Under the pieces are notes generated by a model, which did not search any database, was not told the DNA's origin, and saw nothing but the letters and a program-made list of their open reading frames with translations. This document shows positions 1 to 64,000 of a stretch of DNA of 64,000 nucleotides, piece by piece (the stretch's first letter is position 1; every line of letters starts with the position of its first letter). The DNA comes from a virus (taxonomy: Duplodnaviria; Heunggongvirae; Uroviricota; Caudoviricetes). A program made the position numbers and the translations under genes. The stretch spans positions 3,216 through 67,215 of IMG/VR virus record IMGVR_UViG_3300049049_000146; one strand, given 5' to 3'.

Positions 1-299
1 ATATCGATGAAGCGGATCGACCGTTCGTCCTCCGGCCAGAGATCGTCGGAATCCCTGTAGTAGTGGTGGACGTTGAGAACGATTCCGTTCTCTTCGTCGA
101 TTCCCACCGGGATTCGCTCGTCGTCGAATCCCCTGTAGACGCAGAACGGCTCGCCCGGCGAGCAGTCGTGCAGGAAGAGTAGTCCTGCGGCGTGCGTGAT
201 GACGTCCCTGTCGGTCGGGGGTTCGGCTCCCGGCAGACTGAAACGAATGCTCGTGACCTCGCCGTCGGTCTCGTAGCGAACGTGGAAATACGTGGCCAT
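1..299 (-). CDS. hypothetical protein, 3' end runs off window
   Basis: ATG at 299 with GAGGAGG SD and promoter motif upstream; frame open to window edge. Confidence 0.7.
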   Translation of the reverse strand, partial: MATYFHVRYETDGEVTSIRFSLPGAEPPTDRDVITHAAGLLFLHDCSPGEPFCVYRGFDDERIPVGIDEENGIVLNVHHYYRDSDDLWPEDERSIRFID

Positions 300-322
300 T
301 GTCGAATCCCTCCTCGCTGGAT

Positions 323-339
323 TAGTATCTCCGGAGTTT
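323..339 (-). promoter_or_regulatory. phage promoter-like motif copy 1
   Basis: AAACTCC-GGA-GATACTA upstream of SD. Confidence 0.8.
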
Positions 340-343
340 CCTC

Positions 344-913
344 TCAGGTTCGGATTCCGAACGGAGCCGCCACGTACCTCTCGCGATCGTTGTTGAACTT
401 CTCGGTGATCGCCCTCTCCGCCGCTTCCTCGCTTGCGTAGAGAGACAGCCGACCATCCGTGCTCGTGCAGAGGTACGGCTCGCTCTGGTCCAGCCGATTG
501 TAGATTCCCCACATGTCCCCGAGGATCATGCTGAGCGAATCTCGCAGCCGCCGCACGTCGTCCATGAACAACGGTGCCGAATACGCTCCGTCGCTCATCG
601 TCGGGTACGGACCGACCCGGATTTCGCACGGCTGCTCCTTCCTGCCGATCGGGTGCGGGTTCGGTCGGATGATGCACGACTCCGTGATCGTCACGTCGGT
701 CGGCTCGTTCCGCACCAGCTTGCGGATGTCCATGTCGGTCGGGAATGCATCGAAGCTCTCGTTGAACGTGAGATCGACGTCACCCTTCCACACCTCGAAT
801 GACCGCCCGCCGTCCGTCCAGACCAATTCCTTGATCGTGTACGTGACGCCATCCACCTCACGCTCCCCGTGGTTGATCTCGTTCACCACGGCGACGGTCC
901 TGACATTGTCCAT
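344..913 (-). CDS. hypothetical protein
   Basis: SD GAGGAGG, start MDNVRTV, promoter upstream. Confidence 0.8.
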   Translation of the reverse strand: MDNVRTVAVVNEINHGEREVDGVTYTIKELVWTDGGRSFEVWKGDVDLTFNESFDAFPTDMDIRKLVRNEPTDVTITESCIIRPNPHPIGRKEQPCEIRVGPYPTMSDGAYSAPLFMDDVRRLRDSLSMILGDMWGIYNRLDQSEPYLCTSTDGRLSLYASEEAAERAITEKFNNDRERYVAAPFGIRT

Positions 914-932
914 GGTCCACCTCCTCGGCATT

Positions 933-949
933 TATCATCCGAGGGTTTT
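933..949 (-). promoter_or_regulatory. phage promoter-like motif copy 2
   Basis: AAAACCC-TCG-GATGATA. Confidence 0.8.
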
Positions 950-951
950 GC

Positions 952-990
952 GTTAAACGGAAAAGGGCCCGAGGATTTCTCCCCGAGCCC
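952..990 (-). terminator. terminator-like hairpin with TTTT..TTTAA tail
   Basis: GGGCTCGGGGA-GAAA-TCCTCGGGCCC; G-U pairs work only on minus strand; 30 bp identical to 22860-22889. Confidence 0.8.
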
Positions 991-999
991 CTCTCGCAG

Positions 1000-1386
1000 T
1001 CACCGCGAGGACAGACCCCAGGCGGGATTCTCGTCCTCCTCTTCGCGCCGGGGCATCGACTTCATGCCGCTCGGCTCCGCGTTGCCCCGCAGGATCTCCA
1101 GGATGTGCTCCGCGTCGAAATACGCGGCGTTCTCCTCGATCAGCTTCTCGCGCTGCGCCACCATCGCCTCGATCATGTCCGACATGTTGAGATTCGCGAG
1201 ATTCGACAACTCGCGGATCTGCCGGTCGATGATCGAGAGGTGCTGCACCGCCGTCTTGACGTACAGCATGTGCAGCGCCGGATTGTCCTTCCGGTGGTCG
1301 AACTTGAAGGACTTGGATTCCTTCCGCCAGCACTCCAGGCAGTAGACGTCGCCCATCGGACCGTGCTTCTTCTGTGCTCTCGGCAT
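1000..1386 (-). CDS. hypothetical protein (CxxC, coiled coil)
   Basis: SD GAGGAGG; stop abuts hairpin. Confidence 0.75.
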   Translation of the reverse strand: MPRAQKKHGPMGDVYCLECWRKESKSFKFDHRKDNPALHMLYVKTAVQHLSIIDRQIRELSNLANLNMSDMIEAMVAQREKLIEENAAYFDAEHILEILRGNAEPSGMKSMPRREEEDENPAWGLSSR

Positions 1387-1422
1387 TTCAGCCTCCTCTC
1401 GTTGTCTAGTATCCGTGCACTT

Positions 1423-1758
1423 TCAGCACGGCATTTCCAGAACCACCCGGGAATCGTCCGGACAGAATGCGCACTGCCCTGTCCGGCATCGCCAGTAGAT
1501 GTCTCGCGACGGCACCTCGTACACACGAATCACGAAATCGTGGTTGCTGAGGTACGCAAGCTCTTCGTCGTCGAACCACCGAACCAGAGCGTCCAGCGTC
1601 AGAAATCCGTATTTGTCTGCACACCACGGAATGTCGGACACAGGCGGCGTCGGGTGAGTGATGGTATTCAGGTGTCGCGGACAGATCCATTCTGCCTGCG
1701 GTCCCTTCCGGTACGGGCCGTGCCCGCCTTCCCGATGCTCCACTCGGAATATCTGCAT
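1423..1758 (-). CDS. conserved phage protein (FRVE..GPY..HP.P..D..GF..WF)
   Basis: motif pattern recalled from many phage proteins; promoter upstream. Confidence 0.75.
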   Translation of the reverse strand: MQIFRVEHREGGHGPYRKGPQAEWICPRHLNTITHPTPPVSDIPWCADKYGFLTLDALVRWFDDEELAYLSNHDFVIRVYEVPSRDIYWRCRTGQCAFCPDDSRVVLEMPC

Positions 1759-1779
1759 TGCTCAGCCCTCCTCGCTAAT

Positions 1780-1797
1780 TAGTATCGGGAGGGTTTT
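1780..1797 (-). promoter_or_regulatory. phage promoter-like motif copy 3
   Basis: AAAACCC-TCCC-GATACTA (spacer one base longer). Confidence 0.75.
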
Positions 1798-1825
1798 CCG
1801 TCGGGCTCGCCGTCGCTGCACGCGC

Positions 1826-1857
1826 GTTAAATGCGAAAAGGGCCCCGAAGGGCCCTT
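1826..1857 (-). terminator. terminator-like hairpin, tail TTTTCGCATTTAAC
   Basis: GGGCCC-TTCGG-GGCCC stem-loop after stop codon. Confidence 0.8.
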
Positions 1858-1861
1858 CCCG

Positions 1862-2302
1862 TCACTCGATCAGAGCGTGCTGGCTCCAGAACTCGCGGCT
1901 CCAGAGTAGCTGGTCCCACGAACTGATCGTGGAATCACCCGGCTCCTTCGGAGCACACGGTCCGCCGTACGCCGTGTAGAGCACACAGGAATACGGACCG
2001 TGCGGTCCGGCGATGACCGTCACCTTGCGGGACATGACCCGCATTCCGTCCGGCGACTTGAGCATGCGGCTCGCACACTTGCGATTGCCGCGCACCCTGT
2101 AGACCACGTCCATCTCGATCACGGGATCGCACCCCGTGGCCGGACCGACGAGATTGCACGGCACCTCGCCGAGATGCTCGGGCAACTCCACCTCTTCGAT
2201 GAAGAATGCGCTGCGGTCGGCGAATCGCTCGACCAGGAACTTCATGATCTCTTCGCTGAGACCATGGTCCGTGTGGGAATCCGACGTCACGACCAGCGGC
2301 AT
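1862..2302 (-). CDS. hypothetical protein
   Basis: SD GGAGG, start MPLVVT, promoter upstream. Confidence 0.8.
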   Translation of the reverse strand: MPLVVTSDSHTDHGLSEEIMKFLVERFADRSAFFIEEVELPEHLGEVPCNLVGPATGCDPVIEMDVVYRVRGNRKCASRMLKSPDGMRVMSRKVTVIAGPHGPYSCVLYTAYGGPCAPKEPGDSTISSWDQLLWSREFWSQHALIE

Positions 2303-2323
2303 GGGGAACCTCCGTTCACTGAT

Positions 2324-2340
2324 TAGCATTGAGGGGCTTT
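2324..2340 (-). promoter_or_regulatory. phage promoter-like motif copy 4
   Basis: AAAGCCC-CTC-AATGCTA (one mismatch). Confidence 0.7.
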
Positions 2341-2383
2341 TGCCATCTATCAGCGAACTATCAGTTCGTGACGGATTGATAGT

Positions 2384-2863
2384 TCACCAGCCCTTGCGCG
2401 CTCCGCCCCTGTACTTCGGGTACGAATCCCACTTCGCCTTGGCGAACAACTCTTCGTTCTCGTTCGTGCGAGAAATGCCCTCGAACGTCGGCTTGAATCG
2501 CGGATCGTTGCGCCAGTGTGCCGGCACCTCGCTTCCGTTCCACGCATTCGACGTCGCGAACAATGCACCGGTCGCCAGGTTCCGGAACAGATACTTCGCT
2601 CCACCGAATCCGCGCCCCCACTGCGTATAGGGGAATTCGGGAGCGATGCAGTAGTATTGATGGCGGCCGTCCGGATACCTCGCCACGAATGCCGGCGCCT
2701 CCGGGTCCATGAGACTCCCAGCGATGTCCTCCTCCCAATAGAGGCACGAGAAGCACAGTTGCGCCGCGACGATTCGCTTCATGTACGCTGCGTCGTAGCG
2801 CGAGCCCTGCTCGTTCCCGCAGAATCGGCACGTGATCACGGTCTCGTCGGTCGCCTGGTCCAT
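2384..2863 (-). CDS. hypothetical protein with two CxxC pairs
   Basis: full TAAGGAGG SD; CRFC and CFSC. Confidence 0.8.
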   Translation of the reverse strand: MDQATDETVITCRFCGNEQGSRYDAAYMKRIVAAQLCFSCLYWEEDIAGSLMDPEAPAFVARYPDGRHQYYCIAPEFPYTQWGRGFGGAKYLFRNLATGALFATSNAWNGSEVPAHWRNDPRFKPTFEGISRTNENEELFAKAKWDSYPKYRGGARKGW

Positions 2864-2883
2864 TTGAGCCTCCTTAACGGCCG

Positions 2884-2912
2884 AAAGGCCCCGACAGAAT
2901 ACTGTCGAGGCC
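2884..2912 (-). terminator. terminator-like hairpin
   Basis: GGCCTCGACAG-TATT-CTGTCGGGGCC then TTTC. Confidence 0.7.
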
Positions 2913-2919
2913 AATCGGG

Positions 2920-3456
2920 TTACGACGTTCTGACGATGATGCTCGACGCGGAGCGCATCGGCCCCATTTCCTCGACGACGACGTTCTTCGCTCCGCCGAC
3001 GTCCTCGGGACGCATGAGCGGTAGCTTCCAGCGACCGTCGGCGAGTCTCATGCCGGTCCCGTTCCACCACGTATCACCGACGCACCAGTCCATCGGGAGG
3101 AAATCCTCCACGATTCCCGGGTCGTCGATCGGCGCGATGATGTACGGGTTCGCGCCGAAATGCACTTCCATGCGGCTGCGGAGATCGGCCGTGATGTACG
3201 ACACGATTCTCTCGTACGCCTCCGACGGCTCTCCCGTGCGGTGGAACTGCCACGGCACGATCTTCCATCGAAGCTCGCCGGGATACGCCGGCAACTCTCC
3301 GTAGAATGCCCACGGAACGCCGTCCCAGCGAATCGCGATCGGCCGCTTCGCCTGCATGGCGAGTCGCTTGATGTCGGCGATCATCAGCGCCATTCCGCTC
3401 CAGAGGAACGCGATGATGTTGCCATCGAAGTTGACTTCGTATTCGGTATCCTTCAT
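2920..3456 (-). CDS. hypothetical protein
   Basis: SD, promoter upstream. Confidence 0.8.
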   Translation of the reverse strand: MKDTEYEVNFDGNIIAFLWSGMALMIADIKRLAMQAKRPIAIRWDGVPWAFYGELPAYPGELRWKIVPWQFHRTGEPSEAYERIVSYITADLRSRMEVHFGANPYIIAPIDDPGIVEDFLPMDWCVGDTWWNGTGMRLADGRWKLPLMRPEDVGGAKNVVVEEMGPMRSASSIIVRTS

Positions 3457-3474
3457 GTCGGTCTCCTCAGCGAT

Positions 3475-3491
3475 TAGTATCGCAGGGGTTT
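3475..3491 (-). promoter_or_regulatory. phage promoter-like motif copy 5
   Basis: AAACCCC-TGC-GATACTA. Confidence 0.8.
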
Positions 3492-3494
3492 CGA

Positions 3495-3689
3495 TTACTT
3501 GTCGCCCTCGCGGTAGTAGTGCAGCACGAATCGACCATCCTCGTTGTGGTAGATTCGCATCGCGATGTTCCGGGCTGGAGAGACATTCAGCTTATCGAAA
3601 TGCTCCTCCGCCTTTTCTTCGTCGCTGTAGAGGAACTCGACTGGCGTCTCGCCCACTCCCAGCGTGCAGTTGATTTTGAACAGCCTCAT
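3495..3689 (-). CDS. hypothetical protein
   Basis: ATGA overlap with upstream gene. Confidence 0.7.
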   Translation of the reverse strand: MRLFKINCTLGVGETPVEFLYSDEEKAEEHFDKLNVSPARNIAMRIYHNEDGRFVLHYYREGDK

Positions 3690-3925
3690 TCGCAGTCCAT
3701 CGCGATATCGAGCGCTCCGTCCAGAGAGATCGTGTGCTCCGGCTTGCGCTCGCTCTTGAGGAATTCCACGCGGAACGACGCCAGCGTGGTCAGATTGTTG
3801 TTGACTCCGCCCCGGTAGATTGCCGTGATCATCACGATCCGTGCGCCGTTGCCGGAGAAAATCACATTCTCCGATTGATGTCCTACCAGAGCATTCGCCA
3901 CTTCGTCTCGGGTCTGCTTCGCCAT
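3686..3925 (-). CDS. hypothetical protein
   Basis: SD AGGAGG, start MAKQTR. Confidence 0.75.
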   Translation of the reverse strand: MAKQTRDEVANALVGHQSENVIFSGNGARIVMITAIYRGGVNNNLTTLASFRVEFLKSERKPEHTISLDGALDIAMDCE

Positions 3926-3940
3926 GTGTGCCTCCTGCGC

Positions 3941-3972
3941 GTTAAATGCGAAAAGGCCCCTTGCGGGGCCCT
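3941..3972 (-). terminator. terminator-like hairpin, tail TTTTCGCATTTAAC
   Basis: GGGCCCC-GCAA-GGGGCC; same hairpin as 4233-4263. Confidence 0.8.
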
Positions 3973-3980
3973 CGCATCTC

Positions 3981-4172
3981 TCAGACGCTCGTGATGCGGA
4001 CGACCGGGAGCGCCTCGCTCTTGGCCGGCAGGTAGCCGACGAACCGGACGCGCACCGTCTTCTGCCCCGCCTCGTTCTCGTAGACGGCGCGGCCGAACTC
4101 GCACCAGGCGCCGCCACGGAACGACTGCGCACGCTGGAACTCGACGAGATCACCGATGTTCTTCTTCGCCAT
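3981..4172 (-). CDS. hypothetical protein
   Basis: SD AGGAGG, start MAKKNIG, promoter plus leader hairpin. Confidence 0.75.
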   Translation of the reverse strand: MAKKNIGDLVEFQRAQSFRGGAWCEFGRAVYENEAGQKTVRVRFVGYLPAKSEALPVVRITSV

Positions 4173-4173
4173 C

Positions 4174-4202
4174 TGAGCATCCTCCTGGGGCGACACCGCC
4201 CC
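4174..4202 (-). repeat. 29-bp leader repeat (hairpin plus SD), copy 1
   Basis: GGGGCGGTGTCGCCCCAGGAGGATGCTCA, identical at 5721-5749. Confidence 0.9.
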
Positions 4203-4210
4203 TCAGCTTT

Positions 4211-4227
4211 TAGTATCGGCGGGCTTT
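4211..4227 (-). promoter_or_regulatory. phage promoter-like motif copy 6
   Basis: AAAGCCC-GCC-GATACTA. Confidence 0.85.
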
Positions 4228-4232
4228 GGCCA

Positions 4233-4263
4233 TTAAACGACGAAAGGCCCCTTGCGGGGCCCT
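4233..4263 (-). terminator. terminator-like hairpin fused to promoter
   Basis: GGGCCCC-GCAA-GGGGCC, tail TTTCGTCGTTTAA. Confidence 0.8.
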
Positions 4264-4267
4264 TCGT

Positions 4268-4843
4268 TCACATGTCGTCGTGCGACGTCTCGTAATCGTG
4301 CTTGTTGATCGACGACCAGCCGCACGGACCATCCGCCGATGCGTACATGGACTGCACGACCTTCTCGGCCTCGGCGAATGTCGGAGCCTGAGAGACGGTG
4401 TGCCATCGATAGCCGTCGCAGTCGCGACCGCCCATGGAGATGAACACCTTCGCCAGCGGGTGAGCCATTCGAGCCTGGCCGCTCGCCCAGCCCCAGACGA
4501 ACGCATTTCCGTTGGGGCACGGATGCGACTCCCAGGAATCGGCGTAGTCCTCGTCCTCCGGAATCGAGCAGAACGTGCACCACAGCTGCACATCCCAGGA
4601 ATGCCAGTAGTTGTCGTCGCGGTGATCGTCGCCGTACCGGGCTCGCAGGTACGGAACGACGTGGTCCCGAGCAATCGAGATCGCATCCTCCTCGGTGCGG
4701 AATCGAAGCTCTCTCGTGCCGAATCGCGGCGAGTGGACCAGAAGCTTGTACAGCGTGAGCCGCGGAAGCTCCCTGCGGTACATCTCCAGCCTCTCGCTGT
4801 AGGTGAGGCGCTCTTCGGTCGTGGGTTCCGTGGTGGCTTCCAT
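4268..4843 (-). CDS. hypothetical protein (GGRDCDG motif)
   Basis: SD GAGGAG; stop next to hairpin. Confidence 0.8.
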   Translation of the reverse strand: MEATTEPTTEERLTYSERLEMYRRELPRLTLYKLLVHSPRFGTRELRFRTEEDAISIARDHVVPYLRARYGDDHRDDNYWHSWDVQLWCTFCSIPEDEDYADSWESHPCPNGNAFVWGWASGQARMAHPLAKVFISMGGRDCDGYRWHTVSQAPTFAEAEKVVQSMYASADGPCGWSSINKHDYETSHDDM

Positions 4844-4866
4844 TTCGCTCTCCTCTTGTGTGGAAT

Positions 4867-5205
4867 TCAGCGGGACTCGCGGCCCTTGCCCTCGGGTCGC
4901 GTCTCCTTACGGGCGCGCTCCGCGGCGTCGACCAACTGACGCTCGGTCAGGAAATCCCAGCCACGCTTCCGGAGATTCGTGGCCAGTGCATCGCAGAGGT
5001 CCTGGTCCATCTCGTAGCCGAGATAGATTTCCTCGCCGAAGTTCTCGCGCTTGTCCGAACCACCCCAATGCGACAGCGTCTTGAGGACGTCGTGCATCTT
5101 GCGGACGGAATCACCGCCGCTGGTGTAGTCGTCGGAGCACTTGAGGAAAAGCCGCGCACCGTAGCCGGCCGCAGCCTTGCGAGTGAAGAATCGACGATCG
5201 CTCAT
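4867..5205 (-). CDS. hypothetical protein
   Basis: ORF on dominant strand. Confidence 0.7.
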   Translation of the reverse strand: MSDRRFFTRKAAAGYGARLFLKCSDDYTSGGDSVRKMHDVLKTLSHWGGSDKRENFGEEIYLGYEMDQDLCDALATNLRKRGWDFLTERQLVDAAERARKETRPEGKGRESR

Positions 5206-5209
5206 GTTC

Positions 5210-5407
5210 TCACCCGACCTTTCGCAGCGGACGCACCGTCACGAGGTTGCGCTGCTCCAGCTTCGCACGGAGCGAAGCCACCGTGTTGTCGATCCCCTCC
5301 ATCGCGACGTCGATCTCCGCACGCCGCTCCGGATTCGCCCTCACCGACTCGCCGAGCAAGTTGGCCTTCTCGACGAGTAGTGCCCTGATCTGATCCGAGT
5401 TCTGCAT
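5210..5407 (-). CDS. small coiled-coil hypothetical protein
   Basis: SD GAGGAGG, promoter upstream. Confidence 0.8.
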   Translation of the reverse strand: MQNSDQIRALLVEKANLLGESVRANPERRAEIDVAMEGIDNTVASLRAKLEQRNLVTVRPLRKVG

Positions 5408-5427
5408 TTTGCTGCCTCCTCGGTCAT

Positions 5428-5444
5428 TAGCATCAGCGGGCTTT
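5428..5444 (-). promoter_or_regulatory. phage promoter-like motif copy 7
   Basis: AAAGCCC-GCT-GATGCTA. Confidence 0.85.
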
Positions 5445-5474
5445 GCTCAATGACTAGCGCGTGCAAGCGCACGC

Positions 5475-5511
5475 GTTAAATGCGAAACGCCCCCGGATTT
5501 CTCCAGGGGCG
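5475..5511 (-). terminator. terminator-like hairpin, tail TTTCGCATTTAAC
   Basis: CGCCCCTGGA-GAAA-TCCGGGGGCG. Confidence 0.8.
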
Positions 5512-5518
5512 CATCACA

Positions 5519-5719
5519 TCACAGCTTGAGCACGCTCGGCGGACGACCGGCCGGGCTGAGCTTCGGCGTGCCGTCGCTCTTGAACCCGAACGGGGCGAGC
5601 GCCTTGCCGTCGGGACCGAATCCGAACGGCGCGGCGTCGGGCCCCGTGCCGGGGACCAGGATGAAGCCCTGGGCACGGGCCTCGGCGGCGAGCTTGGCGA
5701 GATCCATCTTCTTCGACAT
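5519..5719 (-). CDS. 66-aa putative DNA-binding protein (tandem APFG..DG motif plus GRP)
   Basis: SD AGGAGG; motif shared with 54075-54863. Confidence 0.75.
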   Translation of the reverse strand: MSKKMDLAKLAAEARAQGFILVPGTGPDAAPFGFGPDGKALAPFGFKSDGTPKLSPAGRPPSVLKL

Positions 5720-5720
5720 G

Positions 5721-5749
5721 TGAGCATCCTCCTGGGGCGACACCGCCCC
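5721..5749 (-). repeat. 29-bp leader repeat (hairpin plus SD), copy 2
   Basis: identical to 4174-4202. Confidence 0.9.
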
Positions 5750-5758
5750 GACACTGAC

Positions 5759-5775
5759 TATCATCGTCGGGCTTT
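5759..5775 (-). promoter_or_regulatory. phage promoter-like motif copy 8
   Basis: AAAGCCC-GAC-GATGATA. Confidence 0.85.
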
Positions 5776-5780
5776 TCGCC

Positions 5781-5990
5781 CTATCGAATCTCGTGGTTGT
5801 CGAACGGGACCAGTAGCACGGCGAGACCATTCGGCTCGCCCATCGTGGGCTCGGTGTCGAGCCGCACGCTGGTCGGCTCACAATCCGTAATCTCGCTGTC
5901 CTCCAGGCACACCACGACCACGGTCTCTCCGCCGAGTGGGGATTCCGCACGCACTCGCTGTAGCTCTGCGATCATTTCGTCGATCGTCAT
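5781..5990 (-). CDS. hypothetical protein
   Basis: ATGA overlap. Confidence 0.75.
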   Translation of the reverse strand: MTIDEMIAELQRVRAESPLGGETVVVVCLEDSEITDCEPTSVRLDTEPTMGEPNGLAVLLVPFDNHEIR

Positions 5991-6223
5991 CGCTTCCGCC
6001 TTTCGATTCTCTGCTCCAGGTATTCCCGGAACTGCGGGTCGGCTAGGTCTGCGTCGATGATTGCTTGCTCGACGCCATCGATGTCGCAGACCTTGTCGAA
6101 GTCGAGCTTGATCTTGAACAGCGCTCCAGCGAAATCCCCTCGATGGATTCGAGTGAGCACGTCGTAGAGCACGGGGCTCCGACAGAAATCGGCTAGTTGC
6201 CGCAGCTTCGCCGTGTCAGACAC
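5987..6223 (-). CDS. hypothetical protein
   Basis: GTG start overlapping upstream stop; start uncertain. Confidence 0.65.
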   Translation of the reverse strand: MSDTAKLRQLADFCRSPVLYDVLTRIHRGDFAGALFKIKLDFDKVCDIDGVEQAIIDADLADPQFREYLEQRIERRKR

Positions 6224-6500
6224 GGAGCAGCCCATTCTCCTGGAGCCATTCGATGACTCCCGGATACTGGTGCAACTTGTCGAGGTCGGTCTCGATTCGC
6301 CGCGCCGCTTCGTCGAGCTTCTCGAATCGGCAGAGCATCGCGGCCTCTTCGAGCACCTTGCAGCCGCGCCCCTCGTTCACCGTCTCGTTGAACCTGAGGA
6401 TTCGCAGGCCCAGGTTCTCACAGAATTCTGCGCGGTACTTCGCGTCCTTCTGCATCCTGAGCAAGTGAATCGTGACCACCGCCAGTTGTCCCACGAACAT
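6216..6500 (-). CDS. hypothetical protein
   Basis: coupled to upstream gene. Confidence 0.65.
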   Translation of the reverse strand: MFVGQLAVVTIHLLRMQKDAKYRAEFCENLGLRILRFNETVNEGRGCKVLEEAAMLCRFEKLDEAARRIETDLDKLHQYPGVIEWLQENGLLRV

Positions 6501-6868
6501 CAGCACACCGCCTGATTCTGCACGCCGATTCGGGTGCGGAAGAGCGCCGTCGTTGCCATCGGGTGGAAATCCTCGTCGTCCACGTTGACGTCGAGGAAGC
6601 GAACCTCGTAGGCGTAATCGCCGTGGAGATCGTCGATGCTCGTCAGCGGCGCCTCGGTCACGCCGACGAAATACCCCTCGAAGCCGCGGCGCTTGCGCTC
6701 GTTGTCGGCCATGAGGAGATCCCGCATCATCTCGGGCTCCATGTAGCAGCGGATTCGGACCGTGCCGACTCCGAAGCTCTCGACCACGACGTGCGTCGCA
6801 CCCATCGTGATCAGGAACACCACGAGCAGATCGTCTTCGCCTCGCATGATGAGTCGGTAGTTGTGCAT
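6500..6868 (-). CDS. hypothetical protein
   Basis: SD GGAGG, promoter upstream. Confidence 0.8.
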   Translation of the reverse strand: MHNYRLIMRGEDDLLVVFLITMGATHVVVESFGVGTVRIRCYMEPEMMRDLLMADNERKRRGFEGYFVGVTEAPLTSIDDLHGDYAYEVRFLDVNVDDEDFHPMATTALFRTRIGVQNQAVC

Positions 6869-6891
6869 TTCCGGACCCTCCCTTCACCGAT

Positions 6892-6908
6892 TAGCATCAC
6901 CGGGGTTT
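6892..6908 (-). promoter_or_regulatory. phage promoter-like motif copy 9
   Basis: AAACCCC-GGT-GATGCTA. Confidence 0.85.
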
Positions 6909-6914
6909 GGGCCC

Positions 6915-6947
6915 TTAAACGCGAAAAGGCCCCTTTCGGGGCCCTTT
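6915..6947 (-). terminator. terminator-like hairpin fused to promoter
   Basis: GGGCCCC-GAAA-GGGGCC, tail TTTTCGCGTTTAA. Confidence 0.85.
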
Positions 6948-6950
6948 CGG

Positions 6951-7460
6951 TCACGCGCTGTGGATTTCCTTGCGCGGCTTCTGGTGGGAGACGACGTGCT
7001 TCGACCCTGCGATTCGCCGTTGAAGCTCGGCAATCTCCAGGGAATGAACCGCGTCGGCCTCTTCCTGAATGGCACGGAGCCATTCACGAATCGCTGTGTG
7101 CTGCTCACGGGTGAACGTGTAGCAGTGGAACCGCGAGTGGTGCTTGAAGTACGGCACCCCACGCATCCCCGGGCGGGCCTGGGCATTGTTCATGACGCAC
7201 AGCGTGTCGAGGACCGACGCCGCGGGAATCACGAGCGTCGTTCCGTCGATCTCGAAGCGGAACATCTGACGATCCAGAATCGCCATTCCCGACGAATCAT
7301 CCATGTGGATTTCCGTCACGTCCTCGATGGCATCGAGGGTACCGGGGAATCGCGAATCCAAATCGTCGAAGACCTCGTCGAGCAGCACCTCTGGCACGAT
7401 GTGCCCCTTGAGTTGCGCGGCGTTGTCCTTGAAGTCGGGTCGAACGAAGTACCAGCGCAT
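6951..7460 (-). CDS. hypothetical protein
   Basis: SD AGGAGG, start MRWYFV. Confidence 0.8.
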   Translation of the reverse strand: MRWYFVRPDFKDNAAQLKGHIVPEVLLDEVFDDLDSRFPGTLDAIEDVTEIHMDDSSGMAILDRQMFRFEIDGTTLVIPAASVLDTLCVMNNAQARPGMRGVPYFKHHSRFHCYTFTREQHTAIREWLRAIQEEADAVHSLEIAELQRRIAGSKHVVSHQKPRKEIHSA

Positions 7461-7468
7461 GGTGCCTC

Positions 7469-7816
7469 CTAGATGTCGTAGTCGTAATCGTAGTCCGGGT
7501 AATCGTCGAGACCGAAATCGGAATCGACGTCTCCCGAATCCTCCGAGTCGCCCCACGCCAGATCGGCGTCGTCCCAATCGAGACCGAGCCGTCGATCGTT
7601 GTAGTCGCTCCACTCGCGCTCTTGCGCCTCTCGCTCTTCGGCCAGGAAACGATCGTTGAAGGCCATTTCGAGCAAGTCGGGGTCGTGGTTGATGATCGCC
7701 TGGGCTTCCTCGTTCGTTGCGCCGACGGGAATGAGGAGCCTCGGGTCCTGGTCGATCTGGTAGTCGACGATCCCCTCGTCGATGTCGGCATCTTCGTTTC
7801 GCTGCGGCTTTCCCAT
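7469..7816 (-). CDS. highly acidic protein (DNA-mimic candidate)
   Basis: 37 D/E versus 8 K/R in 115 aa (hand count); own promoter. Confidence 0.75.
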   Translation of the reverse strand: MGKPQRNEDADIDEGIVDYQIDQDPRLLIPVGATNEEAQAIINHDPDLLEMAFNDRFLAEEREAQEREWSDYNDRRLGLDWDDADLAWGDSEDSGDVDSDFGLDDYPDYDYDYDI

Positions 7817-7836
7817 GTCGACCTCCTCTCAGGAAT

Positions 7837-7853
7837 TAGTATCGAGGGGCTTT
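7837..7853 (-). promoter_or_regulatory. phage promoter-like motif copy 10
   Basis: AAAGCCC-CTC-GATACTA. Confidence 0.85.
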
Positions 7854-8074
7854 TACCTCTTAGGCATACGCCCGTTCTCCATCAGCTTCTCGATGTGACG
7901 GAGAGTTTCGACGCGGAGATCATCGTAACTCATGGCGTCGTTGACCAGCGACTCGACGAGATCGGGGCGGCGATCGAGCAAGTCGGGCAGAATGAATCGC
8001 ATGAAGTATTGTCCCCTACCCACGACTCGCTTCTGATTGCTCGTGAGAGGATCGGGCTTCTTATCGTCGCTCAT
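7853..8074 (-). CDS. hypothetical protein
   Basis: ORF on dominant strand. Confidence 0.7.
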   Translation of the reverse strand: MSDDKKPDPLTSNQKRVVGRGQYFMRFILPDLLDRRPDLVESLVNDAMSYDDLRVETLRHIEKLMENGRMPKR

Positions 8075-8396
8075 TGGCAATCCTTTCCAGGACTACTCGG
8101 GCTCGCCTTGAAGGCTCGCTCGTCAGGAATCCTTTTCGCACACCGCTGATATACGGCACGCGAGTCTTGAACTGCGAGGCAGTCGGGTCGTAGACTCGTC
8201 CGGTCTTTGCGTCTCGCAGAAACCAATGCGGCAATCCCTCGTGCCGGATGAAGTACGAATGGTACTTGCCCGGGTTGAGATGGAATGCGACCTCGCAAGC
8301 CACGTAGCAATGGCCTGCAAATCGATTCGGATTCCCCTGGTATTCAGGGCGACGCAAATCGTCCGTGAGATACTTCGTGATATCTTTGGATCGCAT
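8061..8396 (-). CDS. YunG-like Cys-His-Asp (transglutaminase/papain-like) protein
   Basis: GHCYVACE..HWFL..YDPTASQF. Confidence 0.65.
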   Translation of the reverse strand: MRSKDITKYLTDDLRRPEYQGNPNRFAGHCYVACEVAFHLNPGKYHSYFIRHEGLPHWFLRDAKTGRVYDPTASQFKTRVPYISGVRKGFLTSEPSRRARVVLERIANERR

Positions 8397-8399
8397 GGC

Positions 8400-8430
8400 T
8401 TAAATGCGAAAGGGGCCCGAAGGCCCCTCT
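8400..8430 (-). terminator. terminator-like hairpin, tail TTTCGCATTTAAG
   Basis: AGGGGCC-TTCG-GGCCCCT (UUCG loop). Confidence 0.8.
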
Positions 8431-8432
8431 CG

Positions 8433-8855
8433 TCACGTCTTCTGGCGGAAGACCTGCGCGGCGTAGCAGCCGGGCCCCAGCGGAAGATCCCTCAGCGGGA
8501 GATCCTTGCACTGCTCGTCCACGTCCCAGCGTCCGCAGTCGAGCGGCTCGCCGAACCACTGACACGCGTCGTCGAATGCCGAATCGAAGCTGCGACGATT
8601 CGTCGCCACCCAATCCGGCTCGTCGTTCGTGTAATGGATGTACGTGTCGACCTCGCCTCCGTCGAAGGAATGCGTGATCGCCTCCCACCCCGTGAACGGT
8701 TGCGGCTTGGTTCGCATCATCTTCTCCATCTTGTGTGCGAGTTCGTTGAGAAGATTTGCGGACCCGGGCTTCCCTGTTGCAGCGAGAAGCCCGGCGTGAA
8801 TCCGCGCTCGGCCGATGAGATTCTCGGCCTCGTGGTCACGTCCGCAGGTACACAT
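8433..8855 (-). CDS. hypothetical protein
   Basis: TGATG coupling, start MCTCGR. Confidence 0.7.
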   Translation of the reverse strand: MCTCGRDHEAENLIGRARIHAGLLAATGKPGSANLLNELAHKMEKMMRTKPQPFTGWEAITHSFDGGEVDTYIHYTNDEPDWVATNRRSFDSAFDDACQWFGEPLDCGRWDVDEQCKDLPLRDLPLGPGCYAAQVFRQKT

Positions 8856-9286
8856 CAGCCGTACCGAACCTCGCCGAAGAGGCAGCACTGGAGGAATGCG
8901 TCCCCCGTGTCCGCGTCGTCGTCCTCGGAGAGGAATCGGCCCCACTGATAGGCCGCCTTCGTCGGCATCAGCGACAGGCCCCGCTGCACCGCCTCGAAAT
9001 CCAGCACGTAGGTGCGGTACTTCGCCGTGCCGTCCTCGTTCTCCTCGTCCTCGATTCGGTCCAGCAAGTCGGCGACGATGACCGCGCCGTCGGGGCACAG
9101 CGGATAGTCGATGTGCCTGTAGACCGTGTTGTCGCCGTCCTCGAAGTGCGACACCGGATTCGCCGGCTCCTTGAAATCCTCGATGCGGTACCAGTAGTTG
9201 GAGCCGCCCTCGAATGCCGAGCAGAGTAGCCCCGCGACGCGGCTCAGCTTGATGTCCGACGTGACCGAAATCGAATTCGTCTGCAT
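8855..9286 (-). CDS. conserved phage protein (AFEGGSNYW..DDADTGDAFLQCCLFGEVRYG)
   Basis: widely recurring phage motif, function unknown. Confidence 0.8.
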   Translation of the reverse strand: MQTNSISVTSDIKLSRVAGLLCSAFEGGSNYWYRIEDFKEPANPVSHFEDGDNTVYRHIDYPLCPDGAVIVADLLDRIEDEENEDGTAKYRTYVLDFEAVQRGLSLMPTKAAYQWGRFLSEDDDADTGDAFLQCCLFGEVRYG

Positions 9287-9300
9287 GTTCGTGGTTCCTT

Positions 9301-9696
9301 TCAGCGCTTGATGCCGAGCATCGGGAAGAGGATGTTCTCGACCTGGGTGGCGAAGTCGGGATTGTTGGGATTGTTGACGCGCTCCATGATGGCGTCGTAG
9401 AGACCGGAGTTCATCACGCGGCTCCACCAGTCGGGCGGATACGCTTCCTTCCGGCGCATCTTGAGCACGTTGCAGGTGTGCCGAAGCTGTGCGTAGTTCT
9501 CGCACTGCCCCAGCATCCGAAGCTCCTCGTCGGTGATGAGCGCCTTCTCGTCGAGCGTGCCCATTTCCTTGACGACCTTGTCGGCCGTCGTGCGCAGCCA
9601 GCGGAACAGCATCGCCTCCTGGTTCGCCTGGTCGCTCGGGTCCATGCCGTTCAGCGGCAGATTCGCCGGCTCGATTCGCAGATGCTTCGTGATCAT
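9301..9696 (-). CDS. hypothetical protein
   Basis: SD GGAGG, start MITKHL. Confidence 0.75.
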   Translation of the reverse strand: MITKHLRIEPANLPLNGMDPSDQANQEAMLFRWLRTTADKVVKEMGTLDEKALITDEELRMLGQCENYAQLRHTCNVLKMRRKEAYPPDWWSRVMNSGLYDAIMERVNNPNNPDFATQVENILFPMLGIKR

Positions 9697-9707
9697 CGGG
9701 GCCTCCC

Positions 9708-10112
9708 TCAGTGGTTCGGGCAGTCGTCTTCGATGCATTCGCACTTGGGCGTCTGGAACATTTCGACGTAGGCTCGGTGGGCCTCCATCGAAATCTCCGG
9801 CTTGATCGTCTCCCAGATGAATGCGGTCACCGCCTCCGGGAGAGTGCGGCCGTGCCAAAGCTCCACGGTGTCGTCCTCCGAGACGGCCTCGACTCGCCAG
9901 CCCCAATAGGCGTGGAGCCCGAGAACCGTCGGCTTCGGAATCATCGCCTGCATCAGCACGATTCCTTTGCAAGTGACGCAGTCTCGCATCGTCTTGCCAT
10001 CGATGTCGACCACCGTGTAGTCGTGTTCGATCGAGATCGTCGGACGGCGTGCTCCGGGATAGCACAACTCGACCATCCGCTTCACCTTCTTGACGTCGAT
10101 GATTTCGTTCAT
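9708..10112 (-). CDS. hypothetical protein
   Basis: SD GAGGAGG, promoter upstream. Confidence 0.8.
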   Translation of the reverse strand: MNEIIDVKKVKRMVELCYPGARRPTISIEHDYTVVDIDGKTMRDCVTCKGIVLMQAMIPKPTVLGLHAYWGWRVEAVSEDDTVELWHGRTLPEAVTAFIWETIKPEISMEAHRAYVEMFQTPKCECIEDDCPNH

Positions 10113-10133
10113 GTCGCCGTCCTCCTCGCTCAC

Positions 10134-10150
10134 TAGTATCGCTGGGCTTT
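10134..10150 (-). promoter_or_regulatory. phage promoter-like motif copy 11
   Basis: AAAGCCC-AGC-GATACTA. Confidence 0.85.
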
Positions 10151-10155
10151 ATCCC

Positions 10156-10189
10156 TTAAACGCCGAATGCCCCGGCGTTAGCCAGGGCA
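10156..10189 (-). terminator. terminator-like hairpin fused to promoter
   Basis: TGCCCTGGC-TAAC-GCCGGGGCA, tail TTCGGCGTTTAA. Confidence 0.75.
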
Positions 10190-10194
10190 CTCGA

Positions 10195-10506
10195 CTACTT
10201 GGTGCGGAGCGGAACGATGAACGCGAAGATCTTGTGATTGCTGGTTGGCTGGTCCCTGTCGAATCCGCATTCCGACTTCGGGTCGAAGCGCTTTGCACAC
10301 TGCATCATCGCCTCGAAATTACACACAGCCGTACAGACGTCGCATGACCACGGCCGGAATCCAGCGGGCAGAGGGTCGCCGAGATAATCCTTCCCGTCGC
10401 CTTTGCCTTGTTCGTGGCACGTCGAGCATTTCCCGCACGGCTGGAGCGGACCCTTTTCGGATACGCTCCAGTACGTGCAGGAATCATCGGTCGAAGGATT
10501 CTTCAC
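10195..10506 (-). CDS. Cys-rich putative zinc-binding protein
   Basis: GTGA overlap; CGKCSTC and CDVC..VC. Confidence 0.65.
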   Translation of the reverse strand: MKNPSTDDSCTYWSVSEKGPLQPCGKCSTCHEQGKGDGKDYLGDPLPAGFRPWSCDVCTAVCNFEAMMQCAKRFDPKSECGFDRDQPTSNHKIFAFIVPLRTK

Positions 10507-10979
10507 GCTGCCCGCGTTGCCGCTCGGTGCTGCTCCATGAAGTGCTGGCGGAGCGGCGAGATGTACAGGCAGATCCAGCGGTCCCCGATTCGCCGGCCGC
10601 CCGGCCCGAGCATCGTCACCGCGCAGACGTCGACCAGGGCGCTCCAGCACTCGCGCTTCTCCTCGGGCGTCAGCAGATCGGGCTGAGCGATCTTCGCGGC
10701 CAGCGGGTGCCTCTCGTTCAGCACCCACCGGAGGATTTCCGGCCAGCCGTCCTCGCCGCTCTGGAGCGGGTGCTTGCCGTTGGAGACGCGGATCTCCAGC
10801 GCTCGGATGACGGCGTCCTCCATCAGCCTCGCATTCGTCCGGGGCGTGAGCCGCTGGAGGATTTCGTCCATGATCGATTCGCACCACGGCGGAACCTCGT
10901 AGTTGTCGTTGAAGCGGGTCGGCGGTCGGGCCAGGATTTCCTGAGCCTTGGCGCGGATCTTCTCGTTCATCGTCGACAT
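10503..10979 (-). CDS. hypothetical protein
   Basis: SD AGGAGG, leader hairpin, promoter. Confidence 0.8.
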   Translation of the reverse strand: MSTMNEKIRAKAQEILARPPTRFNDNYEVPPWCESIMDEILQRLTPRTNARLMEDAVIRALEIRVSNGKHPLQSGEDGWPEILRWVLNERHPLAAKIAQPDLLTPEEKRECWSALVDVCAVTMLGPGGRRIGDRWICLYISPLRQHFMEQHRAATRAA

Positions 10980-11015
10980 TTCGCTATCCTCCTGAGGCAA
11001 CCTAGCCTCGGCCAC

Positions 11016-11032
11016 TAACATCGATGGAGTTT
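11016..11032 (-). promoter_or_regulatory. phage promoter-like motif copy 12
   Basis: AAACTCC-ATC-GATGTTA. Confidence 0.75.
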
Positions 11033-11076
11033 TAGCTAAGCCTCGCTCAGTTAAAAGGCCGCGGCGGAAACGGCGC

Positions 11077-11628
11077 TCAGAGGAACTCGAAGCCTCGACG
11101 GGGCGACTGCGTCTGCGAGAGGCCGAGGCGCTCGGCCACCTGCTCCATCGTGAATCCGTAGAAGTTGATCAGAAGGACGCCCTTGCCATCCGGACCGTAC
11201 GGCTTGGAATCGCAGTCGTTCATGTCGCGAATCTCGGGATGGCCGATATCCGAGTTACCCCGGAGATCATCCTCGCCGTTCTCGTTCGTGGGAATGTTGG
11301 CGTCGGCCCACGGCGTGAGAATCGATGCCACGAGTCGCTCCAGGTCGATTTCGTCTTCGGAACGCTCGTACCACTCCAGATTCTCTCGGCTCCAGTTGAT
11401 TCGCGGGTCCTCGATCACCATGTCGATTCGCGTGCCGGTCTCCCATACGCGCTCACCGTCCGACCAGTCGAGATCCGTTCGGCTTCGGTCGGAGCACTTG
11501 GATTCCTCGTCGCTCCACAGACGGCACAGGTGGGCGCTCACCACCTTGAAGGGAAATCCCTTGCTGTTGAACCATGCGGCGACGTCGATCGCATCATCGT
11601 CACCGTAGTTGAGCGGGTACTTGTTCAT
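11077..11628 (-). CDS. hypothetical protein
   Basis: SD AGGAGG. Confidence 0.8.
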   Translation of the reverse strand: MNKYPLNYGDDDAIDVAAWFNSKGFPFKVVSAHLCRLWSDEESKCSDRSRTDLDWSDGERVWETGTRIDMVIEDPRINWSRENLEWYERSEDEIDLERLVASILTPWADANIPTNENGEDDLRGNSDIGHPEIRDMNDCDSKPYGPDGKGVLLINFYGFTMEQVAERLGLSQTQSPRRGFEFL

Positions 11629-11909
11629 CGGATCCTCCTGAGGATTTCGATCAGAGGTTGAACATCGTCCTGATTCCCACGGGGCTCGTCGAGCACGACG
11701 ATGCCAGGGGAATACTCTCGTGCAAGCAGGGGCATCGAAATGTCCGCGTCTCCACGGACAATTACGACACTTCGCTCTTGCTTGGGCTGAGGAAGCTCGG
11801 GAAGCTCTAGTTCCGGAAAGATGAACGGGAAAGGAAATAGTTGTCGCTCCGGCTCAGCAAGCGCGCACAGGATTTGTACGCGCTCGATGTATCGTTGAGT
11901 CCTACTCAC
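11625..11909 (-). CDS. hypothetical protein
   Basis: fills gap, ATGA overlap with next gene. Confidence 0.55.
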   Translation of the reverse strand: MSRTQRYIERVQILCALAEPERQLFPFPFIFPELELPELPQPKQERSVVIVRGDADISMPLLAREYSPGIVVLDEPRGNQDDVQPLIEILRRIR

Positions 11910-12270
11910 GAGCCGGTCCGACGACGCGAGGGAACACCTCGAATGCCACGCACTTCCGAGTCAGCTTGCCGTCGTCGTCGCTGACAAGAATGTCCTCGTT
12001 GTACGGCAGGTATTCGACGGGAGCCTTCGGGTCGACGAAGTAGTTGTACCCCGATTCGTGCTTCTCTCCGTCGGCGCCGATGTTCGGAGTCCACGCCCAC
12101 AGAGCGTGAGTCTGCGTCGGCCCCGTCGGCGTCACGATGCAGAATGCCGGCTGACTGTAGGTGTTGTCGTCGGTGTTGAAGAATCGCACCCAATACAGGC
12201 CGGGAACCGGATCGTTGGTCCAGCCGGTGTCGGGGAGCTTGAGACCAGGGGCGGAAATCGGTGCGGTCAT
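11902..12270 (-). CDS. hypothetical protein
   Basis: start MTAPIS after upstream stop. Confidence 0.7.
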   Translation of the reverse strand: MTAPISAPGLKLPDTGWTNDPVPGLYWVRFFNTDDNTYSQPAFCIVTPTGPTQTHALWAWTPNIGADGEKHESGYNYFVDPKAPVEYLPYNEDILVSDDDGKLTRKCVAFEVFPRVVGPARE

Positions 12271-12272
12271 GG

Positions 12273-12785
12273 TTAGAGCCCTTCCTTTTCGAGCCACGGC
12301 TTCACGACCGTGTCTTGGTAATTCTGCCACTCTTCGCGGGAGATTCGGATGAACGGCTGGTACTCAGTGAACCCACCGCCCCGCATGTGAGATTCGTATT
12401 TCATCTGCTCGATGAACGGATGGTCCGGAGGAATCACTGCAACGTGCGGAACCTCGGGGTGATGAGGATAGCCCGTCGCCGCAGCGATTTGATCCGGGTG
12501 GGTACGAGGGCCTTCGATGAACTGGCGAATCGTAGGATCGATGATCCAACCATTCTCCAGAATCACGAAGTGATGCGACTCGTCCAGGCAAGCACCGCCC
12601 CACAGTCCGTCACACTGCGAACTGTAGGTGAAGTATCCGATGCCTTCGGAGTCGAGAATCTCCTCCGCAAGCTCGGTGACTTCGACGCAGCCGCCATCCC
12701 ACACTCCATCACAGTAATCGTCACGATAGAAGATGGCGGCGTCGCCGATACGCTTGAGGACGTCGAGAGGAATCGGGAGGTCCAT
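12273..12785 (-). CDS. transglutaminase-like Cys-His-Asp protein
   Basis: GGCVEVT..HHFVILENGWIIDPTIRQF. Confidence 0.6.
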   Translation of the reverse strand: MDLPIPLDVLKRIGDAAIFYRDDYCDGVWDGGCVEVTELAEEILDSEGIGYFTYSSQCDGLWGGACLDESHHFVILENGWIIDPTIRQFIEGPRTHPDQIAAATGYPHHPEVPHVAVIPPDHPFIEQMKYESHMRGGGFTEYQPFIRISREEWQNYQDTVVKPWLEKEGL

Positions 12786-13309
12786 CAGATGATTCCGTCC
12801 CGGAGGAGCGTCTCGAATCGCTCCCGTGCCGCCTTCTCACGGGCAGCCGAATGATCGTCCTCGCTGTGTTCCTTGCGCTTGATCTGCTCGTAGTCGTCCC
12901 ACGTCCAGACGTACTCCGGCTCGTCCGACATGATGGCGCCGAAGTTGTACTTGCGGCCCCAATGCATGCAGATCAGTTGCGCAAGCATTTCCTGAATCTC
13001 GGCCTCGTCTTTGTCGACGACGTCCCACACGAATGCCTGTCCGTACAGGGCTCCGTAGCCCAGCCCGAACTCGGGAAGGTCGCGCTGCTCCGGGGCCGCT
13101 GCCACGAAATGCGCTACCTCGTGAGCGACGTCGTGGTCCGACAGCGGCGTCAGTCCCTTGATGGCCCGCTTTTCGAGGCGGCCGTACCACCAGAGTCGCA
13201 CATTCTTTCCGTCGTAGATGTGCTTGCGCCAGATCAGCTTGGACAGTAGGCCGACACCATATCGGCCCGCCAGCATTTCCACTGCGGGATGAAGCGGGTG
13301 GTCGAGCAT
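12785..13309 (-). CDS. HExxH protein resembling EF-P hydroxylase EpmC/YfcM
   Basis: AHEVAHFVAAAPEQRDLPEFGLGY versus recalled HEIAHWCIAG..RR.L.DFGY. Confidence 0.5.
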   Translation of the reverse strand: MLDHPLHPAVEMLAGRYGVGLLSKLIWRKHIYDGKNVRLWWYGRLEKRAIKGLTPLSDHDVAHEVAHFVAAAPEQRDLPEFGLGYGALYGQAFVWDVVDKDEAEIQEMLAQLICMHWGRKYNFGAIMSDEPEYVWTWDDYEQIKRKEHSEDDHSAAREKAARERFETLLRDGII

Positions 13310-13310
13310 T

Positions 13311-13508
13311 TCAGCCTCCCAGGTATTCGCGGTAGTAGCCGCGCCACTCCTTGAAATCCCACCCCATCTCGTGCATGTCGCGCAGACTCCAGAAGAACGT
13401 CCAGACTTCCTGGTCGTCCTGGAATTCACACGCGACCTTCGTGATGAAGTTGTACCAGCGATCCTCGTCGAGAATCAGGGCGAAGAAGGTGAGTGTTTCG
13501 AGGTTCAC
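13311..13508 (-). CDS. hypothetical protein
   Basis: GTGA overlap. Confidence 0.65.
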   Translation of the reverse strand: MNLETLTFFALILDEDRWYNFITKVACEFQDDQEVWTFFWSLRDMHEMGWDFKEWRGYYREYLGG

Positions 13509-14065
13509 GACGTGGCTCCGATCAGAATCGTGCGGGCCCTCTGGCCGACGATGCTGGAGAACATTTCCTCCGTCAAGCTCTCGCCGGCATCGATGATGCG
13601 CCGCGCCAGCTTCGCATCGATTCCGAACTTCGCCATCTCTCGCATCGTGGCGTTGCGGAAATACTCGACGCCCACTCGCGCCTCGCTGATCGCCTGCTCC
13701 CACGGGTCGTCCCACAGCGGGCAGAATCCCGCAGCGGCGTACTCGAACTGCTCGATCTGCTGGCGCTTCGCGTCGACTCGACGCATCACCGCCTCGCGGA
13801 TTCGAGGATTGTTCTGGATGAGATCGTGCAGGTGCAGCGCCGAGAAGACGCGCTCACGCTCGGCCTCGGCGTCCGCCGCGTCGCGCTCCGCCTCCGCCAT
13901 GAGACGGAGACCATCGGCGCAAAGCTCCTGCGTCGTCGTGATGGTGAGCAGCATCTGCATTCCGAAAAGGAATGCGACGAACCCCGCCACGATCACGGTG
14001 AGGGTCGTCGTGAAGGTGTCGATCGAGCCGATGTGAATCATCGAGAGCATCGTGTCGGTGATCAT
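13505..14065 (-). CDS. membrane-anchored coiled-coil protein
   Basis: hydrophobic N-terminal helix; SD, leader hairpin, promoter. Confidence 0.75.
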   Translation of the reverse strand: MITDTMLSMIHIGSIDTFTTTLTVIVAGFVAFLFGMQMLLTITTTQELCADGLRLMAEAERDAADAEAERERVFSALHLHDLIQNNPRIREAVMRRVDAKRQQIEQFEYAAAGFCPLWDDPWEQAISEARVGVEYFRNATMREMAKFGIDAKLARRIIDAGESLTEEMFSSIVGQRARTILIGATS

Positions 14066-14102
14066 CGCTAAATCCTCCTGAGGCCACAGCGACCTCGGCA
14101 TT

Positions 14103-14119
14103 TAGCATCGGCGGGGTTT
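14103..14119 (-). promoter_or_regulatory. phage promoter-like motif copy 13
   Basis: AAACCCC-GCC-GATGCTA. Confidence 0.85.
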
Positions 14120-14125
14120 TGGCCC

Positions 14126-14163
14126 TTAAACGCGAACGCGCTCCCAGGTTTCCCTGAGAGCGC
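14126..14163 (-). terminator. terminator-like hairpin fused to promoter
   Basis: GCGCTCTCAGG-GAAA-CCTGGGAGCGC, tail GTTCGCGTTTAA. Confidence 0.8.
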
Positions 14164-14172
14164 CTTCGACAT

Positions 14173-14475
14173 TCACTCCGACTTCACGACCTTCCAGTAG
14201 TCGAACCGCATGTGCGGCGGCATCACTCGATGGAAACCGAGGCTCAGGAAATCACCGAGGATCAGCTGAGCCTCCGAATCCGAATCGGCGTACACCTGGA
14301 ACTCCGCCGTGACGGTTCGGATGCCGGTCTTTACCGGAGCACCGAATCCCCTCTCGGGAATCGGTAGCCTGCGGTCGACCTCTTCGAGCAGCTTCGGGTC
14401 GGGAATGTTTCCCGTGACTCCGCAGGAAACCAGATTCCGAATCAGGTCGCTCGTCTTCATGTCCTTGTAGCTCAT
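14173..14475 (-). CDS. hypothetical protein
   Basis: SD GGAGG, ATGA overlap. Confidence 0.75.
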   Translation of the reverse strand: MSYKDMKTSDLIRNLVSCGVTGNIPDPKLLEEVDRRLPIPERGFGAPVKTGIRTVTAEFQVYADSDSEAQLILGDFLSLGFHRVMPPHMRFDYWKVVKSE

Positions 14476-14660
14476 GCGAGAACCTCCTCCGGCCATGCGT
14501 CGGTCTCGAATCCATCGCTGAATCGGATCCGAAACATCGGTAGACATTCCTCGTCGTGCGTTTCGTCGGGCTCCGTGATCTCACGAATCACGGTGAACTC
14601 CTGGCCCACCCTGTCCTTGTACTGCGAGTACGGCGAAGAGAAATGCGTACGGTACTTCAC
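14472..14660 (-). CDS. conserved phage protein (F.SPY..Y..R.GQ.F..LPMF.IRF.DG..AWPEE)
   Basis: GTGA overlap; recurring phage motif. Confidence 0.75.
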   Translation of the reverse strand: MKYRTHFSSPYSQYKDRVGQEFTVIREITEPDETHDEECLPMFRIRFSDGFETDAWPEEVLA

Positions 14661-15040
14661 GCCGCATTCCTTTCGGCCCACCACGCCTTCCAGGCGGTGT
14701 TGAACGGCTCGTAGAAGAGCGTCGATCCGTCCCAGACCTGGACGAGATCCCCGCGCTCACCATCGTAGAGGACCTTCGAGAAATCCTCCGACCACTTCGC
14801 GCCGACCAGCTTGCCGCCGATCGTCTGCTTGTTGAACACCTCGACCACCTCCCGCGAGGGGAATTCGTGGAAGAGATTGTGGTCACGGTGCGTCACGGTG
14901 CCGATCAGGGCGATGACCTGCGGCAAGTAATCCTTGCTGCTGTTCCGGATGTGACAGCCGGTGCGAATGCGGTAGAGCTTGCCCTCGTACTCGTACTCGG
15001 ATTCGCAGTCGTAGCTCACCTTGAACTTGGGCTCGGTCAT
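14657..15040 (-). CDS. hypothetical protein
   Basis: ATGA overlap, SD. Confidence 0.75.
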   Translation of the reverse strand: MTEPKFKVSYDCESEYEYEGKLYRIRTGCHIRNSSKDYLPQVIALIGTVTHRDHNLFHEFPSREVVEVFNKQTIGGKLVGAKWSEDFSKVLYDGERGDLVQVWDGSTLFYEPFNTAWKAWWAERNAA

Positions 15041-15246
15041 TCGTCCTCCAGTTCGATCTCTTGGATCTGAATCTTGACGTCGTGGATTTCGTTGAACCCG
15101 CCGCGGTCTTCCTCGGCGAGAGCCTTGAACGTCGGGACGTACTCTTCTGCACGTTCCCTGGTGCGGAATGCTTTCCGGGAAATGAGTTGACCCATGCCCT
15201 CCAGGTGTCGGAGCGGGCCCTTCGCAATCAGGATGTGTACCTTCAT
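15037..15246 (-). CDS. hypothetical protein
   Basis: SD TAAGGA. Confidence 0.75.
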   Translation of the reverse strand: MKVHILIAKGPLRHLEGMGQLISRKAFRTRERAEEYVPTFKALAEEDRGGFNEIHDVKIQIQEIELEDE

Positions 15247-15264
15247 GGCGCGTCCTTAACGCCC

Positions 15265-15296
15265 GAAAGGGCCCAGGTTTTACCCTGAGCCCTTTC
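15265..15296 (-). terminator. terminator-like hairpin
   Basis: AAAGGGCTCAGG-GTAAAA-CCTGGGCCCTTT. Confidence 0.75.
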
Positions 15297-15301
15297 GTTC
15301 G

Positions 15302-15490
15302 TCAGCCCATCAGCTTCACGCGGCCGTTGTCGATGCCGCAGAGAATCTCCTCACGGGAGAAGTGCTGAACCTTGCGCCCTCGGTAGCGGCGCAGCCTCAC
15401 CTGACGTGGGCCGGAGGCCACGACGACCATCGTCGTCGGCTCCTCCGCACCCACCGGGTGAATCATCACCTTCTGCCTCAGCTTGAGCAT
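15302..15490 (-). CDS. small SH3-like hypothetical protein
   Basis: SD GAGGAGG. Confidence 0.7.
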   Translation of the reverse strand: MLKLRQKVMIHPVGAEEPTTMVVVASGPRQVRLRRYRGRKVQHFSREEILCGIDNGRVKLMG

Positions 15491-15500
15491 CGTTCCCTCC

Positions 15501-15848
15501 TCAGCGAGGATTGCGCACCGACGGGTACTCGCTCACCGGGACGTCCTCGCCCACCGCCAGTCGCTTGCAGATGTCGTAGCACCGCGACCAATCGCTGGCG
15601 TCGTCGGCGATGACGGCGACTCGCGTCAACTCCCCGATCTTCGTGGCGTACATCACGGCGATCGGGTGGCGGTTCACGAAATCCGTCCCCTTGCCCTCCG
15701 CACGAGCGTGATCCCAGAGATGCCGCGTCACCTCGGAGAAGCTGTGGACGACCCCGCTCAGGTTGCAGGCGTCGAGCACGTCGATGGCACGCTGCGCCTC
15801 ACGCTTGAGGTTCGTCTTGACGATGTTCATCTCGTCGATCTGCTGCAT
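15501..15848 (-). CDS. hypothetical protein
   Basis: SD, leader hairpin, promoter. Confidence 0.8.
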   Translation of the reverse strand: MQQIDEMNIVKTNLKREAQRAIDVLDACNLSGVVHSFSEVTRHLWDHARAEGKGTDFVNRHPIAVMYATKIGELTRVAVIADDASDWSRCYDICKRLAVGEDVPVSEYPSVRNPR

Positions 15849-15884
15849 CGCTGTATCCTCCTGAGGCAACGTTGCCTCGCTGAT

Positions 15885-15901
15885 TAGCATCGATGGGCTT
15901 T
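15885..15901 (-). promoter_or_regulatory. phage promoter-like motif copy 14
   Basis: AAAGCCC-ATC-GATGCTA. Confidence 0.85.
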
Positions 15902-15908
15902 TGCCCTA

Positions 15909-16403
15909 TCAGGTTGCCTTCGGCTTGCTTTCCTCGGCAGGCCAGAGAGTCTTGATCCAGTTGCGAGCGTGGTCCTTCGTGATGAAGAACGCCCAATCAT
16001 TCTCGACGTCCCACCAGCCGACGTAGTCGTCCCGCTTCTTATTGAGCCAGTCGTCTCCGATGAACGTGTCGAAGATTCGCGTCGCTTCCTTGAGACGCAT
16101 CTTCTGATTCTGCCGGCTGTTCAGCTGGTCACGGAAGAGAAGCTCGGCGACCTCGTGGTATTCGGCGGGGCCGACGTACCAGACGACGTACTGGTTGACC
16201 TTGATGCGCTTCGGCTCGGCGATCTTCGGCATCGCACGGATTCTCTTGAGCGATGCCGGCAGGGCGCCCCACTCGAACTCCGACGAGCCCATGTAGTCCA
16301 TCATGAAGAAGCGATCGACGCCCTTGGCTCCCTCGCGGGGCTTGCCGTCGTACGTCTTCTGGAGTCGCTGGATCAGGTGGGGCGCCTTCTTCTGCTCAGT
16401 CAT
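15909..16403 (-). CDS. conserved phage protein (DYMGSSEFEWGALP family)
   Basis: motif; paralog at 34055-34858. Confidence 0.8.
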   Translation of the reverse strand: MTEQKKAPHLIQRLQKTYDGKPREGAKGVDRFFMMDYMGSSEFEWGALPASLKRIRAMPKIAEPKRIKVNQYVVWYVGPAEYHEVAELLFRDQLNSRQNQKMRLKEATRIFDTFIGDDWLNKKRDDYVGWWDVENDWAFFITKDHARNWIKTLWPAEESKPKAT

Positions 16404-16860
16404 TGTGACTCTCCTCGCAATCCGTGCAGATGTCGACGTTCCGGCCCGGAATGTAGTGGTCGCTGCACACCTTGAATCCGCAGCAATCACAGGTGATGTC
16501 GTCGTGCTCGTTCTTACAGCCGCTCACTCCGCACTGCGGAACGATGGCCGCCCCTTCCTTGATGGTCGCGTTCGGCGCTCTCGACGCAGCACGGTTGAGA
16601 GCGTGCTGCATGTCCTCCGCACGGAAGGTGAATTCGACCTGGTTGTTCTCGTCCGCCACCCAGAAGATGGGCTTGCCGTCACCCCAATAGGTGCCGAGCC
16701 GGTCGTAGCCCTGCGGGTCGAGTCCGACGTACTTCACGTAGAGCGTGCCGGTGAACGTCGAGGCGTCGCCTCGCGGACCGCCACGCCCAAGCGCCGCACC
16801 GCGCCGAGGATCACCGCACCATCCCTTGGGATCGTTGTGCTCGTAGCTGGGCTCGGTCAT
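16396..16860 (-). CDS. conserved phage protein (GAALGR..GYD..G.YWG) with C-terminal Cys cluster
   Basis: recurring phage motif; ATGA overlap. Confidence 0.75.
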   Translation of the reverse strand: MTEPSYEHNDPKGWCGDPRRGAALGRGGPRGDASTFTGTLYVKYVGLDPQGYDRLGTYWGDGKPIFWVADENNQVEFTFRAEDMQHALNRAASRAPNATIKEGAAIVPQCGVSGCKNEHDDITCDCCGFKVCSDHYIPGRNVDICTDCEESHND

Positions 16861-17093
16861 TCGTCGTCTCCCTTGTACTCCCATTCCTTCGGGAGTTCCG
16901 GATTCCATTTCACGTTCTCGATGTGAGGCAGAACACCCTGCATTGCATCGAGAAGCCCGAGAATGCGCTGGGCATTCTTCTTCGGGTCCCGAGCAATCTC
17001 TTCGAGAATGTTCTGAGCCTCGCCACGAATCGCCCCGATCTGAGCGTACAGCTGATCTCGGGGCGATTCCTGTCCGTAGTGGCGCTTCGACAT
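16857..17093 (-). CDS. hypothetical protein
   Basis: coupled ORF. Confidence 0.7.
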   Translation of the reverse strand: MSKRHYGQESPRDQLYAQIGAIRGEAQNILEEIARDPKKNAQRILGLLDAMQGVLPHIENVKWNPELPKEWEYKGDDE

Positions 17094-17504
17094 TCAGCCC
17101 TCCGTACCGGGCTTGCGAATCACCTCACCGAATTCACGCTTGTTGATGACGCGGTACTTCACGTCGGGACCGCACGGCGCGGGGTCGGGGTGCTTGTAGT
17201 AGAGGTACGGCACGCCGTTGATCAGCACGCCGAACTCCCCGTCGTCGCAGATTTCCGGGTCGTTGCCTTCCGTGATGATCCAGCGCACCTCGTGCGGCGG
17301 TCCCATCTCCTCGGCGGAAATGACTCGGTAGCTCTCGATCGTGTCTCGGGCGACGAGGATCTCCGAGACGAATCCGCTCGCAGGATCCTCGCTGAGAGCG
17401 TAGAGTAGCTGGGTGTGAATGTCGGCCTCGTCGACGACGTCCATCGTCAACTCGACGGTCACACGGAACCGCTTTCCGTTCTTCGGCGGCGTGTAGTTGT
17501 CCAT
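17094..17504 (-). CDS. hypothetical protein
   Basis: SD GAGGAGG. Confidence 0.75.
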   Translation of the reverse strand: MDNYTPPKNGKRFRVTVELTMDVVDEADIHTQLLYALSEDPASGFVSEILVARDTIESYRVISAEEMGPPHEVRWIITEGNDPEICDDGEFGVLINGVPYLYYKHPDPAPCGPDVKYRVINKREFGEVIRKPGTEG

Positions 17505-17505
17505 G

Positions 17506-17994
17506 TCAGACCTCCTCGATATCCGACCAGTCGACGCGAGCACTGCTCGTGTGGTATCCTTCGGTCCCGTCGTTGCAGCCGGTACCAGAATCCCAATGCT
17601 CTTCGATCGTCTCGACGAGGGCGTATTCCGGATTCGAGTCGATGATTCTGACGAGCCACCCCTTCTTCATGCTGGGCCCGGTCTCGGACTCGTCGATGTC
17701 GATCGTCAGGCGGTAGACCTTCTCGTCGTGATTGAGGGCCACGGCATTGTCTGCCGCCTCGACGAGCGCTCGATTCGTGAGGCGAACGGCCACCTCACGG
17801 GGCTTGTCGTACACTAGCCCGATGGGATTGTGCACATCCACATCCCATTCTTCGACGATCGTGTCCGCCTCGTCGGAGGAAAGTAGCCCGTCACCGACGG
17901 CATCCTGCACCTTGAGGCGCAGGTACTCGTCGCTCGGAATGTCGTGGGCCTCGTCGTAGGCCACCTTGATCGTGATGATCTTGTGCTTCGCCAT
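17506..17994 (-). CDS. hypothetical protein
   Basis: SD GAGGAG. Confidence 0.75.
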   Translation of the reverse strand: MAKHKIITIKVAYDEAHDIPSDEYLRLKVQDAVGDGLLSSDEADTIVEEWDVDVHNPIGLVYDKPREVAVRLTNRALVEAADNAVALNHDEKVYRLTIDIDESETGPSMKKGWLVRIIDSNPEYALVETIEEHWDSGTGCNDGTEGYHTSSARVDWSDIEEV

Positions 17995-18005
17995 TTCGAT
18001 TCTCC

Positions 18006-18545
18006 TCAGCGTCCGGTCATGTACTCGATGCCGAACACATCCCAGCCGCCGATGTCCTCGAAGACACGGAGGGCCGGGCTGAGCTTTTTCGCGAAGATGT
18101 CGCGGGTGTCCGGCTTGCGGCGCTGCACCTTCACGATGGCCTTGCCCATCATGCAGTCGTGCGGCGTGATTCCCTCGGCCCAGAAGAGAGCACGGCACAT
18201 CGCGCCGGCATTCTCCTCGGTCGACTTGAAGCAGAATGCCCGAGTCCGCCAATCGTTTTCGAGCAGCTTCTCCATTTCCCGACGCACCTCTTCGGAAGGC
18301 GCGGTGTCGCAGAGACGAACGAGCACTCGGTACTCGTGCTCGGCGGAATCGATCGTCACCTTCTCGATGACGATTTCCGTCCCGGCGTAGCCCTTGCGGA
18401 AATCCTCCCGCCGAGCATTGAAGAACGCGTGGGCGTCCTCCTCGGTGTCGAACATCATCGCCCCTTCGTCACCGAAAAGGATTCGGTCTTCGAGGCGCTT
18501 GAGTTGCGGAGTGGCAGCAAGGCAGAGAGCAAACATGGTCGGCAT
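18006..18545 (-). CDS. hypothetical protein
   Basis: SD GAGGAGG, promoter upstream. Confidence 0.8.
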   Translation of the reverse strand: MPTMFALCLAATPQLKRLEDRILFGDEGAMMFDTEEDAHAFFNARREDFRKGYAGTEIVIEKVTIDSAEHEYRVLVRLCDTAPSEEVRREMEKLLENDWRTRAFCFKSTEENAGAMCRALFWAEGITPHDCMMGKAIVKVQRRKPDTRDIFAKKLSPALRVFEDIGGWDVFGIEYMTGR

Positions 18546-18566
18546 TTGGAAACCCTCCTCGGTGTT

Positions 18567-18583
18567 TAGCATCGACGGGGTTT
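18567..18583 (-). promoter_or_regulatory. phage promoter-like motif copy 15
   Basis: AAACCCC-GTC-GATGCTA. Confidence 0.85.
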
Positions 18584-18633
18584 TCCCTATGAGGGTGGGC
18601 CTGCGGGTTAAAAGGCTTCGGGCGCGCACGCGG

Positions 18634-18667
18634 GTTAAACGCGAAAAGGCGGCCGAAGCCGCCCTTT
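18634..18667 (-). terminator. terminator-like hairpin, tail TTTTCGCGTTTAAC
   Basis: GGGCGGC-TTCG-GCCGCC. Confidence 0.85.
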
Positions 18668-18669
18668 CG

Positions 18670-19083
18670 TCAGGGTTCGATCTCATCCGGAGGCGGGGGT
18701 GTCGTGCCATGCTCGACGCCTAGCCTCTTGAGGATTGCGATCAATTCGTACGAATCACCAGGAGCCTGTAGCCATCGACGTACTCCAGGGATTTCCTGGG
18801 GCGTGTCGTGACCAGAGTAAACGTAGATGGGGACGTTCGACGGTAGCAACCGAATCGCGTCCTGCACTACTCGCGCCCCACCGTCCGGTCGGATAGGTGA
18901 ATCGATGCGCATCGGCAGTCCCCAATCAGTGATTAGGGCCACGAAATCCGTACGCTCACGCATCGTATTGATGCCCTCGACGACCGTCTGGCATCGTAGG
19001 GCAGTCAGTCCGGCTCTCTCGATTGCTCGAATGACTGCACGGGCTTTGTACTCGTCGTCCTCAACGAGCAGAACCTTTTTCAT
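18670..19083 (-). CDS. stand-alone response-regulator receiver (REC) domain
   Basis: VLLVEDD..LITDWGLP..VYSG; conserved KP lysine replaced (QAP). Confidence 0.8.
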   Translation of the reverse strand: MKKVLLVEDDEYKARAVIRAIERAGLTALRCQTVVEGINTMRERTDFVALITDWGLPMRIDSPIRPDGGARVVQDAIRLLPSNVPIYVYSGHDTPQEIPGVRRWLQAPGDSYELIAILKRLGVEHGTTPPPPDEIEP

Positions 19084-19268
19084 CTGCATTCGATTCCTTG
19101 CTGCCTGAGGCGTAGGCATTTTGCATTGTGCTGCTCGGTGATCATCTGCTGCCGGAGTACCTCTCCCCGGAGCGTGATGTTCTCGTGCACCGAAGTGACC
19201 ACCCAAGCAGCAGAGCTAAAGAACATCGCGATTACCACGATGCCCATTGCCCAATCAAGCGGTCTCAA
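19080..19268 (-). CDS. small membrane protein
   Basis: one hydrophobic helix; ATGA coupling to REC gene. Confidence 0.65.
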   Translation of the reverse strand: MRPLDWAMGIVVIAMFFSSAAWVVTSVHENITLRGEVLRQQMITEQHNAKCLRLRQQGIECR

Positions 19269-19782
19269 TCGACTTCCTCCATGAATCCATGAATGCTCGA
19301 ATGTTCTTCGAGCCCTCGGGATTCGCAGAATGAACCTTGAACCGCGGCACGGCCGACTCGCCGTCCCAATACTCCCGCGCCAACCAACTCAGGAAGTCGA
19401 TGGAAGTATCGGGGCCGCCGAGATCGTGGTCGAGAGACATGAGAGTCGGCATTCCCTTTTCGAGAACGAGCCTCTTCGCCTCTTCGCTGGAACGTGCGAC
19501 CGTCCACTTCGTGAACCAGCATTCGGAATCCAGCGACAGCGTCTCGTCGTAGACGAACTTCGGATTCCGAATGTCGTCCAAGAAAAGAATCCATCCCTGG
19601 TCTGCCGGACGCTGCGCACCGCACAGACATTCGCTCGACGTCGCAGGATTGCCGGCTCGGCAGTCCGAAGCGGGACAGCGCCACATCAGGCCCGCCCGCT
19701 CCATGACTGCCATCACCGTAGGGCGCTCCTCTTCCGTAGCCTTGAGGAGCATGAGATTGAGTGTGTCGAGTACGCTGTACAT
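19255..19782 (-). CDS. Zn-ribbon plus cyclic-phosphate-processing receiver-domain protein
   Basis: LFLDDIRNP..W.VARS..SLDHDLG..HSANP.G..NI. Confidence 0.8.
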   Translation of the reverse strand: MYSVLDTLNLMLLKATEEERPTVMAVMERAGLMWRCPASDCRAGNPATSSECLCGAQRPADQGWILFLDDIRNPKFVYDETLSLDSECWFTKWTVARSSEEAKRLVLEKGMPTLMSLDHDLGGPDTSIDFLSWLAREYWDGESAVPRFKVHSANPEGSKNIRAFMDSWRKSIETA

Positions 19783-20648
19783 CAGTCGCTCGAATCGTAC
19801 GTGGTGAGGAATCGGTAGCGAGCGCCTCCCGACGGCCTCACCATGATTCCGGTCCACCCGGGACACTTGCTCTCGACGACGTTGCCTCCCGTGTCGAAGA
19901 ATGCCCCGTGGTGCAGGAGATCCTGGACGAGCTTCATCTGCTCCGTGCTCAGCGGCGCAGAGAATTCGACGTAGCGATCGTAGTCACGAATGCCCCGCCC
20001 CGGATTCGACGACCCGGCGTTGAAGTCCCATCCAGTGTCCTTGACGACCTTCGGGAACGAGAGATCGCCCTTGATGACGCCCGTCAGGTATTCGATGTGC
20101 TCGGGCGTGTCGTCCCAGAGCGTCGACTCCAGGGGATTGTCGTAGTGCTTGAGGCGAATGCCCTGCTGAATCATGGCGATGTAGCAGGCGAGCACCGCGT
20201 TGCCCTCTTCGTCGGGACCGAAGTAGACGCCACGGTACCCACGACCCCCGGCGAGCAGCATCGGGAAGTGCAGGTGCTTCCCGCGCCACTTGTCCTCGCG
20301 GATCTGACACGCCTCCGTGAGCGACGGCTTCGGCTGCGGGTAATTTCCCGCGGGACCCTTCGGGGGATTGAACGTGCCGCTCTTCGGCATTTCGTAGTAT
20401 CCCCAGAAGTTGTCGTAGCCGTACTTCACCAGCGCCACGCAGTATGCGAGCAGCGGATCGTCGATTCGCTGGCCCTCGTGAATCAGGGCAACGTAGTAGC
20501 CATCCTCGTTGCAGATCAGTTCCGGGAACGTGGGAACGTTCAGCGGGATCTTCTTCTCGGTCCGATCGCTCCACAGGTTCTTCGCGGCGAGATCGGGATT
20601 GCGCTCAACCTTGACGACGCTCTTGAGAGGAACGCTGAGCTTGGACAT
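19782..20648 (-). CDS. hypothetical protein (288 aa)
   Basis: long ORF, TGATG coupling. Confidence 0.85.
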   Translation of the reverse strand: MSKLSVPLKSVVKVERNPDLAAKNLWSDRTEKKIPLNVPTFPELICNEDGYYVALIHEGQRIDDPLLAYCVALVKYGYDNFWGYYEMPKSGTFNPPKGPAGNYPQPKPSLTEACQIREDKWRGKHLHFPMLLAGGRGYRGVYFGPDEEGNAVLACYIAMIQQGIRLKHYDNPLESTLWDDTPEHIEYLTGVIKGDLSFPKVVKDTGWDFNAGSSNPGRGIRDYDRYVEFSAPLSTEQMKLVQDLLHHGAFFDTGGNVVESKCPGWTGIMVRPSGGARYRFLTTYDSSD

Positions 20649-20649
20649 T

Positions 20650-20982
20650 TCAGTTCATCTCCTTCGGATCGACAGGCGGAGGGGTGACGAGGGGCGTCAC
20701 GTTGTTCGCGCTGCATTTGTCGCAGCACTGACGAGGCAGTTCGCTATCGTTCAGAACGCACCCACAGAATCCGCAGGTGTCCGATGCACGGTAGCTCACC
20801 GTGTGCTTGTAGGTCCACGTCGGCCACGGGCGATTGAGGAACTGATCGACGAGACGCTCGGTCGACGTGGGGCGCTGAGGTACATTTCCGGAGCGCAGCT
20901 TCATCACGAAGATGAAGAACGAGAGGAACGAGAAGAATGCGATGATGAAGACACAGGTGACGATTGCCTCAGCGATACTCAT
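20650..20982 (-). CDS. membrane protein with C-terminal Cys cluster
   Basis: TM helix; CGFC..CCDKC. Confidence 0.7.
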   Translation of the reverse strand: MSIAEAIVTCVFIIAFFSFLSFFIFVMKLRSGNVPQRPTSTERLVDQFLNRPWPTWTYKHTVSYRASDTCGFCGCVLNDSELPRQCCDKCSANNVTPLVTPPPVDPKEMN

Positions 20983-21205
20983 GGAGGGTCCCTCTCTTTT
21001 CGTGCCAGAGAATCGTCGCACGGTCCCGCACGGCCCGCCACTCTTCGCGGAGCCATTGCTTGGACCGGCGACGACTCCCACTCCGCAGCGTGTACATGAG
21101 ACCATTGGCGAATCGCCAAATGCTCTCAAGCTCGGCCGTGCTCATCTTGCTCAGGCTTTTGAGCTTCGGTGCTCTCGGCCATTCGCGCGGAGGATTCCGG
21201 CGCAT
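20969..21205 (-). CDS. basic hypothetical protein
   Basis: TGATG coupling. Confidence 0.55.
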   Translation of the reverse strand: MRRNPPREWPRAPKLKSLSKMSTAELESIWRFANGLMYTLRSGSRRRSKQWLREEWRAVRDRATILWHEKRGTLHEYR

Positions 21206-21681
21206 CAGTAGTCCGAGTTGTCGAGCGGCTCGAAGAGCTTGCGCGACTCGCTCTCGTATCGCTCACGAGCGGTCCGCATCTTCTCCCGGGCCGAATCGAT
21301 GATCGACTGCGGGTCGCTGGAACGCTCCGCGCTGTTCCGGAGAATCATCGCCGCAGTCAGTTCCTCCTGGAACTCCTGCCACATCGCGGCATGCTTCGTC
21401 TGGAGATCGTAGAGGTGGTCCTTCATCTTGCTCACGGGCATCACCATGTGGTTCTCGAAGCCATTGCCTTGCGAGACGCGGCGGCCGTCCTTGTAGGACG
21501 CGATCCACATCGTCCCGCCATTCTTGAGCAGGGATAGTTCGACCGTCTCGAACTCACCCCGCTTCGTCGATTCGATGGCGCGCTGTTCGGCGCGGGGGTC
21601 GACGAGCATCGGCTCGCTCACGTGCTTGGTGTCGCCTCGCCACCCGATGAGCACGCAGAGATTCAGCTTGAGGTCCGTCAT
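21205..21681 (-). CDS. hypothetical protein
   Basis: TGATG coupling. Confidence 0.75.
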   Translation of the reverse strand: MTDLKLNLCVLIGWRGDTKHVSEPMLVDPRAEQRAIESTKRGEFETVELSLLKNGGTMWIASYKDGRRVSQGNGFENHMVMPVSKMKDHLYDLQTKHAAMWQEFQEELTAAMILRNSAERSSDPQSIIDSAREKMRTARERYESESRKLFEPLDNSDY

Positions 21682-21875
21682 CAGCCTGCCACCTTTCCGA
21701 AGCTCGGCACCACCTCGATCGCCGAGACCTTGTTGCCGTTCTCGTCGGCCCCGTGAAGCGGCGCCGAGAAGAACACGTCCTTCCAATCACGCACCCGCTT
21801 CTCGGCGTCGGCCTTGTTCGGGGTGTTGAACTTGATCGAAGCACCGTTCATGAACAGCACTCGTGCCTGGAACAT
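21681..21875 (-). CDS. hypothetical protein
   Basis: SD AGGAGG, leader hairpin, promoter. Confidence 0.75.
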   Translation of the reverse strand: MFQARVLFMNGASIKFNTPNKADAEKRVRDWKDVFFSAPLHGADENGNKVSAIEVVPSFGKVAG

Positions 21876-21913
21876 GGTGGTATCCTCCTGGAGCCACGAC
21901 GGCTCCTACGATC

Positions 21914-21930
21914 TATCATCCGGGGACTTT
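21914..21930 (-). promoter_or_regulatory. phage promoter-like motif copy 16
   Basis: AAAGTCC-CCG-GATGATA. Confidence 0.8.
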
Positions 21931-22025
21931 GCTAGTCCTCGCGATTCTTTTCGATCTCGTTCTGTAGCGCCTGCTTGCGATTGCCGATGCGGCGTAGCCG
22001 ACGGTCACGCATCGGCCCCGCCTTC

Positions 22026-22400
22026 CTAGTCTTCACGACCATTGCAAGCGCACTTCGGCGCTTCGGCATTTTCTTGTTCTTGGCAGTCATAGCGATGCTT
22101 CCTTCCGGAGCCGCGCTGGATTGCGTCGTACCAATCCTTCATCGCGGCCTTGATGTTGTCGAGATTGCTCAGCCATCCGCGATGGAATTCATCCGACGGA
22201 GTCTGGCGGTCCTCTCGATTCCAGTCGCGGACCAGCCGGCAGTGTACGAAATACTGCCAGGGTTCCCTGGACAGTCCGTCGAGAGGCCAGTGGAAATGCG
22301 GCGGCCACACGTCACGCTTGCGATCTAGTTCCCGAAGGCACGCCTCCTGGATATCCAGGGCGGCGCCATGCGTCACTTCCTCGAAGGTGAACTTTGCCAT
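22026..22400 (-). CDS. hypothetical protein
   Basis: SD GGAGG. Confidence 0.75.
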   Translation of the reverse strand: MAKFTFEEVTHGAALDIQEACLRELDRKRDVWPPHFHWPLDGLSREPWQYFVHCRLVRDWNREDRQTPSDEFHRGWLSNLDNIKAAMKDWYDAIQRGSGRKHRYDCQEQENAEAPKCACNGRED

Positions 22401-22470
22401 ACCTGACCTCCAAATGGAAGAGGCACGCCACCATCACAGTAGCGCGCCTCTTGTTCCTGTGTAGCTGTAA

Positions 22471-22785
22471 CTACGAGGCGGCCAAAATGCGGCCGACGTT
22501 GTACTTGCCGGTGCGCTCAGCCTCGAAAAGCTTCGCGTCGTTCTCCTCACGACGAATGTTCGCGAGGTCAAGCTCAGCATTAGCCCTGGCTGCGCTGATT
22601 GCCCGCTCCCTCATCTCAGCATCGGGAACGTTGCTGAGGAAGTGCACAATCAATTCATGAAGGACACGGGCACGAACGATACGCGTCGTCGGTGCTGCGA
22701 GAGCCAGCTGACTCTCGGCCTTGCGGGTAGCGACGCCCAGGACGACTCGGACCGCCTTCTCCATTTGCTCATTCTCGACCGGCAT
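22471..22785 (-). CDS. hypothetical protein
   Basis: SD, promoter upstream, start MPVENE. Confidence 0.7.
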   Translation of the reverse strand: MPVENEQMEKAVRVVLGVATRKAESQLALAAPTTRIVRARVLHELIVHFLSNVPDAEMRERAISAARANAELDLANIRREENDAKLFEAERTGKYNVGRILAAS

Positions 22786-22833
22786 GATCTCCCCTCTTAC
22801 GGCCGGTAGCTTTACAGACCGACGCTCCGATTC

Positions 22834-22850
22834 TAGCATCGGCGGACTTT
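22834..22850 (-). promoter_or_regulatory. phage promoter-like motif copy 17
   Basis: AAAGTCC-GCC-GATGCTA. Confidence 0.85.
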
Positions 22851-22851
22851 G

Positions 22852-22892
22852 AAAACGAGAAAAGGGCCCGAGGATTTCTCCCCGAGCCCTTT
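22852..22892 (-). terminator. terminator-like hairpin fused to promoter
   Basis: 30 bp identical to 961-990. Confidence 0.85.
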
Positions 22893-22898
22893 CTTGAT

Positions 22899-23318
22899 TC
22901 ACTTGAACTCGACCTGGCGCGTCTCGATCATCATCCAGATATTCGACCAGACCGCCTGTGGCTGGGGCGGAGCGAAGTGACGGCACTCCACCTTCCAGTT
23001 GCAGAAGACGCTCTTGAATCCCCACGGAGCTTCCTGCGTCGGCTCGATGAGGATTAGCTCGTCACCCTCTCGGTATTGCACGCGGGCCATCGTCATGAAC
23101 GGCTTCTTGACGACCAGCACGTCCCTCGGCTTCGGCAGGCGTCCGAAAGCCTGTGCCGCTCCCTTGAAGTGCTCGACGAGATCGGATGCTCGGTCCAATC
23201 CCTTGAGCATTCGCTCGTTGAGATCCGTTGCCTTCTGGAGCGCCGCGAGCAGTTGCGTCCTCTCGACGGAGAGCTTCTCGATCGTTTCGAGCGCCTGGCG
23301 CAATGCGTCGGCGGTCAT
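22899..23318 (-). CDS. coiled-coil plus SH3-like hypothetical protein
   Basis: ATGA overlap. Confidence 0.75.
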   Translation of the reverse strand: MTADALRQALETIEKLSVERTQLLAALQKATDLNERMLKGLDRASDLVEHFKGAAQAFGRLPKPRDVLVVKKPFMTMARVQYREGDELILIEPTQEAPWGFKSVFCNWKVECRHFAPPQPQAVWSNIWMMIETRQVEFK

Positions 23319-23812
23319 TCGGAGACTTCCTTTCGCGAGTAGACGGGCACGCCGTCGAGGTGGTAGTCCGGCGTGAGCTTGAGCCCGTCGAGCCAGCGGG
23401 TGAAATCCTCGGACATGACGGCGACGTACGCCGTGTACCACGCACTCTCCGGCAAGATGAACGGCTTTGCGTCCGGCGCGGTGATTACCCACTGGAGCAG
23501 CACATCATCGAGGTGCGTGAACTTGCCCTTGAGACGCGGCGGGGCGAGGGGCGATTCCGTCTTGTGCTTCACGTCGCTCCGCTTCAACTGCACGAGCCGC
23601 AGCTTGATGCCTCGCTCCGCCCCCACCTGACCGATGCGGAATTCGACTGCGTCCTTCCAGCTGATGACCTGCATCTCAGCGAGCGTGACGTAGTCGTAAT
23701 CACGCCACGCCTTTTCCATCTGCATCGCACGGGCCCGGTGGTCGTCCGCGGCTCGGTGCTCTTCGTCGATCGCTTCGCGGATCTTGTTGCCCATCTCTGC
23801 GCTGAATCCCAT
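23315..23812 (-). CDS. hypothetical protein
   Basis: SD AGGAG. Confidence 0.8.
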   Translation of the reverse strand: MGFSAEMGNKIREAIDEEHRAADDHRARAMQMEKAWRDYDYVTLAEMQVISWKDAVEFRIGQVGAERGIKLRLVQLKRSDVKHKTESPLAPPRLKGKFTHLDDVLLQWVITAPDAKPFILPESAWYTAYVAVMSEDFTRWLDGLKLTPDYHLDGVPVYSRKEVSE

Positions 23813-23821
23813 GGGGTGCTC

Positions 23822-24331
23822 CTATTGTTTCGCCGGGACTGCGGTCATGGCCACGTAGCCATTTCCCATTCCCTTGTTGTTCGCGATGCGGATTGCTTCT
23901 GCCTTCGAGAGCGCCTCGACCACGCCGAGCCTCGGGTCGCCGTGTTCCTTGGCGTATTCACGATCCTCGTAGTAGATTTCCCAGCGCTGCCATCGGACTT
24001 CCTTGAGGCGTAGCCATTGCACGTAGGCGAACTCGATCGCCATGTTGTGCTGCGCACCCGTCAGCGGGCTCCGATAGCTGCCGTCCTTCTCCATGATGGT
24101 GGGATGCTGATTCCGAGTGGTCTCCCAGATTCCGATCGGGTACGACGAATAGTCCGGGCCCTCACTGCTGAATCGAGCGATGAGCGTACCACCATCGCAC
24201 CGCTCACAGAAGTAGAGATCGAACCAGCGCTGTAGCCTGATCGTCGCGAGGTGAAGGCACGAATCGCAGTCGTGCTGGAATCGGGGCTTGAGCTTCCCCA
24301 CCGGCTTGAGCGGACGTAGCTTCGCCATCAT
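23822..24331 (-). CDS. hypothetical protein (HDCDSC..CERC)
   Basis: SD GGAGGA, ATGA overlap. Confidence 0.75.
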   Translation of the reverse strand: MMAKLRPLKPVGKLKPRFQHDCDSCLHLATIRLQRWFDLYFCERCDGGTLIARFSSEGPDYSSYPIGIWETTRNQHPTIMEKDGSYRSPLTGAQHNMAIEFAYVQWLRLKEVRWQRWEIYYEDREYAKEHGDPRLGVVEALSKAEAIRIANNKGMGNGYVAMTAVPAKQ

Positions 24332-24666
24332 TCCTCCACCACAGTCAGGCTCGACTCGGGGTACCCCTGCTCGATTCCGTACATCCACATCCAGAAGAGA
24401 CGAATCTTGTAGTTCGATTCCGGATCGTCCAGCGCTCCGAGGGACTTGCCCAGCGTGTACAGCGGCGAGCCGTCGCAATCCCTGGTGTGCTCGATGACGT
24501 ACAGCTGCACGCGGCCGGTGATCGAAGTGTCGTTCGCGAAATGCTTCGTGATCTCGACCTCGACGAGTGCACCGATCGGAATCTTGTGCTCGATCTCCAG
24601 GTTGTTCTCGCGAATGGTCTTGCCGTTCGCCTCGACGATTTCGCTGAACTTGATGATCTCAGTCAT
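24328..24666 (-). CDS. conserved phage protein (ENN..I.H.IP.G.LVEV..HTRDCDG.PLY)
   Basis: recurring phage motif. Confidence 0.8.
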   Translation of the reverse strand: MTEIIKFSEIVEANGKTIRENNLEIEHKIPIGALVEVEITKHFANDTSITGRVQLYVIEHTRDCDGSPLYTLGKSLGALDDPESNYKIRLFWMWMYGIEQGYPESSLTVVEE

Positions 24667-25030
24667 TGTCGTCCTCTTCGTCCGGGATACCGTCCCGTCC
24701 GATATCCTCACCATCCTCGTTGAAGACTGCCCCGATTTCGGATTCGATCTCGTCTCGCAAAGACCCTCCACCATGCACGATCTCCGGCCAGTCACCCTCA
24801 GTCAACGACCGACGGGACAGTGCGGCCGAGAGGCGCGGGTCGAACTGCGGCTCCTGATTCGGTCGGGACCAGACGTAGAACGCCACCACATCATCGGTGA
24901 ATCGATTGTGCTCGTCGAGGTATTCCCTCACCATTTCGTCGTCAGCGAAGTGAGTCGCCGGAACGCTGACGAATGCAGTCTCCCAGGTTCCTCCCTGGAA
25001 TAGCATCACGATTTCGATGGAGCGCATCAT
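24659..25030 (-). CDS. hypothetical protein
   Basis: coupled ORF. Confidence 0.7.
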   Translation of the reverse strand: MMRSIEIVMLFQGGTWETAFVSVPATHFADDEMVREYLDEHNRFTDDVVAFYVWSRPNQEPQFDPRLSAALSRRSLTEGDWPEIVHGGGSLRDEIESEIGAVFNEDGEDIGRDGIPDEEDDND

Positions 25031-25179
25031 CGCTTTGAATCCTTCTGCTTCTGGCGCTGACGATATTTCTCAGCGAGTTCCCAGCGAGCTTCTTCGATTA
25101 CGAGTATCTCTTCGACGGTCGGCTCGATAACGAACTCGATGTATGCTTCCCAAGCCGCCGTGCGTTCAGCCTCAGACAT
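25027..25179 (-). CDS. 50-aa hypothetical protein (not in ORF track)
   Basis: MSEAERTAAWEAY..; ATGA overlap with next gene. Confidence 0.55.
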   Translation of the reverse strand: MSEAERTAAWEAYIEFVIEPTVEEILVIEEARWELAEKYRQRQKQKDSKR

Positions 25180-25256
25180 TTTCTAGAATCCCCTGCCACC
25201 CTCCCGGTGGCTTCCGCAATCAGTACCGCAAGGGTTCAGACAACGGTAGGTAGGGT

Positions 25257-25505
25257 CTAGAGGTGACGTCGATACGTCGCGGTCTGGTACACGCAGAAGA
25301 TCTTGAACTCGTCGCCGGGCTGCGCCAGCCCCTTGCATTCGTCGACCAGATCGTCCTTGCTCTTGAAGCGGGACGGCCGGTCTCGCTGGGACAGATGGCA
25401 AATGCCATCGTCATCCTTGACGACATTTCCTCGCCCGACACAGACAGCGTAGTATTCGGGGGTGCTGTACTCGGGCTCTGCACCGCTACGGTTGAGATGA
25501 TCCAT
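25257..25505 (-). CDS. hypothetical protein
   Basis: SD GGAGG. Confidence 0.65.
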   Translation of the reverse strand: MDHLNRSGAEPEYSTPEYYAVCVGRGNVVKDDDGICHLSQRDRPSRFKSKDDLVDECKGLAQPGDEFKIFCVYQTATYRRHL

Positions 25506-25560
25506 CGGGGGCCTCCATCCTCTCATTACGTCGTCGCCCAGCTTGCGCGTTAAAAGGCCG

Positions 25561-25590
25561 CGGGCCCCGGTCGGTTAGGACCAGGGCCCG
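25561..25590 (-). terminator. terminator-like hairpin
   Basis: GGGCCCTGGTC-CTAACC-GACCGGGGCCC followed by GCGGCCTTTTAAC. Confidence 0.65.
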
Positions 25591-25596
25591 GTAGGC

Positions 25597-25773
25597 TCAG
25601 GCGAAGATGTCGAGGCGGTGGAAGTCGAGATCGTCGTGCGGGTGCCGACGCTCGTTGCGGAGGGCACGGGCCGTCTCCCGGCTGATGTTGCGAGCGTCGC
25701 GGACCGAATCGAAGTCGATGCGGTGCTTGGGCTCGTAGATCGAGAGGTCCGTCTGCTGCTTCGTGCGCTTCAT
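25597..25773 (-). CDS. 58-aa hypothetical protein (not in ORF track)
   Basis: MKRTKQQTDLS..; SD AGGAGG, leader hairpin, promoter. Confidence 0.75.
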   Translation of the reverse strand: MKRTKQQTDLSIYEPKHRIDFDSVRDARNISRETARALRNERRHPHDDLDFHRLDIFA

Positions 25774-25811
25774 GGCTGTCCTCCTGACGGCACTTGCCGT
25801 CTTGCTCCCTT

Positions 25812-25828
25812 TAGTATCGTCGGGCTTT
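25812..25828 (-). promoter_or_regulatory. phage promoter-like motif copy 18
   Basis: AAAGCCC-GAC-GATACTA. Confidence 0.85.
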
Positions 25829-25831
25829 GCC

Positions 25832-26167
25832 CTATCGATACCTGGCCATCATGCACATGCATCGGATGCCGTTGGCGAAGAATTCTCGGGCCGTGCCGAG
25901 CTTGTCTTCGTCGGTCTCCGCGAACATGCGATCCCACGTCTGTGTGTCACAGACGAACTGAATCAGGCCCTCGTTCTTCAGCACGAATTTCATGTCGACC
26001 AGCCGAGGACCGGGCTGGGTATTGAAGACGTGGCAGACCAGATTGGCCTGGTCCGGCGTCAGCACTCGCTCGCCGAGAATGACCCGGTACGGTCGAGGAT
26101 CGCGGGGGTCGGGATTGAAGCGCTCGACATCCTGCGGGTCGACCTGGTGGGGAAGTAGCCATGCCAT
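25832..26167 (-). CDS. hypothetical protein
   Basis: SD GAGG. Confidence 0.7.
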   Translation of the reverse strand: MAWLLPHQVDPQDVERFNPDPRDPRPYRVILGERVLTPDQANLVCHVFNTQPGPRLVDMKFVLKNEGLIQFVCDTQTWDRMFAETDEDKLGTAREFFANGIRCMCMMARYR

Positions 26168-26174
26168 GAGAACC

Positions 26175-26426
26175 TCACTTCGAGTCGAGAATCTCTTTCA
26201 CCTTCGACACGATGCATTCTGCATACGTGTGCCCCATGTCCCGGCCATCCATGAAGATATGCCAGAACGTTTGGTAGGGGTCGTCACCGACGAGAGGCAT
26301 CGTGCTATGAGCGAAAGCCTTGAGCTTGATATCACGGCCCTCGACATTGCCGTAATACTCCCGGGAGCCGAAGCCGACGAGCTTCGACTCCCAGGATCCT
26401 CCTACCTTGCGCAGTTGTTTGATCAC
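26175..26426 (-). CDS. hypothetical protein
   Basis: GTGA overlap. Confidence 0.65.
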   Translation of the reverse strand: MIKQLRKVGGSWESKLVGFGSREYYGNVEGRDIKLKAFAHSTMPLVGDDPYQTFWHIFMDGRDMGHTYAECIVSKVKEILDSK

Positions 26427-26596
26427 TCGTTCATTGCCTGTTCGAGCGTTAGCAGGATTTCGTTCGAGCATCTATCGCGCTCAGCTTCGTCACGAGTGTC
26501 GAAGGTGCGAGCCCTCTGGAGCTTGTCGGTATAGGAATGCTCGCTGCCCGGCCGGGCAACGAACTTCCCATCATCGCGCTTGAGTACGTACTTCAT
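26423..26596 (-). CDS. hypothetical protein
   Basis: ATGA overlap, start MKYVLK. Confidence 0.7.
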   Translation of the reverse strand: MKYVLKRDDGKFVARPGSEHSYTDKLQRARTFDTRDEAERDRCSNEILLTLEQAMNE

Positions 26597-26766
26597 CGGT
26601 CGAGAGGACGTCCCTTCCATTCCCGCTCGCCGATAGGCTTGCGGAAATTCAGCTGCGCCGGCTTGGGCCTCGGAGGGGTGAGCTTGTCAGTCACCCATTC
26701 CAAGAATGCGATCCCGCCGTAGAACGCGAAGATGAGGCAGAACTGGAATCGTTCCTTGAGCGTCAT
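26593..26766 (-). CDS. 57-aa membrane protein (not in ORF track)
   Basis: SD GGAGG; MTLKERFQFCLIFAFYGG. Confidence 0.6.
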   Translation of the reverse strand: MTLKERFQFCLIFAFYGGIAFLEWVTDKLTPPRPKPAQLNFRKPIGEREWKGRPLDR

Positions 26767-26815
26767 GGGGCCTCCCTCGTGTACATCGTTCCAGCGGGCA
26801 GAACGTTACACGAAA

Positions 26816-27235
26816 TCAGTACATCAGGGAGCCGGTGCCCCAATCCTCCGCGATCACGTCCCACGGCTTGGACCCCTCGTCCTCCTCGGGCTCCATCTCA
26901 CCGACGTGCTTGAAGCGCTCGGGGTGATCCTTCATCATCTGCTCGATTCGCGACGCCCAGACGTAGGAGACCGGGTCGTCGTTGAACGCCGAGAGGACGA
27001 GATCGTTTAGCGCGTCGCGCTTGCTCTCGTCGTCCGCCACCTCTTCGATCTCGACGTAATCGTTCGCGATGAAGTGTAGTTCGTAGCTCGGCGTCAACTC
27101 GCAACAGTGGACGTGACGGTTGCGGTCGAAGGCGTACACCCCGTACATTTCCTTCGTCTGCGCCTGGATATCCTCACGCCAGTGGCGACGCTCGTCGATC
27201 TTGACCAGGTACCAATCAGGCTTCACGGTCGTCAT
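26816..27235 (-). CDS. hypothetical protein
   Basis: SD AGGAG. Confidence 0.75.
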   Translation of the reverse strand: MTTVKPDWYLVKIDERRHWREDIQAQTKEMYGVYAFDRNRHVHCCELTPSYELHFIANDYVEIEEVADDESKRDALNDLVLSAFNDDPVSYVWASRIEQMMKDHPERFKHVGEMEPEEDEGSKPWDVIAEDWGTGSLMY

Positions 27236-27404
27236 CGGCATTCTCCTTTGCAGGAATGAGGCTCGACTTCGGACGGGGGCAGCGAGGGCAACAACCCCGA
27301 TTCAATTCCTTGTACGTCGGCGTGTAGCCACACTTCTGGCACTCGTAGCCTTCCGCCTTCTCGTTGTCGTCGTTCTGGTAATCGTACTCGTAGTAGTCGC
27401 TCAT
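27216..27404 (-). CDS. small zinc-ribbon protein
   Basis: CQKC..CPRC; TGATG coupling. Confidence 0.65.
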   Translation of the reverse strand: MSDYYEYDYQNDDNEKAEGYECQKCGYTPTYKELNRGCCPRCPRPKSSLIPAKENADDDREA

Positions 27405-27727
27405 CAGTAGCCCCGGATTTTGCGGACGATCGCAGCGCCAGCGAGCTTGTTGAGTCGGTGGAATAGACTTTCGACGCGAGGACTATAGATTCCGCACAGC
27501 GTACCCATGTCGCGGTCGGCGACATCCACGTCAACCGATTCTCCCGACTCCCACGCGGTCAGCCGCTTTTCGATTGCGTCAAGCGTTGCGCCGGGCACCT
27601 CGATTGCGTACTGATTTCCGCACTGATTGCACTGCCGAGTCGTATCATCGAGCGGCGACGTTTCATTTCGGCCGCATACGAAGCACGTCTCGGCAGGCTC
27701 TCCTCGGAAGTTCACCATGGCGTTCAT
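27404..27727 (-). CDS. zinc-ribbon protein
   Basis: CFVC..CNQC; TGATG coupling. Confidence 0.7.
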   Translation of the reverse strand: MNAMVNFRGEPAETCFVCGRNETSPLDDTTRQCNQCGNQYAIEVPGATLDAIEKRLTAWESGESVDVDVADRDMGTLCGIYSPRVESLFHRLNKLAGAAIVRKIRGY

Positions 27728-28056
27728 CACAGTTCCGATTCCTTCACGTCGCTGACGCGAAAACCGAAGATGTCGTCGGAGCCACTGACTTCGGTCTCCA
27801 GCATTCGGAGGATCGGAATGATCGACTTCATTCCATACCGCTCCGCATCGACGTCGTCGTGGATCTGGACGTGCTTGTTCTTCTCGCCGACCCCGAAGAA
27901 TGCGTACGACCCCATTCCTGAAACGAACGTTAGCCTATGCTTCCGGCAGAACGGGCGGAGGACGTCCACTCGCCAACACTCGGCGAGCCCATTCACGTCA
28001 TCGTTGAAGCGATTGACGAGTTCCTTGAGGTCTTTCTTGGTCGATGCGTTATTCAC
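27727..28056 (-). CDS. hypothetical protein
   Basis: GTGA overlap. Confidence 0.75.
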   Translation of the reverse strand: MNNASTKKDLKELVNRFNDDVNGLAECWRVDVLRPFCRKHRLTFVSGMGSYAFFGVGEKNKHVQIHDDVDAERYGMKSIIPILRMLETEVSGSDDIFGFRVSDVKESEL

Positions 28057-28232
28057 CTCGACCTACCTTCCATGAAGAGAACGCCGCCCGTCGTGTAGAA
28101 GTAGAATTCGATTCGTCCTTCGGCGTTACGGCTGGCTTCGTTCTCCATGTCCCACATGCATTCCCGCATGCGCAGCGCCTCCTCATCGCGCTCTTCGATG
28201 AGGAGGTCCATCGTATCCCACGACAGCTGCAT
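28053..28232 (-). CDS. hypothetical protein
   Basis: start just after upstream stop. Confidence 0.6.
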   Translation of the reverse strand: MQLSWDTMDLLIEERDEEALRMRECMWDMENEASRNAEGRIEFYFYTTGGVLFMEGRSR

Positions 28233-28234
28233 TA

Positions 28235-28507
28235 TCAGTCCATGTCGTCCGAGTTGCTGACGTCTTCGATCTCGAAATCGAGGGCCGCTAGCACTCGGCG
28301 AACGATGCTCTGGTGCTTCGACGTCGTAACGCTGCGCTTCTCCGAGCAGAATCGCGCCGTCTTCGTGACGGGATCCAGCACCGCGAGCTTCATCGCGTAG
28401 CTGCTGAACGTCTGGGTCTTCGGATCGAACGAGAGGGCGCCGCACTTCTGCCGCCGATTCGTCTTGACTGCGTCGACTAGCTTCTGGTCGTTGCTCATGT
28501 TGCGCAT
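28235..28507 (-). CDS. conserved phage protein (S.TTSKHQS motif)
   Basis: TGATG coupling; recurring motif. Confidence 0.7.
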   Translation of the reverse strand: MRNMSNDQKLVDAVKTNRRQKCGALSFDPKTQTFSSYAMKLAVLDPVTKTARFCSEKRSVTTSKHQSIVRRVLAALDFEIEDVSNSDDMD

Positions 28508-28896
28508 CACATGCCTCCGCTGGTGACGAGATCCCCGAACACGGCGCGGCGAATGTCGCTCTCGTCGAGCTTGACGTAATCCTCCCACGCCGGCTCGACC
28601 CATTCACCGTCCTCGTCCTCGAATCCCTTGGGCTCGTCGGTCTGGACGAACTCAGCCTGGACGTCGAACCAGGTCGTCTGAATGTTCTCGCTCGCCCACT
28701 CCCTCAGCTGGTCGATGGCCTTGACGTAGCCCGGCCAGTCCTCGACACCCTCAGCCTCGCAGTAGTATTCGGCCCCCATCGGTCCGTAATTGACGTCGAA
28801 GAGAGCGCACTGACGTAGCTTCTTCGTCTTCTCGTCCATCAGATCGATGTAGTGCTGACGAATCGCTGCCCGAGCCTTGTCGTACATCCTGCTCAT
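28507..28896 (-). CDS. hypothetical protein
   Basis: SD AAGGA. Confidence 0.75.
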   Translation of the reverse strand: MSRMYDKARAAIRQHYIDLMDEKTKKLRQCALFDVNYGPMGAEYYCEAEGVEDWPGYVKAIDQLREWASENIQTTWFDVQAEFVQTDEPKGFEDEDGEWVEPAWEDYVKLDESDIRRAVFGDLVTSGGM

Positions 28897-28907
28897 GGGA
28901 TTTCCTT

Positions 28908-29177
28908 TCAGCCCCTTGCCGGGACCAGATTGAGGGCCGTGTTCAGAGCACTGAACATTCCATCCATCGTGGGGATCGTGTACTCGTGGGGCTCGGCGGG
29001 GACCCCGTTGCGCCGCTCCAACTCCTCCCGAGTGAGAAGCTGTCTGATCTTTGCCTCCCAGAGCGTCGCCACTCCCGGAGGCGAAGCCTCCATCGGCGGC
29101 TCGACCTCGACGAGCCATTCGCGGCCGTCGGGTCCCGTGATTTCCACCGAGATCCTGTGGTAAACGATCATTCCCAT
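28908..29177 (-). CDS. hypothetical protein
   Basis: SD GGAGG. Confidence 0.7.
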   Translation of the reverse strand: MGMIVYHRISVEITGPDGREWLVEVEPPMEASPPGVATLWEAKIRQLLTREELERRNGVPAEPHEYTIPTMDGMFSALNTALNLVPARG

Positions 29178-29194
29178 CGCGACCTCCGGGCCAG

Positions 29195-29546
29195 AAATGG
29201 AAAACCCCCATCAAGCTTTTGGCTATCAGGGGGCGTAGGGTGCCGGCCTAGGGCGTGTATCACCGGCGTGAGGGCATCTACCTGGATGTTCATTCCGAAG
29301 CTTGAAGGGTTCGCAATACCATGGCGCATGCTTGTGCCAGCATTATTCCTTCAATTCGGTTTTACCGCACCCGTCCCCTTTTGTCTGGTTCCTCGTCTCC
29401 GACACGAGAGCCGCCTTCCACCAGCAAGTCACGGCGGTATACACTGGAGATTGCCGGGCGGACAACTCCAGTTGTGAAGTAGGGCGCCGACCCTACTTCA
29501 CAACCCGACGAGGCTTTTTCATCGGCTTACTGCTGCCTCGTCGATC
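29195..29546 (-). ncRNA. candidate ~350-nt structured non-coding RNA, family unknown
   Basis: longest gene-free gap among minus-strand genes; begins at predicted +1 G of promoter copy 19; at least 7 helices incl. a perfect 14-bp stem; ends in hairpin plus U-tract. Confidence 0.6.
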
Positions 29547-29552
29547 GAACTC

Positions 29553-29569
29553 TAGCATCGTTGGACTTT
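29553..29569 (-). promoter_or_regulatory. phage promoter-like motif copy 19 (drives candidate ncRNA)
   Basis: AAAGTCC-AAC-GATGCTA. Confidence 0.85.
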
Positions 29570-29571
29570 GG

Positions 29572-29913
29572 TCAGATAGGGATCTCCCACTCCTCGGGAA
29601 TCTGAGGGAGCGGGCCAAGGTATACGTGGTCGTCCTTCAGATTCTCGACGGTGCTCCCCTTCCCCATCTTGTAGACGCCACCATCCCGATCGACGATCAC
29701 GAGAACCGTCTGCGGAACGAAGCCGAAGAAAGGGTAGACCTCAAGGTACGAGCCCGTCTCTCGTACGTCGCCTGCTCGGCACCACGCGAGAACTCGCTGG
29801 TATCTCGCCGATGAAGGCTCAGCAATCGTGATGTCGAACATGGAACCCGTGCGGATGAATTGCACGACGTCCCGGATTCGACTCCTGACCACACGCAGCT
29901 TGTTCCGAATCAT
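29572..29913 (-). CDS. hypothetical protein
   Basis: ATGA overlap. Confidence 0.65.
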   Translation of the reverse strand: MIRNKLRVVRSRIRDVVQFIRTGSMFDITIAEPSSARYQRVLAWCRAGDVRETGSYLEVYPFFGFVPQTVLVIVDRDGGVYKMGKGSTVENLKDDHVYLGPLPQIPEEWEIPI

Positions 29914-30137
29914 GCGGTACCCTTGCTCGGCATCTGAATGATTCCGAGGAACTGGAAGGCGAGCTTGAGATCGCGCTGCTCAGAGCGTCGCACCGCCTCA
30001 GCATGAAGCCAGAGTGATTGAAGTCGCTTGCTGACGAGACGATCATCGAGGCGAAGCATCCACGAGCGCAGGTCTTCCACGCCATTGATGTCCGCCTCGA
30101 TGAGGATCTCTTGGTCAACGGTGTCGACGATATTCAT
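29910..30137 (-). CDS. hypothetical protein
   Basis: abuts upstream stop. Confidence 0.65.
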   Translation of the reverse strand: MNIVDTVDQEILIEADINGVEDLRSWMLRLDDRLVSKRLQSLWLHAEAVRRSEQRDLKLAFQFLGIIQMPSKGTA

Positions 30138-30356
30138 TCAGTCCACCTTCTTCGTTGCGGCCTCGTAGAACGAGACGCGCTGCTTGCTGCCCTTCGGGCC
30201 TACTCGCTTTGACGTGTTGGTGTGTCCCGCAATCCAGACCCATGCCTTGCGGATACAGGGGCCGCAGATGATCATGGTTTCAGAATACTGACAGCCAGTA
30301 GCGGGATGCGCGACACCCTTGCACGACGCACAGATGTAGCGCTTGAACTCTTCCAC
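30138..30356 (-). CDS. small zinc-finger protein
   Basis: CASC..CGPC; SD GGAGG. Confidence 0.7.
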   Translation of the reverse strand: MEEFKRYICASCKGVAHPATGCQYSETMIICGPCIRKAWVWIAGHTNTSKRVGPKGSKQRVSFYEAATKKVD

Positions 30357-30383
30357 ATTCCCCTCCTTTCAGGGGATGGTATA

Positions 30384-30680
30384 TCACGCGTGGTGGAAAT
30401 CGCGCAACAGAATCCCGGGCTCGATCCCCGGTGCAGCGTCGCCGATGATTTCCACGACCACTTCCTGGGACGTCAGCCAGTAGCAGTTGTCGTGCGTCAG
30501 CCTCTCGTTCGTTTCCCAAACGAACTTCTGGTCGAACTCAGCATCGCATTCGATGCCGCAGCTAAACGTGGCGGCACGCTTGGCGGCATCCGGGTCAGCC
30601 GCGGCGACGATCAGGCCACGCGTCTGATCGTACGTGCTGCGCTTCGGACCGATGTTCCTGGAGAGCTTGTAGAGTTTCAA
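30384..30680 (-). CDS. hypothetical protein
   Basis: TTGA overlap. Confidence 0.7.
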   Translation of the reverse strand: MKLYKLSRNIGPKRSTYDQTRGLIVAAADPDAAKRAATFSCGIECDAEFDQKFVWETNERLTHDNCYWLTSQEVVVEIIGDAAPGIEPGILLRDFHHA

Positions 30681-30838
30681 GCCTCATCCTCCATTTCGTA
30701 GAGCTTATCCAGCGCCTTACCGATCTCATCGAAGTCGGTCTGGATGTAATCGATCGTGAGCGGGTCGCCGTCACGCTCAGCCAGCTTGGCGATGGACAAT
30801 GCGCGTTCCCGAATCTTAGCGAGGAGTTCTTTCTTCAT
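30677..30838 (-). CDS. 53-aa hypothetical protein (not in ORF track)
   Basis: TAATG coupling; MKKELLAKIRE.. Confidence 0.65.
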   Translation of the reverse strand: MKKELLAKIRERALSIAKLAERDGDPLTIDYIQTDFDEIGKALDKLYEMEDEA

Positions 30839-31539
30839 TAGTCCCTCGGCAGATCGGCAATCGAGTTGCCATAGAAGATGGAGATCTCGGGCATCTCCTT
30901 ATCGAGCGGCGTCTCTTCCTGGTTGTCCGGCTCGGGGAAGAACGTGCGCACGTAATCCCGCATCTGCTTGAGGCGGGGCTTGGAGATGATCCACATTTGC
31001 TTGTGGTCGTCACCCTCTCGGCCGGCACGCTGGTACACGAACACGGGCTCGCCGTCGAACTTCACGATCGCCATCGTTTGGCACCGACGACCATCGAAGC
31101 AATGGTCAACGATGTAGTCCGTACGAATGCGCTGCTCCGCCTCGATCTTGTCGTTCGCGTCGGCGTGGAAGAAGATCTGGTAATTCGTATTGTCGTCGTT
31201 GATGAAGTCGTCGAGGCCGTAGACAGAGTGCCGCGTGTAGGCGACCGGCGCAGTGAGAAGCTCGCGCAGCGTCACGTACGGCAGACCGTACGCTCGGAAA
31301 TACGACATCTGCTTATCGACTCGCGGCATGTCGACGCGGTGCATCTTCTGGCAGAGGAACACCGCCTCCTCCGGCGTCTCTGCGTCGATGATTTCCTCCG
31401 CCGACTGGCTGAACTCTGCCATTCGCTGCTCGACGGTATCCAGGGTGCGAGTACCGTTCTCTCGGTCCTTGTCGACCGCAGCCTTGCAACGGTCCATGTC
31501 GCCCTTGTACCACCAATGCATCTGGACGAGGAAGCGCAT
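30838..31539 (-). CDS. hypothetical protein (DHCFDGRR motif)
   Basis: TGATG coupling. Confidence 0.8.
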   Translation of the reverse strand: MRFLVQMHWWYKGDMDRCKAAVDKDRENGTRTLDTVEQRMAEFSQSAEEIIDAETPEEAVFLCQKMHRVDMPRVDKQMSYFRAYGLPYVTLRELLTAPVAYTRHSVYGLDDFINDDNTNYQIFFHADANDKIEAEQRIRTDYIVDHCFDGRRCQTMAIVKFDGEPVFVYQRAGREGDDHKQMWIISKPRLKQMRDYVRTFFPEPDNQEETPLDKEMPEISIFYGNSIADLPRD

Positions 31540-32072
31540 CAGTATTCTTCTTTCTTCTCCGGAATGATTCGCCGGAGCATCTCTTCGGTGACTGCCTTGA
31601 TCGTTGCAGTCTTCGGAGTGTCTCTCGTGGCGTAGTGACCGACCATCACGGCGGCTTCGTCGAGAGTGTTGACGAATTCGTTTACGCCTGATCTGCGAAT
31701 GATGTAGAACGCCGTGCGGACGATTGCTCTTGCTACCCCAGCAAACAGACTATCGCTCTTCGGAAAGACGATGATGTACTTCTGAATCTCTTCCGCGGCC
31801 TTCAAGTCCGATTCCATTTGCTTTCGCAGTCGGATATCAGGCGGGCTCGATTCGGGGAGGATGATGCTGATACACAACACCTTCGGGTACTTCGCCCTGA
31901 GCCTGTCAAGCCTTGCTCGGTACCACGCCCAATTATGGAGCGTGACCGGGTCGTGCCACGTCGAGATAATGACGTCGCCGACAGCTGCGACAGCCAACCC
32001 ATTCAGAGTTTCGATGTTGTGAAACACAGTCTCCTCACCAACCGATACGGACGATCTCTCCGACTCGTCCAA
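31539..32072 (-). CDS. STAS/SpoIIAA-like protein of myxobacterial type
   Basis: PPD..LRKQM..FAGVARAIV..F.NTLDEAA pattern; start uncertain. Confidence 0.55.
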   Translation of the reverse strand: MDESERSSVSVGEETVFHNIETLNGLAVAAVGDVIISTWHDPVTLHNWAWYRARLDRLRAKYPKVLCISIILPESSPPDIRLRKQMESDLKAAEEIQKYIIVFPKSDSLFAGVARAIVRTAFYIIRRSGVNEFVNTLDEAAVMVGHYATRDTPKTATIKAVTEEMLRRIIPEKKEEY

Positions 32073-32589
32073 TACACTCAGGACCGAATCCCGAGTCGAT
32101 GCTTTCAGGCACGGTCAGTACACGAGCGCACCGACCGCAGCGCCCTTCGTGTCTGAATTCAAATCCCTCCGGGAAGGGATTTGCTTGGCCACTCCACAGC
32201 CTGAGAGTGAACCACTTGAATGCATACGCCGAGGGAGCGCCCTCAGAGATACGCGACTTCTGAGAATGAACGTACCTCGGCTTCTGCGGGCCGTCGTCGA
32301 AAATGGATCCGATGAACGTGTAGTCGCTCGTGTTCTCAGGTCCGGTCAGTACACGAACGAAGAGCACCGGCTTCTCGACGACCTTGACCTTCGCAGGCTT
32401 CCACCCATTTGCTGCGTCACGGTACGTAGTCGGTAGTTCCGTCTGCGTACCGCTGGGTAGCTGCTCTTGCTTTCGGTAGCGCCTCACCTGGTACGTGAAG
32501 CGGTTGCCGCTCTTCCGGTTGCTGATGGTGAAAATAGCACGACCGCCTCGGAGGAAGCGGTCGATGTCTTCGGGTTTCGTCAGAGCCAT
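32035..32589 (-). CDS. DUF6011-family protein
   Basis: CGRCARVLTVPESIDSGFGPEC. Confidence 0.85.
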   Translation of the reverse strand: MALTKPEDIDRFLRGGRAIFTISNRKSGNRFTYQVRRYRKQEQLPSGTQTELPTTYRDAANGWKPAKVKVVEKPVLFVRVLTGPENTSDYTFIGSIFDDGPQKPRYVHSQKSRISEGAPSAYAFKWFTLRLWSGQANPFPEGFEFRHEGRCGRCARVLTVPESIDSGFGPECIGRVGEIVRIGW

Positions 32590-32789
32590 TCGTCGTCTCC
32601 TCGAAGACGCAACGGCAAGCGTTCAAGCTCCTCGTCGAGTTGCGTCATGTACTTTCGGTGGTGGGCCTGACAGTGGAGTAGCTTCTCCCCGCTCGGCTCA
32701 TCCACGTCGGTGTCGCTGTACTCGCCCTTCTCACTGCATCCACTCCAGGTGCAGATGCCGGCCAGCTTCTTTCGCATGAATTCATTCAT
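32580..32789 (-). CDS. small zinc-finger protein
   Basis: CTWSGC..HCQAHH; follows structured leader. Confidence 0.7.
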   Translation of the reverse strand: MNEFMRKKLAGICTWSGCSEKGEYSDTDVDEPSGEKLLHCQAHHRKYMTQLDEELERLPLRLRGDDEWL

Positions 32790-32812
32790 GGGGTGACCCT
32801 TCCTGGTTCAGC

Positions 32813-32912
32813 GCTGAGGGCTGCACTCCATCCCATTTCAGGCTCGTAGCCTCGGTCTTTTGCTTTCCCAGGGACCGGCCAGACCTCTCACCATTTGAGT
32901 GCAGCCCTCAGC
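32813..32912 (-). ncRNA. candidate 100-nt structured leader or sRNA (multibranch)
   Basis: perfect 16-bp inverted repeat 32813-32828/32897-32912 enclosing two small hairpins; stem starts at predicted +1. Confidence 0.6.
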
Positions 32913-32918
32913 CTCGCT

Positions 32919-32935
32919 TAGTATCGACGGGCTTT
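32919..32935 (-). promoter_or_regulatory. phage promoter-like motif copy 20
   Basis: AAAGCCC-GTC-GATACTA. Confidence 0.85.
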
Positions 32936-32941
32936 GCGCCC

Positions 32942-32977
32942 TTAAACGCGAGAAGGGCCCGGTGAGGGGCCCTTCTC
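32942..32977 (-). terminator. terminator-like hairpin fused to promoter
   Basis: GAGAAGGGCCC-CTCACC-GGGCCCTTCTC, tail GCGTTTAA. Confidence 0.85.
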
Positions 32978-32982
32978 TTACG

Positions 32983-33153
32983 TCAGCGTCCGATGAAGAA
33001 CAGCGGCCACAGGAACAAAGGAATGATCCAGTCGTGCAGGACTCCACTGCGCGTCGGACTCGACACATACCCGGCAAACACGAAGAACATTCCGACGACG
33101 ATGTACCCGACAGCTACTGCCCAGAAGACCCACAAAGGAATGAACAGGTGCAT
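32983..33153 (-). CDS. 56-aa two-helix membrane protein (not in ORF track)
   Basis: SD AGGAGG; MHLFIPLWVFWAVAVG.. Confidence 0.7.
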   Translation of the reverse strand: MHLFIPLWVFWAVAVGYIVVGMFFVFAGYVSSPTRSGVLHDWIIPLFLWPLFFIGR

Positions 33154-33217
33154 GGAACCTCCTGTCTCCTTAACGCTCGGGACCGGCTACTGGCCGAAAG
33201 AAAGTTGTAACTGCTTG

Positions 33218-33829
33218 TTACTGCTCGTCTTCCAGGAACGACTCGTCTTCCTCTAGGTCGTGCCCCGTCGCCTTGGCCCCGATCGAGCAGCCCCGGCCGT
33301 TGCCGAGAATCTCTTGTGCGATGGTGATCGCGTCGGCCTCGGTCTCGGCGTACAGGAAGAACGTCGGGATCTTACGACCGACCCCATTGCTTTCCTTCGC
33401 CTCGATCTCCCACTCACGCTGGAGTGCTTCTCTGTCGAACTCGCTCGGGTGGCCGTAGGAGAATTCACCGTGGCCCACCGTGAGCATGTGGGGAGGGTGG
33501 TCGTCGTCCCACGCGACACCGTGGCCCAGCCACTCCATCCCGAGATACCATCCGAAGCTGCTCGGGGTGGGGTCTTCGGTGTGGCGCCCCTCACGATTGA
33601 TTGCCTGCTCGTATAGTTCGCCGATGCCTCGCCACACGTTGGCACGCTTCTCGATCTCGATGATCGCATTGCGAGCAACGTCGCGTGCGTCCTGAGTGAC
33701 GGGGTCCATCACCTCCGTGATCTCGACGCCACTGAGATTCTCGATCCCGTACTCCTCCACGCAGTCAGCCCACGCAGTTGCATGAAGCGCACGAGCGAAG
33801 CCTTCGATGATTTCTTCGCGAACGTCCAT
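33218..33829 (-). CDS. hypothetical protein (FGWYLG..GHGVAWDD)
   Basis: SD GAGG, start MDVREE. Confidence 0.75.
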   Translation of the reverse strand: MDVREEIIEGFARALHATAWADCVEEYGIENLSGVEITEVMDPVTQDARDVARNAIIEIEKRANVWRGIGELYEQAINREGRHTEDPTPSSFGWYLGMEWLGHGVAWDDDHPPHMLTVGHGEFSYGHPSEFDREALQREWEIEAKESNGVGRKIPTFFLYAETEADAITIAQEILGNGRGCSIGAKATGHDLEEDESFLEDEQ

Positions 33830-33836
33830 GGATTCC

Positions 33837-34055
33837 TCAGTAGTCGATTGCACCAAGCCCCCTGACTCCCTGCTTATGAAGCACACGATGCAAGGCACGA
33901 GCGGTGTCGAGCAGGTTTTCCGACATCTGCTCGTAGAAATCACGAGCGTCGGGATTCGACTGGTCCTTCGCCGTCTGTTTGTAGATTCGCGCCTCGCCTC
34001 TCAGGTTCGAGAGGTGCCCAGCGAGCAGGTCCTCATCCGAAAGGTGAGTGGCCAT
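33837..34055 (-). CDS. hypothetical protein
   Basis: TAATG coupling. Confidence 0.7.
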   Translation of the reverse strand: MATHLSDEDLLAGHLSNLRGEARIYKQTAKDQSNPDARDFYEQMSENLLDTARALHRVLHKQGVRGLGAIDY

Positions 34056-34858
34056 TACCATCTCCGGGGTTTCTCGGGCTCGGCGATCTCATAGCTGTAC
34101 GTCGTTTCGACGTTCATCTTGATTTCGCGCCACAGGAATACGACGTCGGGGTTCTTCGTCCTCGGATTTGCCTTGACCGCCTCCATGAGAGACTCGACGT
34201 AGCTGCCATCACGCACCTGAGCCACGAGGCCGACGCTGTACCCGATGTAGACGACGCCGCTGGCGCCGGGGCTCCAGATCTGATTCGGCTCGATTCGCTC
34301 CAGGAACTTCCCTTCGCGCTGGTAGCCGGAGCGGTTGATCTCCGAAAGGAAATCATCCTTCGTGTAGAAGAGCGACAGACGGCTCATACTATCGCAGTAC
34401 GCATAGGCCGGCTTGGAAGTATCCTCCAGGCCCGTACGCCACTTGACCGCAATCTCATCGGTCTTGCAGACGACCCACGGAATCTCAGCGGAGAGATTGA
34501 ACCACGCCACCTCGTCGTGGAGCGGCTTCTTATCCTCTCCGATTCCGTAGACATCGCGCAGGCAGAGGTACGCACGACTCTGACTGCGGCTGCCTCGAAG
34601 CTCGTCCTTGAAGAACTTGTTGACCTCGGTCTCGTCGTCCGGATTGCAGATCGCGATGGCCCTGTGACCGTGGACGTTCAGTTCGAAATCCTTGAGCGTC
34701 GAATACGCCTTCCGCATCCGACGAATCGCATCGGGGATTGCCCCGAACTCGAACTCAGCCGCACCGTGACTGCGGAAGCGGAAGTATTGCGAGAGGCCCG
34801 CGACGTACGGCTTATCCTCTCTCCGAAGCTCGATAGCCTGAATTAGCTTGTCACCCAT
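34055..34858 (-). CDS. conserved phage protein, paralog of 15909-16403 with C-terminal extension
   Basis: LIQ..HGAAEFEFGAIP.A.RR. Confidence 0.8.
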   Translation of the reverse strand: MGDKLIQAIELRREDKPYVAGLSQYFRFRSHGAAEFEFGAIPDAIRRMRKAYSTLKDFELNVHGHRAIAICNPDDETEVNKFFKDELRGSRSQSRAYLCLRDVYGIGEDKKPLHDEVAWFNLSAEIPWVVCKTDEIAVKWRTGLEDTSKPAYAYCDSMSRLSLFYTKDDFLSEINRSGYQREGKFLERIEPNQIWSPGASGVVYIGYSVGLVAQVRDGSYVESLMEAVKANPRTKNPDVVFLWREIKMNVETTYSYEIAEPEKPRRW

Positions 34859-34868
34859 TTACGCCTCG

Positions 34869-35090
34869 CTAGTCGCAAAGGCGTTCGTTGTCGAACTCCT
34901 TTGCATGATCGAGAAGCTCATTAGCCAGAGAATTCCATTCGCGGCGCTCATCCACTGACAACGTGTCCGTCATCATCTTGTGGATGAGCGCCTCCGTGCG
35001 GGCCAAGCCGCCACCCTTGCGGGTTAAAAGGCCGTGGAGTTCGACCAGGTATTGCCTAGCCCGCTTCGATTCCCAATCGGATGCCGACAT
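34869..35090 (-). CDS. hypothetical protein
   Basis: ORF on dominant strand. Confidence 0.55.
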   Translation of the reverse strand: MSASDWESKRARQYLVELHGLLTRKGGGLARTEALIHKMMTDTLSVDERREWNSLANELLDHAKEFDNERLCD

Positions 35091-35104
35091 GCGGCATCTT
35101 TACA

Positions 35105-35326
35105 CTACTTGAAGTCGAGAGCCCGGAGCGCCTCCACCGTACGATCCACGTCGTCGAACGGGATCGACATGGGGAGCAGCACGTTGAGTGCTCGCGAAAT
35201 CTCGTTCGCTCGACCTTCGTTGCCGAACTTCTTTTCGAGACGGATTTCCATCTTGCGCATCGGAAGGGAGACCACGACGGCCTTGCCCTCGGCGCGAATG
35301 AAGGGATGAACCTTGCTCGATTCCAT
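35105..35326 (-). CDS. hypothetical protein
   Basis: TGATG coupling. Confidence 0.65.
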   Translation of the reverse strand: MESSKVHPFIRAEGKAVVVSLPMRKMEIRLEKKFGNEGRANEISRALNVLLPMSIPFDDVDRTVEALRALDFK

Positions 35327-35769
35327 CAGAGCTTCTCCTGCTTTGTACCGCACCAGTCACAGTGATCGCGGTCACCCACCTGGGCTTCGCAGTTCTGGCA
35401 CTGCCCGATCTTCGACTTGAGCCACTTCTGTAGGTCGAGCCAATGCTTGGCGTCCATGTCCATTCCGAGCCCGCCCTTCCACTTCGACGCGGACTCGATA
35501 TCCCCAATGATCTGCCTGACGTCCTCTGCCGTCAGCACCTCGAAATGCTCTCGCACCCATTCGGATGCCAGCATGCTCATGTACGTCTTACGCCCCAGCG
35601 AATACCGGAACGTGCAGAGGAGCATCACGCGGAAGTCATCGAGACTGACCGAGTATTCTCCGTTCGCATAGGGATGGGCGCAGGGACCGTCGTGGCCCTT
35701 GTCCCTGGTGCACGGGGCGTAGCCCGCATGACCAGGAGGAATGAATCCGCATCTATCACTCGGGCGCAT
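35326..35769 (-). CDS. hypothetical protein with N- and C-terminal Cys/His clusters
   Basis: C..H..H and CQNC..CDWC. Confidence 0.7.
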   Translation of the reverse strand: MRPSDRCGFIPPGHAGYAPCTRDKGHDGPCAHPYANGEYSVSLDDFRVMLLCTFRYSLGRKTYMSMLASEWVREHFEVLTAEDVRQIIGDIESASKWKGGLGMDMDAKHWLDLQKWLKSKIGQCQNCEAQVGDRDHCDWCGTKQEKL

Positions 35770-36310
35770 GGACGAACAGTTCTCCTCTCCGCCAGTACAG
35801 CTGCTCAGCGTGACGCTTGGCCTCCAGCCAATCGTACTTCGTGAGCATGTCCCACTGACGCGGCGACAGCGCCGAGGCGTGCTTGCGCTCGCTCGACTCC
35901 AGCCACGCCACTAGCTGGTCCCGCAGCGACTTGCGGAACTCGCTCTTGAATCGCGTCTGATTGAGTAGCTTCGATGCAGCGAAGATTCTCGCCGATGCAC
36001 CGTGGTCGCTACGGAATTCCTCAGCGAGCCCACGCTGCCACGACTCCGGCCACTCCCTGTTGACGCCGAGGCCCCACAGATACTTCCACTTCGTGGTGTC
36101 CTTGAGCCATTCCTCGGGGCTTAGCCAGTCAGGCAGCCAGACTTCCTTGACTGCGTACTTGGGCACCATCACGAGGCCGTCGTCGTCCGACGTGCGGCAG
36201 CATGCGATTTCCTCTTGGAGGTTGACCTGCTGCGTCCAGACCTCGACGGGATCCTTCGGACTCGTGGCGTTCTCACCCAGCTGCTGGAATAGAATCTCGT
36301 GCTTCTTCAT
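35756..36310 (-). CDS. hypothetical protein
   Basis: SD GGAGG. Confidence 0.8.
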   Translation of the reverse strand: MKKHEILFQQLGENATSPKDPVEVWTQQVNLQEEIACCRTSDDDGLVMVPKYAVKEVWLPDWLSPEEWLKDTTKWKYLWGLGVNREWPESWQRGLAEEFRSDHGASARIFAASKLLNQTRFKSEFRKSLRDQLVAWLESSERKHASALSPRQWDMLTKYDWLEAKRHAEQLYWRRGELFVHAPE

Positions 36311-36551
36311 TGGTCGCCTCCCTTACGATGCTGAGGATGATTTCCAACTCGGAAACGAACTGGAGATTGTAGGTTACCTCGTCGGTAATCTCCGGCCATT
36401 CATCGGGGTGATCGAGAATGTTTGCGCAAGAAACGCAAACGTAAACGAGCCGTCTCTTGTAATCGAAGAATGTGCAGTCAGAGACTCGGCGAAACATCGT
36501 GGTACGAAATGGATGCTCGCCGATTCTGTCCTCACACTTCCAGCATCTCAT
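36273..36551 (-). CDS. zinc-ribbon protein
   Basis: CWKC..CVSC; ATGA overlap. Confidence 0.65.
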   Translation of the reverse strand: MRCWKCEDRIGEHPFRTTMFRRVSDCTFFDYKRRLVYVCVSCANILDHPDEWPEITDEVTYNLQFVSELEIILSIVREATNEEARDSIPAAG

Positions 36552-37063
36552 TCGGTCTTGTTCAGCGCTTCGGAAATCTTCTCGAACACCGGCCGAAGCG
36601 CTTGCATCGCATTCTGCACGTCCGGGTCACCGGGCGGCGCCGACTCGATCTTCGCCAGCAGATTCGCCCAGCGCTCCTTCGGCTTGGATTCCGGCGAAGA
36701 ATTCGTCGTAAGCTCTTCGATGAACGGCCAGAAAGGCTTCGGGACGGCGAAGTAGAACGTTGCGTAGGTGTTGTCGAAATCGTCGTCCTCATCGCTGACG
36801 TAGAGCGGGTGCTCAGGCAGCTTGAGCGACGCAATGCAACCAGTGCAGTTGCACCCCTCTTCGCGGGCGCCCCACGTCTTTGCGTTCCAGCACTCGCGGT
36901 TGCCTCCACCATTTCTGGTGTAGACACAGAGAAGCCAGCGGTCGCCGCTGAACTCGACGTAACAATCGCGGAAGCGGCCCACCGTCTGCGTCGACAATCC
37001 GACGAGCCCGAGAAGAACCTCGGACAGCGGGTTCACACCGAAGAGCATATTGTAGAGGCTCAT
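36548..37063 (-). CDS. conserved phage protein (MSLYNMLFG..RFRDC..YTRNGGGNR..DDDFD.TYA)
   Basis: widely recurring phage family motif. Confidence 0.85.
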   Translation of the reverse strand: MSLYNMLFGVNPLSEVLLGLVGLSTQTVGRFRDCYVEFSGDRWLLCVYTRNGGGNRECWNAKTWGAREEGCNCTGCIASLKLPEHPLYVSDEDDDFDNTYATFYFAVPKPFWPFIEELTTNSSPESKPKERWANLLAKIESAPPGDPDVQNAMQALRPVFEKISEALNKTE

Positions 37064-37065
37064 CG

Positions 37066-37362
37066 TCAGTCCTTGTACACGCCGATCACGGCCGTGTTGA
37101 TGTGCTCACAGAAATGATCGCCGAGCTTGTCGGAGACGTCCCACCACCGCTCCATCATGCGGGTGGAATGTGAGCCGTTCGGGATTCCGGATTCGCAGTG
37201 AATGACCACCGCAGCCTTCGGCGACCACTGTCCAGGGTCTTCGCTTCCGAGGAACGTCGACTGCTCGATGATTCGCTTTCGCGTCTCAGGATTCTCGGAG
37301 ATGTAGGGACCCCACACCTCGTCGATCGCTGCACGCACCCGCTGGAGAATGTCGTCGGTCAT
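37066..37362 (-). CDS. hypothetical protein
   Basis: ATGA overlap. Confidence 0.75.
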   Translation of the reverse strand: MTDDILQRVRAAIDEVWGPYISENPETRKRIIEQSTFLGSEDPGQWSPKAAVVIHCESGIPNGSHSTRMMERWWDVSDKLGDHFCEHINTAVIGVYKD

Positions 37363-37706
37363 CCCGCCTGCCTGCACAGTTCGAGGTATTCTTCCTCGGT
37401 CAGAATCAGTTCCTTGCCGACGACGTCGAGGATATGGCCCGCCGAGCTACCCCAGCAGATCGGATTCTGCACCTCGCGCTCTTCCCCGTCGTTCATGACC
37501 TTCCGGCCGCTGTTGATGGTCGGCTTGATCCACGAGGGACCGCATTCCCGAATCACGACCTCGCCGAGAATCTCGACGATCTCGTAGACGTAGCCACGCT
37601 TGAAGAACGAATCGCCAGCCTTAGCTATGTTGCCGAGAATCAGACCATCGTTCTCGGTGGGATTGCCGGTGTTACGGCGCACGAATCGAGCGAGGAGCTT
37701 GTCCAT
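37359..37706 (-). CDS. hypothetical protein
   Basis: TGATG coupling. Confidence 0.75.
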   Translation of the reverse strand: MDKLLARFVRRNTGNPTENDGLILGNIAKAGDSFFKRGYVYEIVEILGEVVIRECGPSWIKPTINSGRKVMNDGEEREVQNPICWGSSAGHILDVVGKELILTEEEYLELCRQAG

Positions 37707-38026
37707 CAGTACCTCGTCAGCGGACGCTCGGTCACCTCTCCAGTGATCAGGTCCAGAACGTGCCAGCGCTTCTTGTCCTCGACGAGAAGCTCCACGATTC
37801 CGAGGAGCCCCTTCTGCCGAGCCATCATTTCCTTCTCTTCGCCGTGACGTCCAGCGAGGAAGTAATCGTACGAGTCCGCTTCCTCCCGAGCGACCATCTT
37901 CGCGATCGGCTCACGAACCTGAGCCGGACTGCCAGGCGTGTAGCGGGGATTCACGTTGAAGTGGAATGCTCGGCGCCGTCCGATGAATTCACGGATGCGC
38001 TGGTCGTCGACCACTACCTTAGCCAT
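37706..38026 (-). CDS. hypothetical protein
   Basis: coupled ORF. Confidence 0.75.
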   Translation of the reverse strand: MAKVVVDDQRIREFIGRRRAFHFNVNPRYTPGSPAQVREPIAKMVAREEADSYDYFLAGRHGEEKEMMARQKGLLGIVELLVEDKKRWHVLDLITGEVTERPLTRY

Positions 38027-38366
38027 TCTGCTCGACCTCCTCCGGGTAATGATCGTCGCACCACTTGTCGTACCAGTCGTCGTCCCAGCTTCCGGGCTGC
38101 CCCGTGACCGGGCAGACCCACCCAGAATCCGATGCGAACATCTGGTATGAGTATTCCTTCTCGGTCAGAAAGTTGCCGCCGCTCGGACAGCAACGGCACT
38201 TGACGCGATACGCAGTCTCGGGACGCTCCGTCGGCGTCTCCGGGCGCTCCGGCGTACCGATGACCTCCCGAACCACCCCGACGAGCTTGCGCATCTCAGG
38301 GGACCGCTCAGCGTCCATCTTCGCCTGACGCTCGGCGTTCTCTCGGTCGAACTTGTCGTAATCCAT
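38019..38366 (-). CDS. zinc-ribbon protein with ERPET repeats
   Basis: VKCRCC..EKEY..W.CP..WDDDW. Confidence 0.75.
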   Translation of the reverse strand: MDYDKFDRENAERQAKMDAERSPEMRKLVGVVREVIGTPERPETPTERPETAYRVKCRCCPSGGNFLTEKEYSYQMFASDSGWVCPVTGQPGSWDDDWYDKWCDDHYPEEVEQNG

Positions 38367-38522
38367 TCAGGTTTCCTTCCGGGCTGCGGCGGCCTTCAAC
38401 TTTGCGATGAGGGCCTCTCGAACGTCGAAGCCTTCCTCGGCTGACATTTGCTCCAGCACCTCGTCGAGAGCCTCGTCGGGGAGCCAGAGCAGGGCTTGAA
38501 TCTCTTGGAGTAGCTGGCTCAT
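38367..38522 (-). CDS. hypothetical protein
   Basis: SD AAGGAG, promoter upstream. Confidence 0.7.
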   Translation of the reverse strand: MSQLLQEIQALLWLPDEALDEVLEQMSAEEGFDVREALIAKLKAAAARKET

Positions 38523-38531
38523 GGCTCCTTC

Positions 38532-38548
38532 TATTATCGATGGAGTTT
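38532..38548 (-). promoter_or_regulatory. phage promoter-like motif copy 21
   Basis: AAACTCC-ATC-GATAATA. Confidence 0.8.
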
Positions 38549-38553
38549 GCCTC

Positions 38554-38590
38554 TTAAAGCACGAAAGGGGTGAGCCGAAGCCCACCCCTC
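38554..38590 (-). terminator. terminator-like hairpin fused to promoter
   Basis: AGGGGTGGGC-TTCG-GCTCACCCCT, tail TTCGTGCTTTAA. Confidence 0.85.
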
Positions 38591-38594
38591 TCGC

Positions 38595-39014
38595 TTAGTG
38601 ACCTACGGTCTTGACGCTCACCACACGAGCCGTGTAGCCCGGCTTTGCAGTGTCCTCGGCAGACCTGAGCGCCATTCTCTCGGCTTGCTCCGGCGTTACG
38701 TCCGGGAAGGAATACGTCTCCGTGTACACCTTCTCGACCGTAACCGTGTATGCCCCTCGAAGCCCCGGAGGCTTGAAGCCATCCCTTCGAGGAACGTCGC
38801 AGATGCCGTACTCCAGGATCTCGCAGGTGTCTGCAAGATCGTTGGCGAATTCCAGCGCCTCGTGGTACGTGTTCCTGAACGTGACGTTTCCCGTCGAGAA
38901 TTCCTCGTCGAGTTGTGCGTCCGTCAGATCCTCCGGGTACAGCGACGCGATGTGCGCCACCGAATAGCGCCCGTCCTTTAGCTGCCTGATGTAGACTCCG
39001 TTGTCAGCCGACAA
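38595..39014 (-). CDS. conserved phage protein (SADNGVYI..EYGI)
   Basis: TTG start inferred; recurring motif. Confidence 0.7.
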   Translation of the reverse strand: MSADNGVYIRQLKDGRYSVAHIASLYPEDLTDAQLDEEFSTGNVTFRNTYHEALEFANDLADTCEILEYGICDVPRRDGFKPPGLRGAYTVTVEKVYTETYSFPDVTPEQAERMALRSAEDTAKPGYTARVVSVKTVGH

Positions 39015-39453
39015 GACTCTCCTCCTTCTTCGCGAGAATGTCCTCGATCTGCCGCATCGCGAATCGGCGAATCGGTTCACGCATCAGTTCGTGCGGTGCC
39101 GTGGTGCCCATCCTCCAGCGATGCACCGTCGGCGTGCTCACGTGTAGAGCGTTGCCCACGTCAGCCTCGTGAAGCCGCAGCGTGTAGAGCACGTCGTCGA
39201 CGACCTTTGCGTATACATTGTCGTCTTTCAGATCGGCGTTTTCGATTCTCGCCTTGAGTTCTCGCGCGCTGTAGTGCGAGATTCGCCGCTTGCGCCTCTT
39301 GAACTCTGCGACGATGACCGCTACGTCCTGCACCGGCACCTTGTAGTACGGGTCAGGCTCGTTGAGGGGATTGATTCCCGCTGCTCGAAGCTCATCGAGG
39401 CGCTCGTCCAGACCCTCGATGACCTCATCAATCGACGGAGGTTCTCTTTTCAT
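39004..39453 (-). CDS. protein with C-terminal XRE/Cro-type HTH
   Basis: EADVGNALHVSTPTVHRWRMGTTAP. Confidence 0.7.
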   Translation of the reverse strand: MKREPPSIDEVIEGLDERLDELRAAGINPLNEPDPYYKVPVQDVAVIVAEFKRRKRRISHYSARELKARIENADLKDDNVYAKVVDDVLYTLRLHEADVGNALHVSTPTVHRWRMGTTAPHELMREPIRRFAMRQIEDILAKKEESLVG

Positions 39454-39827
39454 ACGTCGTTGTCCGCTTCCATGAACTGGTCGAAGTCGTCACCGAGAAG
39501 ATGCTGGAGCTTTTCCAGCTGCTTCTCACACCCATCGAACGTCTTCCTGTGCTTGGCGGTATCTTCGTACCCGAACTCGCTGAGGAATTCCGAGTAGCCA
39601 TTCCGCGCCACAGACGAATCGGAGACCATGCACGACACCACGTCGCCGACCGAGATGTCTTTGACGAGCGAGCCTGCGTAGAAATCGAGAGCAACCGTTC
39701 GCTTCTGGTACTTGAGGGTCACTCGCCAGTTGCTCGAAGTGTTATCCCACGGCGACTTACGCAGTGCCTTCCCCTGCTCAGCCTTGAATTCGATCTGCTT
39801 CACGAGGTCCGAAAGCTTTTCGCTCAT
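39450..39827 (-). CDS. conserved phage protein (DVV.C..SD..EF..EFGY)
   Basis: SD GGAG; recurring motif. Confidence 0.8.
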   Translation of the reverse strand: MSEKLSDLVKQIEFKAEQGKALRKSPWDNTSSNWRVTLKYQKRTVALDFYAGSLVKDISVGDVVSCMVSDSSVARNGYSEFLSEFGYEDTAKHRKTFDGCEKQLEKLQHLLGDDFDQFMEADNDV

Positions 39828-39832
39828 GCTAG

Positions 39833-39860
39833 TTGACTCCTGTAAAGGGGTCCTTACTGT
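39833..39860 (+). promoter_or_regulatory. possible sigma70-like promoter for groES
   Basis: TTGACT-N16-TACTGT. Confidence 0.35.
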
Positions 39861-39882
39861 CCTGTTTTCCAAGGAGATTCAG

Positions 39883-40176
39883 ATGGCTAATATTCGTCCG
39901 CTCGGCGACCGTGTAATCATCAAGCGCGTGGACTCGGCAACGGTCACCAAGGGCGGGATTCTCATCCCGGGCTCTGCTCAGGAGAAGGAAATCCAGGGAG
40001 TCGTGGTGGCGGTAGGACCGGGCCGCCTGCATGACAATGGCACGTTTCAGGAGTGCACTGTCAAGCGCGGCGACACGGTCCTCTTCTCGAAGTATGGCGG
40101 CACCGAGGTGAAGATTGATGGCGTCGAGCACATCATTCTTCGCGAGGAAGAAATCCTCGGCGTCGTCGAGCAGTGA
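39883..40176 (+). CDS. groES: co-chaperonin GroES
   Basis: IRPLGDRVIIKR..TKGGILIP..VVAVGPG..FSKYGGTEVKIDG; SD AAGGAG. Confidence 0.97.
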   Translation: MANIRPLGDRVIIKRVDSATVTKGGILIPGSAQEKEIQGVVVAVGPGRLHDNGTFQECTVKRGDTVLFSKYGGTEVKIDGVEHIILREEEILGVVEQ

Positions 40177-41436
40177 TCAGATTCGCTTGTAGTTCCAGTG
40201 CGTAACGATCTTGCCTGTGCCCGGCTTGAGCGTCACCTTGGTACCTTCGGGATACCTGGTGATAGCGTCGGGCACCCGCATGATCGTAAGCCCACGCTCT
40301 AGGGCAACAATTGCCAGGTGCGCCAGCTGGCCGCCTTCCTCCGTGATGATTGCTTGCGCCTTCATCGCGGCTAGAGCGTGGTCTGCACTGAGATTCGGAA
40401 GGACGACGATTCCTTCACCGACCACTCCGGTAATCTCAGAGCCACGTCCCTCGACGATCACCATGGCCTCGAAATCACCGAGTCGTTCTTGAAGCTCGCT
40501 GGCCGCATTCAGCGCCGCCTTTGCGACTTCACTGTTGTACGATTCGTCGAGGTCGACGCCTGCACCAACCATCCAGTCCGTATGGTATTCGTTGTCCATC
40601 GGGAGCTTCATTCCCGAATGAGCAACGGGCTTCCACGGAGGGGAAAGGTGACGCAGTGACGTGCGACCCAGAGCCCAATGCCAGAACGGGGCGAGGGGAA
40701 CCGTCAGCACTCGGCCATCGCTGACGTGTAGCTGGAACGTATCGTCGCCGGCCTGCTTGAGCACACCCTCGCGGACTCGCTCGATCTCAGCGTTGTACCG
40801 CTTCTCGGCCTCGGCTGCCCGCTTATCGTACTCGCGTGCCTGCTTCTCGCGCTCGCGCTTCTCCGCCTCTTCGTCGGTCTCTACGGGCTCCGAATGCGGG
40901 TGCTCGATTTGGATCAGCGAGCGGCCCACAGCGAGGAATTCATCGAGAGCCTGGCGCGGCGTGAGGTTCTCCTTCCACCAGAAAGGAGGCTCCGACGTCA
41001 TCTCGAAGATGACGGGACGGTCGTCGATGAAGAGGAGACGCTGGTCATCTCGCACGTAGTATTCGAGGCGACGACGGGTCCAGCCCTCGAATCGATCGCT
41101 GTCGATCGTGGGAATCGGCAGCCCTTCATTCGCATACTCGGCGTCTTCGGGACCGAGCAGCGTCACCTCGGCGAAGGGCCGCATCCATTTCCCGTTGATG
41201 CGAATACGCCCAGCGTACACGAACTTGAGGTCCCGCTTGTATCCTGCGGCTCCCTTGTCGTTGACGACGCGAATGCCCTTCGACGAATCACCCGTCAGCT
41301 TCTTTTCGCCATCGAGGACTTCGCGGGCAATGACGTCAGTCTCGCCAGGATCCCCGCCGACGAGCCCCTCGGATAGAAGACGCCACGCTGCGCCAGGACG
41401 CTCCGAGAGCAGCATATCCCGCGCCGTGGTCGTCAT
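40177..41436 (-). CDS. protein with C-terminal PEP-utilising enzyme mobile (phospho-His) domain
   Basis: AIITEEGGQLAHLAIVALERG..VPDA..G..VT; alternative start 41481. Confidence 0.75.
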   Translation of the reverse strand: MTTTARDMLLSERPGAAWRLLSEGLVGGDPGETDVIAREVLDGEKKLTGDSSKGIRVVNDKGAAGYKRDLKFVYAGRIRINGKWMRPFAEVTLLGPEDAEYANEGLPIPTIDSDRFEGWTRRRLEYYVRDDQRLLFIDDRPVIFEMTSEPPFWWKENLTPRQALDEFLAVGRSLIQIEHPHSEPVETDEEAEKREREKQAREYDKRAAEAEKRYNAEIERVREGVLKQAGDDTFQLHVSDGRVLTVPLAPFWHWALGRTSLRHLSPPWKPVAHSGMKLPMDNEYHTDWMVGAGVDLDESYNSEVAKAALNAASELQERLGDFEAMVIVEGRGSEITGVVGEGIVVLPNLSADHALAAMKAQAIITEEGGQLAHLAIVALERGLTIMRVPDAITRYPEGTKVTLKPGTGKIVTHWNYKRI

Positions 41437-41482
41437 GTCCTTTCCGTAGATTCGGAAGAACGTGACTTGAGTGCTCGGCATG

Positions 41483-41695
41483 TTACAGTTCCACTCGGGA
41501 ATTGAGCACGTCGAGAATCTCTTCCCGGTCTCGCTTCACCCACCAGGTGTTCGGACCGTCAGTCTTCTCGTGCTCGGGGTGGACCTTGTACTCGTCCGCA
41601 TCGATGCGGAACCAGATGCGACCCTTGATAATCGATTCCTCGCCCACCGCCATGCGAAGAATCGCCCACACCAGCTTACTATCTTCGTCGGTCAT
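41483..41695 (-). CDS. hypothetical protein
   Basis: SD GAGG. Confidence 0.7.
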   Translation of the reverse strand: MTDEDSKLVWAILRMAVGEESIIKGRIWFRIDADEYKVHPEHEKTDGPNTWWVKRDREEILDVLNSRVEL

Positions 41696-41701
41696 CGAAC
41701 C

Positions 41702-41905
41702 TCAATTCAGGCTCTTGACGTAATCGAGCCCTGCATCCTGGATGAAGTCAACGTAGTCAAACGCGTCGTTCATTGTCTTGAATCCATCGCGACAATGAGT
41801 GTGGTCCATCCACTGAATCTCGACTGCGTATTCGTATTCACCGGTATCCTCATTGAGGATTGCCTGAACCGTATAACCCCAGGATTCGCTGAGCAGGGAC
41901 TTCAT
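41702..41905 (-). CDS. hypothetical protein
   Basis: ORF on dominant strand. Confidence 0.65.
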   Translation of the reverse strand: MKSLLSESWGYTVQAILNEDTGEYEYAVEIQWMDHTHCRDGFKTMNDAFDYVDFIQDAGLDYVKSLN

Positions 41906-41972
41906 GCTCAGCTACATAAGCCGCCTGTGTTCCGGCGTTAAAAGGCTTCGGGAGCCGCCCTATGCCCTTATC

Positions 41973-42470
41973 TCAGTAGTCGTCGTCCGGAAATCCGTAA
42001 CGGCGTCGGGCGACGTGGTAGCTGTGCTCCCACTCCATGCGCATCCGCCAGGGAGGCTCGCACGACTCACCCACCGACCAGAGGAAGCTCGACCGAATCT
42101 CGTCGGTCGCGTCCCTCTGAGGCGGGCCCATCTTCATCATGACGGTGCCGAATGCCGAGCCGAGATCGCTCACTTCGACATTCTTCTGGCTGTCCGGGAC
42201 CTCGTTCGTCGGCTTCTTGTACTTGAAGTCGTTTCCTGCGAGCCGGTATAGCTCGTTCAGGAAATACGTCGGTGAGAGATTGCTGATGTGCTTCATCATC
42301 TCGACGAAGCCCTTAGCAGCCTCCACCCCGTAGTGCGTCTTGATTCCCTCGTGGATCTTCTGCAAGCGATCCTGTCGAAGGTCTCCGGTATTTGCCGCGT
42401 ACCCGCTGTAGTACGACGGACTCGACGACAGACCCGCGCGGCTCACGATTGCGTAGATCGATTCGGTCAT
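41973..42470 (-). CDS. hypothetical protein
   Basis: ATGA overlap. Confidence 0.8.
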   Translation of the reverse strand: MTESIYAIVSRAGLSSSPSYYSGYAANTGDLRQDRLQKIHEGIKTHYGVEAAKGFVEMMKHISNLSPTYFLNELYRLAGNDFKYKKPTNEVPDSQKNVEVSDLGSAFGTVMMKMGPPQRDATDEIRSSFLWSVGESCEPPWRMRMEWEHSYHVARRRYGFPDDDY

Positions 42471-42889
42471 TCCTCGCCCTCGTTGTCCGCAACGGCGTCC
42501 CTCGCGTCGGGACGACCAAGACCGCCATCGGGTCCGTGCGGATGGAATTTGCTGGCCTCAGCCGGCTTGTCCTTCTCCACGATCGGATTTAGGCACATCT
42601 TCTTCGAGAACGGATTGAAGTTCTCCGGACGATACTGGTCACGAAGTCGAATGACCTCGTTATTGTTCTGCTCCTGGCCCACGACGCAGTAGACGTACTT
42701 GCCCTTGAAGGGCTTCCAGCCCATCTCGTGCGTCACCAGGTACGTGTATTCGCCCGGAGGATCCCAATGTGACGGGTCCGGGTGACGAACGACGGTGATG
42801 TACTGACCCTTCCGGGGAGCTTCGGGAAGGGTCAGCCATCCCTCGTACGCACCGATGGTCGAACTAAACAGACAGACCTTGACCGTCAT
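42467..42889 (-). CDS. hypothetical protein
   Basis: TAATG coupling. Confidence 0.75.
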   Translation of the reverse strand: MTVKVCLFSSTIGAYEGWLTLPEAPRKGQYITVVRHPDPSHWDPPGEYTYLVTHEMGWKPFKGKYVYCVVGQEQNNNEVIRLRDQYRPENFNPFSKKMCLNPIVEKDKPAEASKFHPHGPDGGLGRPDARDAVADNEGEE

Positions 42890-43332
42890 TAGAACGGAAT
42901 CTCCTCGCCCTCGGTAGCAGCATCGTACAGGTGCGGAGGTGCCGGGAGCGTCTCCGGAATCTCACGCTTCGGCTCAGGCGGCGGGGTGTTAGGAATCAGG
43001 CTGAGCGCCACCAGGATTTCCTGGTCCTGCCGCGTCATCTCATTGATCATCTGGTGATACCGCGCCGAGATATCCCAGTGAAGCATGGTCGTGTACTCGT
43101 ACACGGTCATCATGTCTTCGGCGGCACGGAATGCGAATCCCTCGCCGTCGGGGTCCGAGTCCGCCAGGGTGCGGATCCTATCGACCTCATAGGCCGCCAG
43201 AATGTGGCCACACGCGCTCAGCTGGTCCTGGAAATGCGTCTCCTCGTCGATGTAGCCCGTCGTCGAGCAGTGGTAGCACGGGCCATCCTCGTGGTACCCA
43301 TCATCACAGCGAGTGCAGTTGAATTGGGTCAC
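42889..43332 (-). CDS. DnaJ-type Zn-finger-like protein
   Basis: CTRCDDG..CYHCSTTG; GTGA overlap. Confidence 0.7.
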   Translation of the reverse strand: MTQFNCTRCDDGYHEDGPCYHCSTTGYIDEETHFQDQLSACGHILAAYEVDRIRTLADSDPDGEGFAFRAAEDMMTVYEYTTMLHWDISARYHQMINEMTRQDQEILVALSLIPNTPPPEPKREIPETLPAPPHLYDAATEGEEIPF

Positions 43333-43817
43333 GCCCCCATCCTCCGCTCCGCCTCGACTTCACGGCGGTAATCAGCATCGTCCTTGAAGATCTTGTGCGC
43401 TGCCTTGACCGCTGCGGGATTCGAATTGCGCTCGTCGATCGTGAGCACCGTCGTACGCCCGCCACACTCGTAGCACGTGACGTCGTACATCCCCGACTTG
43501 TAGTTCTCCCGATCCTCGTCGTCCCAATCACGGTCCCATTCCTCGGCCGTGATTCCGTGGGCGTCGATGCTGGGGTTGACGTGCGAGCCCTTGCCGTCGC
43601 AGGTGGGGCACACGTCGTAGCGTAGCCTCAGCACGTGCTCGACGGGCGGTAGCTCCTCGGGCTTGGGAGGCGTCGGCGGCTTCCCGAAGATCGCCTCATG
43701 CACCACCTTGCCGAGACCAGCGAATCCGATTCCTCCGTTCGGCAGAATGAAATGCAGCGTGTACGACTTGTTGCGTCGCTGCTCGGGCAGCGTCTTGATC
43801 CAGTCGATGAGCTTCAT
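43329..43817 (-). CDS. conserved phage DnaJ-type Zn-finger protein
   Basis: VCPTCDGKGSHVNPSID..YDVTCYECGG..EAERRMGA. Confidence 0.8.
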   Translation of the reverse strand: MKLIDWIKTLPEQRRNKSYTLHFILPNGGIGFAGLGKVVHEAIFGKPPTPPKPEELPPVEHVLRLRYDVCPTCDGKGSHVNPSIDAHGITAEEWDRDWDDEDRENYKSGMYDVTCYECGGRTTVLTIDERNSNPAAVKAAHKIFKDDADYRREVEAERRMGA

Positions 43818-43822
43818 GGTGA

Positions 43823-44425
43823 TCACCTCACGCAGGGAGTACGACCGACGCCGACCTGGAAGGGTCGAATCTTGTAGTCGTGGTAGTCCTGGCCGTAGCA
43901 GTTGAAGGCGAACCAGACGTTCAGATGCGGGAAATACCGCGTCGAATCGAACACGTGGAAATCGAGGAGCAGCGCGTTCTCTCGGCGGTCCTTTCCGGGA
44001 GGCGTCCAGTGCCGCCGCATGTCCACGTGGACACGGAACAGGTGGTAGAGGCTGCGCTGTGCGATGACCTTCTTCGCTAGCTCGCGGAATCCCGTCGGGT
44101 AATTCGGCCAGCCTCCCGGCGCCCTCACCTTCGGGAACCACTCGCTGTATTCGTTCGTCGGGTATCGCGTCTTGCCGTCGTACGACAGCTTGTGGAATGC
44201 ACCCTTCTCGACTAGCTTCTCGGTCACACGGTCGACGAACGACGCCAGCTTCTTGTCGAGCTTCGCACCCATCTGCTCTAGCCTGCTCGGGGGCGGAGGC
44301 GGCGGGGGCTCCGGAGGATCGGCCTCGACGAAGAACGTCGCGGTCATCGAATCCTCGTTGATCTCGACATCCGGAAGGTTGCTCAGCGGAGAACCGAACT
44401 CAGCCATTTCGTCGCGGCGATCCAT
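43823..44425 (-). CDS. hypothetical protein with poly-Pro linker
   Basis: SD AGGAGG. Confidence 0.75.
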   Translation of the reverse strand: MDRRDEMAEFGSPLSNLPDVEINEDSMTATFFVEADPPEPPPPPPPSRLEQMGAKLDKKLASFVDRVTEKLVEKGAFHKLSYDGKTRYPTNEYSEWFPKVRAPGGWPNYPTGFRELAKKVIAQRSLYHLFRVHVDMRRHWTPPGKDRRENALLLDFHVFDSTRYFPHLNVWFAFNCYGQDYHDYKIRPFQVGVGRTPCVR

Positions 44426-44434
44426 AGGACCTCC

Positions 44435-44671
44435 TCAGGCGGCCTGCTGCGAAGCGAACCGGCGCTGAAGCTGAATGAAATACTCGCCAGCTTCCTGCCA
44501 CTCTCTCACGGCACTCCGAATGACCCGCATTGCGTGATCGTCGGAATACCCAACCACCTCCAATGCCTCGTCGAGCACCTGCTGCTGAGCCTGTGCAAGC
44601 TCGTCCGCGGCCTCCTTGAGATGATCCTCGGTCACGATCTCCGGCAGCTTCTTCACCCACTTAGCGTCCAT
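44435..44671 (-). CDS. hypothetical protein
   Basis: SD GAGGAG. Confidence 0.7.
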   Translation of the reverse strand: MDAKWVKKLPEIVTEDHLKEAADELAQAQQQVLDEALEVVGYSDDHAMRVIRSAVREWQEAGEYFIQLQRRFASQQAA

Positions 44672-44682
44672 GGTATTCCTCC

Positions 44683-45213
44683 TCACGCCTGCTCGATGTC
44701 AGCGTTCGACACCGCGATGATCGACTGACTCTTGTATTCCGCGGTCGACGATTCGACCATCAGCATCACCGTGCCCTCGCTGGGCCCGGTCCCGTAATCA
44801 TGCACCGTCGCCTCGCGTCCGGCGTGGTGCGGCGCTCCCTGCTTCACTCGGACCCTCGTACCCTTGCGGAAGACGCGGTTGTAATCCTTGTCGAGGATCG
44901 TGATGAACGTCCAGACGTAATGATCCTCGGGGAACGTGGACCGTAGCATCTTGATCCATGCCTGGTCCTTGCGACGAACCTCGGACCATTCGCAGGTCTT
45001 TCCCTGTGCCATGGCTCCGAGAAGGTACGCCGTATTCGGCCCGACGTTCTGTAGCTCGAAACTCTCCGTGGCGTCCAGCAAGGTCTGATAGATCTCAGCC
45101 ATGCGGTTGATGTGAGTCTTCGCGTTGTCCCGCTGATTGCGGGCCGTCGTCAGGTCGAACTTGAGGGCGCTGATTTCGGACTCAAGCTCCTGGATTTCGT
45201 TCGCCTTCGGCAT
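44683..45213 (-). CDS. coiled-coil plus KOW/SH3-like protein
   Basis: GTRVRVKQGAPHHAGREATV. Confidence 0.7.
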   Translation of the reverse strand: MPKANEIQELESEISALKFDLTTARNQRDNAKTHINRMAEIYQTLLDATESFELQNVGPNTAYLLGAMAQGKTCEWSEVRRKDQAWIKMLRSTFPEDHYVWTFITILDKDYNRVFRKGTRVRVKQGAPHHAGREATVHDYGTGPSEGTVMLMVESSTAEYKSQSIIAVSNADIEQA

Positions 45214-45414
45214 TCAGTCCTCCTGCGTCTTCCAGCCAACGACCAACTTCGCGTCGGGCATGTTGATCAATCCCTGATCCCGGTCGTACACGCTCTCGAT
45301 GCTGATGAAAACATCGGACGGGATGTCACGGCCGGTGTACATCCGGAGAGCATCGACCAGCTGCTCCCGAGTGAATCGGAACTTCTGTTCGTGCTCGAAC
45401 TTCGGGTTCGACAT
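45214..45414 (-). CDS. hypothetical protein
   Basis: leader hairpin and promoter upstream. Confidence 0.7.
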   Translation of the reverse strand: MSNPKFEHEQKFRFTREQLVDALRMYTGRDIPSDVFISIESVYDRDQGLINMPDAKLVVGWKTQED

Positions 45415-45453
45415 AGGGCGTCCCTTCTGCGGCAACGTTGCCGCTGAGCCCTT

Positions 45454-45470
45454 TAGTATCGGTGGACTTT
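45454..45470 (-). promoter_or_regulatory. phage promoter-like motif copy 22
   Basis: AAAGTCC-ACC-GATACTA. Confidence 0.85.
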
Positions 45471-45617
45471 GGCTCAGTGCTTGTGCGCGCACGTATCCTT
45501 ATGGAGTCTGCGGCGCATCCAAGCACGAGCAAATCCCAGCCACGGAGCGGCGAAGAACGTCATGAACATCACCGCCGTAGGCACTTCATTGTGGCAGAAC
45601 AGATGGCATTCCATGTG

Positions 45618-46019
45618 TCACCCAGCTTTCAGCATTCGCCTAGGGAGCTTTGCGGGAAACCTCGGAAGACCAAGGTCCCAGAACTCTTTGGCTCCGCGCC
45701 ACCATGCCTTGAATTCCTGAGGCGTCTGGTGGAGCAAGTACCCATCGTCTGGAGAACTAAAGGGCTCTCCGTTGAAGAAAGCAAACTGGACGGGGTCGAC
45801 AGCCCCGCAAGGGAAGCTCGAATCGAAGTAGAGGTCACCGATCTGAATGAACGCGTGCGCTCCGTCTACCCCACCATCAAACGAAATCAGTTGCGCTTCT
45901 GGGTGAGCAAGCTTAGCGAGCCACGCCCACACATAGCACCAACCGTCATTGATCTGGTTTCGGTCCTCGAAACTTCTGAAGTACGTCTCAGTGATCCAAG
46001 TCAGGTCCAGACCGCTCAT
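45618..46019 (-). CDS. transglutaminase-like Cys-His-Asp protein
   Basis: INDGWCYVWA..HAFIQIGDLYFDS. Confidence 0.55.
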   Translation of the reverse strand: MSGLDLTWITETYFRSFEDRNQINDGWCYVWAWLAKLAHPEAQLISFDGGVDGAHAFIQIGDLYFDSSFPCGAVDPVQFAFFNGEPFSSPDDGYLLHQTPQEFKAWWRGAKEFWDLGLPRFPAKLPRRMLKAG

Positions 46020-46410
46020 CGCTCCCTACCAACTCCGGAAAGTGATGCCGTACGATTTTGATCACTCGACGGCAATCATCAGCATCCATCTGTCCGATGT
46101 GAACTTCTTTTGCTTGCATCTGTGCGGCGAGCCAGCGATAAGCTTTCGTCCGGCTCATCACACCGCCAGGCTTTTTCCACAGCGTATCGAATACTTCGTG
46201 AGCCTTGATGCGCACCTTGCGGGTAGCTGCATCCGCTGGAATCCCGAGCGGTGTTCCGTCGGTGTGGCAGCCCATCCCTCCCTTGCAGTTCGGCCAGTTC
46301 GTGCACCCAAAGAAATGGCGAGAGAACTTCGTCGACCAGCGACGAATCAATTCTCCATCGCATCCTTCTTCGGGACACGGGAACCGGGGAGGGATGGGCG
46401 GCTTTTCCAT
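45988..46410 (-). CDS. topoisomerase-type C4 Zn ribbon plus DUF3268 protein
   Basis: FFGCTNWPNC..R..AH..FD.LW..MSR..AY.WLA..HIG..D..C. Confidence 0.85.
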   Translation of the reverse strand: MEKPPIPPRFPCPEEGCDGELIRRWSTKFSRHFFGCTNWPNCKGGMGCHTDGTPLGIPADAATRKVRIKAHEVFDTLWKKPGGVMSRTKAYRWLAAQMQAKEVHIGQMDADDCRRVIKIVRHHFPELVGSDERSGPDLDH

Positions 46411-46611
46411 TCAGCCCTTGAGGCGGTGGTGTGCCATCGTTGCGTAATACGCGGTAGCTGCGGCGAAGCCAGCAGCCATAACGCCGCACACCACACGGAC
46501 ACCCACCTGGTGATGGAAGAGCATCGTGTACGCCGTAGCGGCGAATGCCACTACCAAGAACACCAGGAGCATTACCCAACCGACGATGTCCCGAACCTTC
46601 TGAGCCGTCAT
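46411..46611 (-). CDS. two-helix membrane protein
   Basis: two hydrophobic helices. Confidence 0.7.
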   Translation of the reverse strand: MTAQKVRDIVGWVMLLVFLVVAFAATAYTMLFHHQVGVRVVCGVMAAGFAAATAYYATMAHHRLKG

Positions 46612-46612
46612 T

Positions 46613-46903
46613 TCACCACTCCACGGTTACTCGCGCCAGCTGACAGCGCTGGACGAGTTCATGAAGCTTCTCTTGCAGAACTTCGTACTCGGGCAGCGGA
46701 AAATCTTCAGCCGTCAGGTCGTCGCGGTAGATGAAGATGAGCTTGCCAGTATCGAGTACGGTGCCCGCTACCTTGCCCTGGTCGTTCTGTACCTGAACGT
46801 TCCAGAGAAACACACCGCCTCGTGCGTACCTCACGCTGATTACGCTGACGCGGTCGTTGAGCTTGAAGGGGTCGCGCAACTCGATGGTGATGAGATCCGT
46901 CAT
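46613..46903 (-). CDS. hypothetical protein
   Basis: SD GGAG. Confidence 0.7.
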   Translation of the reverse strand: MTDLITIELRDPFKLNDRVSVISVRYARGGVFLWNVQVQNDQGKVAGTVLDTGKLIFIYRDDLTAEDFPLPEYEVLQEKLHELVQRCQLARVTVEW

Positions 46904-46917
46904 TCTGTGCTCCCGTG

Positions 46918-46953
46918 AAACGAAAAAGGGCGGAGCCCCGAAAGGCTCCGCCC
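46918..46953 (-). terminator. terminator-like hairpin
   Basis: GGGCGGAGCC-TTTCGG-GGCTCCGCCC, tail TTTTTCGTTT. Confidence 0.85.
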
Positions 46954-46960
46954 GATTTCT

Positions 46961-47455
46961 TTAGCCCATCACCGGCTGCTGCTCCGGCCTCGGCAACGCC
47001 GCCGAGGTCCAGGGGCTCGTCCGAATCGACACGTCGAACTCGGTCACCAGCGACTTCTTGAGATACTCGTACGTCCGAGCCGCGGCACGCTCGGCTAGTC
47101 CGCCGTAGCCGTACTCGTACGCCTTGGGATTCACCACGACGCCCACGCCGAGGTGCATCAGGTCCCCATCGCCGTCGACCATGATCAGCACCTGGGAATT
47201 CCGGTACACCAGGATACTGTCCCGATCGGAATAGGCGATGCCCGGGTAGCGGTCCTTGCTATTCCGCGGGACGTACTCGAACGATTCGGGAAGGAAAGCA
47301 CGAAGCGCATCGATGACGAAATCATCGAAGCGCATCTGGTTCAGATCATCATCGGGCTCGTCATCTAGCCCGAGATTCACGTACAGCTGGTCACGGAAGG
47401 TGTCGGGATTGTAGCCACTCGCCGGAGTCATCGGACGCCAGTTTCCCTTGCCCAT
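46961..47455 (-). CDS. hypothetical protein (MGKGN start)
   Basis: SD AAGGAG. Confidence 0.8.
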   Translation of the reverse strand: MGKGNWRPMTPASGYNPDTFRDQLYVNLGLDDEPDDDLNQMRFDDFVIDALRAFLPESFEYVPRNSKDRYPGIAYSDRDSILVYRNSQVLIMVDGDGDLMHLGVGVVVNPKAYEYGYGGLAERAAARTYEYLKKSLVTEFDVSIRTSPWTSAALPRPEQQPVMG

Positions 47456-47458
47456 GTG

Positions 47459-47854
47459 TCACTCCTTCTCGGAATCGATGGCCTTGATCAGGTCGACAGG
47501 ATGCTGTTCCTGTCGGCGGTCACAACCTGCCGCCCAATCGGTATTTTCGTCGTGTCGATCTTCGATGCCGTAGAACTCAGCGAGCAATCGATCCTTGTCG
47601 TTCCAGTTCGTGTACTCGTAATCCTCTTCACGGATTTGCAGTACGGTCTCGACGAACTTATATGCGTGATGCGGAAGGCTCTCCTCAGCCTTACGAAGAG
47701 CGATGATGAATTCGTTGTAGAATCCATCCTTGTCTTCGTGGCAGAGAGTTTCAAGGTGACGAATCGTTGCTCGGATTTGAGCTTCCCGCTGCACAAGGCT
47801 TAGCGCATCGAGAACCGCAAGATCGCGCAACGCCTTCTTTCTTTCGGCGTCCAT
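47459..47854 (-). CDS. hypothetical protein
   Basis: SD AGGAG. Confidence 0.75.
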   Translation of the reverse strand: MDAERKKALRDLAVLDALSLVQREAQIRATIRHLETLCHEDKDGFYNEFIIALRKAEESLPHHAYKFVETVLQIREEDYEYTNWNDKDRLLAEFYGIEDRHDENTDWAAGCDRRQEQHPVDLIKAIDSEKE

Positions 47855-47887
47855 AAAGCTCCTAGCTACTGCGGCACGTTGCCGCTA

Positions 47888-47962
47888 TGACCCCACGGGG
47901 ATTTGAACCCCGGTTCTCGGCGTGAAAAGCCGGCGTCCTGGACCGGGCTAGACGATGGGGCC
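47888..47962 (-). tRNA. trnE: tRNA-Glu (anticodon TTC), CCA not encoded
   Basis: acceptor GGCCCCA/TGGGGTC+A; anticodon arm CCGGC-TTTTCAC-GCCGA; T-arm CGGGG-TTCAAAT-CCCCG. Confidence 0.93.
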
Positions 47963-48020
47963 AGAGTCCGATATTGTGTACCGGACTTATTACAGAGTCA
48001 ACCAGCTGGCTGACTCAACT

Positions 48021-48037
48021 TAGTATCGTCGGACTTT
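48021..48037 (-). promoter_or_regulatory. phage promoter-like motif copy 23 (drives tRNA)
   Basis: AAAGTCC-GAC-GATACTA. Confidence 0.85.
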
Positions 48038-48040
48038 TGC

Positions 48041-48694
48041 TCAGAAGCGTGAGCGCAAGTTCTTGCACTCGTTCTCGATGTTCTTTCGAGCCTGGCCTTC
48101 GAGCTTGCGAAACTCGTCGGTGTAGAAGATGAAGTGCTGGTTGAGCATCTTGCCCAGAATCTCGTGACGCTTCTGGGAGAAGATGTCCAACGGAACCCAG
48201 ATGTATTCCTCGCGAACCTTCAGCGCGTACTGGTAGTAGTAATCGTTCTCCTCCGCGCCGAGAATCGAAAGGTCGAGGTCGAGGAACAGCTGCTCGGCCT
48301 GGGTCAATTCCTTCGCGAAGGGACCGAAGTGATTTGCCGTACGCATGACCATGTCGTGGACCATGCAGGCGAATCGCTGTACGGCGTGCTCAGGGGCACG
48401 CTCGAATCGACCATCGAAAGAAACGTGACCGAATCCGTCCCGCATGATGGCGTCGACAGCGAGTTCGGCACTCTGCTTGACGTTCTCTGCGTCCGGCTGG
48501 CGCGTGTCGTAGACAGCGTCGTGGAACCAGATGGAATACTCGATCGCCTTTCGCTCGGGAGGCAATAGCGTCTTCGCGGTCTCCGAAGATTCCAGCTTCC
48601 GGAGAAGCGAGAAGACGTGCTCAAGCCCGTGGTAGTGGCGGTGCTTCTCGTTGTAGAGCGTCGTTAGTGCTGCACGTGTATGAAGAGGAATCAT
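48041..48694 (-). CDS. HD-superfamily metal-dependent phosphohydrolase (COG4339-like)
   Basis: HRHYHGLEH..WFHDAVYD..DLDLSILG..VREEY. Confidence 0.9.
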   Translation of the reverse strand: MIPLHTRAALTTLYNEKHRHYHGLEHVFSLLRKLESSETAKTLLPPERKAIEYSIWFHDAVYDTRQPDAENVKQSAELAVDAIMRDGFGHVSFDGRFERAPEHAVQRFACMVHDMVMRTANHFGPFAKELTQAEQLFLDLDLSILGAEENDYYYQYALKVREEYIWVPLDIFSQKRHEILGKMLNQHFIFYTDEFRKLEGQARKNIENECKNLRSRF

Positions 48695-49200
48695 GTCCAG
48701 GTCTCCAGGTATTCGGCGGGGTGGTGCTCCTCGAACCATTCAGTAATCCTTACAAGTTCGTCGATCTCGTTAGGAGTAGGAATGGTGACGAGGGGCAGGA
48801 ACCACCCCTGTTCATCCTTCACGTTCTGGTGTCCCCAGACGTACCAAGTACGAGGGTCGGACCACCAGTAATATCCGTGCGTCTGCCAGAGATTCTCCTC
48901 GATCCAGGTCCGGTAATACCAGACCTCTTCGGGAGGATTCGAGTAGTATTCGTTGTTCCAGAACGGGCCGTGCGTGGCGTCGAAGTCGGTCCCGTCGGGG
49001 AGCCGGAGCCAATCGACTCCGTATTCCCCGAGCATGTTCTCACTCTCCCATTCATTGACGTCGAGAAGCTCTTCCCGAACACGATGACTGGTAGCGTGAC
49101 AAACGAATTTCCACCAGAGCGCCACGTCCTCTTCGGATAGGCCGCGCTTCTTGAGTAGCCTATCCTTGCGGATGTACCAGTAGCCGCCGTCTGCGCCCAT
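48691..49200 (-). CDS. Trp-rich hypothetical protein
   Basis: ATGA overlap. Confidence 0.75.
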   Translation of the reverse strand: MGADGGYWYIRKDRLLKKRGLSEEDVALWWKFVCHATSHRVREELLDVNEWESENMLGEYGVDWLRLPDGTDFDATHGPFWNNEYYSNPPEEVWYYRTWIEENLWQTHGYYWWSDPRTWYVWGHQNVKDEQGWFLPLVTIPTPNEIDELVRITEWFEEHHPAEYLETWT

Positions 49201-49203
49201 GCG

Positions 49204-49536
49204 TCACCAGGGATTCTCGATGTCGTCTCTACCGTTGAGGCTCGTCAGGAACCACACAGGCGTTCCTGCCTTGTCGAGCTTGGCGGCGATCGAATCGATA
49301 GGCTCCGACTTTTCGAGCGTGATGTTCGTGAGCCGCTCTGCGGGGACAGCAAGGTACCCGTCGGCCCACACAGCAGCATTCAGCGCTCGTGCAACGTCAT
49401 GCAGGCGACGGGCACCAAGGTCGGTGATGCCCGTCGCCATCATGAAGAAGATTACCTTCCCCGGTTCAAGTTCGCTCGGCTGTACATCGAACCCGAGCTT
49501 GTATCCCAGGAAGGTGCACTTCGCGTCGATGTCCAT
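49204..49536 (-). CDS. hypothetical protein
   Basis: TAATG coupling. Confidence 0.75.
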   Translation of the reverse strand: MDIDAKCTFLGYKLGFDVQPSELEPGKVIFFMMATGITDLGARRLHDVARALNAAVWADGYLAVPAERLTNITLEKSEPIDSIAAKLDKAGTPVWFLTSLNGRDDIENPW

Positions 49537-50369
49537 TAGGTCCTCGGGAATCGTACGGTACGGGGCTTGTCGCCCGTGGAAAGGAACGTCTCACGCACAG
49601 CAGGAACGAGCCGCTCGTCGCCGAGCTTGTGCACCTCGTAGCGGTCGTTCGTGTGATTCTTGCTGTGGAAGTCGCCGTCGCACAGCTGCACCGCACGCTC
49701 GGCATCCCAGCGATCGAAGAGCCACGAATTCCCATTCCGAATCGTTTCGGACTTCACGACACTCGCGAGGAATCGTCCGTAATCGATCTGGTTCTGGAAC
49801 TCGACCGGCTCTCCGTGGAAGAAATTCCAGACACGCCCACGTCGAATCAGCTGAAGCTGACTCTCCTGCCGCATCGGGAAGCTCCAGCCGCCCTCTTCGT
49901 TGTAGCTGATATCGTATGTGATCTCAGCATCGTCGTAGTTGACGCGATGAACCATGAACGCGTCCGGACCGCACCCAGGAATGAGAGGCATCTGCCGCTC
50001 GCGCGTGTCGTGATAGCGAACGATGTCGCCTTCCCAGAAAGACGTCTCGGGAAGGGGCCGCAGGTATTCTCGATTCGGAATCGTGCGCGGTCCCGGCTCC
50101 ACGAAAGCGAGGTGATGGGTTCCGCAGGAGAACAACGTCCCATCGGCCAGCTTCACCTTCATGTAAGAGCGGTTCTGGAAGACGCCCGAGCCCCGCCCGC
50201 ACGTGTTGAACCGGCCATATGTGATCTCCTCGAATCTGTCGATCGTGCCCCGCGTGCCATCGGGAGGAGCCTTGAATCCCCAGCTTCGGGCCTCGGGGTC
50301 CACTGCGACCTGCACAATATCACCGACGTGGTAATCGAGCGTGTGGCCGTTACCCTTCGCGTTCTGCAT
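49536..50369 (-). CDS. hypothetical protein with SH3-like repeats (277 aa)
   Basis: VGDIVQV and EGDIVRY barrels. Confidence 0.75.
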   Translation of the reverse strand: MQNAKGNGHTLDYHVGDIVQVAVDPEARSWGFKAPPDGTRGTIDRFEEITYGRFNTCGRGSGVFQNRSYMKVKLADGTLFSCGTHHLAFVEPGPRTIPNREYLRPLPETSFWEGDIVRYHDTRERQMPLIPGCGPDAFMVHRVNYDDAEITYDISYNEEGGWSFPMRQESQLQLIRRGRVWNFFHGEPVEFQNQIDYGRFLASVVKSETIRNGNSWLFDRWDAERAVQLCDGDFHSKNHTNDRYEVHKLGDERLVPAVRETFLSTGDKPRTVRFPRT

Positions 50370-50400
50370 GGAGCCTGTCTTTCTACCCCGACACCGGGGC

Positions 50401-50829
50401 TTAGAATGAGAGAACGATCGGACCCTGAATGTCGATGACGTCGCCGGTAGCCGTGAACCAGTGATAGCCGAGGGGCCACTTGAAAAGAATCGTGTGACCG
50501 TCGTGCAGCACCAACCACTTGATGCGCTTGCCTACGTGCTGCGCAGCGACAGGAGTGCTGTAGCTGCCTTTGATGGTGCACGTCAGATTTGTGAGGCTGA
50601 TCTCGGTGGCGGGGATCTGAATGCTAGCGACACATTCACTTGCGTCGGCGCCGAATTCAGGCTCGTCGGGGCAGAAGCCGAAGAACCTCTGAGCGAACGC
50701 GTGCTCCAGGGCATTCAAGAAATTGAACTTCTTCGGCTTGTAGAAGCGGCACTTCTGATTCGTGCAGCCGTCTACCTGGAGAAAGCCTACGTACTCAGCG
50801 GGACTTCCGCATGCAAAACAAGTCGGCAC
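50401..50829 (-). CDS. N-terminal zinc-finger protein
   Basis: CFAC..CTNQKC. Confidence 0.7.
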   Translation of the reverse strand: MPTCFACGSPAEYVGFLQVDGCTNQKCRFYKPKKFNFLNALEHAFAQRFFGFCPDEPEFGADASECVASIQIPATEISLTNLTCTIKGSYSTPVAAQHVGKRIKWLVLHDGHTILFKWPLGYHWFTATGDVIDIQGPIVLSF

Positions 50830-51004
50830 GTTTCCACCTCGGAGCTTTGGGTTTCGCGGTCTCGGCGCTCTCGATATTGACTAGGTCTCGTATGCGGTCC
50901 CAGCCAGGAAGAGTCGAGGGCCACTGACGAACGAAGTACCAAGCCCCGGGTTTCCATCCGGGGCTCCAGTACGTCCAGTACCCATCGATCACGGCTTCTT
51001 CCAC
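50795..51004 (-). CDS. hypothetical protein
   Basis: GTG start overlapping upstream gene end. Confidence 0.5.
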   Translation of the reverse strand: MEEAVIDGYWTYWSPGWKPGAWYFVRQWPSTLPGWDRIRDLVNIESAETAKPKAPRWKRADLFCMRKSR

Positions 51005-51504
51005 TCTTCCAGGAGAACTCCACGCTCATCGTGAATGTGCCCACCTGCTCGGATATGCGCCACGATGCGATCGGCCCTCTCGGTCCACCAGCCAAGGCGC
51101 CTCTGCTCTTCGATGTCCTTTTCGGGAATGGCGAGCCAGTCGGCTTCCATTTCCTCGCGGGTCCTGGCCGGGTCAGGGCAAGCACCACAGCCACACGACC
51201 AGTAGCCATCCTCGTACTCGAATTGAGGAACGTCGAACACGTATCCTCGTCGAATCTTGTTCGAGTATTCGGGAATGAAGAACTGGAACTGCGCCCGAGG
51301 TACCCAACCCTTGATGACGTGGTTGTGCCCGTAATCCGATACGATCATTCCCGGCTTGAACTGGAGCAGGTAAAGGATCGAATTCAGAGTCGCGGAGTTC
51401 AAGCGCTTGCGGGCATTCCGAGCACGTCCCTTGTAGAGCTTGCTCGGAATGCCATACGCCTTGATTGCCTGCGCGGCTTCGCGCCGCTTTGCCCTGTTAC
51501 CCAT
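50989..51504 (-). CDS. hypothetical protein
   Basis: ORF on dominant strand. Confidence 0.75.
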   Translation of the reverse strand: MGNRAKRREAAQAIKAYGIPSKLYKGRARNARKRLNSATLNSILYLLQFKPGMIVSDYGHNHVIKGWVPRAQFQFFIPEYSNKIRRGYVFDVPQFEYEDGYWSCGCGACPDPARTREEMEADWLAIPEKDIEEQRRLGWWTERADRIVAHIRAGGHIHDERGVLLEEWKKP

Positions 51505-51512
51505 CGAACCCT

Positions 51513-51716
51513 TTAGTTGTGCTTAATGGTCTCGACGAAGGCCCGCACAGCCCTGCGAAGAGCCTCGTCGTCCGCCCCTGCGGCGATTGCCTTGCGGCCC
51601 TCGACGAACACCTTGTTGATGTCGAGGACGCTGATCTGGATTCCCTTGCACGTCTCGTAGTACGCGCGCTCGATCCGGCGATCGATTTCCTTCTCCGCCT
51701 TCGTCTGCTTAGCCAT
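51513..51716 (-). CDS. hypothetical protein
   Basis: SD AGGA, start MAKQTK. Confidence 0.75.
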   Translation of the reverse strand: MAKQTKAEKEIDRRIERAYYETCKGIQISVLDINKVFVEGRKAIAAGADDEALRRAVRAFVETIKHN

Positions 51717-51717
51717 G

Positions 51718-52035
51718 CTATTCCTGTCCTTCCAAAAGGAATGCCCGTCTAATGCGGACAACGTTTCCGTCTTCCTTGCCCTTGACGACACTGCGTTCGA
51801 GGTGATTGAACACGGGAGGAATCGGAGCGATCGATTCCACCTCAACGCTCGTCTGCGTTTCGTAGTAGTCGAGCAAGTCTGCTCGGGACATCTTCGTTGC
51901 GATCAGATCGACGCCGCAGATCTCACCACTCTTCTTGCTGCGAAGGACGACTGCGTAGTGCCGCAGCCAATCACTTGCGCGCTCGTTGAACTGGTGGTCT
52001 ACGGCGTCGGGAATGAATTTCCCGAAGCGATCCAT
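51718..52035 (-). CDS. hypothetical protein
   Basis: TGATG coupling. Confidence 0.7.
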   Translation of the reverse strand: MDRFGKFIPDAVDHQFNERASDWLRHYAVVLRSKKSGEICGVDLIATKMSRADLLDYYETQTSVEVESIAPIPPVFNHLERSVVKGKEDGNVVRIRRAFLLEGQE

Positions 52036-52250
52036 CAGACGCGCTTCTCGTCCGCGGCCCGGCAGCGCTGCCACTCCAGCTTGAAGAACTCGATCAGCCG
52101 GAAGCGGTTGGCCTCGTACACCGCACGGACTCGGGGAGAGAATCGGGGGAGGACCTCCGACAGCGGCATCTCCATCTCCGCGGCCCTCTTCAGGACGGCA
52201 CCGATGCGGCTCAGGATCTGGTCGTCCGTGATCTGCGTCTTCTCCGACAT
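52035..52250 (-). CDS. hypothetical protein
   Basis: SD GAGGAGG, leader hairpin, promoter. Confidence 0.8.
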   Translation of the reverse strand: MSEKTQITDDQILSRIGAVLKRAAEMEMPLSEVLPRFSPRVRAVYEANRFRLIEFFKLEWQRCRAADEKRV

Positions 52251-52285
52251 ACGGCCTCCTCGCTGTGGCGACTTTCGCCACCAAC

Positions 52286-52302
52286 TACTATCGACGGAGT
52301 TT
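52286..52302 (-). promoter_or_regulatory. phage promoter-like motif copy 24
   Basis: AAACTCC-GTC-GATAGTA. Confidence 0.75.
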
Positions 52303-52347
52303 GCCTATGGACGCACGCACGTAGGCGTTAAAAGGCTTTGGGCGCCC

Positions 52348-52542
52348 TTATCGGTCGCTGTAGTGCTTCTTGAACTCTCGCAGCTTTGCAGCTACCTCCG
52401 CACGCTTGCGGAGCTTTTCATCTTCTTCAACCTGGCGCAGCTTGATCATTCGAGCTTCGCGGCGCTCATGCCAAATGTACAGGAGCACAACGAAAGCAAT
52501 GCAAAGGATCGCTAGGCCAAGAATCCAAGTGGCGGTGTTCAT
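52348..52542 (-). CDS. membrane-anchored coiled-coil protein
   Basis: TM helix; ATGA overlap. Confidence 0.75.
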   Translation of the reverse strand: MNTATWILGLAILCIAFVVLLYIWHERREARMIKLRQVEEDEKLRKRAEVAAKLREFKKHYSDR

Positions 52543-52760
52543 ACAGTCCTCGGCTTGAGCGGAAACTCGATCTCGTACTTCCGCCCGTCAGGACACAGCA
52601 CTTCGATGGCTGTGATTCTTTCGCCAGTTGTATTCCATCCACCAAAATCAAGCACGAACAATTCGTACCATCTACAGGCGCGCTCGGCGGCCTCCTCAAT
52701 GGTTGCGGCGTTGTAACGGATTGCACTGCCCATTGAGAAGTAGCACGACGCTCGGTACAT
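52539..52760 (-). CDS. hypothetical protein
   Basis: ORF on dominant strand. Confidence 0.6.
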   Translation of the reverse strand: MYRASCYFSMGSAIRYNAATIEEAAERACRWYELFVLDFGGWNTTGERITAIEVLCPDGRKYEIEFPLKPRTV

Positions 52761-52831
52761 CTTTTTACCCCGCCTGTATTCCTTTACATAACAGGAATTA
52801 GCGGGTTATCTCCGACCAGGAGACCCGAGCG

Positions 52832-53995
52832 ATGCAGCTAACTGTACGAAACGTATCTCGATCTAAGATCGCTATCGGCGGCGTTGTGGGCACACTCGCT
52901 GTTGGTGAGCGTGAGACCTACTCGCTCTCGAATGCTGAGATGGACGCAATCCGTTCACGTCTCATCGAGCTTCAGAACGACCGGCTGATTGAATGGTCCG
53001 TCGCCTCGGACGCATCATCCGTTACGCCACAGGTGTTTGTGTACGACCCCTCAGCGGCCAGCCCGGATGGGGTATTCATCTTCGCGTCCTGGGCATCCTT
53101 GATGGGTGCCGTGGCTCCCCTCGCCGCAGCCAGCACGCCGTTCAAGATCATCTTCAAGAACGAATTCAACCACCCGATCCCCGCAGGTAACTACGATTTC
53201 GGCGGTAACTGCGTCTGGGAAGGAAATCGAAATTCTCTGGTCCTGACCGGCTCAGAGATTCGAGGCGTCTGCCAGATGGACCGCATCCAGGTTCATGGGG
53301 GCGCTGGTGAACTCCGTGTTACGGTTCCCAATCTTGTGTTGAACGCATGCAGTTTCGGCCTCGACGGAGAGACACTTCGAGTCGAAACGAACACAGCAAT
53401 CTGGGCACACGATTCGTATTTCTACGGACAGCTTGCTCCGACGATCACCGACCCAGATGGCGAGGGAGTAACTCTTCACTGCTTCGGCCAGACATTAGTC
53501 GAGAACGACGCAACTGCTGTTCCTGGCCTAACCTGCATCATCTACTCGCCCTACGTTTTCTTCGGGTCGGTACAAGATGGGTCGATGGGATTCTCCATCA
53601 ACGGCACTACTGGTCGCAAGCTAGTTTCCTTCGGAGCACTGAATCTCCCGACGGCACAGGGTAACTACTTCCTGCGTCCAAACGGAGGCGAGCTAATTGC
53701 TGATACGACCGGTGCCTCTTGGTACGTTACAACGGCTGACACCTTCATTGTCCGTATCAACATAGCGCACCAGACGGCGGGCACTGGCTCTAACTACACT
53801 GTCGATATTCTGATCAACGGAACGCCTCTCGGCGCCGGGCTAAACGGCAGCACAGCGGTGAACAACTTTGTTTCAGAGTCGGCAGCTATCCAGGTCCCGC
53901 TCGTAGATGGAGACCGTGTCCAGGTTCGAATCACCGTACCTTCTGGCTGGACGCTTTCGCCTCGTGGTATCTACGTCGACCTCTACGGTATTTGA
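52832..53995 (+). CDS. putative fibre/decoration protein A (387 aa, beta-rich)
   Basis: SD CAGGAG; G/T/V-rich; N-terminus homologous to 55169-56833. Confidence 0.65.
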   Translation: MQLTVRNVSRSKIAIGGVVGTLAVGERETYSLSNAEMDAIRSRLIELQNDRLIEWSVASDASSVTPQVFVYDPSAASPDGVFIFASWASLMGAVAPLAAASTPFKIIFKNEFNHPIPAGNYDFGGNCVWEGNRNSLVLTGSEIRGVCQMDRIQVHGGAGELRVTVPNLVLNACSFGLDGETLRVETNTAIWAHDSYFYGQLAPTITDPDGEGVTLHCFGQTLVENDATAVPGLTCIIYSPYVFFGSVQDGSMGFSINGTTGRKLVSFGALNLPTAQGNYFLRPNGGELIADTTGASWYVTTADTFIVRINIAHQTAGTGSNYTVDILINGTPLGAGLNGSTAVNNFVSESAAIQVPLVDGDRVQVRITVPSGWTLSPRGIYVDLYGI

Positions 53996-54012
53996 CGCAT
54001 AGCGCACGCGCG

Positions 54013-54051
54013 AAACGAAAAAGGGGCGGAGGGAAATTTTCCCTCCGCCCC
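54013..54051. terminator. hairpin between convergent genes
   Basis: GGGGCGGAGGGAAA-T-TTTCCCTCCGCCCC, T-tracts on both sides. Confidence 0.9.
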
Positions 54052-54074
54052 GATTTCATTCTCTGACCTAACGA

Positions 54075-54863
54075 TCAGAGATTCGAGAGCACGTCGTCGA
54101 TGTCCGCGTCGTCGATGTCGTCGCTCGCAGCGGTCTCGCTCTCGTCCGCGCCGCCCTCGTCCGAAGCCGCCGACGCCTCGGTCTCGGTCTCCTCGGCCGA
54201 CGACGCCTCGACCTCGTCGTCACCCGCGCCGTCGTCGTCCAGGCTCAGGTCGAACTCGTCGGTCGTGTTCGGCTCGGGCATCCGGGTCGTCGGCTCCGCA
54301 CCACGCTTCGGTGCCGCGGCCGTCTTCGCCGCCTTCGCGGTCGGGGCCGGCGCATCCGCCGCCTTACGACCACGGCGCAGCATCGGCGTGCCGTCCTTCT
54401 TCACCCCGTACGGGGCGAGGGGGTGCCCCTCGGCGTCACGACCGTAGGGCGCCTCCTCCGAGACCGAATTGCGCACCTGAAGCGCCTCGATCTGATCCTC
54501 GCGGATCTTGCGCGCCTTCAGCTTGCGCCCCGTGCTCGCCGGGGCCGCCGTCGCGGCCTTCGTCGCGGTGCGGGGAGCCGCGGCCGGAGCCGCCGCCGTC
54601 TTGACCGGAGCGGTCTTGGCCGGCGCCGCCGTCTCACCACCCACGGCGATCTCGAAGGTCACGCCGAAGCTGTTCTTCAACTCCGCCCGGACCTCACGCA
54701 TCGCCACCACGAGCGGGTCGTTCGTGAGACGACCCTCCAGTCCGACGAGGTTGTGGAGCTTCGCGAAGCGGGCCTCAAGCTCGGTCGAGTACCCCGTCTC
54801 CCACATGGGGTTCAGGGGGCGGGGCTGGTTGCGGGTCGTCTGGGTCTTCTGTCCACGCGGCAT
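54075..54863 (-). CDS. histone H1/HMGA-like putative DNA-binding protein
   Basis: A/K/P/T-rich segments, APYG..DG..RRGRK motif, very acidic tail; own promoter. Confidence 0.7.
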   Translation of the reverse strand: MPRGQKTQTTRNQPRPLNPMWETGYSTELEARFAKLHNLVGLEGRLTNDPLVVAMREVRAELKNSFGVTFEIAVGGETAAPAKTAPVKTAAAPAAAPRTATKAATAAPASTGRKLKARKIREDQIEALQVRNSVSEEAPYGRDAEGHPLAPYGVKKDGTPMLRRGRKAADAPAPTAKAAKTAAAPKRGAEPTTRMPEPNTTDEFDLSLDDDGAGDDEVEASSAEETETEASAASDEGGADESETAASDDIDDADIDDVLSNL

Positions 54864-54942
54864 ACATTCCTAACCTTTCTAGCTAGTTAGCTGAGCACCT
54901 GGCGAGCAAGCTGGCCGTCGCCACGTCGGCCTGTCCTCTGTT

Positions 54943-54959
54943 TAGTATCGGCGGACTTT
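54943..54959 (-). promoter_or_regulatory. phage promoter-like motif copy 25
   Basis: AAAGTCC-GCC-GATACTA. Confidence 0.85.
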
Positions 54960-55168
54960 GCCAAAGCTTTCGGCTATGTTTCCGCCGTACGAGCAGTTAC
55001 GAGCGCCATCGACGGGCAAACATATGCCGCACGTATCCGAAACGCGCAAGTGGGTTTGCGATCTTTTTCGTAAAACCCCGACTTTGCTTGGGGAAACTCT
55101 GCGTTTGGTAAGGACCGGAGGTCCTGACGCGCAGTAGAAACAGAGTGCGTCCGTGTTATCTGGCCCGC

Positions 55169-56833
55169 ATGAAGCTGACCATCACCAACACATCGAAGTC
55201 GACCGTCTCCATTGGTGGACGTATCGGCGCCGTCCCTGGCGCCACTGTTGTTACTGTGGAAGTAACGGCAGCCGAACTCGAAGCTCTCCGAGCTACGCTT
55301 ACCTCGCTTGCTGCTGCATCAGCGATCAGCTGGAGCACAGCCCCATCCGTCGGAGCGGATGACGACGACGCCGAGATCGCTACTGTCGGCTACGTCAATT
55401 CACGCGCCGGGTTCTCTGCGGAGTCTGTCTCTGTGTACGTTGCGCAGAACGGCAGCGACACGGAAGGAGCAGGAACCCTTGACTCACCTTACGCCACGGT
55501 AGCCAGGGCGCTCCGCGACCGTAACGGGTTCGCAGCAAGTGGTCTTGCCTTCCGCGTGCAGGTCGTTGCTCCCTACACCGGACCGGGCTTCTCATACGAG
55601 AACACCGCGCCAGCAATCGAGGCCACAGACAATCTCACGACTGTCCAGCCCGTGAGCGTAGCCGTCGAGGCGTACTACAACGCAGCATCGGCAGGCGTGA
55701 ACGACCCCCGTTTCGTTATCGAAGTTGGTCCGATCACTGCCAGTGCGGCGAGCGTCGTGAACACGGCATTCGTCGCGTACACCGTTCCAACGGGATCGTT
55801 CACGGCCTCGCACATCGGCAAGGTCATGCGTGTATTCCGCTCCGGAACCGAAGTTGGCCGCGCCACGATCGCACACATTGTCACGGGCGGCAGCGACATC
55901 GTGTACCTTGCGCAGTCCAGAATTACTGGACCTGTCGCAGCATGGGCCCCAGCAGCGGGCGATGCTCTCTACGCGTGCGAGCACGCTGTAGTATTCAATA
56001 GCCCCGTCCGCATCGGCACAGGCTACCGTTCGCAGTTCGTTCTCGCGTGCTGCAAGGTCGAAGTTCTCGGCTCCGCGTACGGTGAAGAATACGCCCTCTC
56101 AATTATGGGCGGCACCGCGGTGCTAGCGAACGTGCGTGCGGTAAACACCAGCGTGAACCGCGACGAGGGGTTGTTCATCAACCGCGGCGCAATTGCTGTT
56201 CTTCAATACGCGCCGTCGACGGTTGTGCCGTGGATGGACGCCACCGAGCGTACATTCACGTTCATGTCAGGCGGATTCGTGACCGCAGGGTCCCCTGCCA
56301 CGGATTACGCCACGGTTGTTCGTGGACAGTGCCTACTTCGTGGCTGGGTCTTTGATAAGAAGACCGGCGTGCTCGAAGGTTCGTTCACGACTGCGGGTGC
56401 ATGGTTCCGCGGGCAGCTTACGATTGGCGTGGGCTCTCGCTTGGCACCTGAGTCGCCTGTTGTATTCGGCGGAAATCGTGTAACGCCATACACGCAGAGC
56501 CCGATGTGGTTCGAGGGTGCTGACATTGGTAACGAACACGGCCACGCCATCGTGTTCATGATCGACACGGCGGGGTACGCTGCGGCTCTTCCGATGTGCA
56601 ACGTGAAGAAGACGAGATTCACGTCTCGTCTGACCCTCAACGGCCTCAGCGGAGCCACCACGATTACTGCACCTGTATTCAAGGTGGATGATTTCTCGTG
56701 CGTCGTGACGTCTGCCGGCAACATCACGAACAGCACCGCGGGTCAGGACGTACAGGCGGGCGCGAACTTCGCGGCGTTCGCTGGACTTCCACTCGTAGAT
56801 GCAGCGACGCTTACTCGCATCGCCACGTCGTGA
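55169..56833 (+). CDS. putative fibre/decoration protein B with pectin-lyase-like beta-helix (554 aa)
   Basis: YVAQNGSD..GAGTLDSPYATVARAL motif; N-terminus shared with protein A; no SD. Confidence 0.65.
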   Translation: MKLTITNTSKSTVSIGGRIGAVPGATVVTVEVTAAELEALRATLTSLAAASAISWSTAPSVGADDDDAEIATVGYVNSRAGFSAESVSVYVAQNGSDTEGAGTLDSPYATVARALRDRNGFAASGLAFRVQVVAPYTGPGFSYENTAPAIEATDNLTTVQPVSVAVEAYYNAASAGVNDPRFVIEVGPITASAASVVNTAFVAYTVPTGSFTASHIGKVMRVFRSGTEVGRATIAHIVTGGSDIVYLAQSRITGPVAAWAPAAGDALYACEHAVVFNSPVRIGTGYRSQFVLACCKVEVLGSAYGEEYALSIMGGTAVLANVRAVNTSVNRDEGLFINRGAIAVLQYAPSTVVPWMDATERTFTFMSGGFVTAGSPATDYATVVRGQCLLRGWVFDKKTGVLEGSFTTAGAWFRGQLTIGVGSRLAPESPVVFGGNRVTPYTQSPMWFEGADIGNEHGHAIVFMIDTAGYAAALPMCNVKKTRFTSRLTLNGLSGATTITAPVFKVDDFSCVVTSAGNITNSTAGQDVQAGANFAAFAGLPLVDAATLTRIATS

Positions 56834-57205
56834 TCAGCGCACGCGTCTCGCTCCGTTCTTGAGCGCCTCGGCGAGCTTGCTCTCCTTCACCCAGTAAATT
56901 CGGCAGCCGTCCTCGACGGCTACCTCTTGCTCATACTCACCTCTCGAAATCTGACGGCAGACTTCACTAGCATGCGCTAGTGCCTTATCGAGGTTCTCTT
57001 TGTTGACGCGATTGGCTTCTGCGTCAGTCAGCAAACGCTGCGCGAACTCCTCAGCTATCTCAGCGAGATGGGTGTTCGTGAATTCATAGGGAGGCGGGTG
57101 CTCTTCCGCATCCCGGATGAGTTGCGCCACGTCTTCGATAGGGACGTAGTCACGCATCAGCGTGTACAGGAATCCCTGCAAGAATTCCTTGTGGCGCGGC
57201 TTCAT
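56834..57205 (-). CDS. hypothetical protein
   Basis: ATGA overlap. Confidence 0.7.
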   Translation of the reverse strand: MKPRHKEFLQGFLYTLMRDYVPIEDVAQLIRDAEEHPPPYEFTNTHLAEIAEEFAQRLLTDAEANRVNKENLDKALAHASEVCRQISRGEYEQEVAVEDGCRIYWVKESKLAEALKNGARRVR

Positions 57206-57924
57206 CGTACCTCAGGAACCTTCATGTGGATCGTCGTGATGCGCGACTTCACGAACCGTGAATTGTTGAGCTTGGACACAGGGTGTCCGAAGTGGCTCTT
57301 GAATACGGCCTGAAGCTTCCGACGAAGCTTACGGAAACTCGTGCTGCTCTGGAACTTGCTGCGCCCGCACATCTTCGTCGGCAACCCCGTCGTGATGTAC
57401 GCGTTGCATTCGTCCAGCAACACCTTCTTGTGGTATCCCATCTCAATCAAGCACTTCGAGAGGCGCTCGATTGGCTTTGGGAATTCCTTGCAGACGGCCT
57501 CTACGTCCTTCGCGTAATCTGGGTGCAAATAGAAATAGGCGTGAACCATCTCGTGGCCCAACGCCCATCCACCGTCACCCCTGAATGTGCCGATGACGTA
57601 GAGATTATCGCCATGCTTAGCCCTGTACGGTTCAAGAGCCACACGGACCTTCTCTTCCTTGTTGAGAAGGTCGAGATAGTCCGTAGAAAGATCGACAGGC
57701 GCCTCTAAGACGTAGCCTGGGAAGTTGAAGCCTTCCCAATCATCGAAGTACGTGAACTCCCAGCCCTTCATCTTGGCGTAGGAATCCATGTACTCCTCAA
57801 GACTCGGCCACTTTCCCCGGAACTTAGGGTCCTCATAGTACGCAGCAAACCGCATCAACGAAGAGCACAAGAGATAGCGGTTTGGGTACACGAGGTGGAA
57901 GATTGGCAGCTTCTCCGACTTCAT
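57202..57924 (-). CDS. HExxH protein of a large-virus family (MRF..YYE.P.FRG..W.GFN.P)
   Basis: LGHEMVHAYFY..DE.NAY motif. Confidence 0.7.
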   Translation of the reverse strand: MKSEKLPIFHLVYPNRYLLCSSLMRFAAYYEDPKFRGKWPSLEEYMDSYAKMKGWEFTYFDDWEGFNFPGYVLEAPVDLSTDYLDLLNKEEKVRVALEPYRAKHGDNLYVIGTFRGDGGWALGHEMVHAYFYLHPDYAKDVEAVCKEFPKPIERLSKCLIEMGYHKKVLLDECNAYITTGLPTKMCGRSKFQSSTSFRKLRRKLQAVFKSHFGHPVSKLNNSRFVKSRITTIHMKVPEVR

Positions 57925-58136
57925 CGACTGTACCTCGTGTACTTGATTCGGTGATCGATGGTGTGCAGCTGCTCGTTATTGATCACGCCCTTCTGCTTGC
58001 ATTCACTCAGACCAAGCGAGATCTGGTGCATCCAGTATCTCTTCCCAAGGCGACCGAAGAATTCGTTCCTCATCACCTTGTCCAGGACGTGACTGATCTT
58101 CACACGAATGAAATAGAGATCGTCTTCGAGATTCAC
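57921..58136 (-). CDS. hypothetical protein
   Basis: GTGA overlap. Confidence 0.6.
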   Translation of the reverse strand: MNLEDDLYFIRVKISHVLDKVMRNEFFGRLGKRYWMHQISLGLSECKQKGVINNEQLHTIDHRIKYTRYSR

Positions 58137-58363
58137 TTCTTCTCTCCAGGAATGGGTACCTCGACCAGGTCTTCGTATAGCGAAGTCACGGCGTGCTCTG
58201 CACCGAGATAGTATTCACCTTCGCCGTTCGCGAAGACACGGGTTCTGACATGCTCCTGCGCCTTCGCAATCATAGCCTGACGCATCGCCCTGGCGCCAGC
58301 TGCGAACATGGCGTTTTCTTCTGCCCGAGGAGTCTCAGTGAGAATCCTCTTCCAGAATTCCAT
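58133..58363 (-). CDS. hypothetical protein
   Basis: start uncertain. Confidence 0.55.
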   Translation of the reverse strand: MEFWKRILTETPRAEENAMFAAGARAMRQAMIAKAQEHVRTRVFANGEGEYYLGAEHAVTSLYEDLVEVPIPGEKK

Positions 58364-58589
58364 CTTCGTCCGAACCTTCGAACTCATCCTCGAAATCATC
58401 TTCATCCTCGAACATACGGTTGTGGTAGCAGTCGGTGCATTCGCTTCCGCCTTCCTGGCAGATCTCGCAAATGTCCACACCGCAATTAGAGCAGTTAAAC
58501 GTGACGAGGCGGTAATCCGAATCACCGCAGCCATCGCAGGTGATCGGATCCGCCTCGTCTTCGTAGTCGTCTTCGTACTCGTCGGACAT
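58335..58589 (-). CDS. acidic Cys-rich zinc-binding protein
   Basis: four CxxC pairs between D/E-rich tails. Confidence 0.7.
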   Translation of the reverse strand: MSDEYEDDYEDEADPITCDGCGDSDYRLVTFNCSNCGVDICEICQEGGSECTDCYHNRMFEDEDDFEDEFEGSDEDGILEEDSH

Positions 58590-58605
58590 GCCGACGTTTT
58601 ACAGA

Positions 58606-59070
58606 TTACGTAGTAGGAAGGTCGTAAATGACCACGTCGAGATCAGTCATGTGGTGCTCGATCAGCTTCTCGATGTGCTCCCACTTACCTCCCGCGAGAC
58701 CCGCCCCGAATCGCGGCGCATGAACGGACGCGCCCCAGGCCCTTGCCTCGTTCGCCACGTCCTTCAAGCACTGACCAAGAGCATCGTAACGAATAGGCGG
58801 CCCATCGTTCCAGTGAAGAACCTGGGCCACCATATTAGCTACGTACGTGGTCTCATCGATCTGCACGAAATGCACGTCGCCGAGCTTCATCGTTCCGGTG
58901 CGGTACCGACGACGGTAAGTAGCCTCAGGCTCCTTCCACTTCTTCGATAGCGCAAGAACGAATCCGCGTCCCCAACCGCCCTCACAATTGCACACGTGAG
59001 GAATGATGACCTTCTCGCCAGCCTTACGCTGCGGGGCCGTTGCATCTCCGACGACGTAACGAATCGGCAT
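58606..59070 (-). CDS. Poa1p/TARG1-like macrodomain (ADP-ribosyl glycohydrolase)
   Basis: GDAT..HVCN..GGWG.GF..ANM.AQ..PRFGAGLAGG.W. Confidence 0.9.
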   Translation of the reverse strand: MPIRYVVGDATAPQRKAGEKVIIPHVCNCEGGWGRGFVLALSKKWKEPEATYRRRYRTGTMKLGDVHFVQIDETTYVANMVAQVLHWNDGPPIRYDALGQCLKDVANEARAWGASVHAPRFGAGLAGGKWEHIEKLIEHHMTDLDVVIYDLPTT

Positions 59071-59071
59071 A

Positions 59072-59317
59072 CTAGCTCCTCAGAGTCGCATTCACATCAT
59101 GCTGAATAGCGGTCAGCTTCTTGCTGAGGCTCGCGACAACCTTGTTCAAGGTATTGTCCTGTGCCTCCACTAACGAGTAGCATCCACGAAGGCCGACGAT
59201 GTTGACACGCCCAAAGAACTTGGCGCGGGGCTCAAATCCCCAACTCTCCTTCGAGATGACGAAATCGAGCGTACCAAGCCTCCCCGCCCACGTTTCTCTG
59301 TCACCGAGGCGCTTCAA
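59072..59317 (-). CDS. hypothetical protein, start uncertain
   Basis: upstream ATGs of this frame overlap the Cys domain of the preceding gene. Confidence 0.4.
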   Translation of the reverse strand: MKRLGDRETWAGRLGTLDFVISKESWGFEPRAKFFGRVNIVGLRGCYSLVEAQDNTLNKVVASLSKKLTAIQHDVNATLRS

Positions 59318-59324
59318 GGTTGCG

Positions 59325-59855
59325 TTACCGACCTTGATCGTCTCGCTCTTGCTCGTCACAGAGTTCGCACGGGAACGATTGACGCTGCTTGCCTTCTTCG
59401 ACTTTGCACGATTTGCCATACTTGCACCCATGATGAACACAACAGTGTTCGGTATGAACGTCCGTTTCACTCAATTCGAACTCGAACGGGGACGTAACCG
59501 CACGAGCCGAAAGCTTACCGAGGACATCGAGTTGGTCGGACCAATTCACGCCCAGCTTCCTCGACAGCTGTTCGATATCCGGCCTTCGGTGGGGAGGGAT
59601 TCTGACCGCGAAGAACGTGAACAGTCGGGTGGACATGTACGTCTTCCGCAGGTCGGGGAACTCAGGTAGCGGCTGAATCTGCTTGCGACGCTGGAACTCC
59701 CAGTCGTAACGAAACACGAACTGAGGTTCTGCGTCAGAATGCTCATCGTGAATTAGCTGGCCGCACCACATCCGGAGCTTCTCCCTCGTAAGGGTTCCGA
59801 TGTAGACCGGGTCATCTAGCCACGGAACAACCATCTTGACGTGTAGACGCTTCAT
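59325..59855 (-). CDS. HipA-N-terminal/HipS-like domain fused to a Cys/His cluster
   Basis: F.F.Y..PL.EFPD..K.Y.S..LF.FF..RIP..RPD; then HCC.HHGCKYG..C..PCE.C. Confidence 0.6.
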   Translation of the reverse strand: MKRLHVKMVVPWLDDPVYIGTLTREKLRMWCGQLIHDEHSDAEPQFVFRYDWEFQRRKQIQPLPEFPDLRKTYMSTRLFTFFAVRIPPHRRPDIEQLSRKLGVNWSDQLDVLGKLSARAVTSPFEFELSETDVHTEHCCVHHGCKYGKSCKVEEGKQRQSFPCELCDEQERDDQGR

Positions 59856-60064
59856 CGCAGCTTCTTACCCTCGATCATGCGACGGAAATCTCCGCCACGT
59901 GCCCACAGTCGCCATTGGGCACGACGAGATTGAGCAGCGCTCATGATCCATTCGCCGTAGATGTTCGGTCGCCTCGCCCTCTTATTGATGCGAATGCGGA
60001 GACGACGAGCCTTACGCCGGGTCAGCTTGATTACCTTCCCGGTGTGCGAAAGGAACTCAGGCAT
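59852..60064 (-). CDS. basic hypothetical protein
   Basis: TGATG/ATGA coupling. Confidence 0.6.
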   Translation of the reverse strand: MPEFLSHTGKVIKLTRRKARRLRIRINKRARRPNIYGEWIMSAAQSRRAQWRLWARGGDFRRMIEGKKLR

Positions 60065-60306
60065 CAGTCCTCGCTAGCGAGCTTACGTGCTTGCCACATG
60101 AACACAGCGAAGAACAGCGTGGCTACAACTGCTCCAGTCATGCGAATCCAGTTCTCTTCGCCGACCCAGCAGAAGTAGAAACCACCTGCCGTCGCAAGCA
60201 CCGACAGAGTCAGTGCGAGGATACGGACCCACTTCGACGGCGGACTAGGCGCGATGTGCTTGTCCATGAGTGCTGCGGCGAAAAGGAGAGCGATCAGGTT
60301 GTGCAT
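60064..60306 (-). CDS. membrane protein
   Basis: hydrophobic helices. Confidence 0.7.
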   Translation of the reverse strand: MHNLIALLFAAALMDKHIAPSPPSKWVRILALTLSVLATAGGFYFCWVGEENWIRMTGAVVATLFFAVFMWQARKLASED

Positions 60307-60309
60307 TTA

Positions 60310-60654
60310 TTACCTCTTGAATCGGAATTTGCGAGCAGCCCGAGCGCCACGCTGAATGGCACGACGCAGGCGCTTACGCATGAACGGGAGGAACTCGGAA
60401 TTGTATCCGTGCTTGCTGTAGGTTCCGCTGTTCACGCACAGGTTCTCGGGGTCAAGCGGATGGAAGAACTCCCCATACGTCGACATGGGCTCCCAATCCT
60501 GCATGATGGTCCCGCAGCGTCGGCATACTGCCTTGGCACTCCACCGCCCACGCTGGAGGAGAATCTCCTCGAACGCTTTGACTTCTCTCTGCTGAGGCGG
60601 ACTTAGCCAGGAAGACCTGGGGTGCTTCTTTCGTCTAACGACCTTTTCCTGCAT
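60310..60654 (-). CDS. basic hypothetical protein (CRRC)
   Basis: coupled ORF. Confidence 0.65.
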   Translation of the reverse strand: MQEKVVRRKKHPRSSWLSPPQQREVKAFEEILLQRGRWSAKAVCRRCGTIMQDWEPMSTYGEFFHPLDPENLCVNSGTYSKHGYNSEFLPFMRKRLRRAIQRGARAARKFRFKR

Positions 60655-60838
60655 TGCGATTCTTCTTTCGTGACTTGCGAGCGGCCTTGGCCTTCTCGCG
60701 CGCCCGCTTCTTTTCCGCCTTCAAGTCGCGGTTCACATCGCCCCGCTGGGGCTGGAACGTGCGAACGAACGGAGGAGAATTACCAGGCTCGCCAAGGGGC
60801 CAGACTACTTCGTTGGACTTCGGAGTTTCGGGGCTCAT
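60635..60838 (-). CDS. basic hypothetical protein
   Basis: K/R-rich C-terminus; ATGA overlap. Confidence 0.6.
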   Translation of the reverse strand: MSPETPKSNEVVWPLGEPGNSPPFVRTFQPQRGDVNRDLKAEKKRAREKAKAARKSRKKNRNAGKGR

Positions 60839-61050
60839 GCCCCGTATTTTACAGATTTCCTGCTACGAGTCACGACGGCCGTTTCGATTCTGAAACGGAG
60901 CGACGCATTCGATTCATCAGGACGGCGGACCAAACCGAATTGTTCCGCGTACTTATCGAGCATTTCGGCTTCCTTCCGGGTGGACCACTTCAGGTACCAC
61001 AGGAAGGCTGCGACTAGTGCGACGGAACCGAGAACCAGAAGCGTAACCAT
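60835..61050 (-). CDS. membrane-anchored hypothetical protein
   Basis: SD GGAGG; TM helix. Confidence 0.65.
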   Translation of the reverse strand: MVTLLVLGSVALVAAFLWYLKWSTRKEAEMLDKYAEQFGLVRRPDESNASLRFRIETAVVTRSRKSVKYGA

Positions 61051-61367
61051 TCGCGCCCCTCCACCATGATCTCGTGATCGTACTTGTCGAGGCGGGTGCT
61101 CCAACCTTCTTGCGTGTTGTGGTTCTGAGCAACCACCCCGTACTTCGCAAGCTCGTCAGGAGTCATTCGATCTAGTGCCCGCTTGATGCGCAGCATCCGA
61201 ATCGAATTCTTCGTAGCGTCCCGCTGCATCGCGCTGTGACGAAACATCGGATGGCGCCGTGTCAGCAGGCAGAAATGCAAATGCCTCAGGAAGCCATGCT
61301 CGTCCGACTCGTACATGCACTGGAAGAGTGCACGTTTGGTCTCGAACAATTCCTCGTCGTCTTCCAT
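61014..61367 (-). CDS. hypothetical protein
   Basis: SD TAGGAGG. Confidence 0.7.
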   Translation of the reverse strand: MEDDEELFETKRALFQCMYESDEHGFLRHLHFCLLTRRHPMFRHSAMQRDATKNSIRMLRIKRALDRMTPDELAKYGVVAQNHNTQEGWSTRLDKYDHEIMVEGREWLRFWFSVPSH

Positions 61368-61376
61368 GCGACCTCC

Positions 61377-61414
61377 TAAAACGAGAAAGGGAGGCACCTT
61401 TCGATGCCTCCCCT
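61377..61414 (-). terminator. terminator-like hairpin
   Basis: AAGGGAGGCA-TCGAAAGG-TGCCTCCCTT, tail TCTCGTTTTA. Confidence 0.8.
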
Positions 61415-61418
61415 TCGT

Positions 61419-61883
61419 CTACTTCCGTGCGATGTTCTCGTAGCGATACGAGCGCTGGACTTCCTTGTTCGCGGGCAGCAGCGTCGTGATGTCCGGCTGA
61501 ATCATCACGCCCGTGCCGTCGTCGTTCTCGATGAACTTGACGTCGGCCTTACCCAGCCACCGCTCCCTGTACCTCTCGGCGTGAAACACCGGCTCGTCAG
61601 CTTCACGCCTGATGAACTTGAACCGGCTCAGCTGGTCAGGGTGCCAGTCAAGCATCATCCAGATATCCACCGCGAGGGTGCGGTAGCCACGGGCGGAGTA
61701 GGCTCGCTCCCAGAACGCCCACTTGTTGAGGTACTTCTCGAAGCCGACACACTCTCCGGCCATCACGATCGAATTGACCAGGTCGCCGAAGAGAATGCCG
61801 ATCTCCGTGTACTCCTCCCAGACCTCCTCGTCGCTGAGGAGAGAAGGGAACCAACGGAAAAGGAATCGCCGCAGTCCGTACAT
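61419..61883 (-). CDS. hypothetical protein
   Basis: TGATG coupling. Confidence 0.8.
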   Translation of the reverse strand: MYGLRRFLFRWFPSLLSDEEVWEEYTEIGILFGDLVNSIVMAGECVGFEKYLNKWAFWERAYSARGYRTLAVDIWMMLDWHPDQLSRFKFIRREADEPVFHAERYRERWLGKADVKFIENDDGTGVMIQPDITTLLPANKEVQRSYRYENIARK

Positions 61884-62158
61884 CAGATCGCCGGCCCTCG
61901 GTGAGCGGCCAGGTGCGCAATGTCGACTCCGTCCACGGACTGAATCGTCGTAAGCACGCGGTCCGCGTCGCGGCAGTCCCGGCAGTTCGCCATGAACATG
62001 GCGCGGAATCGCGCGCTCTCATGGTCGGGGAACAGCTGCTCGACGTCGCACTTGGAGAGCACTCCCTCAGCAATCAGCACGTCGATCTTGTCGTCGATCT
62101 CACGAGCAACCTGCCAGATCTCACGGTCGGGATTCAGGTGAACAGCAATCTGCGTCAT
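61883..62158 (-). CDS. possible subtilase-prodomain (I9)-like protein
   Basis: SD GAGGAGG; EQLFP..F....V...I.S..GVD.A pattern. Confidence 0.4.
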   Translation of the reverse strand: MTQIAVHLNPDREIWQVAREIDDKIDVLIAEGVLSKCDVEQLFPDHESARFRAMFMANCRDCRDADRVLTTIQSVDGVDIAHLAAHRGPAI

Positions 62159-62171
62159 GACTACCTCCTCC

Positions 62172-62654
62172 TCAGCGAATATCTCGAACCCAAACGAGCG
62201 TCTGTCCGTCTTCACTCACAGCAACGTATGAGCGCTTCTCGATGATGCGCCGGACGTTCCTACGAAAAGCTGCGTCGTCTCCCTTGCAGGCGTCGTCCAT
62301 CGTGGAGACGTCATCGAGCAACTGCCACAGGTATTCCCTGTCGCTCATCGAGTCCACCCGGGCCTGCTCCCGTGCCACCATTTCGGCGGCCTCGTCCATC
62401 TTCTTGCGGAACTCAGAGACCGTAATTCCCTGCTCGTCCGCGATGCGCTTCATCGCTTGCAGGTATTTAGGCGGCTGGCCGATCTCCTTGACTCGCGCCC
62501 TGGCCCACGACTCCGCAGCATGAATCGCTGCGTCCTCATTACCATTCACGACCTGGAAGGTTCGCGGCTTTCCGGTAGGAAGGTCGCCGAACTTGATCTG
62601 AATCTCGACAGTTCCTGCGACCTTGTCGAGACGCCATTCGTAATTGTACGTCAC
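62172..62654 (-). CDS. hypothetical protein
   Basis: GTGA overlap. Confidence 0.7.
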   Translation of the reverse strand: MTYNYEWRLDKVAGTVEIQIKFGDLPTGKPRTFQVVNGNEDAAIHAAESWARARVKEIGQPPKYLQAMKRIADEQGITVSEFRKKMDEAAEMVAREQARVDSMSDREYLWQLLDDVSTMDDACKGDDAAFRRNVRRIIEKRSYVAVSEDGQTLVWVRDIR

Positions 62655-62860
62655 TTCTTCTCCTGAAATCGACGCGGGTGAAACGAGCAGAAATCGTTGT
62701 TAGAATCGCTCGTGAATCCGAACAACGTACAGCGATACAGGTGACCGCAATCTGAGCACTTCTTCCCTTCCGGGAGGACCATGCATTTGCTTGCGTGCTC
62801 ACCTGCACACTCGCCACCGTCTTTGCCGTGGTCTACACAGCACCCATGACGCGTCGTCAC
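62651..62860 (-). CDS. Cys/His-rich small protein
   Basis: CC.DH..C..C..C.DC.H..C..C. Confidence 0.65.
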   Translation of the reverse strand: MTTRHGCCVDHGKDGGECAGEHASKCMVLPEGKKCSDCGHLYRCTLFGFTSDSNNDFCSFHPRRFQEKK

Positions 62861-63075
62861 TCTGCACCGTCCTTGTAGTATTCAGGGAACATCTTCGTGT
62901 GCTTCAGCATCATCACCGCCCAGAGTGCCCACGCCGGTCCCTGCTTCACTGTCTCAACGCCGATGTTGCAATCGTCCGCGAGCCACATGAATTTCCACCA
63001 GAACTTCTCGTCATGGCGGAGCGGGACTTCTTCCACGGGACCCCGCGGAGGCTTGGTCGGAACCCGATAGACCAT
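62857..63075 (-). CDS. hypothetical protein
   Basis: coupled ORF. Confidence 0.65.
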   Translation of the reverse strand: MVYRVPTKPPRGPVEEVPLRHDEKFWWKFMWLADDCNIGVETVKQGPAWALWAVMMLKHTKMFPEYYKDGAE

Positions 63076-63080
63076 TCAAG

Positions 63081-63344
63081 TCACCACGTATCAGGTCGTG
63101 CCTTGAATTCCTCGACGTCGGGAACCTCTTCGATCCAGTACCAGCCGTCGTCCGGCCACTTCGGAATGAACGGCTTCTTGAGCCAATGCTCGTGGACACG
63201 AGCATCAAGCCTGGCCTTCACCGTTTCTGCTTCTTCCTTCGTATCGAAGAGGAGGGCTTCAGCATGTACGATGCTGATATCGCCCTCGGTGTCCGTGAGA
63301 TATGCCCAGGTTTGATCAGCAGGAGCAGCTACGACGTACTTCAT
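63081..63344 (-). CDS. hypothetical protein
   Basis: ATGA overlap. Confidence 0.7.
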   Translation of the reverse strand: MKYVVAAPADQTWAYLTDTEGDISIVHAEALLFDTKEEAETVKARLDARVHEHWLKKPFIPKWPDDGWYWIEEVPDVEEFKARPDTW

Positions 63345-63589
63345 AGATTTGCTACTCGACTCTTCGTCTGGTCGCGGCTGTACCGCGTCTCAAATTGAGT
63401 CCCGGTGAACGGGTCGATATCCAGCACTCGGCCACTCTCCGAGTGCTCGACCGTGAGAGGCGTGCCGTATCCTCCCGTCTGCACCTTGCGGCACCTCGTC
63501 TTGCCACAATGACACGATCGGACTTCGCCCCTCGGGGTCATAACATCGCCGCAGTTTCCACAGTAGACGATCTTCACAGGATTTTGCAC
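63341..63589 (-). CDS. zinc-ribbon protein
   Basis: CGNCGD..SCHCG. Confidence 0.7.
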   Translation of the reverse strand: MQNPVKIVYCGNCGDVMTPRGEVRSCHCGKTRCRKVQTGGYGTPLTVEHSESGRVLDIDPFTGTQFETRYSRDQTKSRVANL

Positions 63590-64000
63590 TCCCTTCGTCC
63601 GTCCCGGTACACAGAGACGAGGACACGCACACGAAGTCCTGCGTGGAGTCCGCGCTGCGCCTCCTCGAATCCCTCCGGGCGATGGGCCTTGGCGACAATC
63701 TTATTGTCTACCCATTCATTACAGTCGCCATCCTCGAATCCCCACGACATATTGAACTGCTCAATCGCGGAGATGTGACGCCCCTTACGTCGACGGATAG
63801 GCTTTCCGGTTTCGTCTACTGCGTAATTGCAGACGCCGTTACCGCCATCGAAGAGGCCGACGGCATTGATTCCGGGGACGCTGACCCACACGACGTAGCG
63901 AGTAACAGGCGTTTCTACGGCACCCCCGAGGCTAGCGAGTGCCTTCTTCGAGGTGTGCTTGACGGTGCCCGTTTCCTTGCAGACAGGGCAGCCCTCAGAC
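63574..64000 (-). CDS. hypothetical protein, 5' end outside window
   Basis: frame open to window edge (..CPVCKETG..). Confidence 0.6.
   Translation of the reverse strand, partial: SEGCPVCKETGTVKHTSKKALASLGGAVETPVTRYVVWVSVPGINAVGLFDGGNGVCNYAVDETGKPIRRRKGRHISAIEQFNMSWGFEDGDCNEWVDNKIVAKAHRPEGFEEAQRGLHAGLRVRVLVSVYRDGRRECKIL

Follow-up and report, generated by a model that had tools for sequence, protein, structure and literature searches.

The phage genome analysed here is 424 kb long, and the stretch of it under study (64,000 nt, herein referred to as the window) contains on its minus strand a gene-free gap of 394 nt that holds a candidate structured RNA. The gap runs from the stop codon of a 113-aa gene (29572) to the ATG of an 89-aa gene (29177), and the features of the locus, read in the direction of transcription with only the 17-codon ORF set after the domain that contains it, are the following:

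29572-29913, minus strand: upstream gene P0001 (113 aa), whose stop codon lies 2 nt ahead of the promoter motif
29553-29569, minus strand: promoter-like motif AAAGTCC-NN-CGAT-NN-TA, recurrent in the genome and directly upstream of the RNA
29506-29543, minus strand: H1, the 5'-proximal hairpin, with a 9-bp stem (29535-29543 with 29506-29514) and a conserved 20-nt loop
29470-29505, minus strand: H2, a perfect 14-bp stem (29491-29504 with 29471-29484) with a 4-6-nt loop, extended to 16 bp by wobble closing pairs
29446-29469, minus strand: H3, an interrupted 9-bp stem that abuts H2 and has a variable loop, from the alignment
29391-29437, minus strand: H4 (29411-29437) and H5 (29391-29409), the two hairpins that open the nearly invariant block
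29191-29388, minus strand: 3' core domain of ~200 nt with a predicted multi-branched fold
29290-29343, minus strand: 17-codon ORF with AAGGA a few bases upstream, not conserved as a frame
29195-29234, minus strand: terminal hairpin (29204-29234), whose internal loop is symmetric (UGAU/UGAU), and the U-tract after it (29195-29204), together probably forming a moderately strong intrinsic terminator
28908-29177, minus strand: downstream gene P0002 (89 aa, from its ORF and translation), the first gene past the RNA, with the Shine-Dalgarno sequence GGAGG at 29183-29187

The genes within ~3 kb on either side of the RNA are small (31-232 aa); DUF6011 is the sole precomputed Pfam match among them, and Pfam gives nothing above cut-off for the five genes nearest the RNA. 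Homologues of the 113-aa protein were found only in the three phage lineages that bear the RNA (67-73% identity); it has no Pfam or PHROG match above cut-off and its structure model is poor (pLDDT 38). The 89-aa protein has a confident predicted fold (pLDDT 90) with no match in the PDB. Searches of Pfam and PHROGs and inspection of structure models found no recognisable RNA-binding family or fold among the neighbouring proteins. A guide or scaffold RNA of a mobile element or defence system was considered (retron msr-msd, IscB/TnpB omega RNA, IS110 bridge RNA, DRT ncRNA and tracrRNA) and rejected because no reverse transcriptase, IscB/TnpB, recombinase or Cas gene was recognised among these neighbours.

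The motif ahead of the RNA is one of 55 copies in the genome, all on the minus strand, with a contiguous consensus of ~20 nt and without a separate -35 block. The original prediction, made from the sequence before any database search, had the RNA begin at position 29546 under the control of such a copy; the copy is indeed in place and is kept in both relatives (L005 and L010), and a transcript start near 29546, ~7 nt downstream of the motif, can be inferred from it. Among the copies within the window, the distance to the next start codon is 375 nt here versus 9-166 nt for the others. The same motif precedes tRNA genes, as with the copy at 48037 ahead of the tRNA at 47888-47962, and hence does serve non-coding genes. 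A sigma-70-like gene is present in the phage, whereas a phage-encoded RNA polymerase was not detected, so that intrinsic terminators should work.

At the opposite end of the element, the base of the terminal stem (GCCCCC/GGGGGU) runs directly into UUUUCCAUUU (29195-29204), which reads UUUUCCUUUU in the relatives, and thereby presents the G+C-rich stem ending at a U run that defines an intrinsic terminator at the sequence level. The U-tract follows the pattern UUUUCCWUUU of the canonical terminators of this genome (a stem followed by TTTTTCGTTT), many of which share it. The terminator that was originally claimed is retained as a likely one, with a qualification: the hairpin, its UGAU/UGAU loop and the U-tract are as described, but the stem is weaker than those of the canonical terminators (-14.8 versus -22 to -32 kcal/mol), and a simple sigma-70 promoter and terminator scan of 28800-30000 returned no calls, the hairpin having been missed because of its 4x4 internal loop. 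Our own scan ranks it among the terminator-like sites. Only 8 nt separate the end of the U-tract from the Shine-Dalgarno sequence that serves the 89-aa gene, and the stretch from the terminator to that gene contains no promoter, so the element is also at least a 5' leader.

The locus does not belong to a known family by the searches that we performed. Across the window, the only Rfam 15 match at the gathering score is one tRNA elsewhere; with permissive filters over 29000-29800 and E-values up to 10, the best match reaches 16.9 bits, where the gathering score is 80, and all matches are eukaryotic miRNA or lncRNA noise (the families covered include tmRNA, RNase P, 6S, SRP, riboswitches, T-box, group I/II introns, GOLLD/ROOL/HEARO/OLE and ribozymes). 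ARAGORN reports no tRNA or tmRNA in 28900-29900 and no tmRNA in the whole genome. Both the expectation that Rfam would return no hit and the statement that the RNA carries no tRNA, tmRNA, RNase P, 6S, intron or riboswitch signature agree with these results, Rfam and ARAGORN being blank at the locus. Anti-Shine-Dalgarno, boxA, box C/D and T-loop motifs were not found in the RNA, and no description of it was found in the literature. An antisense regulator of phage genes was rejected, the longest complementarity to the rest of the 424-kb genome being 13 nt, which is at chance level. The available evidence supports the description of the locus as a previously undescribed non-coding structured RNA element of the minus strand that follows a promoter motif and has a terminator-like end.

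The RNA is carried by three closely related phage lineages (that of the window, L005-L009 and L010), and its homologues were found only through protein look-ups. BLAST of the RNA against the phage collection gave no match; exact-pattern scans of viral, metagenome and genome contigs returned nothing, or chance matches that an nhmmer profile of the RNA rejected; and a search of viral contigs for related loci with the two flanking proteins yielded none. In its own genome the RNA is single-copy, as judged by a paralogue search with nhmmer and a covariance model. Homologues of the 89-aa gene without the RNA upstream exist in L011 and in L012/G001; in G001, a complete genome of 392 kb, the homologue is preceded by a terminator, a variant of the promoter and a leader of ~25 nt, and the RNA is absent from the whole genome by BLAST and by covariance model. 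The RNA is therefore independent of the downstream gene and, being single-copy and absent from G001, looks like a clade-restricted insert between the promoter and the first gene of the operon.

Helices H1-H6 of the original prediction are all present where it had placed them, and covariation among homologues, which it had proposed as a check, is found in H1 and H2. In H1, two pairs are changed on both sides (A-U to G-C and C-G to U-A) and one is changed to G.U; all cells of the stem are paired in the three lineages, and variation is concentrated in the stem, the loop being nearly invariant. In H2, both partners differ between lineages in three pairs; at two further pairs a change of one partner leaves a wobble and so keeps the pairing, and wobble pairs also occur at two of the doubly changed positions. 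These H2 wobbles would be A.C mismatches on the plus strand, so the pairing is valid only in minus-strand RNA. Together, H1 and H2 contain five double compensatory changes among the three lineages, and 7 of 500 shuffles reach the observed score; eight further changes create or resolve G.U pairs that are valid on the minus strand only, and just two go in the opposite direction. Overall, 98.5% of the cells are paired, versus 37-52% when the partners are slid. The stem of H3 is invariant while its loop varies across lineages (GCCCG, AUUCA or ACUCG), and the 12 helices other than H1 and H2 are all invariant or show one-sided change only in the three sequences available. By these comparative criteria, H1 and H2 are shown to be maintained as RNA helices on the minus strand.

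The broader claim that the RNA is highly structured is borne out by compensatory changes in H1 and H2 only, and not by its folding energy, which is average for the genome. The RNA does fold better than its own shuffles (z = -3.15), as does the opposite strand (z = -4.5); its folding energy of -136.1 compares with a mean of -136.6 for the other 352-nt segments of the same 64 kb, and after adjustment for GC content it ranks 146th among 637 segments. Folding energy was hence rejected as proof of structure.

The 3' ~250 nt of the RNA form a nearly invariant stretch. Both H4 and H5 are predicted in the single-sequence fold as well as in the alignment fold and, being free of sequence variation, are neutral with respect to covariation. 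The core domain that follows is predicted to be closed by a long-range helix in which CCAGA..AAAGGGGA pairs with the U-tract and UCUGG, and to contain an inner helix (GGGUGC/GCACCC), a long hairpin that includes H6 (29348-29354 with 29302-29308), a small branch and the terminal hairpin. Three core substitutions fall in predicted pairs and all keep the pairing through wobble; the rest of the core fold is a prediction without covariation support, because only three closely related lineages carry it.

Core identity between lineages is 96.5% and 95.5%, and that of the 5' part is 90.5%; the ~17 flanking genes compared are 70-74% identical at third and 90-94% identical at second codon positions. The core has accumulated 7-9 substitutions in 198 nt, compared with the ~50-60 predicted from third-position divergence, and these values show strong selection on the nucleotide sequence of the RNA and support the view that it exceeds that on the second codon positions of its neighbours. 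In the ~6-kb three-way alignment, only one other 100-nt segment (27122-27221) reaches this level of conservation in each of the three pairs. Mosaic recombination could make the core look more conserved than it is. The contrast between the invariant 3' stems and the freely covarying H1 and H2 suggests contacts that depend on sequence and go beyond secondary structure.

We hypothesize, with a probability of roughly 0.45, that the gap is a clade-specific gene for a non-coding structured RNA of ~345-355 nt, transcribed from the minus strand and predicted to act in trans; such a stable trans-acting RNA is our preference over a cis-acting attenuator leader. A host-type RNA polymerase would start near 29546, and a fraction of the transcripts would stop at the moderately strong terminator (29195-29234) and yield a discrete RNA, whose 3' U-tail would pair with an A/G-rich segment located 170 nt upstream and so close the end of the molecule, as is typical of stable RNAs. 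The remaining transcripts would continue past the terminator into the 89-aa gene and the rest of its operon. Once released, the RNA would work in trans via its nearly invariant 3' part of ~250 nt, most likely as the RNA partner, scaffold or decoy of a host or phage protein that contacts much of its length, and the fast-evolving H1-H3 may be mainly a structural or protective module that presents the conserved 20-nt loop. A more specific and, in our estimate, unlikely version is that the ~250-nt part would belong, as RNA subunit, to a new ribonucleoprotein that the phage makes early in infection, possibly a decoy of or scaffold for a host machine, docking via the tandem G.A loop and the H1 loop. 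RNA polymerase, the ribosome, an RNase and an RNA-sensing defence protein can be named as machines that might be captured. The original prediction had put forward a protein sponge, a scaffold or an anti-defence RNA as candidate roles.

It is also possible, if doubtful, that the element is a cis-acting leader of the attenuator or riboswitch type, in which the 3' core would sense a ligand, a protein or a physical signal and set a terminator or antiterminator state for the 89-aa gene and its operon of ~3.3 kb, the released short RNA being a by-product. The order of promoter, structured RNA, hairpin with U-tract, Shine-Dalgarno sequence and ATG, with the next promoter motif at 25828, fits such a leader as well as it fits a trans-acting RNA, and the relatives without the RNA have a plain promoter and short leader, so that the RNA would add a layer of control. 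However, strong terminators with a Shine-Dalgarno sequence and ATG immediately behind them, and no promoter in between, are common in this genome (46927, 66082, 95000, 111346 and 126864 in window numbering), and the layout is therefore not special to the RNA element. A candidate for the switch is GGGG at 29375-29378, which pairs with the U-tract or, alternatively, with CCCC in the 5' arm of the terminal hairpin (29230-29233) as an extension of GGGUGC/GCACCC, the latter state lying 3.3 kcal/mol above the terminator state. This alternative pairing is invariant across the lineages and hence neutral with respect to covariation; pairings of such size arise by chance, and near-degenerate alternatives are commonly found in this way. 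The ~190 nt of additional 5' hairpins would be superfluous for a switch, no riboswitch, T-box or leader family matches even at E-values up to 10, and invariant stems are unusual for aptamers, which normally covary. Neither is there a conserved leader peptide; an attenuator of the leader-peptide kind was rejected, since L010 carries a frameshift in the 17-codon ORF and coding conservation is seen in no frame.

An improbable alternative to the trans-acting RNA is that the sequence is conserved as double-stranded DNA, for instance as an origin of replication, a platform to which proteins bind, or a promoter belonging to another temporal class. The near invariance of the 250-nt block, stems included, would be expected of such an element, and both strands fold equally well in silico; yet the changes in H1 and H2 preserve pairing via G.U, which works only in the minus-strand RNA, and the element sits in a co-directional transcription unit directly after a promoter motif. 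Its base composition and skew are unremarkable, no AT-rich unwinding region was found, and no iterated repeats are visible by eye in the alignment.

Equally the gap might be a non-functional remnant, a decayed gene or spacer that persists as a long 5' leader and owes its conservation to recent recombination among the three lineages, a scenario that we regard as about as improbable. It would be in keeping with the restriction of the RNA to three close lineages, with the average folding energy and with a mosaic locus, in which the segment at 27122-27221 shows 96-100% identity. Against it stand the deficit of substitutions in the core while the genes on both sides are far more diverged, the overwhelmingly pair-preserving nature of the changes in the 5' part, and the presence of 1-nt indels that are tolerated with the helices unbroken.

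The gap is shown not to be protein-coding: two 1-nt indels and the loss of an ATG between the lineages disrupt all of its ORFs, on either strand, and synonymous to non-synonymous counts range from 2:13 to 6:10 in all six frames, with no excess of synonymous changes in any frame of either strand among the three lineages. The 17-codon ORF noted in the original prediction does exist at 29290-29343, but its reading frame is not conserved, a 1-nt insertion shifting it in L010. That the locus encodes one or more small proteins is thus highly improbable. ORFs of 17, 40 and 53 codons are present, AAGGA precedes the first of these, and a 9-codon mini-ORF that starts in the H1 loop and reaches a TAG in H2 stays open in 3 of 3 lineages; however, indels that shift the frame and the loss of a start codon distinguish the lineages, a synonymous excess is seen in no frame, and 3 of the 4 codon differences in the mini-ORF change the residue.

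Several known systems resemble the candidate in part. GOLLD and ROOL are orphan structured non-coding RNAs of phages and prophages, of ~600-800 nt; the RNA described here does not match them in Rfam 15, is smaller (~350 nt) and is found in three close lineages. From viral metagenomes, 10,006 candidate structured RNAs have been catalogued (Fremin, Bhatt and Kyrpides 2023, PMC10690425). Our candidate is akin to these, and to GOLLD and ROOL, in being a multi-helix phage non-coding RNA with no assigned function that is recognised by comparative analysis.

RNAs C and D of phage T4 ("species 1 and 2") are small stable RNAs encoded in the tRNA region and processed from a tRNA precursor. Like them, the candidate is a small stable RNA, here a predicted one, of a large tRNA-rich phage, and the promoter motif is common to the tRNAs and to the RNA. 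In contrast to the T4 RNAs, which lie inside a tRNA cluster, it is ~150 kb from the main tRNA cluster (179-210 kb of the genome), exceeds them in length and comes with a promoter copy and a terminator-like end of its own. The lambda pR'-tR' leader ("lambda 6S RNA", ~194 nt) ends at an intrinsic terminator ahead of a block of genes that only read-through can express, and the two loci share the succession of promoter, short non-coding transcript and terminator directly ahead of genes. The lambda leader is not known to us to need sequence beyond the Q-utilisation and terminator signals, whereas ~250 nt of the present RNA are nearly invariant and no Q-like antiterminator was identified.

With riboswitch and attenuator leaders, HK022 put and EAR, the candidate has in common a position between promoter and first gene, a structured core, a predicted terminator hairpin and a candidate competing pairing; it differs from them in having no Rfam cis-regulatory match, no boxA-like sequence and no conserved leader peptide, and it is much larger than put or EAR. 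The 174-nt packaging RNA of phi29 (pRNA) is driven by a promoter and functions within a protein machine instead of pairing with mRNAs, and is hence a precedent for reading a phage-encoded structured RNA as a scaffold; our candidate nevertheless has no sequence or structural resemblance to pRNA, no identified intermolecular loop-loop complementarity and no link to packaging genes.

The tRNAs and translation genes of very large phages are well known, whereas to our knowledge few of their non-coding RNAs have been described. Here, in a phage with almost no non-coding DNA, the sequence of a ~350-nt RNA is more tightly constrained than most of the early proteins, and such constraint in a near-gapless genome suggests that the RNA probably matters during host takeover. 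The candidate is well delimited: a promoter motif and a terminator-like end bound a 5' module that varies and a core that does not, and G001, with the same downstream gene and without the RNA, provides a clean natural comparison. Should the ribonucleoprotein reading prove true, the RNA would represent a new functional class of phage RNA, beyond a new family.

The 394-nt gap between two minus-strand genes of this virus (a record of 423,825 bp with direct terminal repeats and 57% G+C, the window being its bases 3216–67215) holds a conserved RNA element of a new family on the minus strand, which is non-coding and structured in at least part of its length. Folding the sequence alone or the alignment recovers every helix of the original prediction (H1–H7) at the coordinates given there. 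The 17-codon ORF is likewise present, as is the terminal hairpin, which has a symmetric UGAU/UGAU internal loop and runs into UUUUCCAUUU.

Features of the locus (window coordinates)
29913..29572, minus strand, P0001, 113-aa gene upstream of the gap
29553–29569, minus strand, promoter motif AAAGTCC-NN-CGAT-NN-TA, putative transcript start near 29546
29506–29543, minus strand, H1, 9 bp; 20-nt loop nearly invariant, stem covaries
29470–29505, minus strand, H2, perfect 14-bp stem (16 bp with wobble closing pairs)
29446–29469, minus strand, H3, interrupted 9-bp stem next to H2, variable loop
29391–29437, minus strand, H4 and H5, two hairpins opening the invariant block
29191–29388, minus strand, 3′ core, ~200-nt multi-branch domain (predicted fold)
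29204–29234 and 29195–29204, minus strand, terminal hairpin and U-tract, predicted to close the 3′ core domain
29183–29187, minus strand, Shine-Dalgarno sequence GGAGG of the 89-aa gene
29175–29177, minus strand, ATG start codon of the 89-aa gene
29177..28908, minus strand, P0002, 89-aa gene downstream of the gap

H1, H2, and H3 abut one another, and the predicted 3′ core comprises a long-range helix (CCAGA..AAAGGGGA with the U-tract and UCUGG), an inner helix (GGGUGC/GCACCC), a long hairpin bearing H6 and then a small branch. The description of the RNA as highly structured calls for some restraint: shuffled versions fold less well (z −3.15), but this is also true of the opposite strand (z −4.5), and against 637 further windows of 352 nt from the 64 kb its folding energy is average (GC-adjusted rank 146). 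Energy alone therefore does not set the region apart.

DNA searches and exact-pattern scans of public collections, which distant homologues could escape in the case of exact patterns, returned chance matches only, and RNA-bearing relatives were instead found by protein look-up with the two flanking genes. These form two further lineages, one of 14 JGI contigs (the longest 848 kb) and one of a single Logan contig, both with the gene order of the window and a gap of 393 nt. A profile search with the 89-aa protein added more distant relatives, G001 (a 392-kb virus record rated complete, to which L012/L024 belongs) and the short contig L011, in which the homologous gene has no such gap upstream. 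Upstream of it in G001 (L012:2920–3000) come a terminator hairpin, TTTCGTCGTTT, a diverged promoter motif (CCGATATTAA / GGACCCTGCCGATATTAA, differing from the window motif in its 5′ half) and a leader of ~25 nt, so that the terminator–promoter cassette is common to the phage group; in L011, 10 nt separate it from the end of another gene upstream. Neither BLAST nor a covariance model built on the 3′ core detected the element anywhere in G001, and it is present once in the genome of the window. On this distribution, the element appears to be an insert restricted to one clade, placed between a promoter and the gene that opens the unit, and not to be tied to that gene.

The proposed promoter copy upstream of the RNA is real as a motif, one of 55 copies in the genome, all on the minus strand, and transcription of the RNA would start from it. 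The consensus is contiguous and ~20 nt long (gggcAAAGTCCGnCGATAcTAa), without a separate −35 block. Copies lie ahead of small unknown genes and tRNA genes, and usually have a short hairpin and then a Shine-Dalgarno sequence after them. The distance from motif to start codon is normally 9–50 nt, but 375 nt at the RNA; the copy at 32935 has a 129-nt leader ahead of its first gene (32813–32935, minus strand). The phage encodes one sigma-70-like gene (genome 309985–310179, in a 423-aa frame); a phage RNA polymerase was not detected.

Motif copies in the window (first base, minus strand)
2340, 3491, 4227, 5775, 7853, 10150, 11032, 14119, 15901, 18583
22850, 25828, 29569, 32935, 38548, 45470, 48037, 52302, 54959

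Part of the transcripts would end at 29195–29204. The minus strand carries many textbook intrinsic terminators (a strong G+C stem, then TTTTTCGTTT), and the last hairpin of the RNA shares their U-tract pattern on an interrupted, weaker stem (−14.8 vs. −22 to −32 kcal/mol). The main rival reading, a cis-acting attenuator leader, is consistent with the promoter–RNA–terminator–gene layout, which resembles those of the lambda pR′–tR′ leader transcript and of attenuator leaders, and with a competing pairing of GGGG (29375–29378) with CCCC of the terminator 5′ arm, which would lengthen the inner helix at a cost of 3.3 kcal/mol relative to the terminator state. However, a Shine-Dalgarno sequence and ATG often lie only 10–25 nt beyond strong terminators in this genome, leaving no space for a promoter; either read-through is probably widespread or the phage has a system for antitermination. 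Because this arrangement is common, the layout after the RNA is by itself no sign of a dedicated switch. We rate the attenuator as somewhat less probable than a discrete trans-acting RNA.

Terminators of this type (window-based numbering)
46927, 54022, 66082, in the window, examples with a close Shine-Dalgarno sequence and ATG
95000, 111346, 126864, 148498, 157315, 177356, outside the window, further such examples

In an alignment of the three lineages, the covariation anticipated for such an RNA is present as compensatory changes in H1 (two pairs altered on both sides, one altered to G.U) and H2 (three altered on both sides, several others via wobble), with every position still paired in all three; no variation is seen in H3–H7, the closing helix or the terminator hairpin, on which covariation is therefore silent. 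Only three substitutions fall in predicted pairs of the 3′ core (C-G to U.G, U.G to C-G, and U.G to U-A), and all keep pairing by wobble. Overall, 98.5% of cells are paired, against 37–52% with partners slid by 1–3 columns, and the double-change count was reached in 7 of 500 shuffles, modest statistics from three sequences. G.U pairs are created or resolved by eight changes; on the plus strand, such pairs would read as A.C mismatches. Only two changes run in the opposite direction, making a DNA-level element unlikely; at least in part, the element appears to be an RNA structure on the minus strand.

Identity between lineages is 90.5% in the 5′ part of the RNA (H1–H5) and 96.5% and 95.5% in the 3′ core, compared with 70–74% at codon position 3 and 90–94% at position 2 of ~17 flanking genes. 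Such conservation indicates strong selection, and a non-functional remnant is hence unlikely. Across the 6 kb over which the three lineages were aligned, a single further stretch of 100 nt (27122–27221) is equally conserved in all three pairs; it and 30223–30522, both inside coding sequence, are other local identity peaks (92–100%), so the locus is mosaic in divergence. Small-protein coding is also unlikely: two 1-nt indels (alignment columns 106 and 233) and an ATG-to-AAG change at the start of a 53-codon ORF disrupt all ORFs of the gap, on both strands, and substitutions across the six frames (2–6 synonymous vs. 9–13 non-synonymous) leave no frame that looks coding. The element is thus non-coding.

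Proteins neighboring the RNA give no clue to its role. The 89-aa protein has a confident predicted fold (pLDDT 90; four strands and two helices) with no PDB match at E ≤ 0.001 (Foldseek), and its homologues on several large-phage contigs all conserve the N-terminus MGMIVYHK..EITGPDGREW. Two genes downstream of the RNA, a 129-aa protein (28510–28896, minus strand) has sub-threshold similarity to the T7 Gp5.9 RecBCD-inhibitor family (Pfam PF25708, 17.5 bits against a cut-off of 24.5; phrog_4790, E 0.018). ARAGORN called no tRNA or tmRNA at the RNA region and no tmRNA in the whole genome; the 38 tRNA genes that it did call all lie on the minus strand (genome 51102–370603; in the window only 47888–47962). 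One call, at genome 182574–182653, has a four-base anticodon (aaca) without an assigned amino acid and may represent either an artefact or a tRNA of the frameshift-suppressor type.

As anticipated, no Rfam match reached the gathering score, and relaxing the search to E up to 10 yielded only noise. Anti-Shine-Dalgarno, boxA, box C/D, and T-loop motifs are absent from the RNA, and no target was found inside the phage (longest complementarity to the genome, 13 nt). We tentatively favor a discrete trans-acting RNA (probability roughly 0.45), because the element is independent of the gene that follows it, its promoter class also serves tRNA genes, its predicted 3′ tail folds back to pair with the 5′ edge of the core, as stable RNAs do, and its 3′ stems are invariant, in contrast to the free covariation in H1 and H2. 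Orphan structured RNAs of phages include GOLLD, ROOL, and T4 RNAs C and D, and further candidates are known from large viral screens (PMC10690425); the element is of the same kind, although it belongs to no family catalogued in Rfam. For a trans-acting RNA, the invariant 3′ stems suggest sequence-specific contacts along much of its length, as for a protein partner, and phi29 pRNA offers a precedent should it act as a scaffold.
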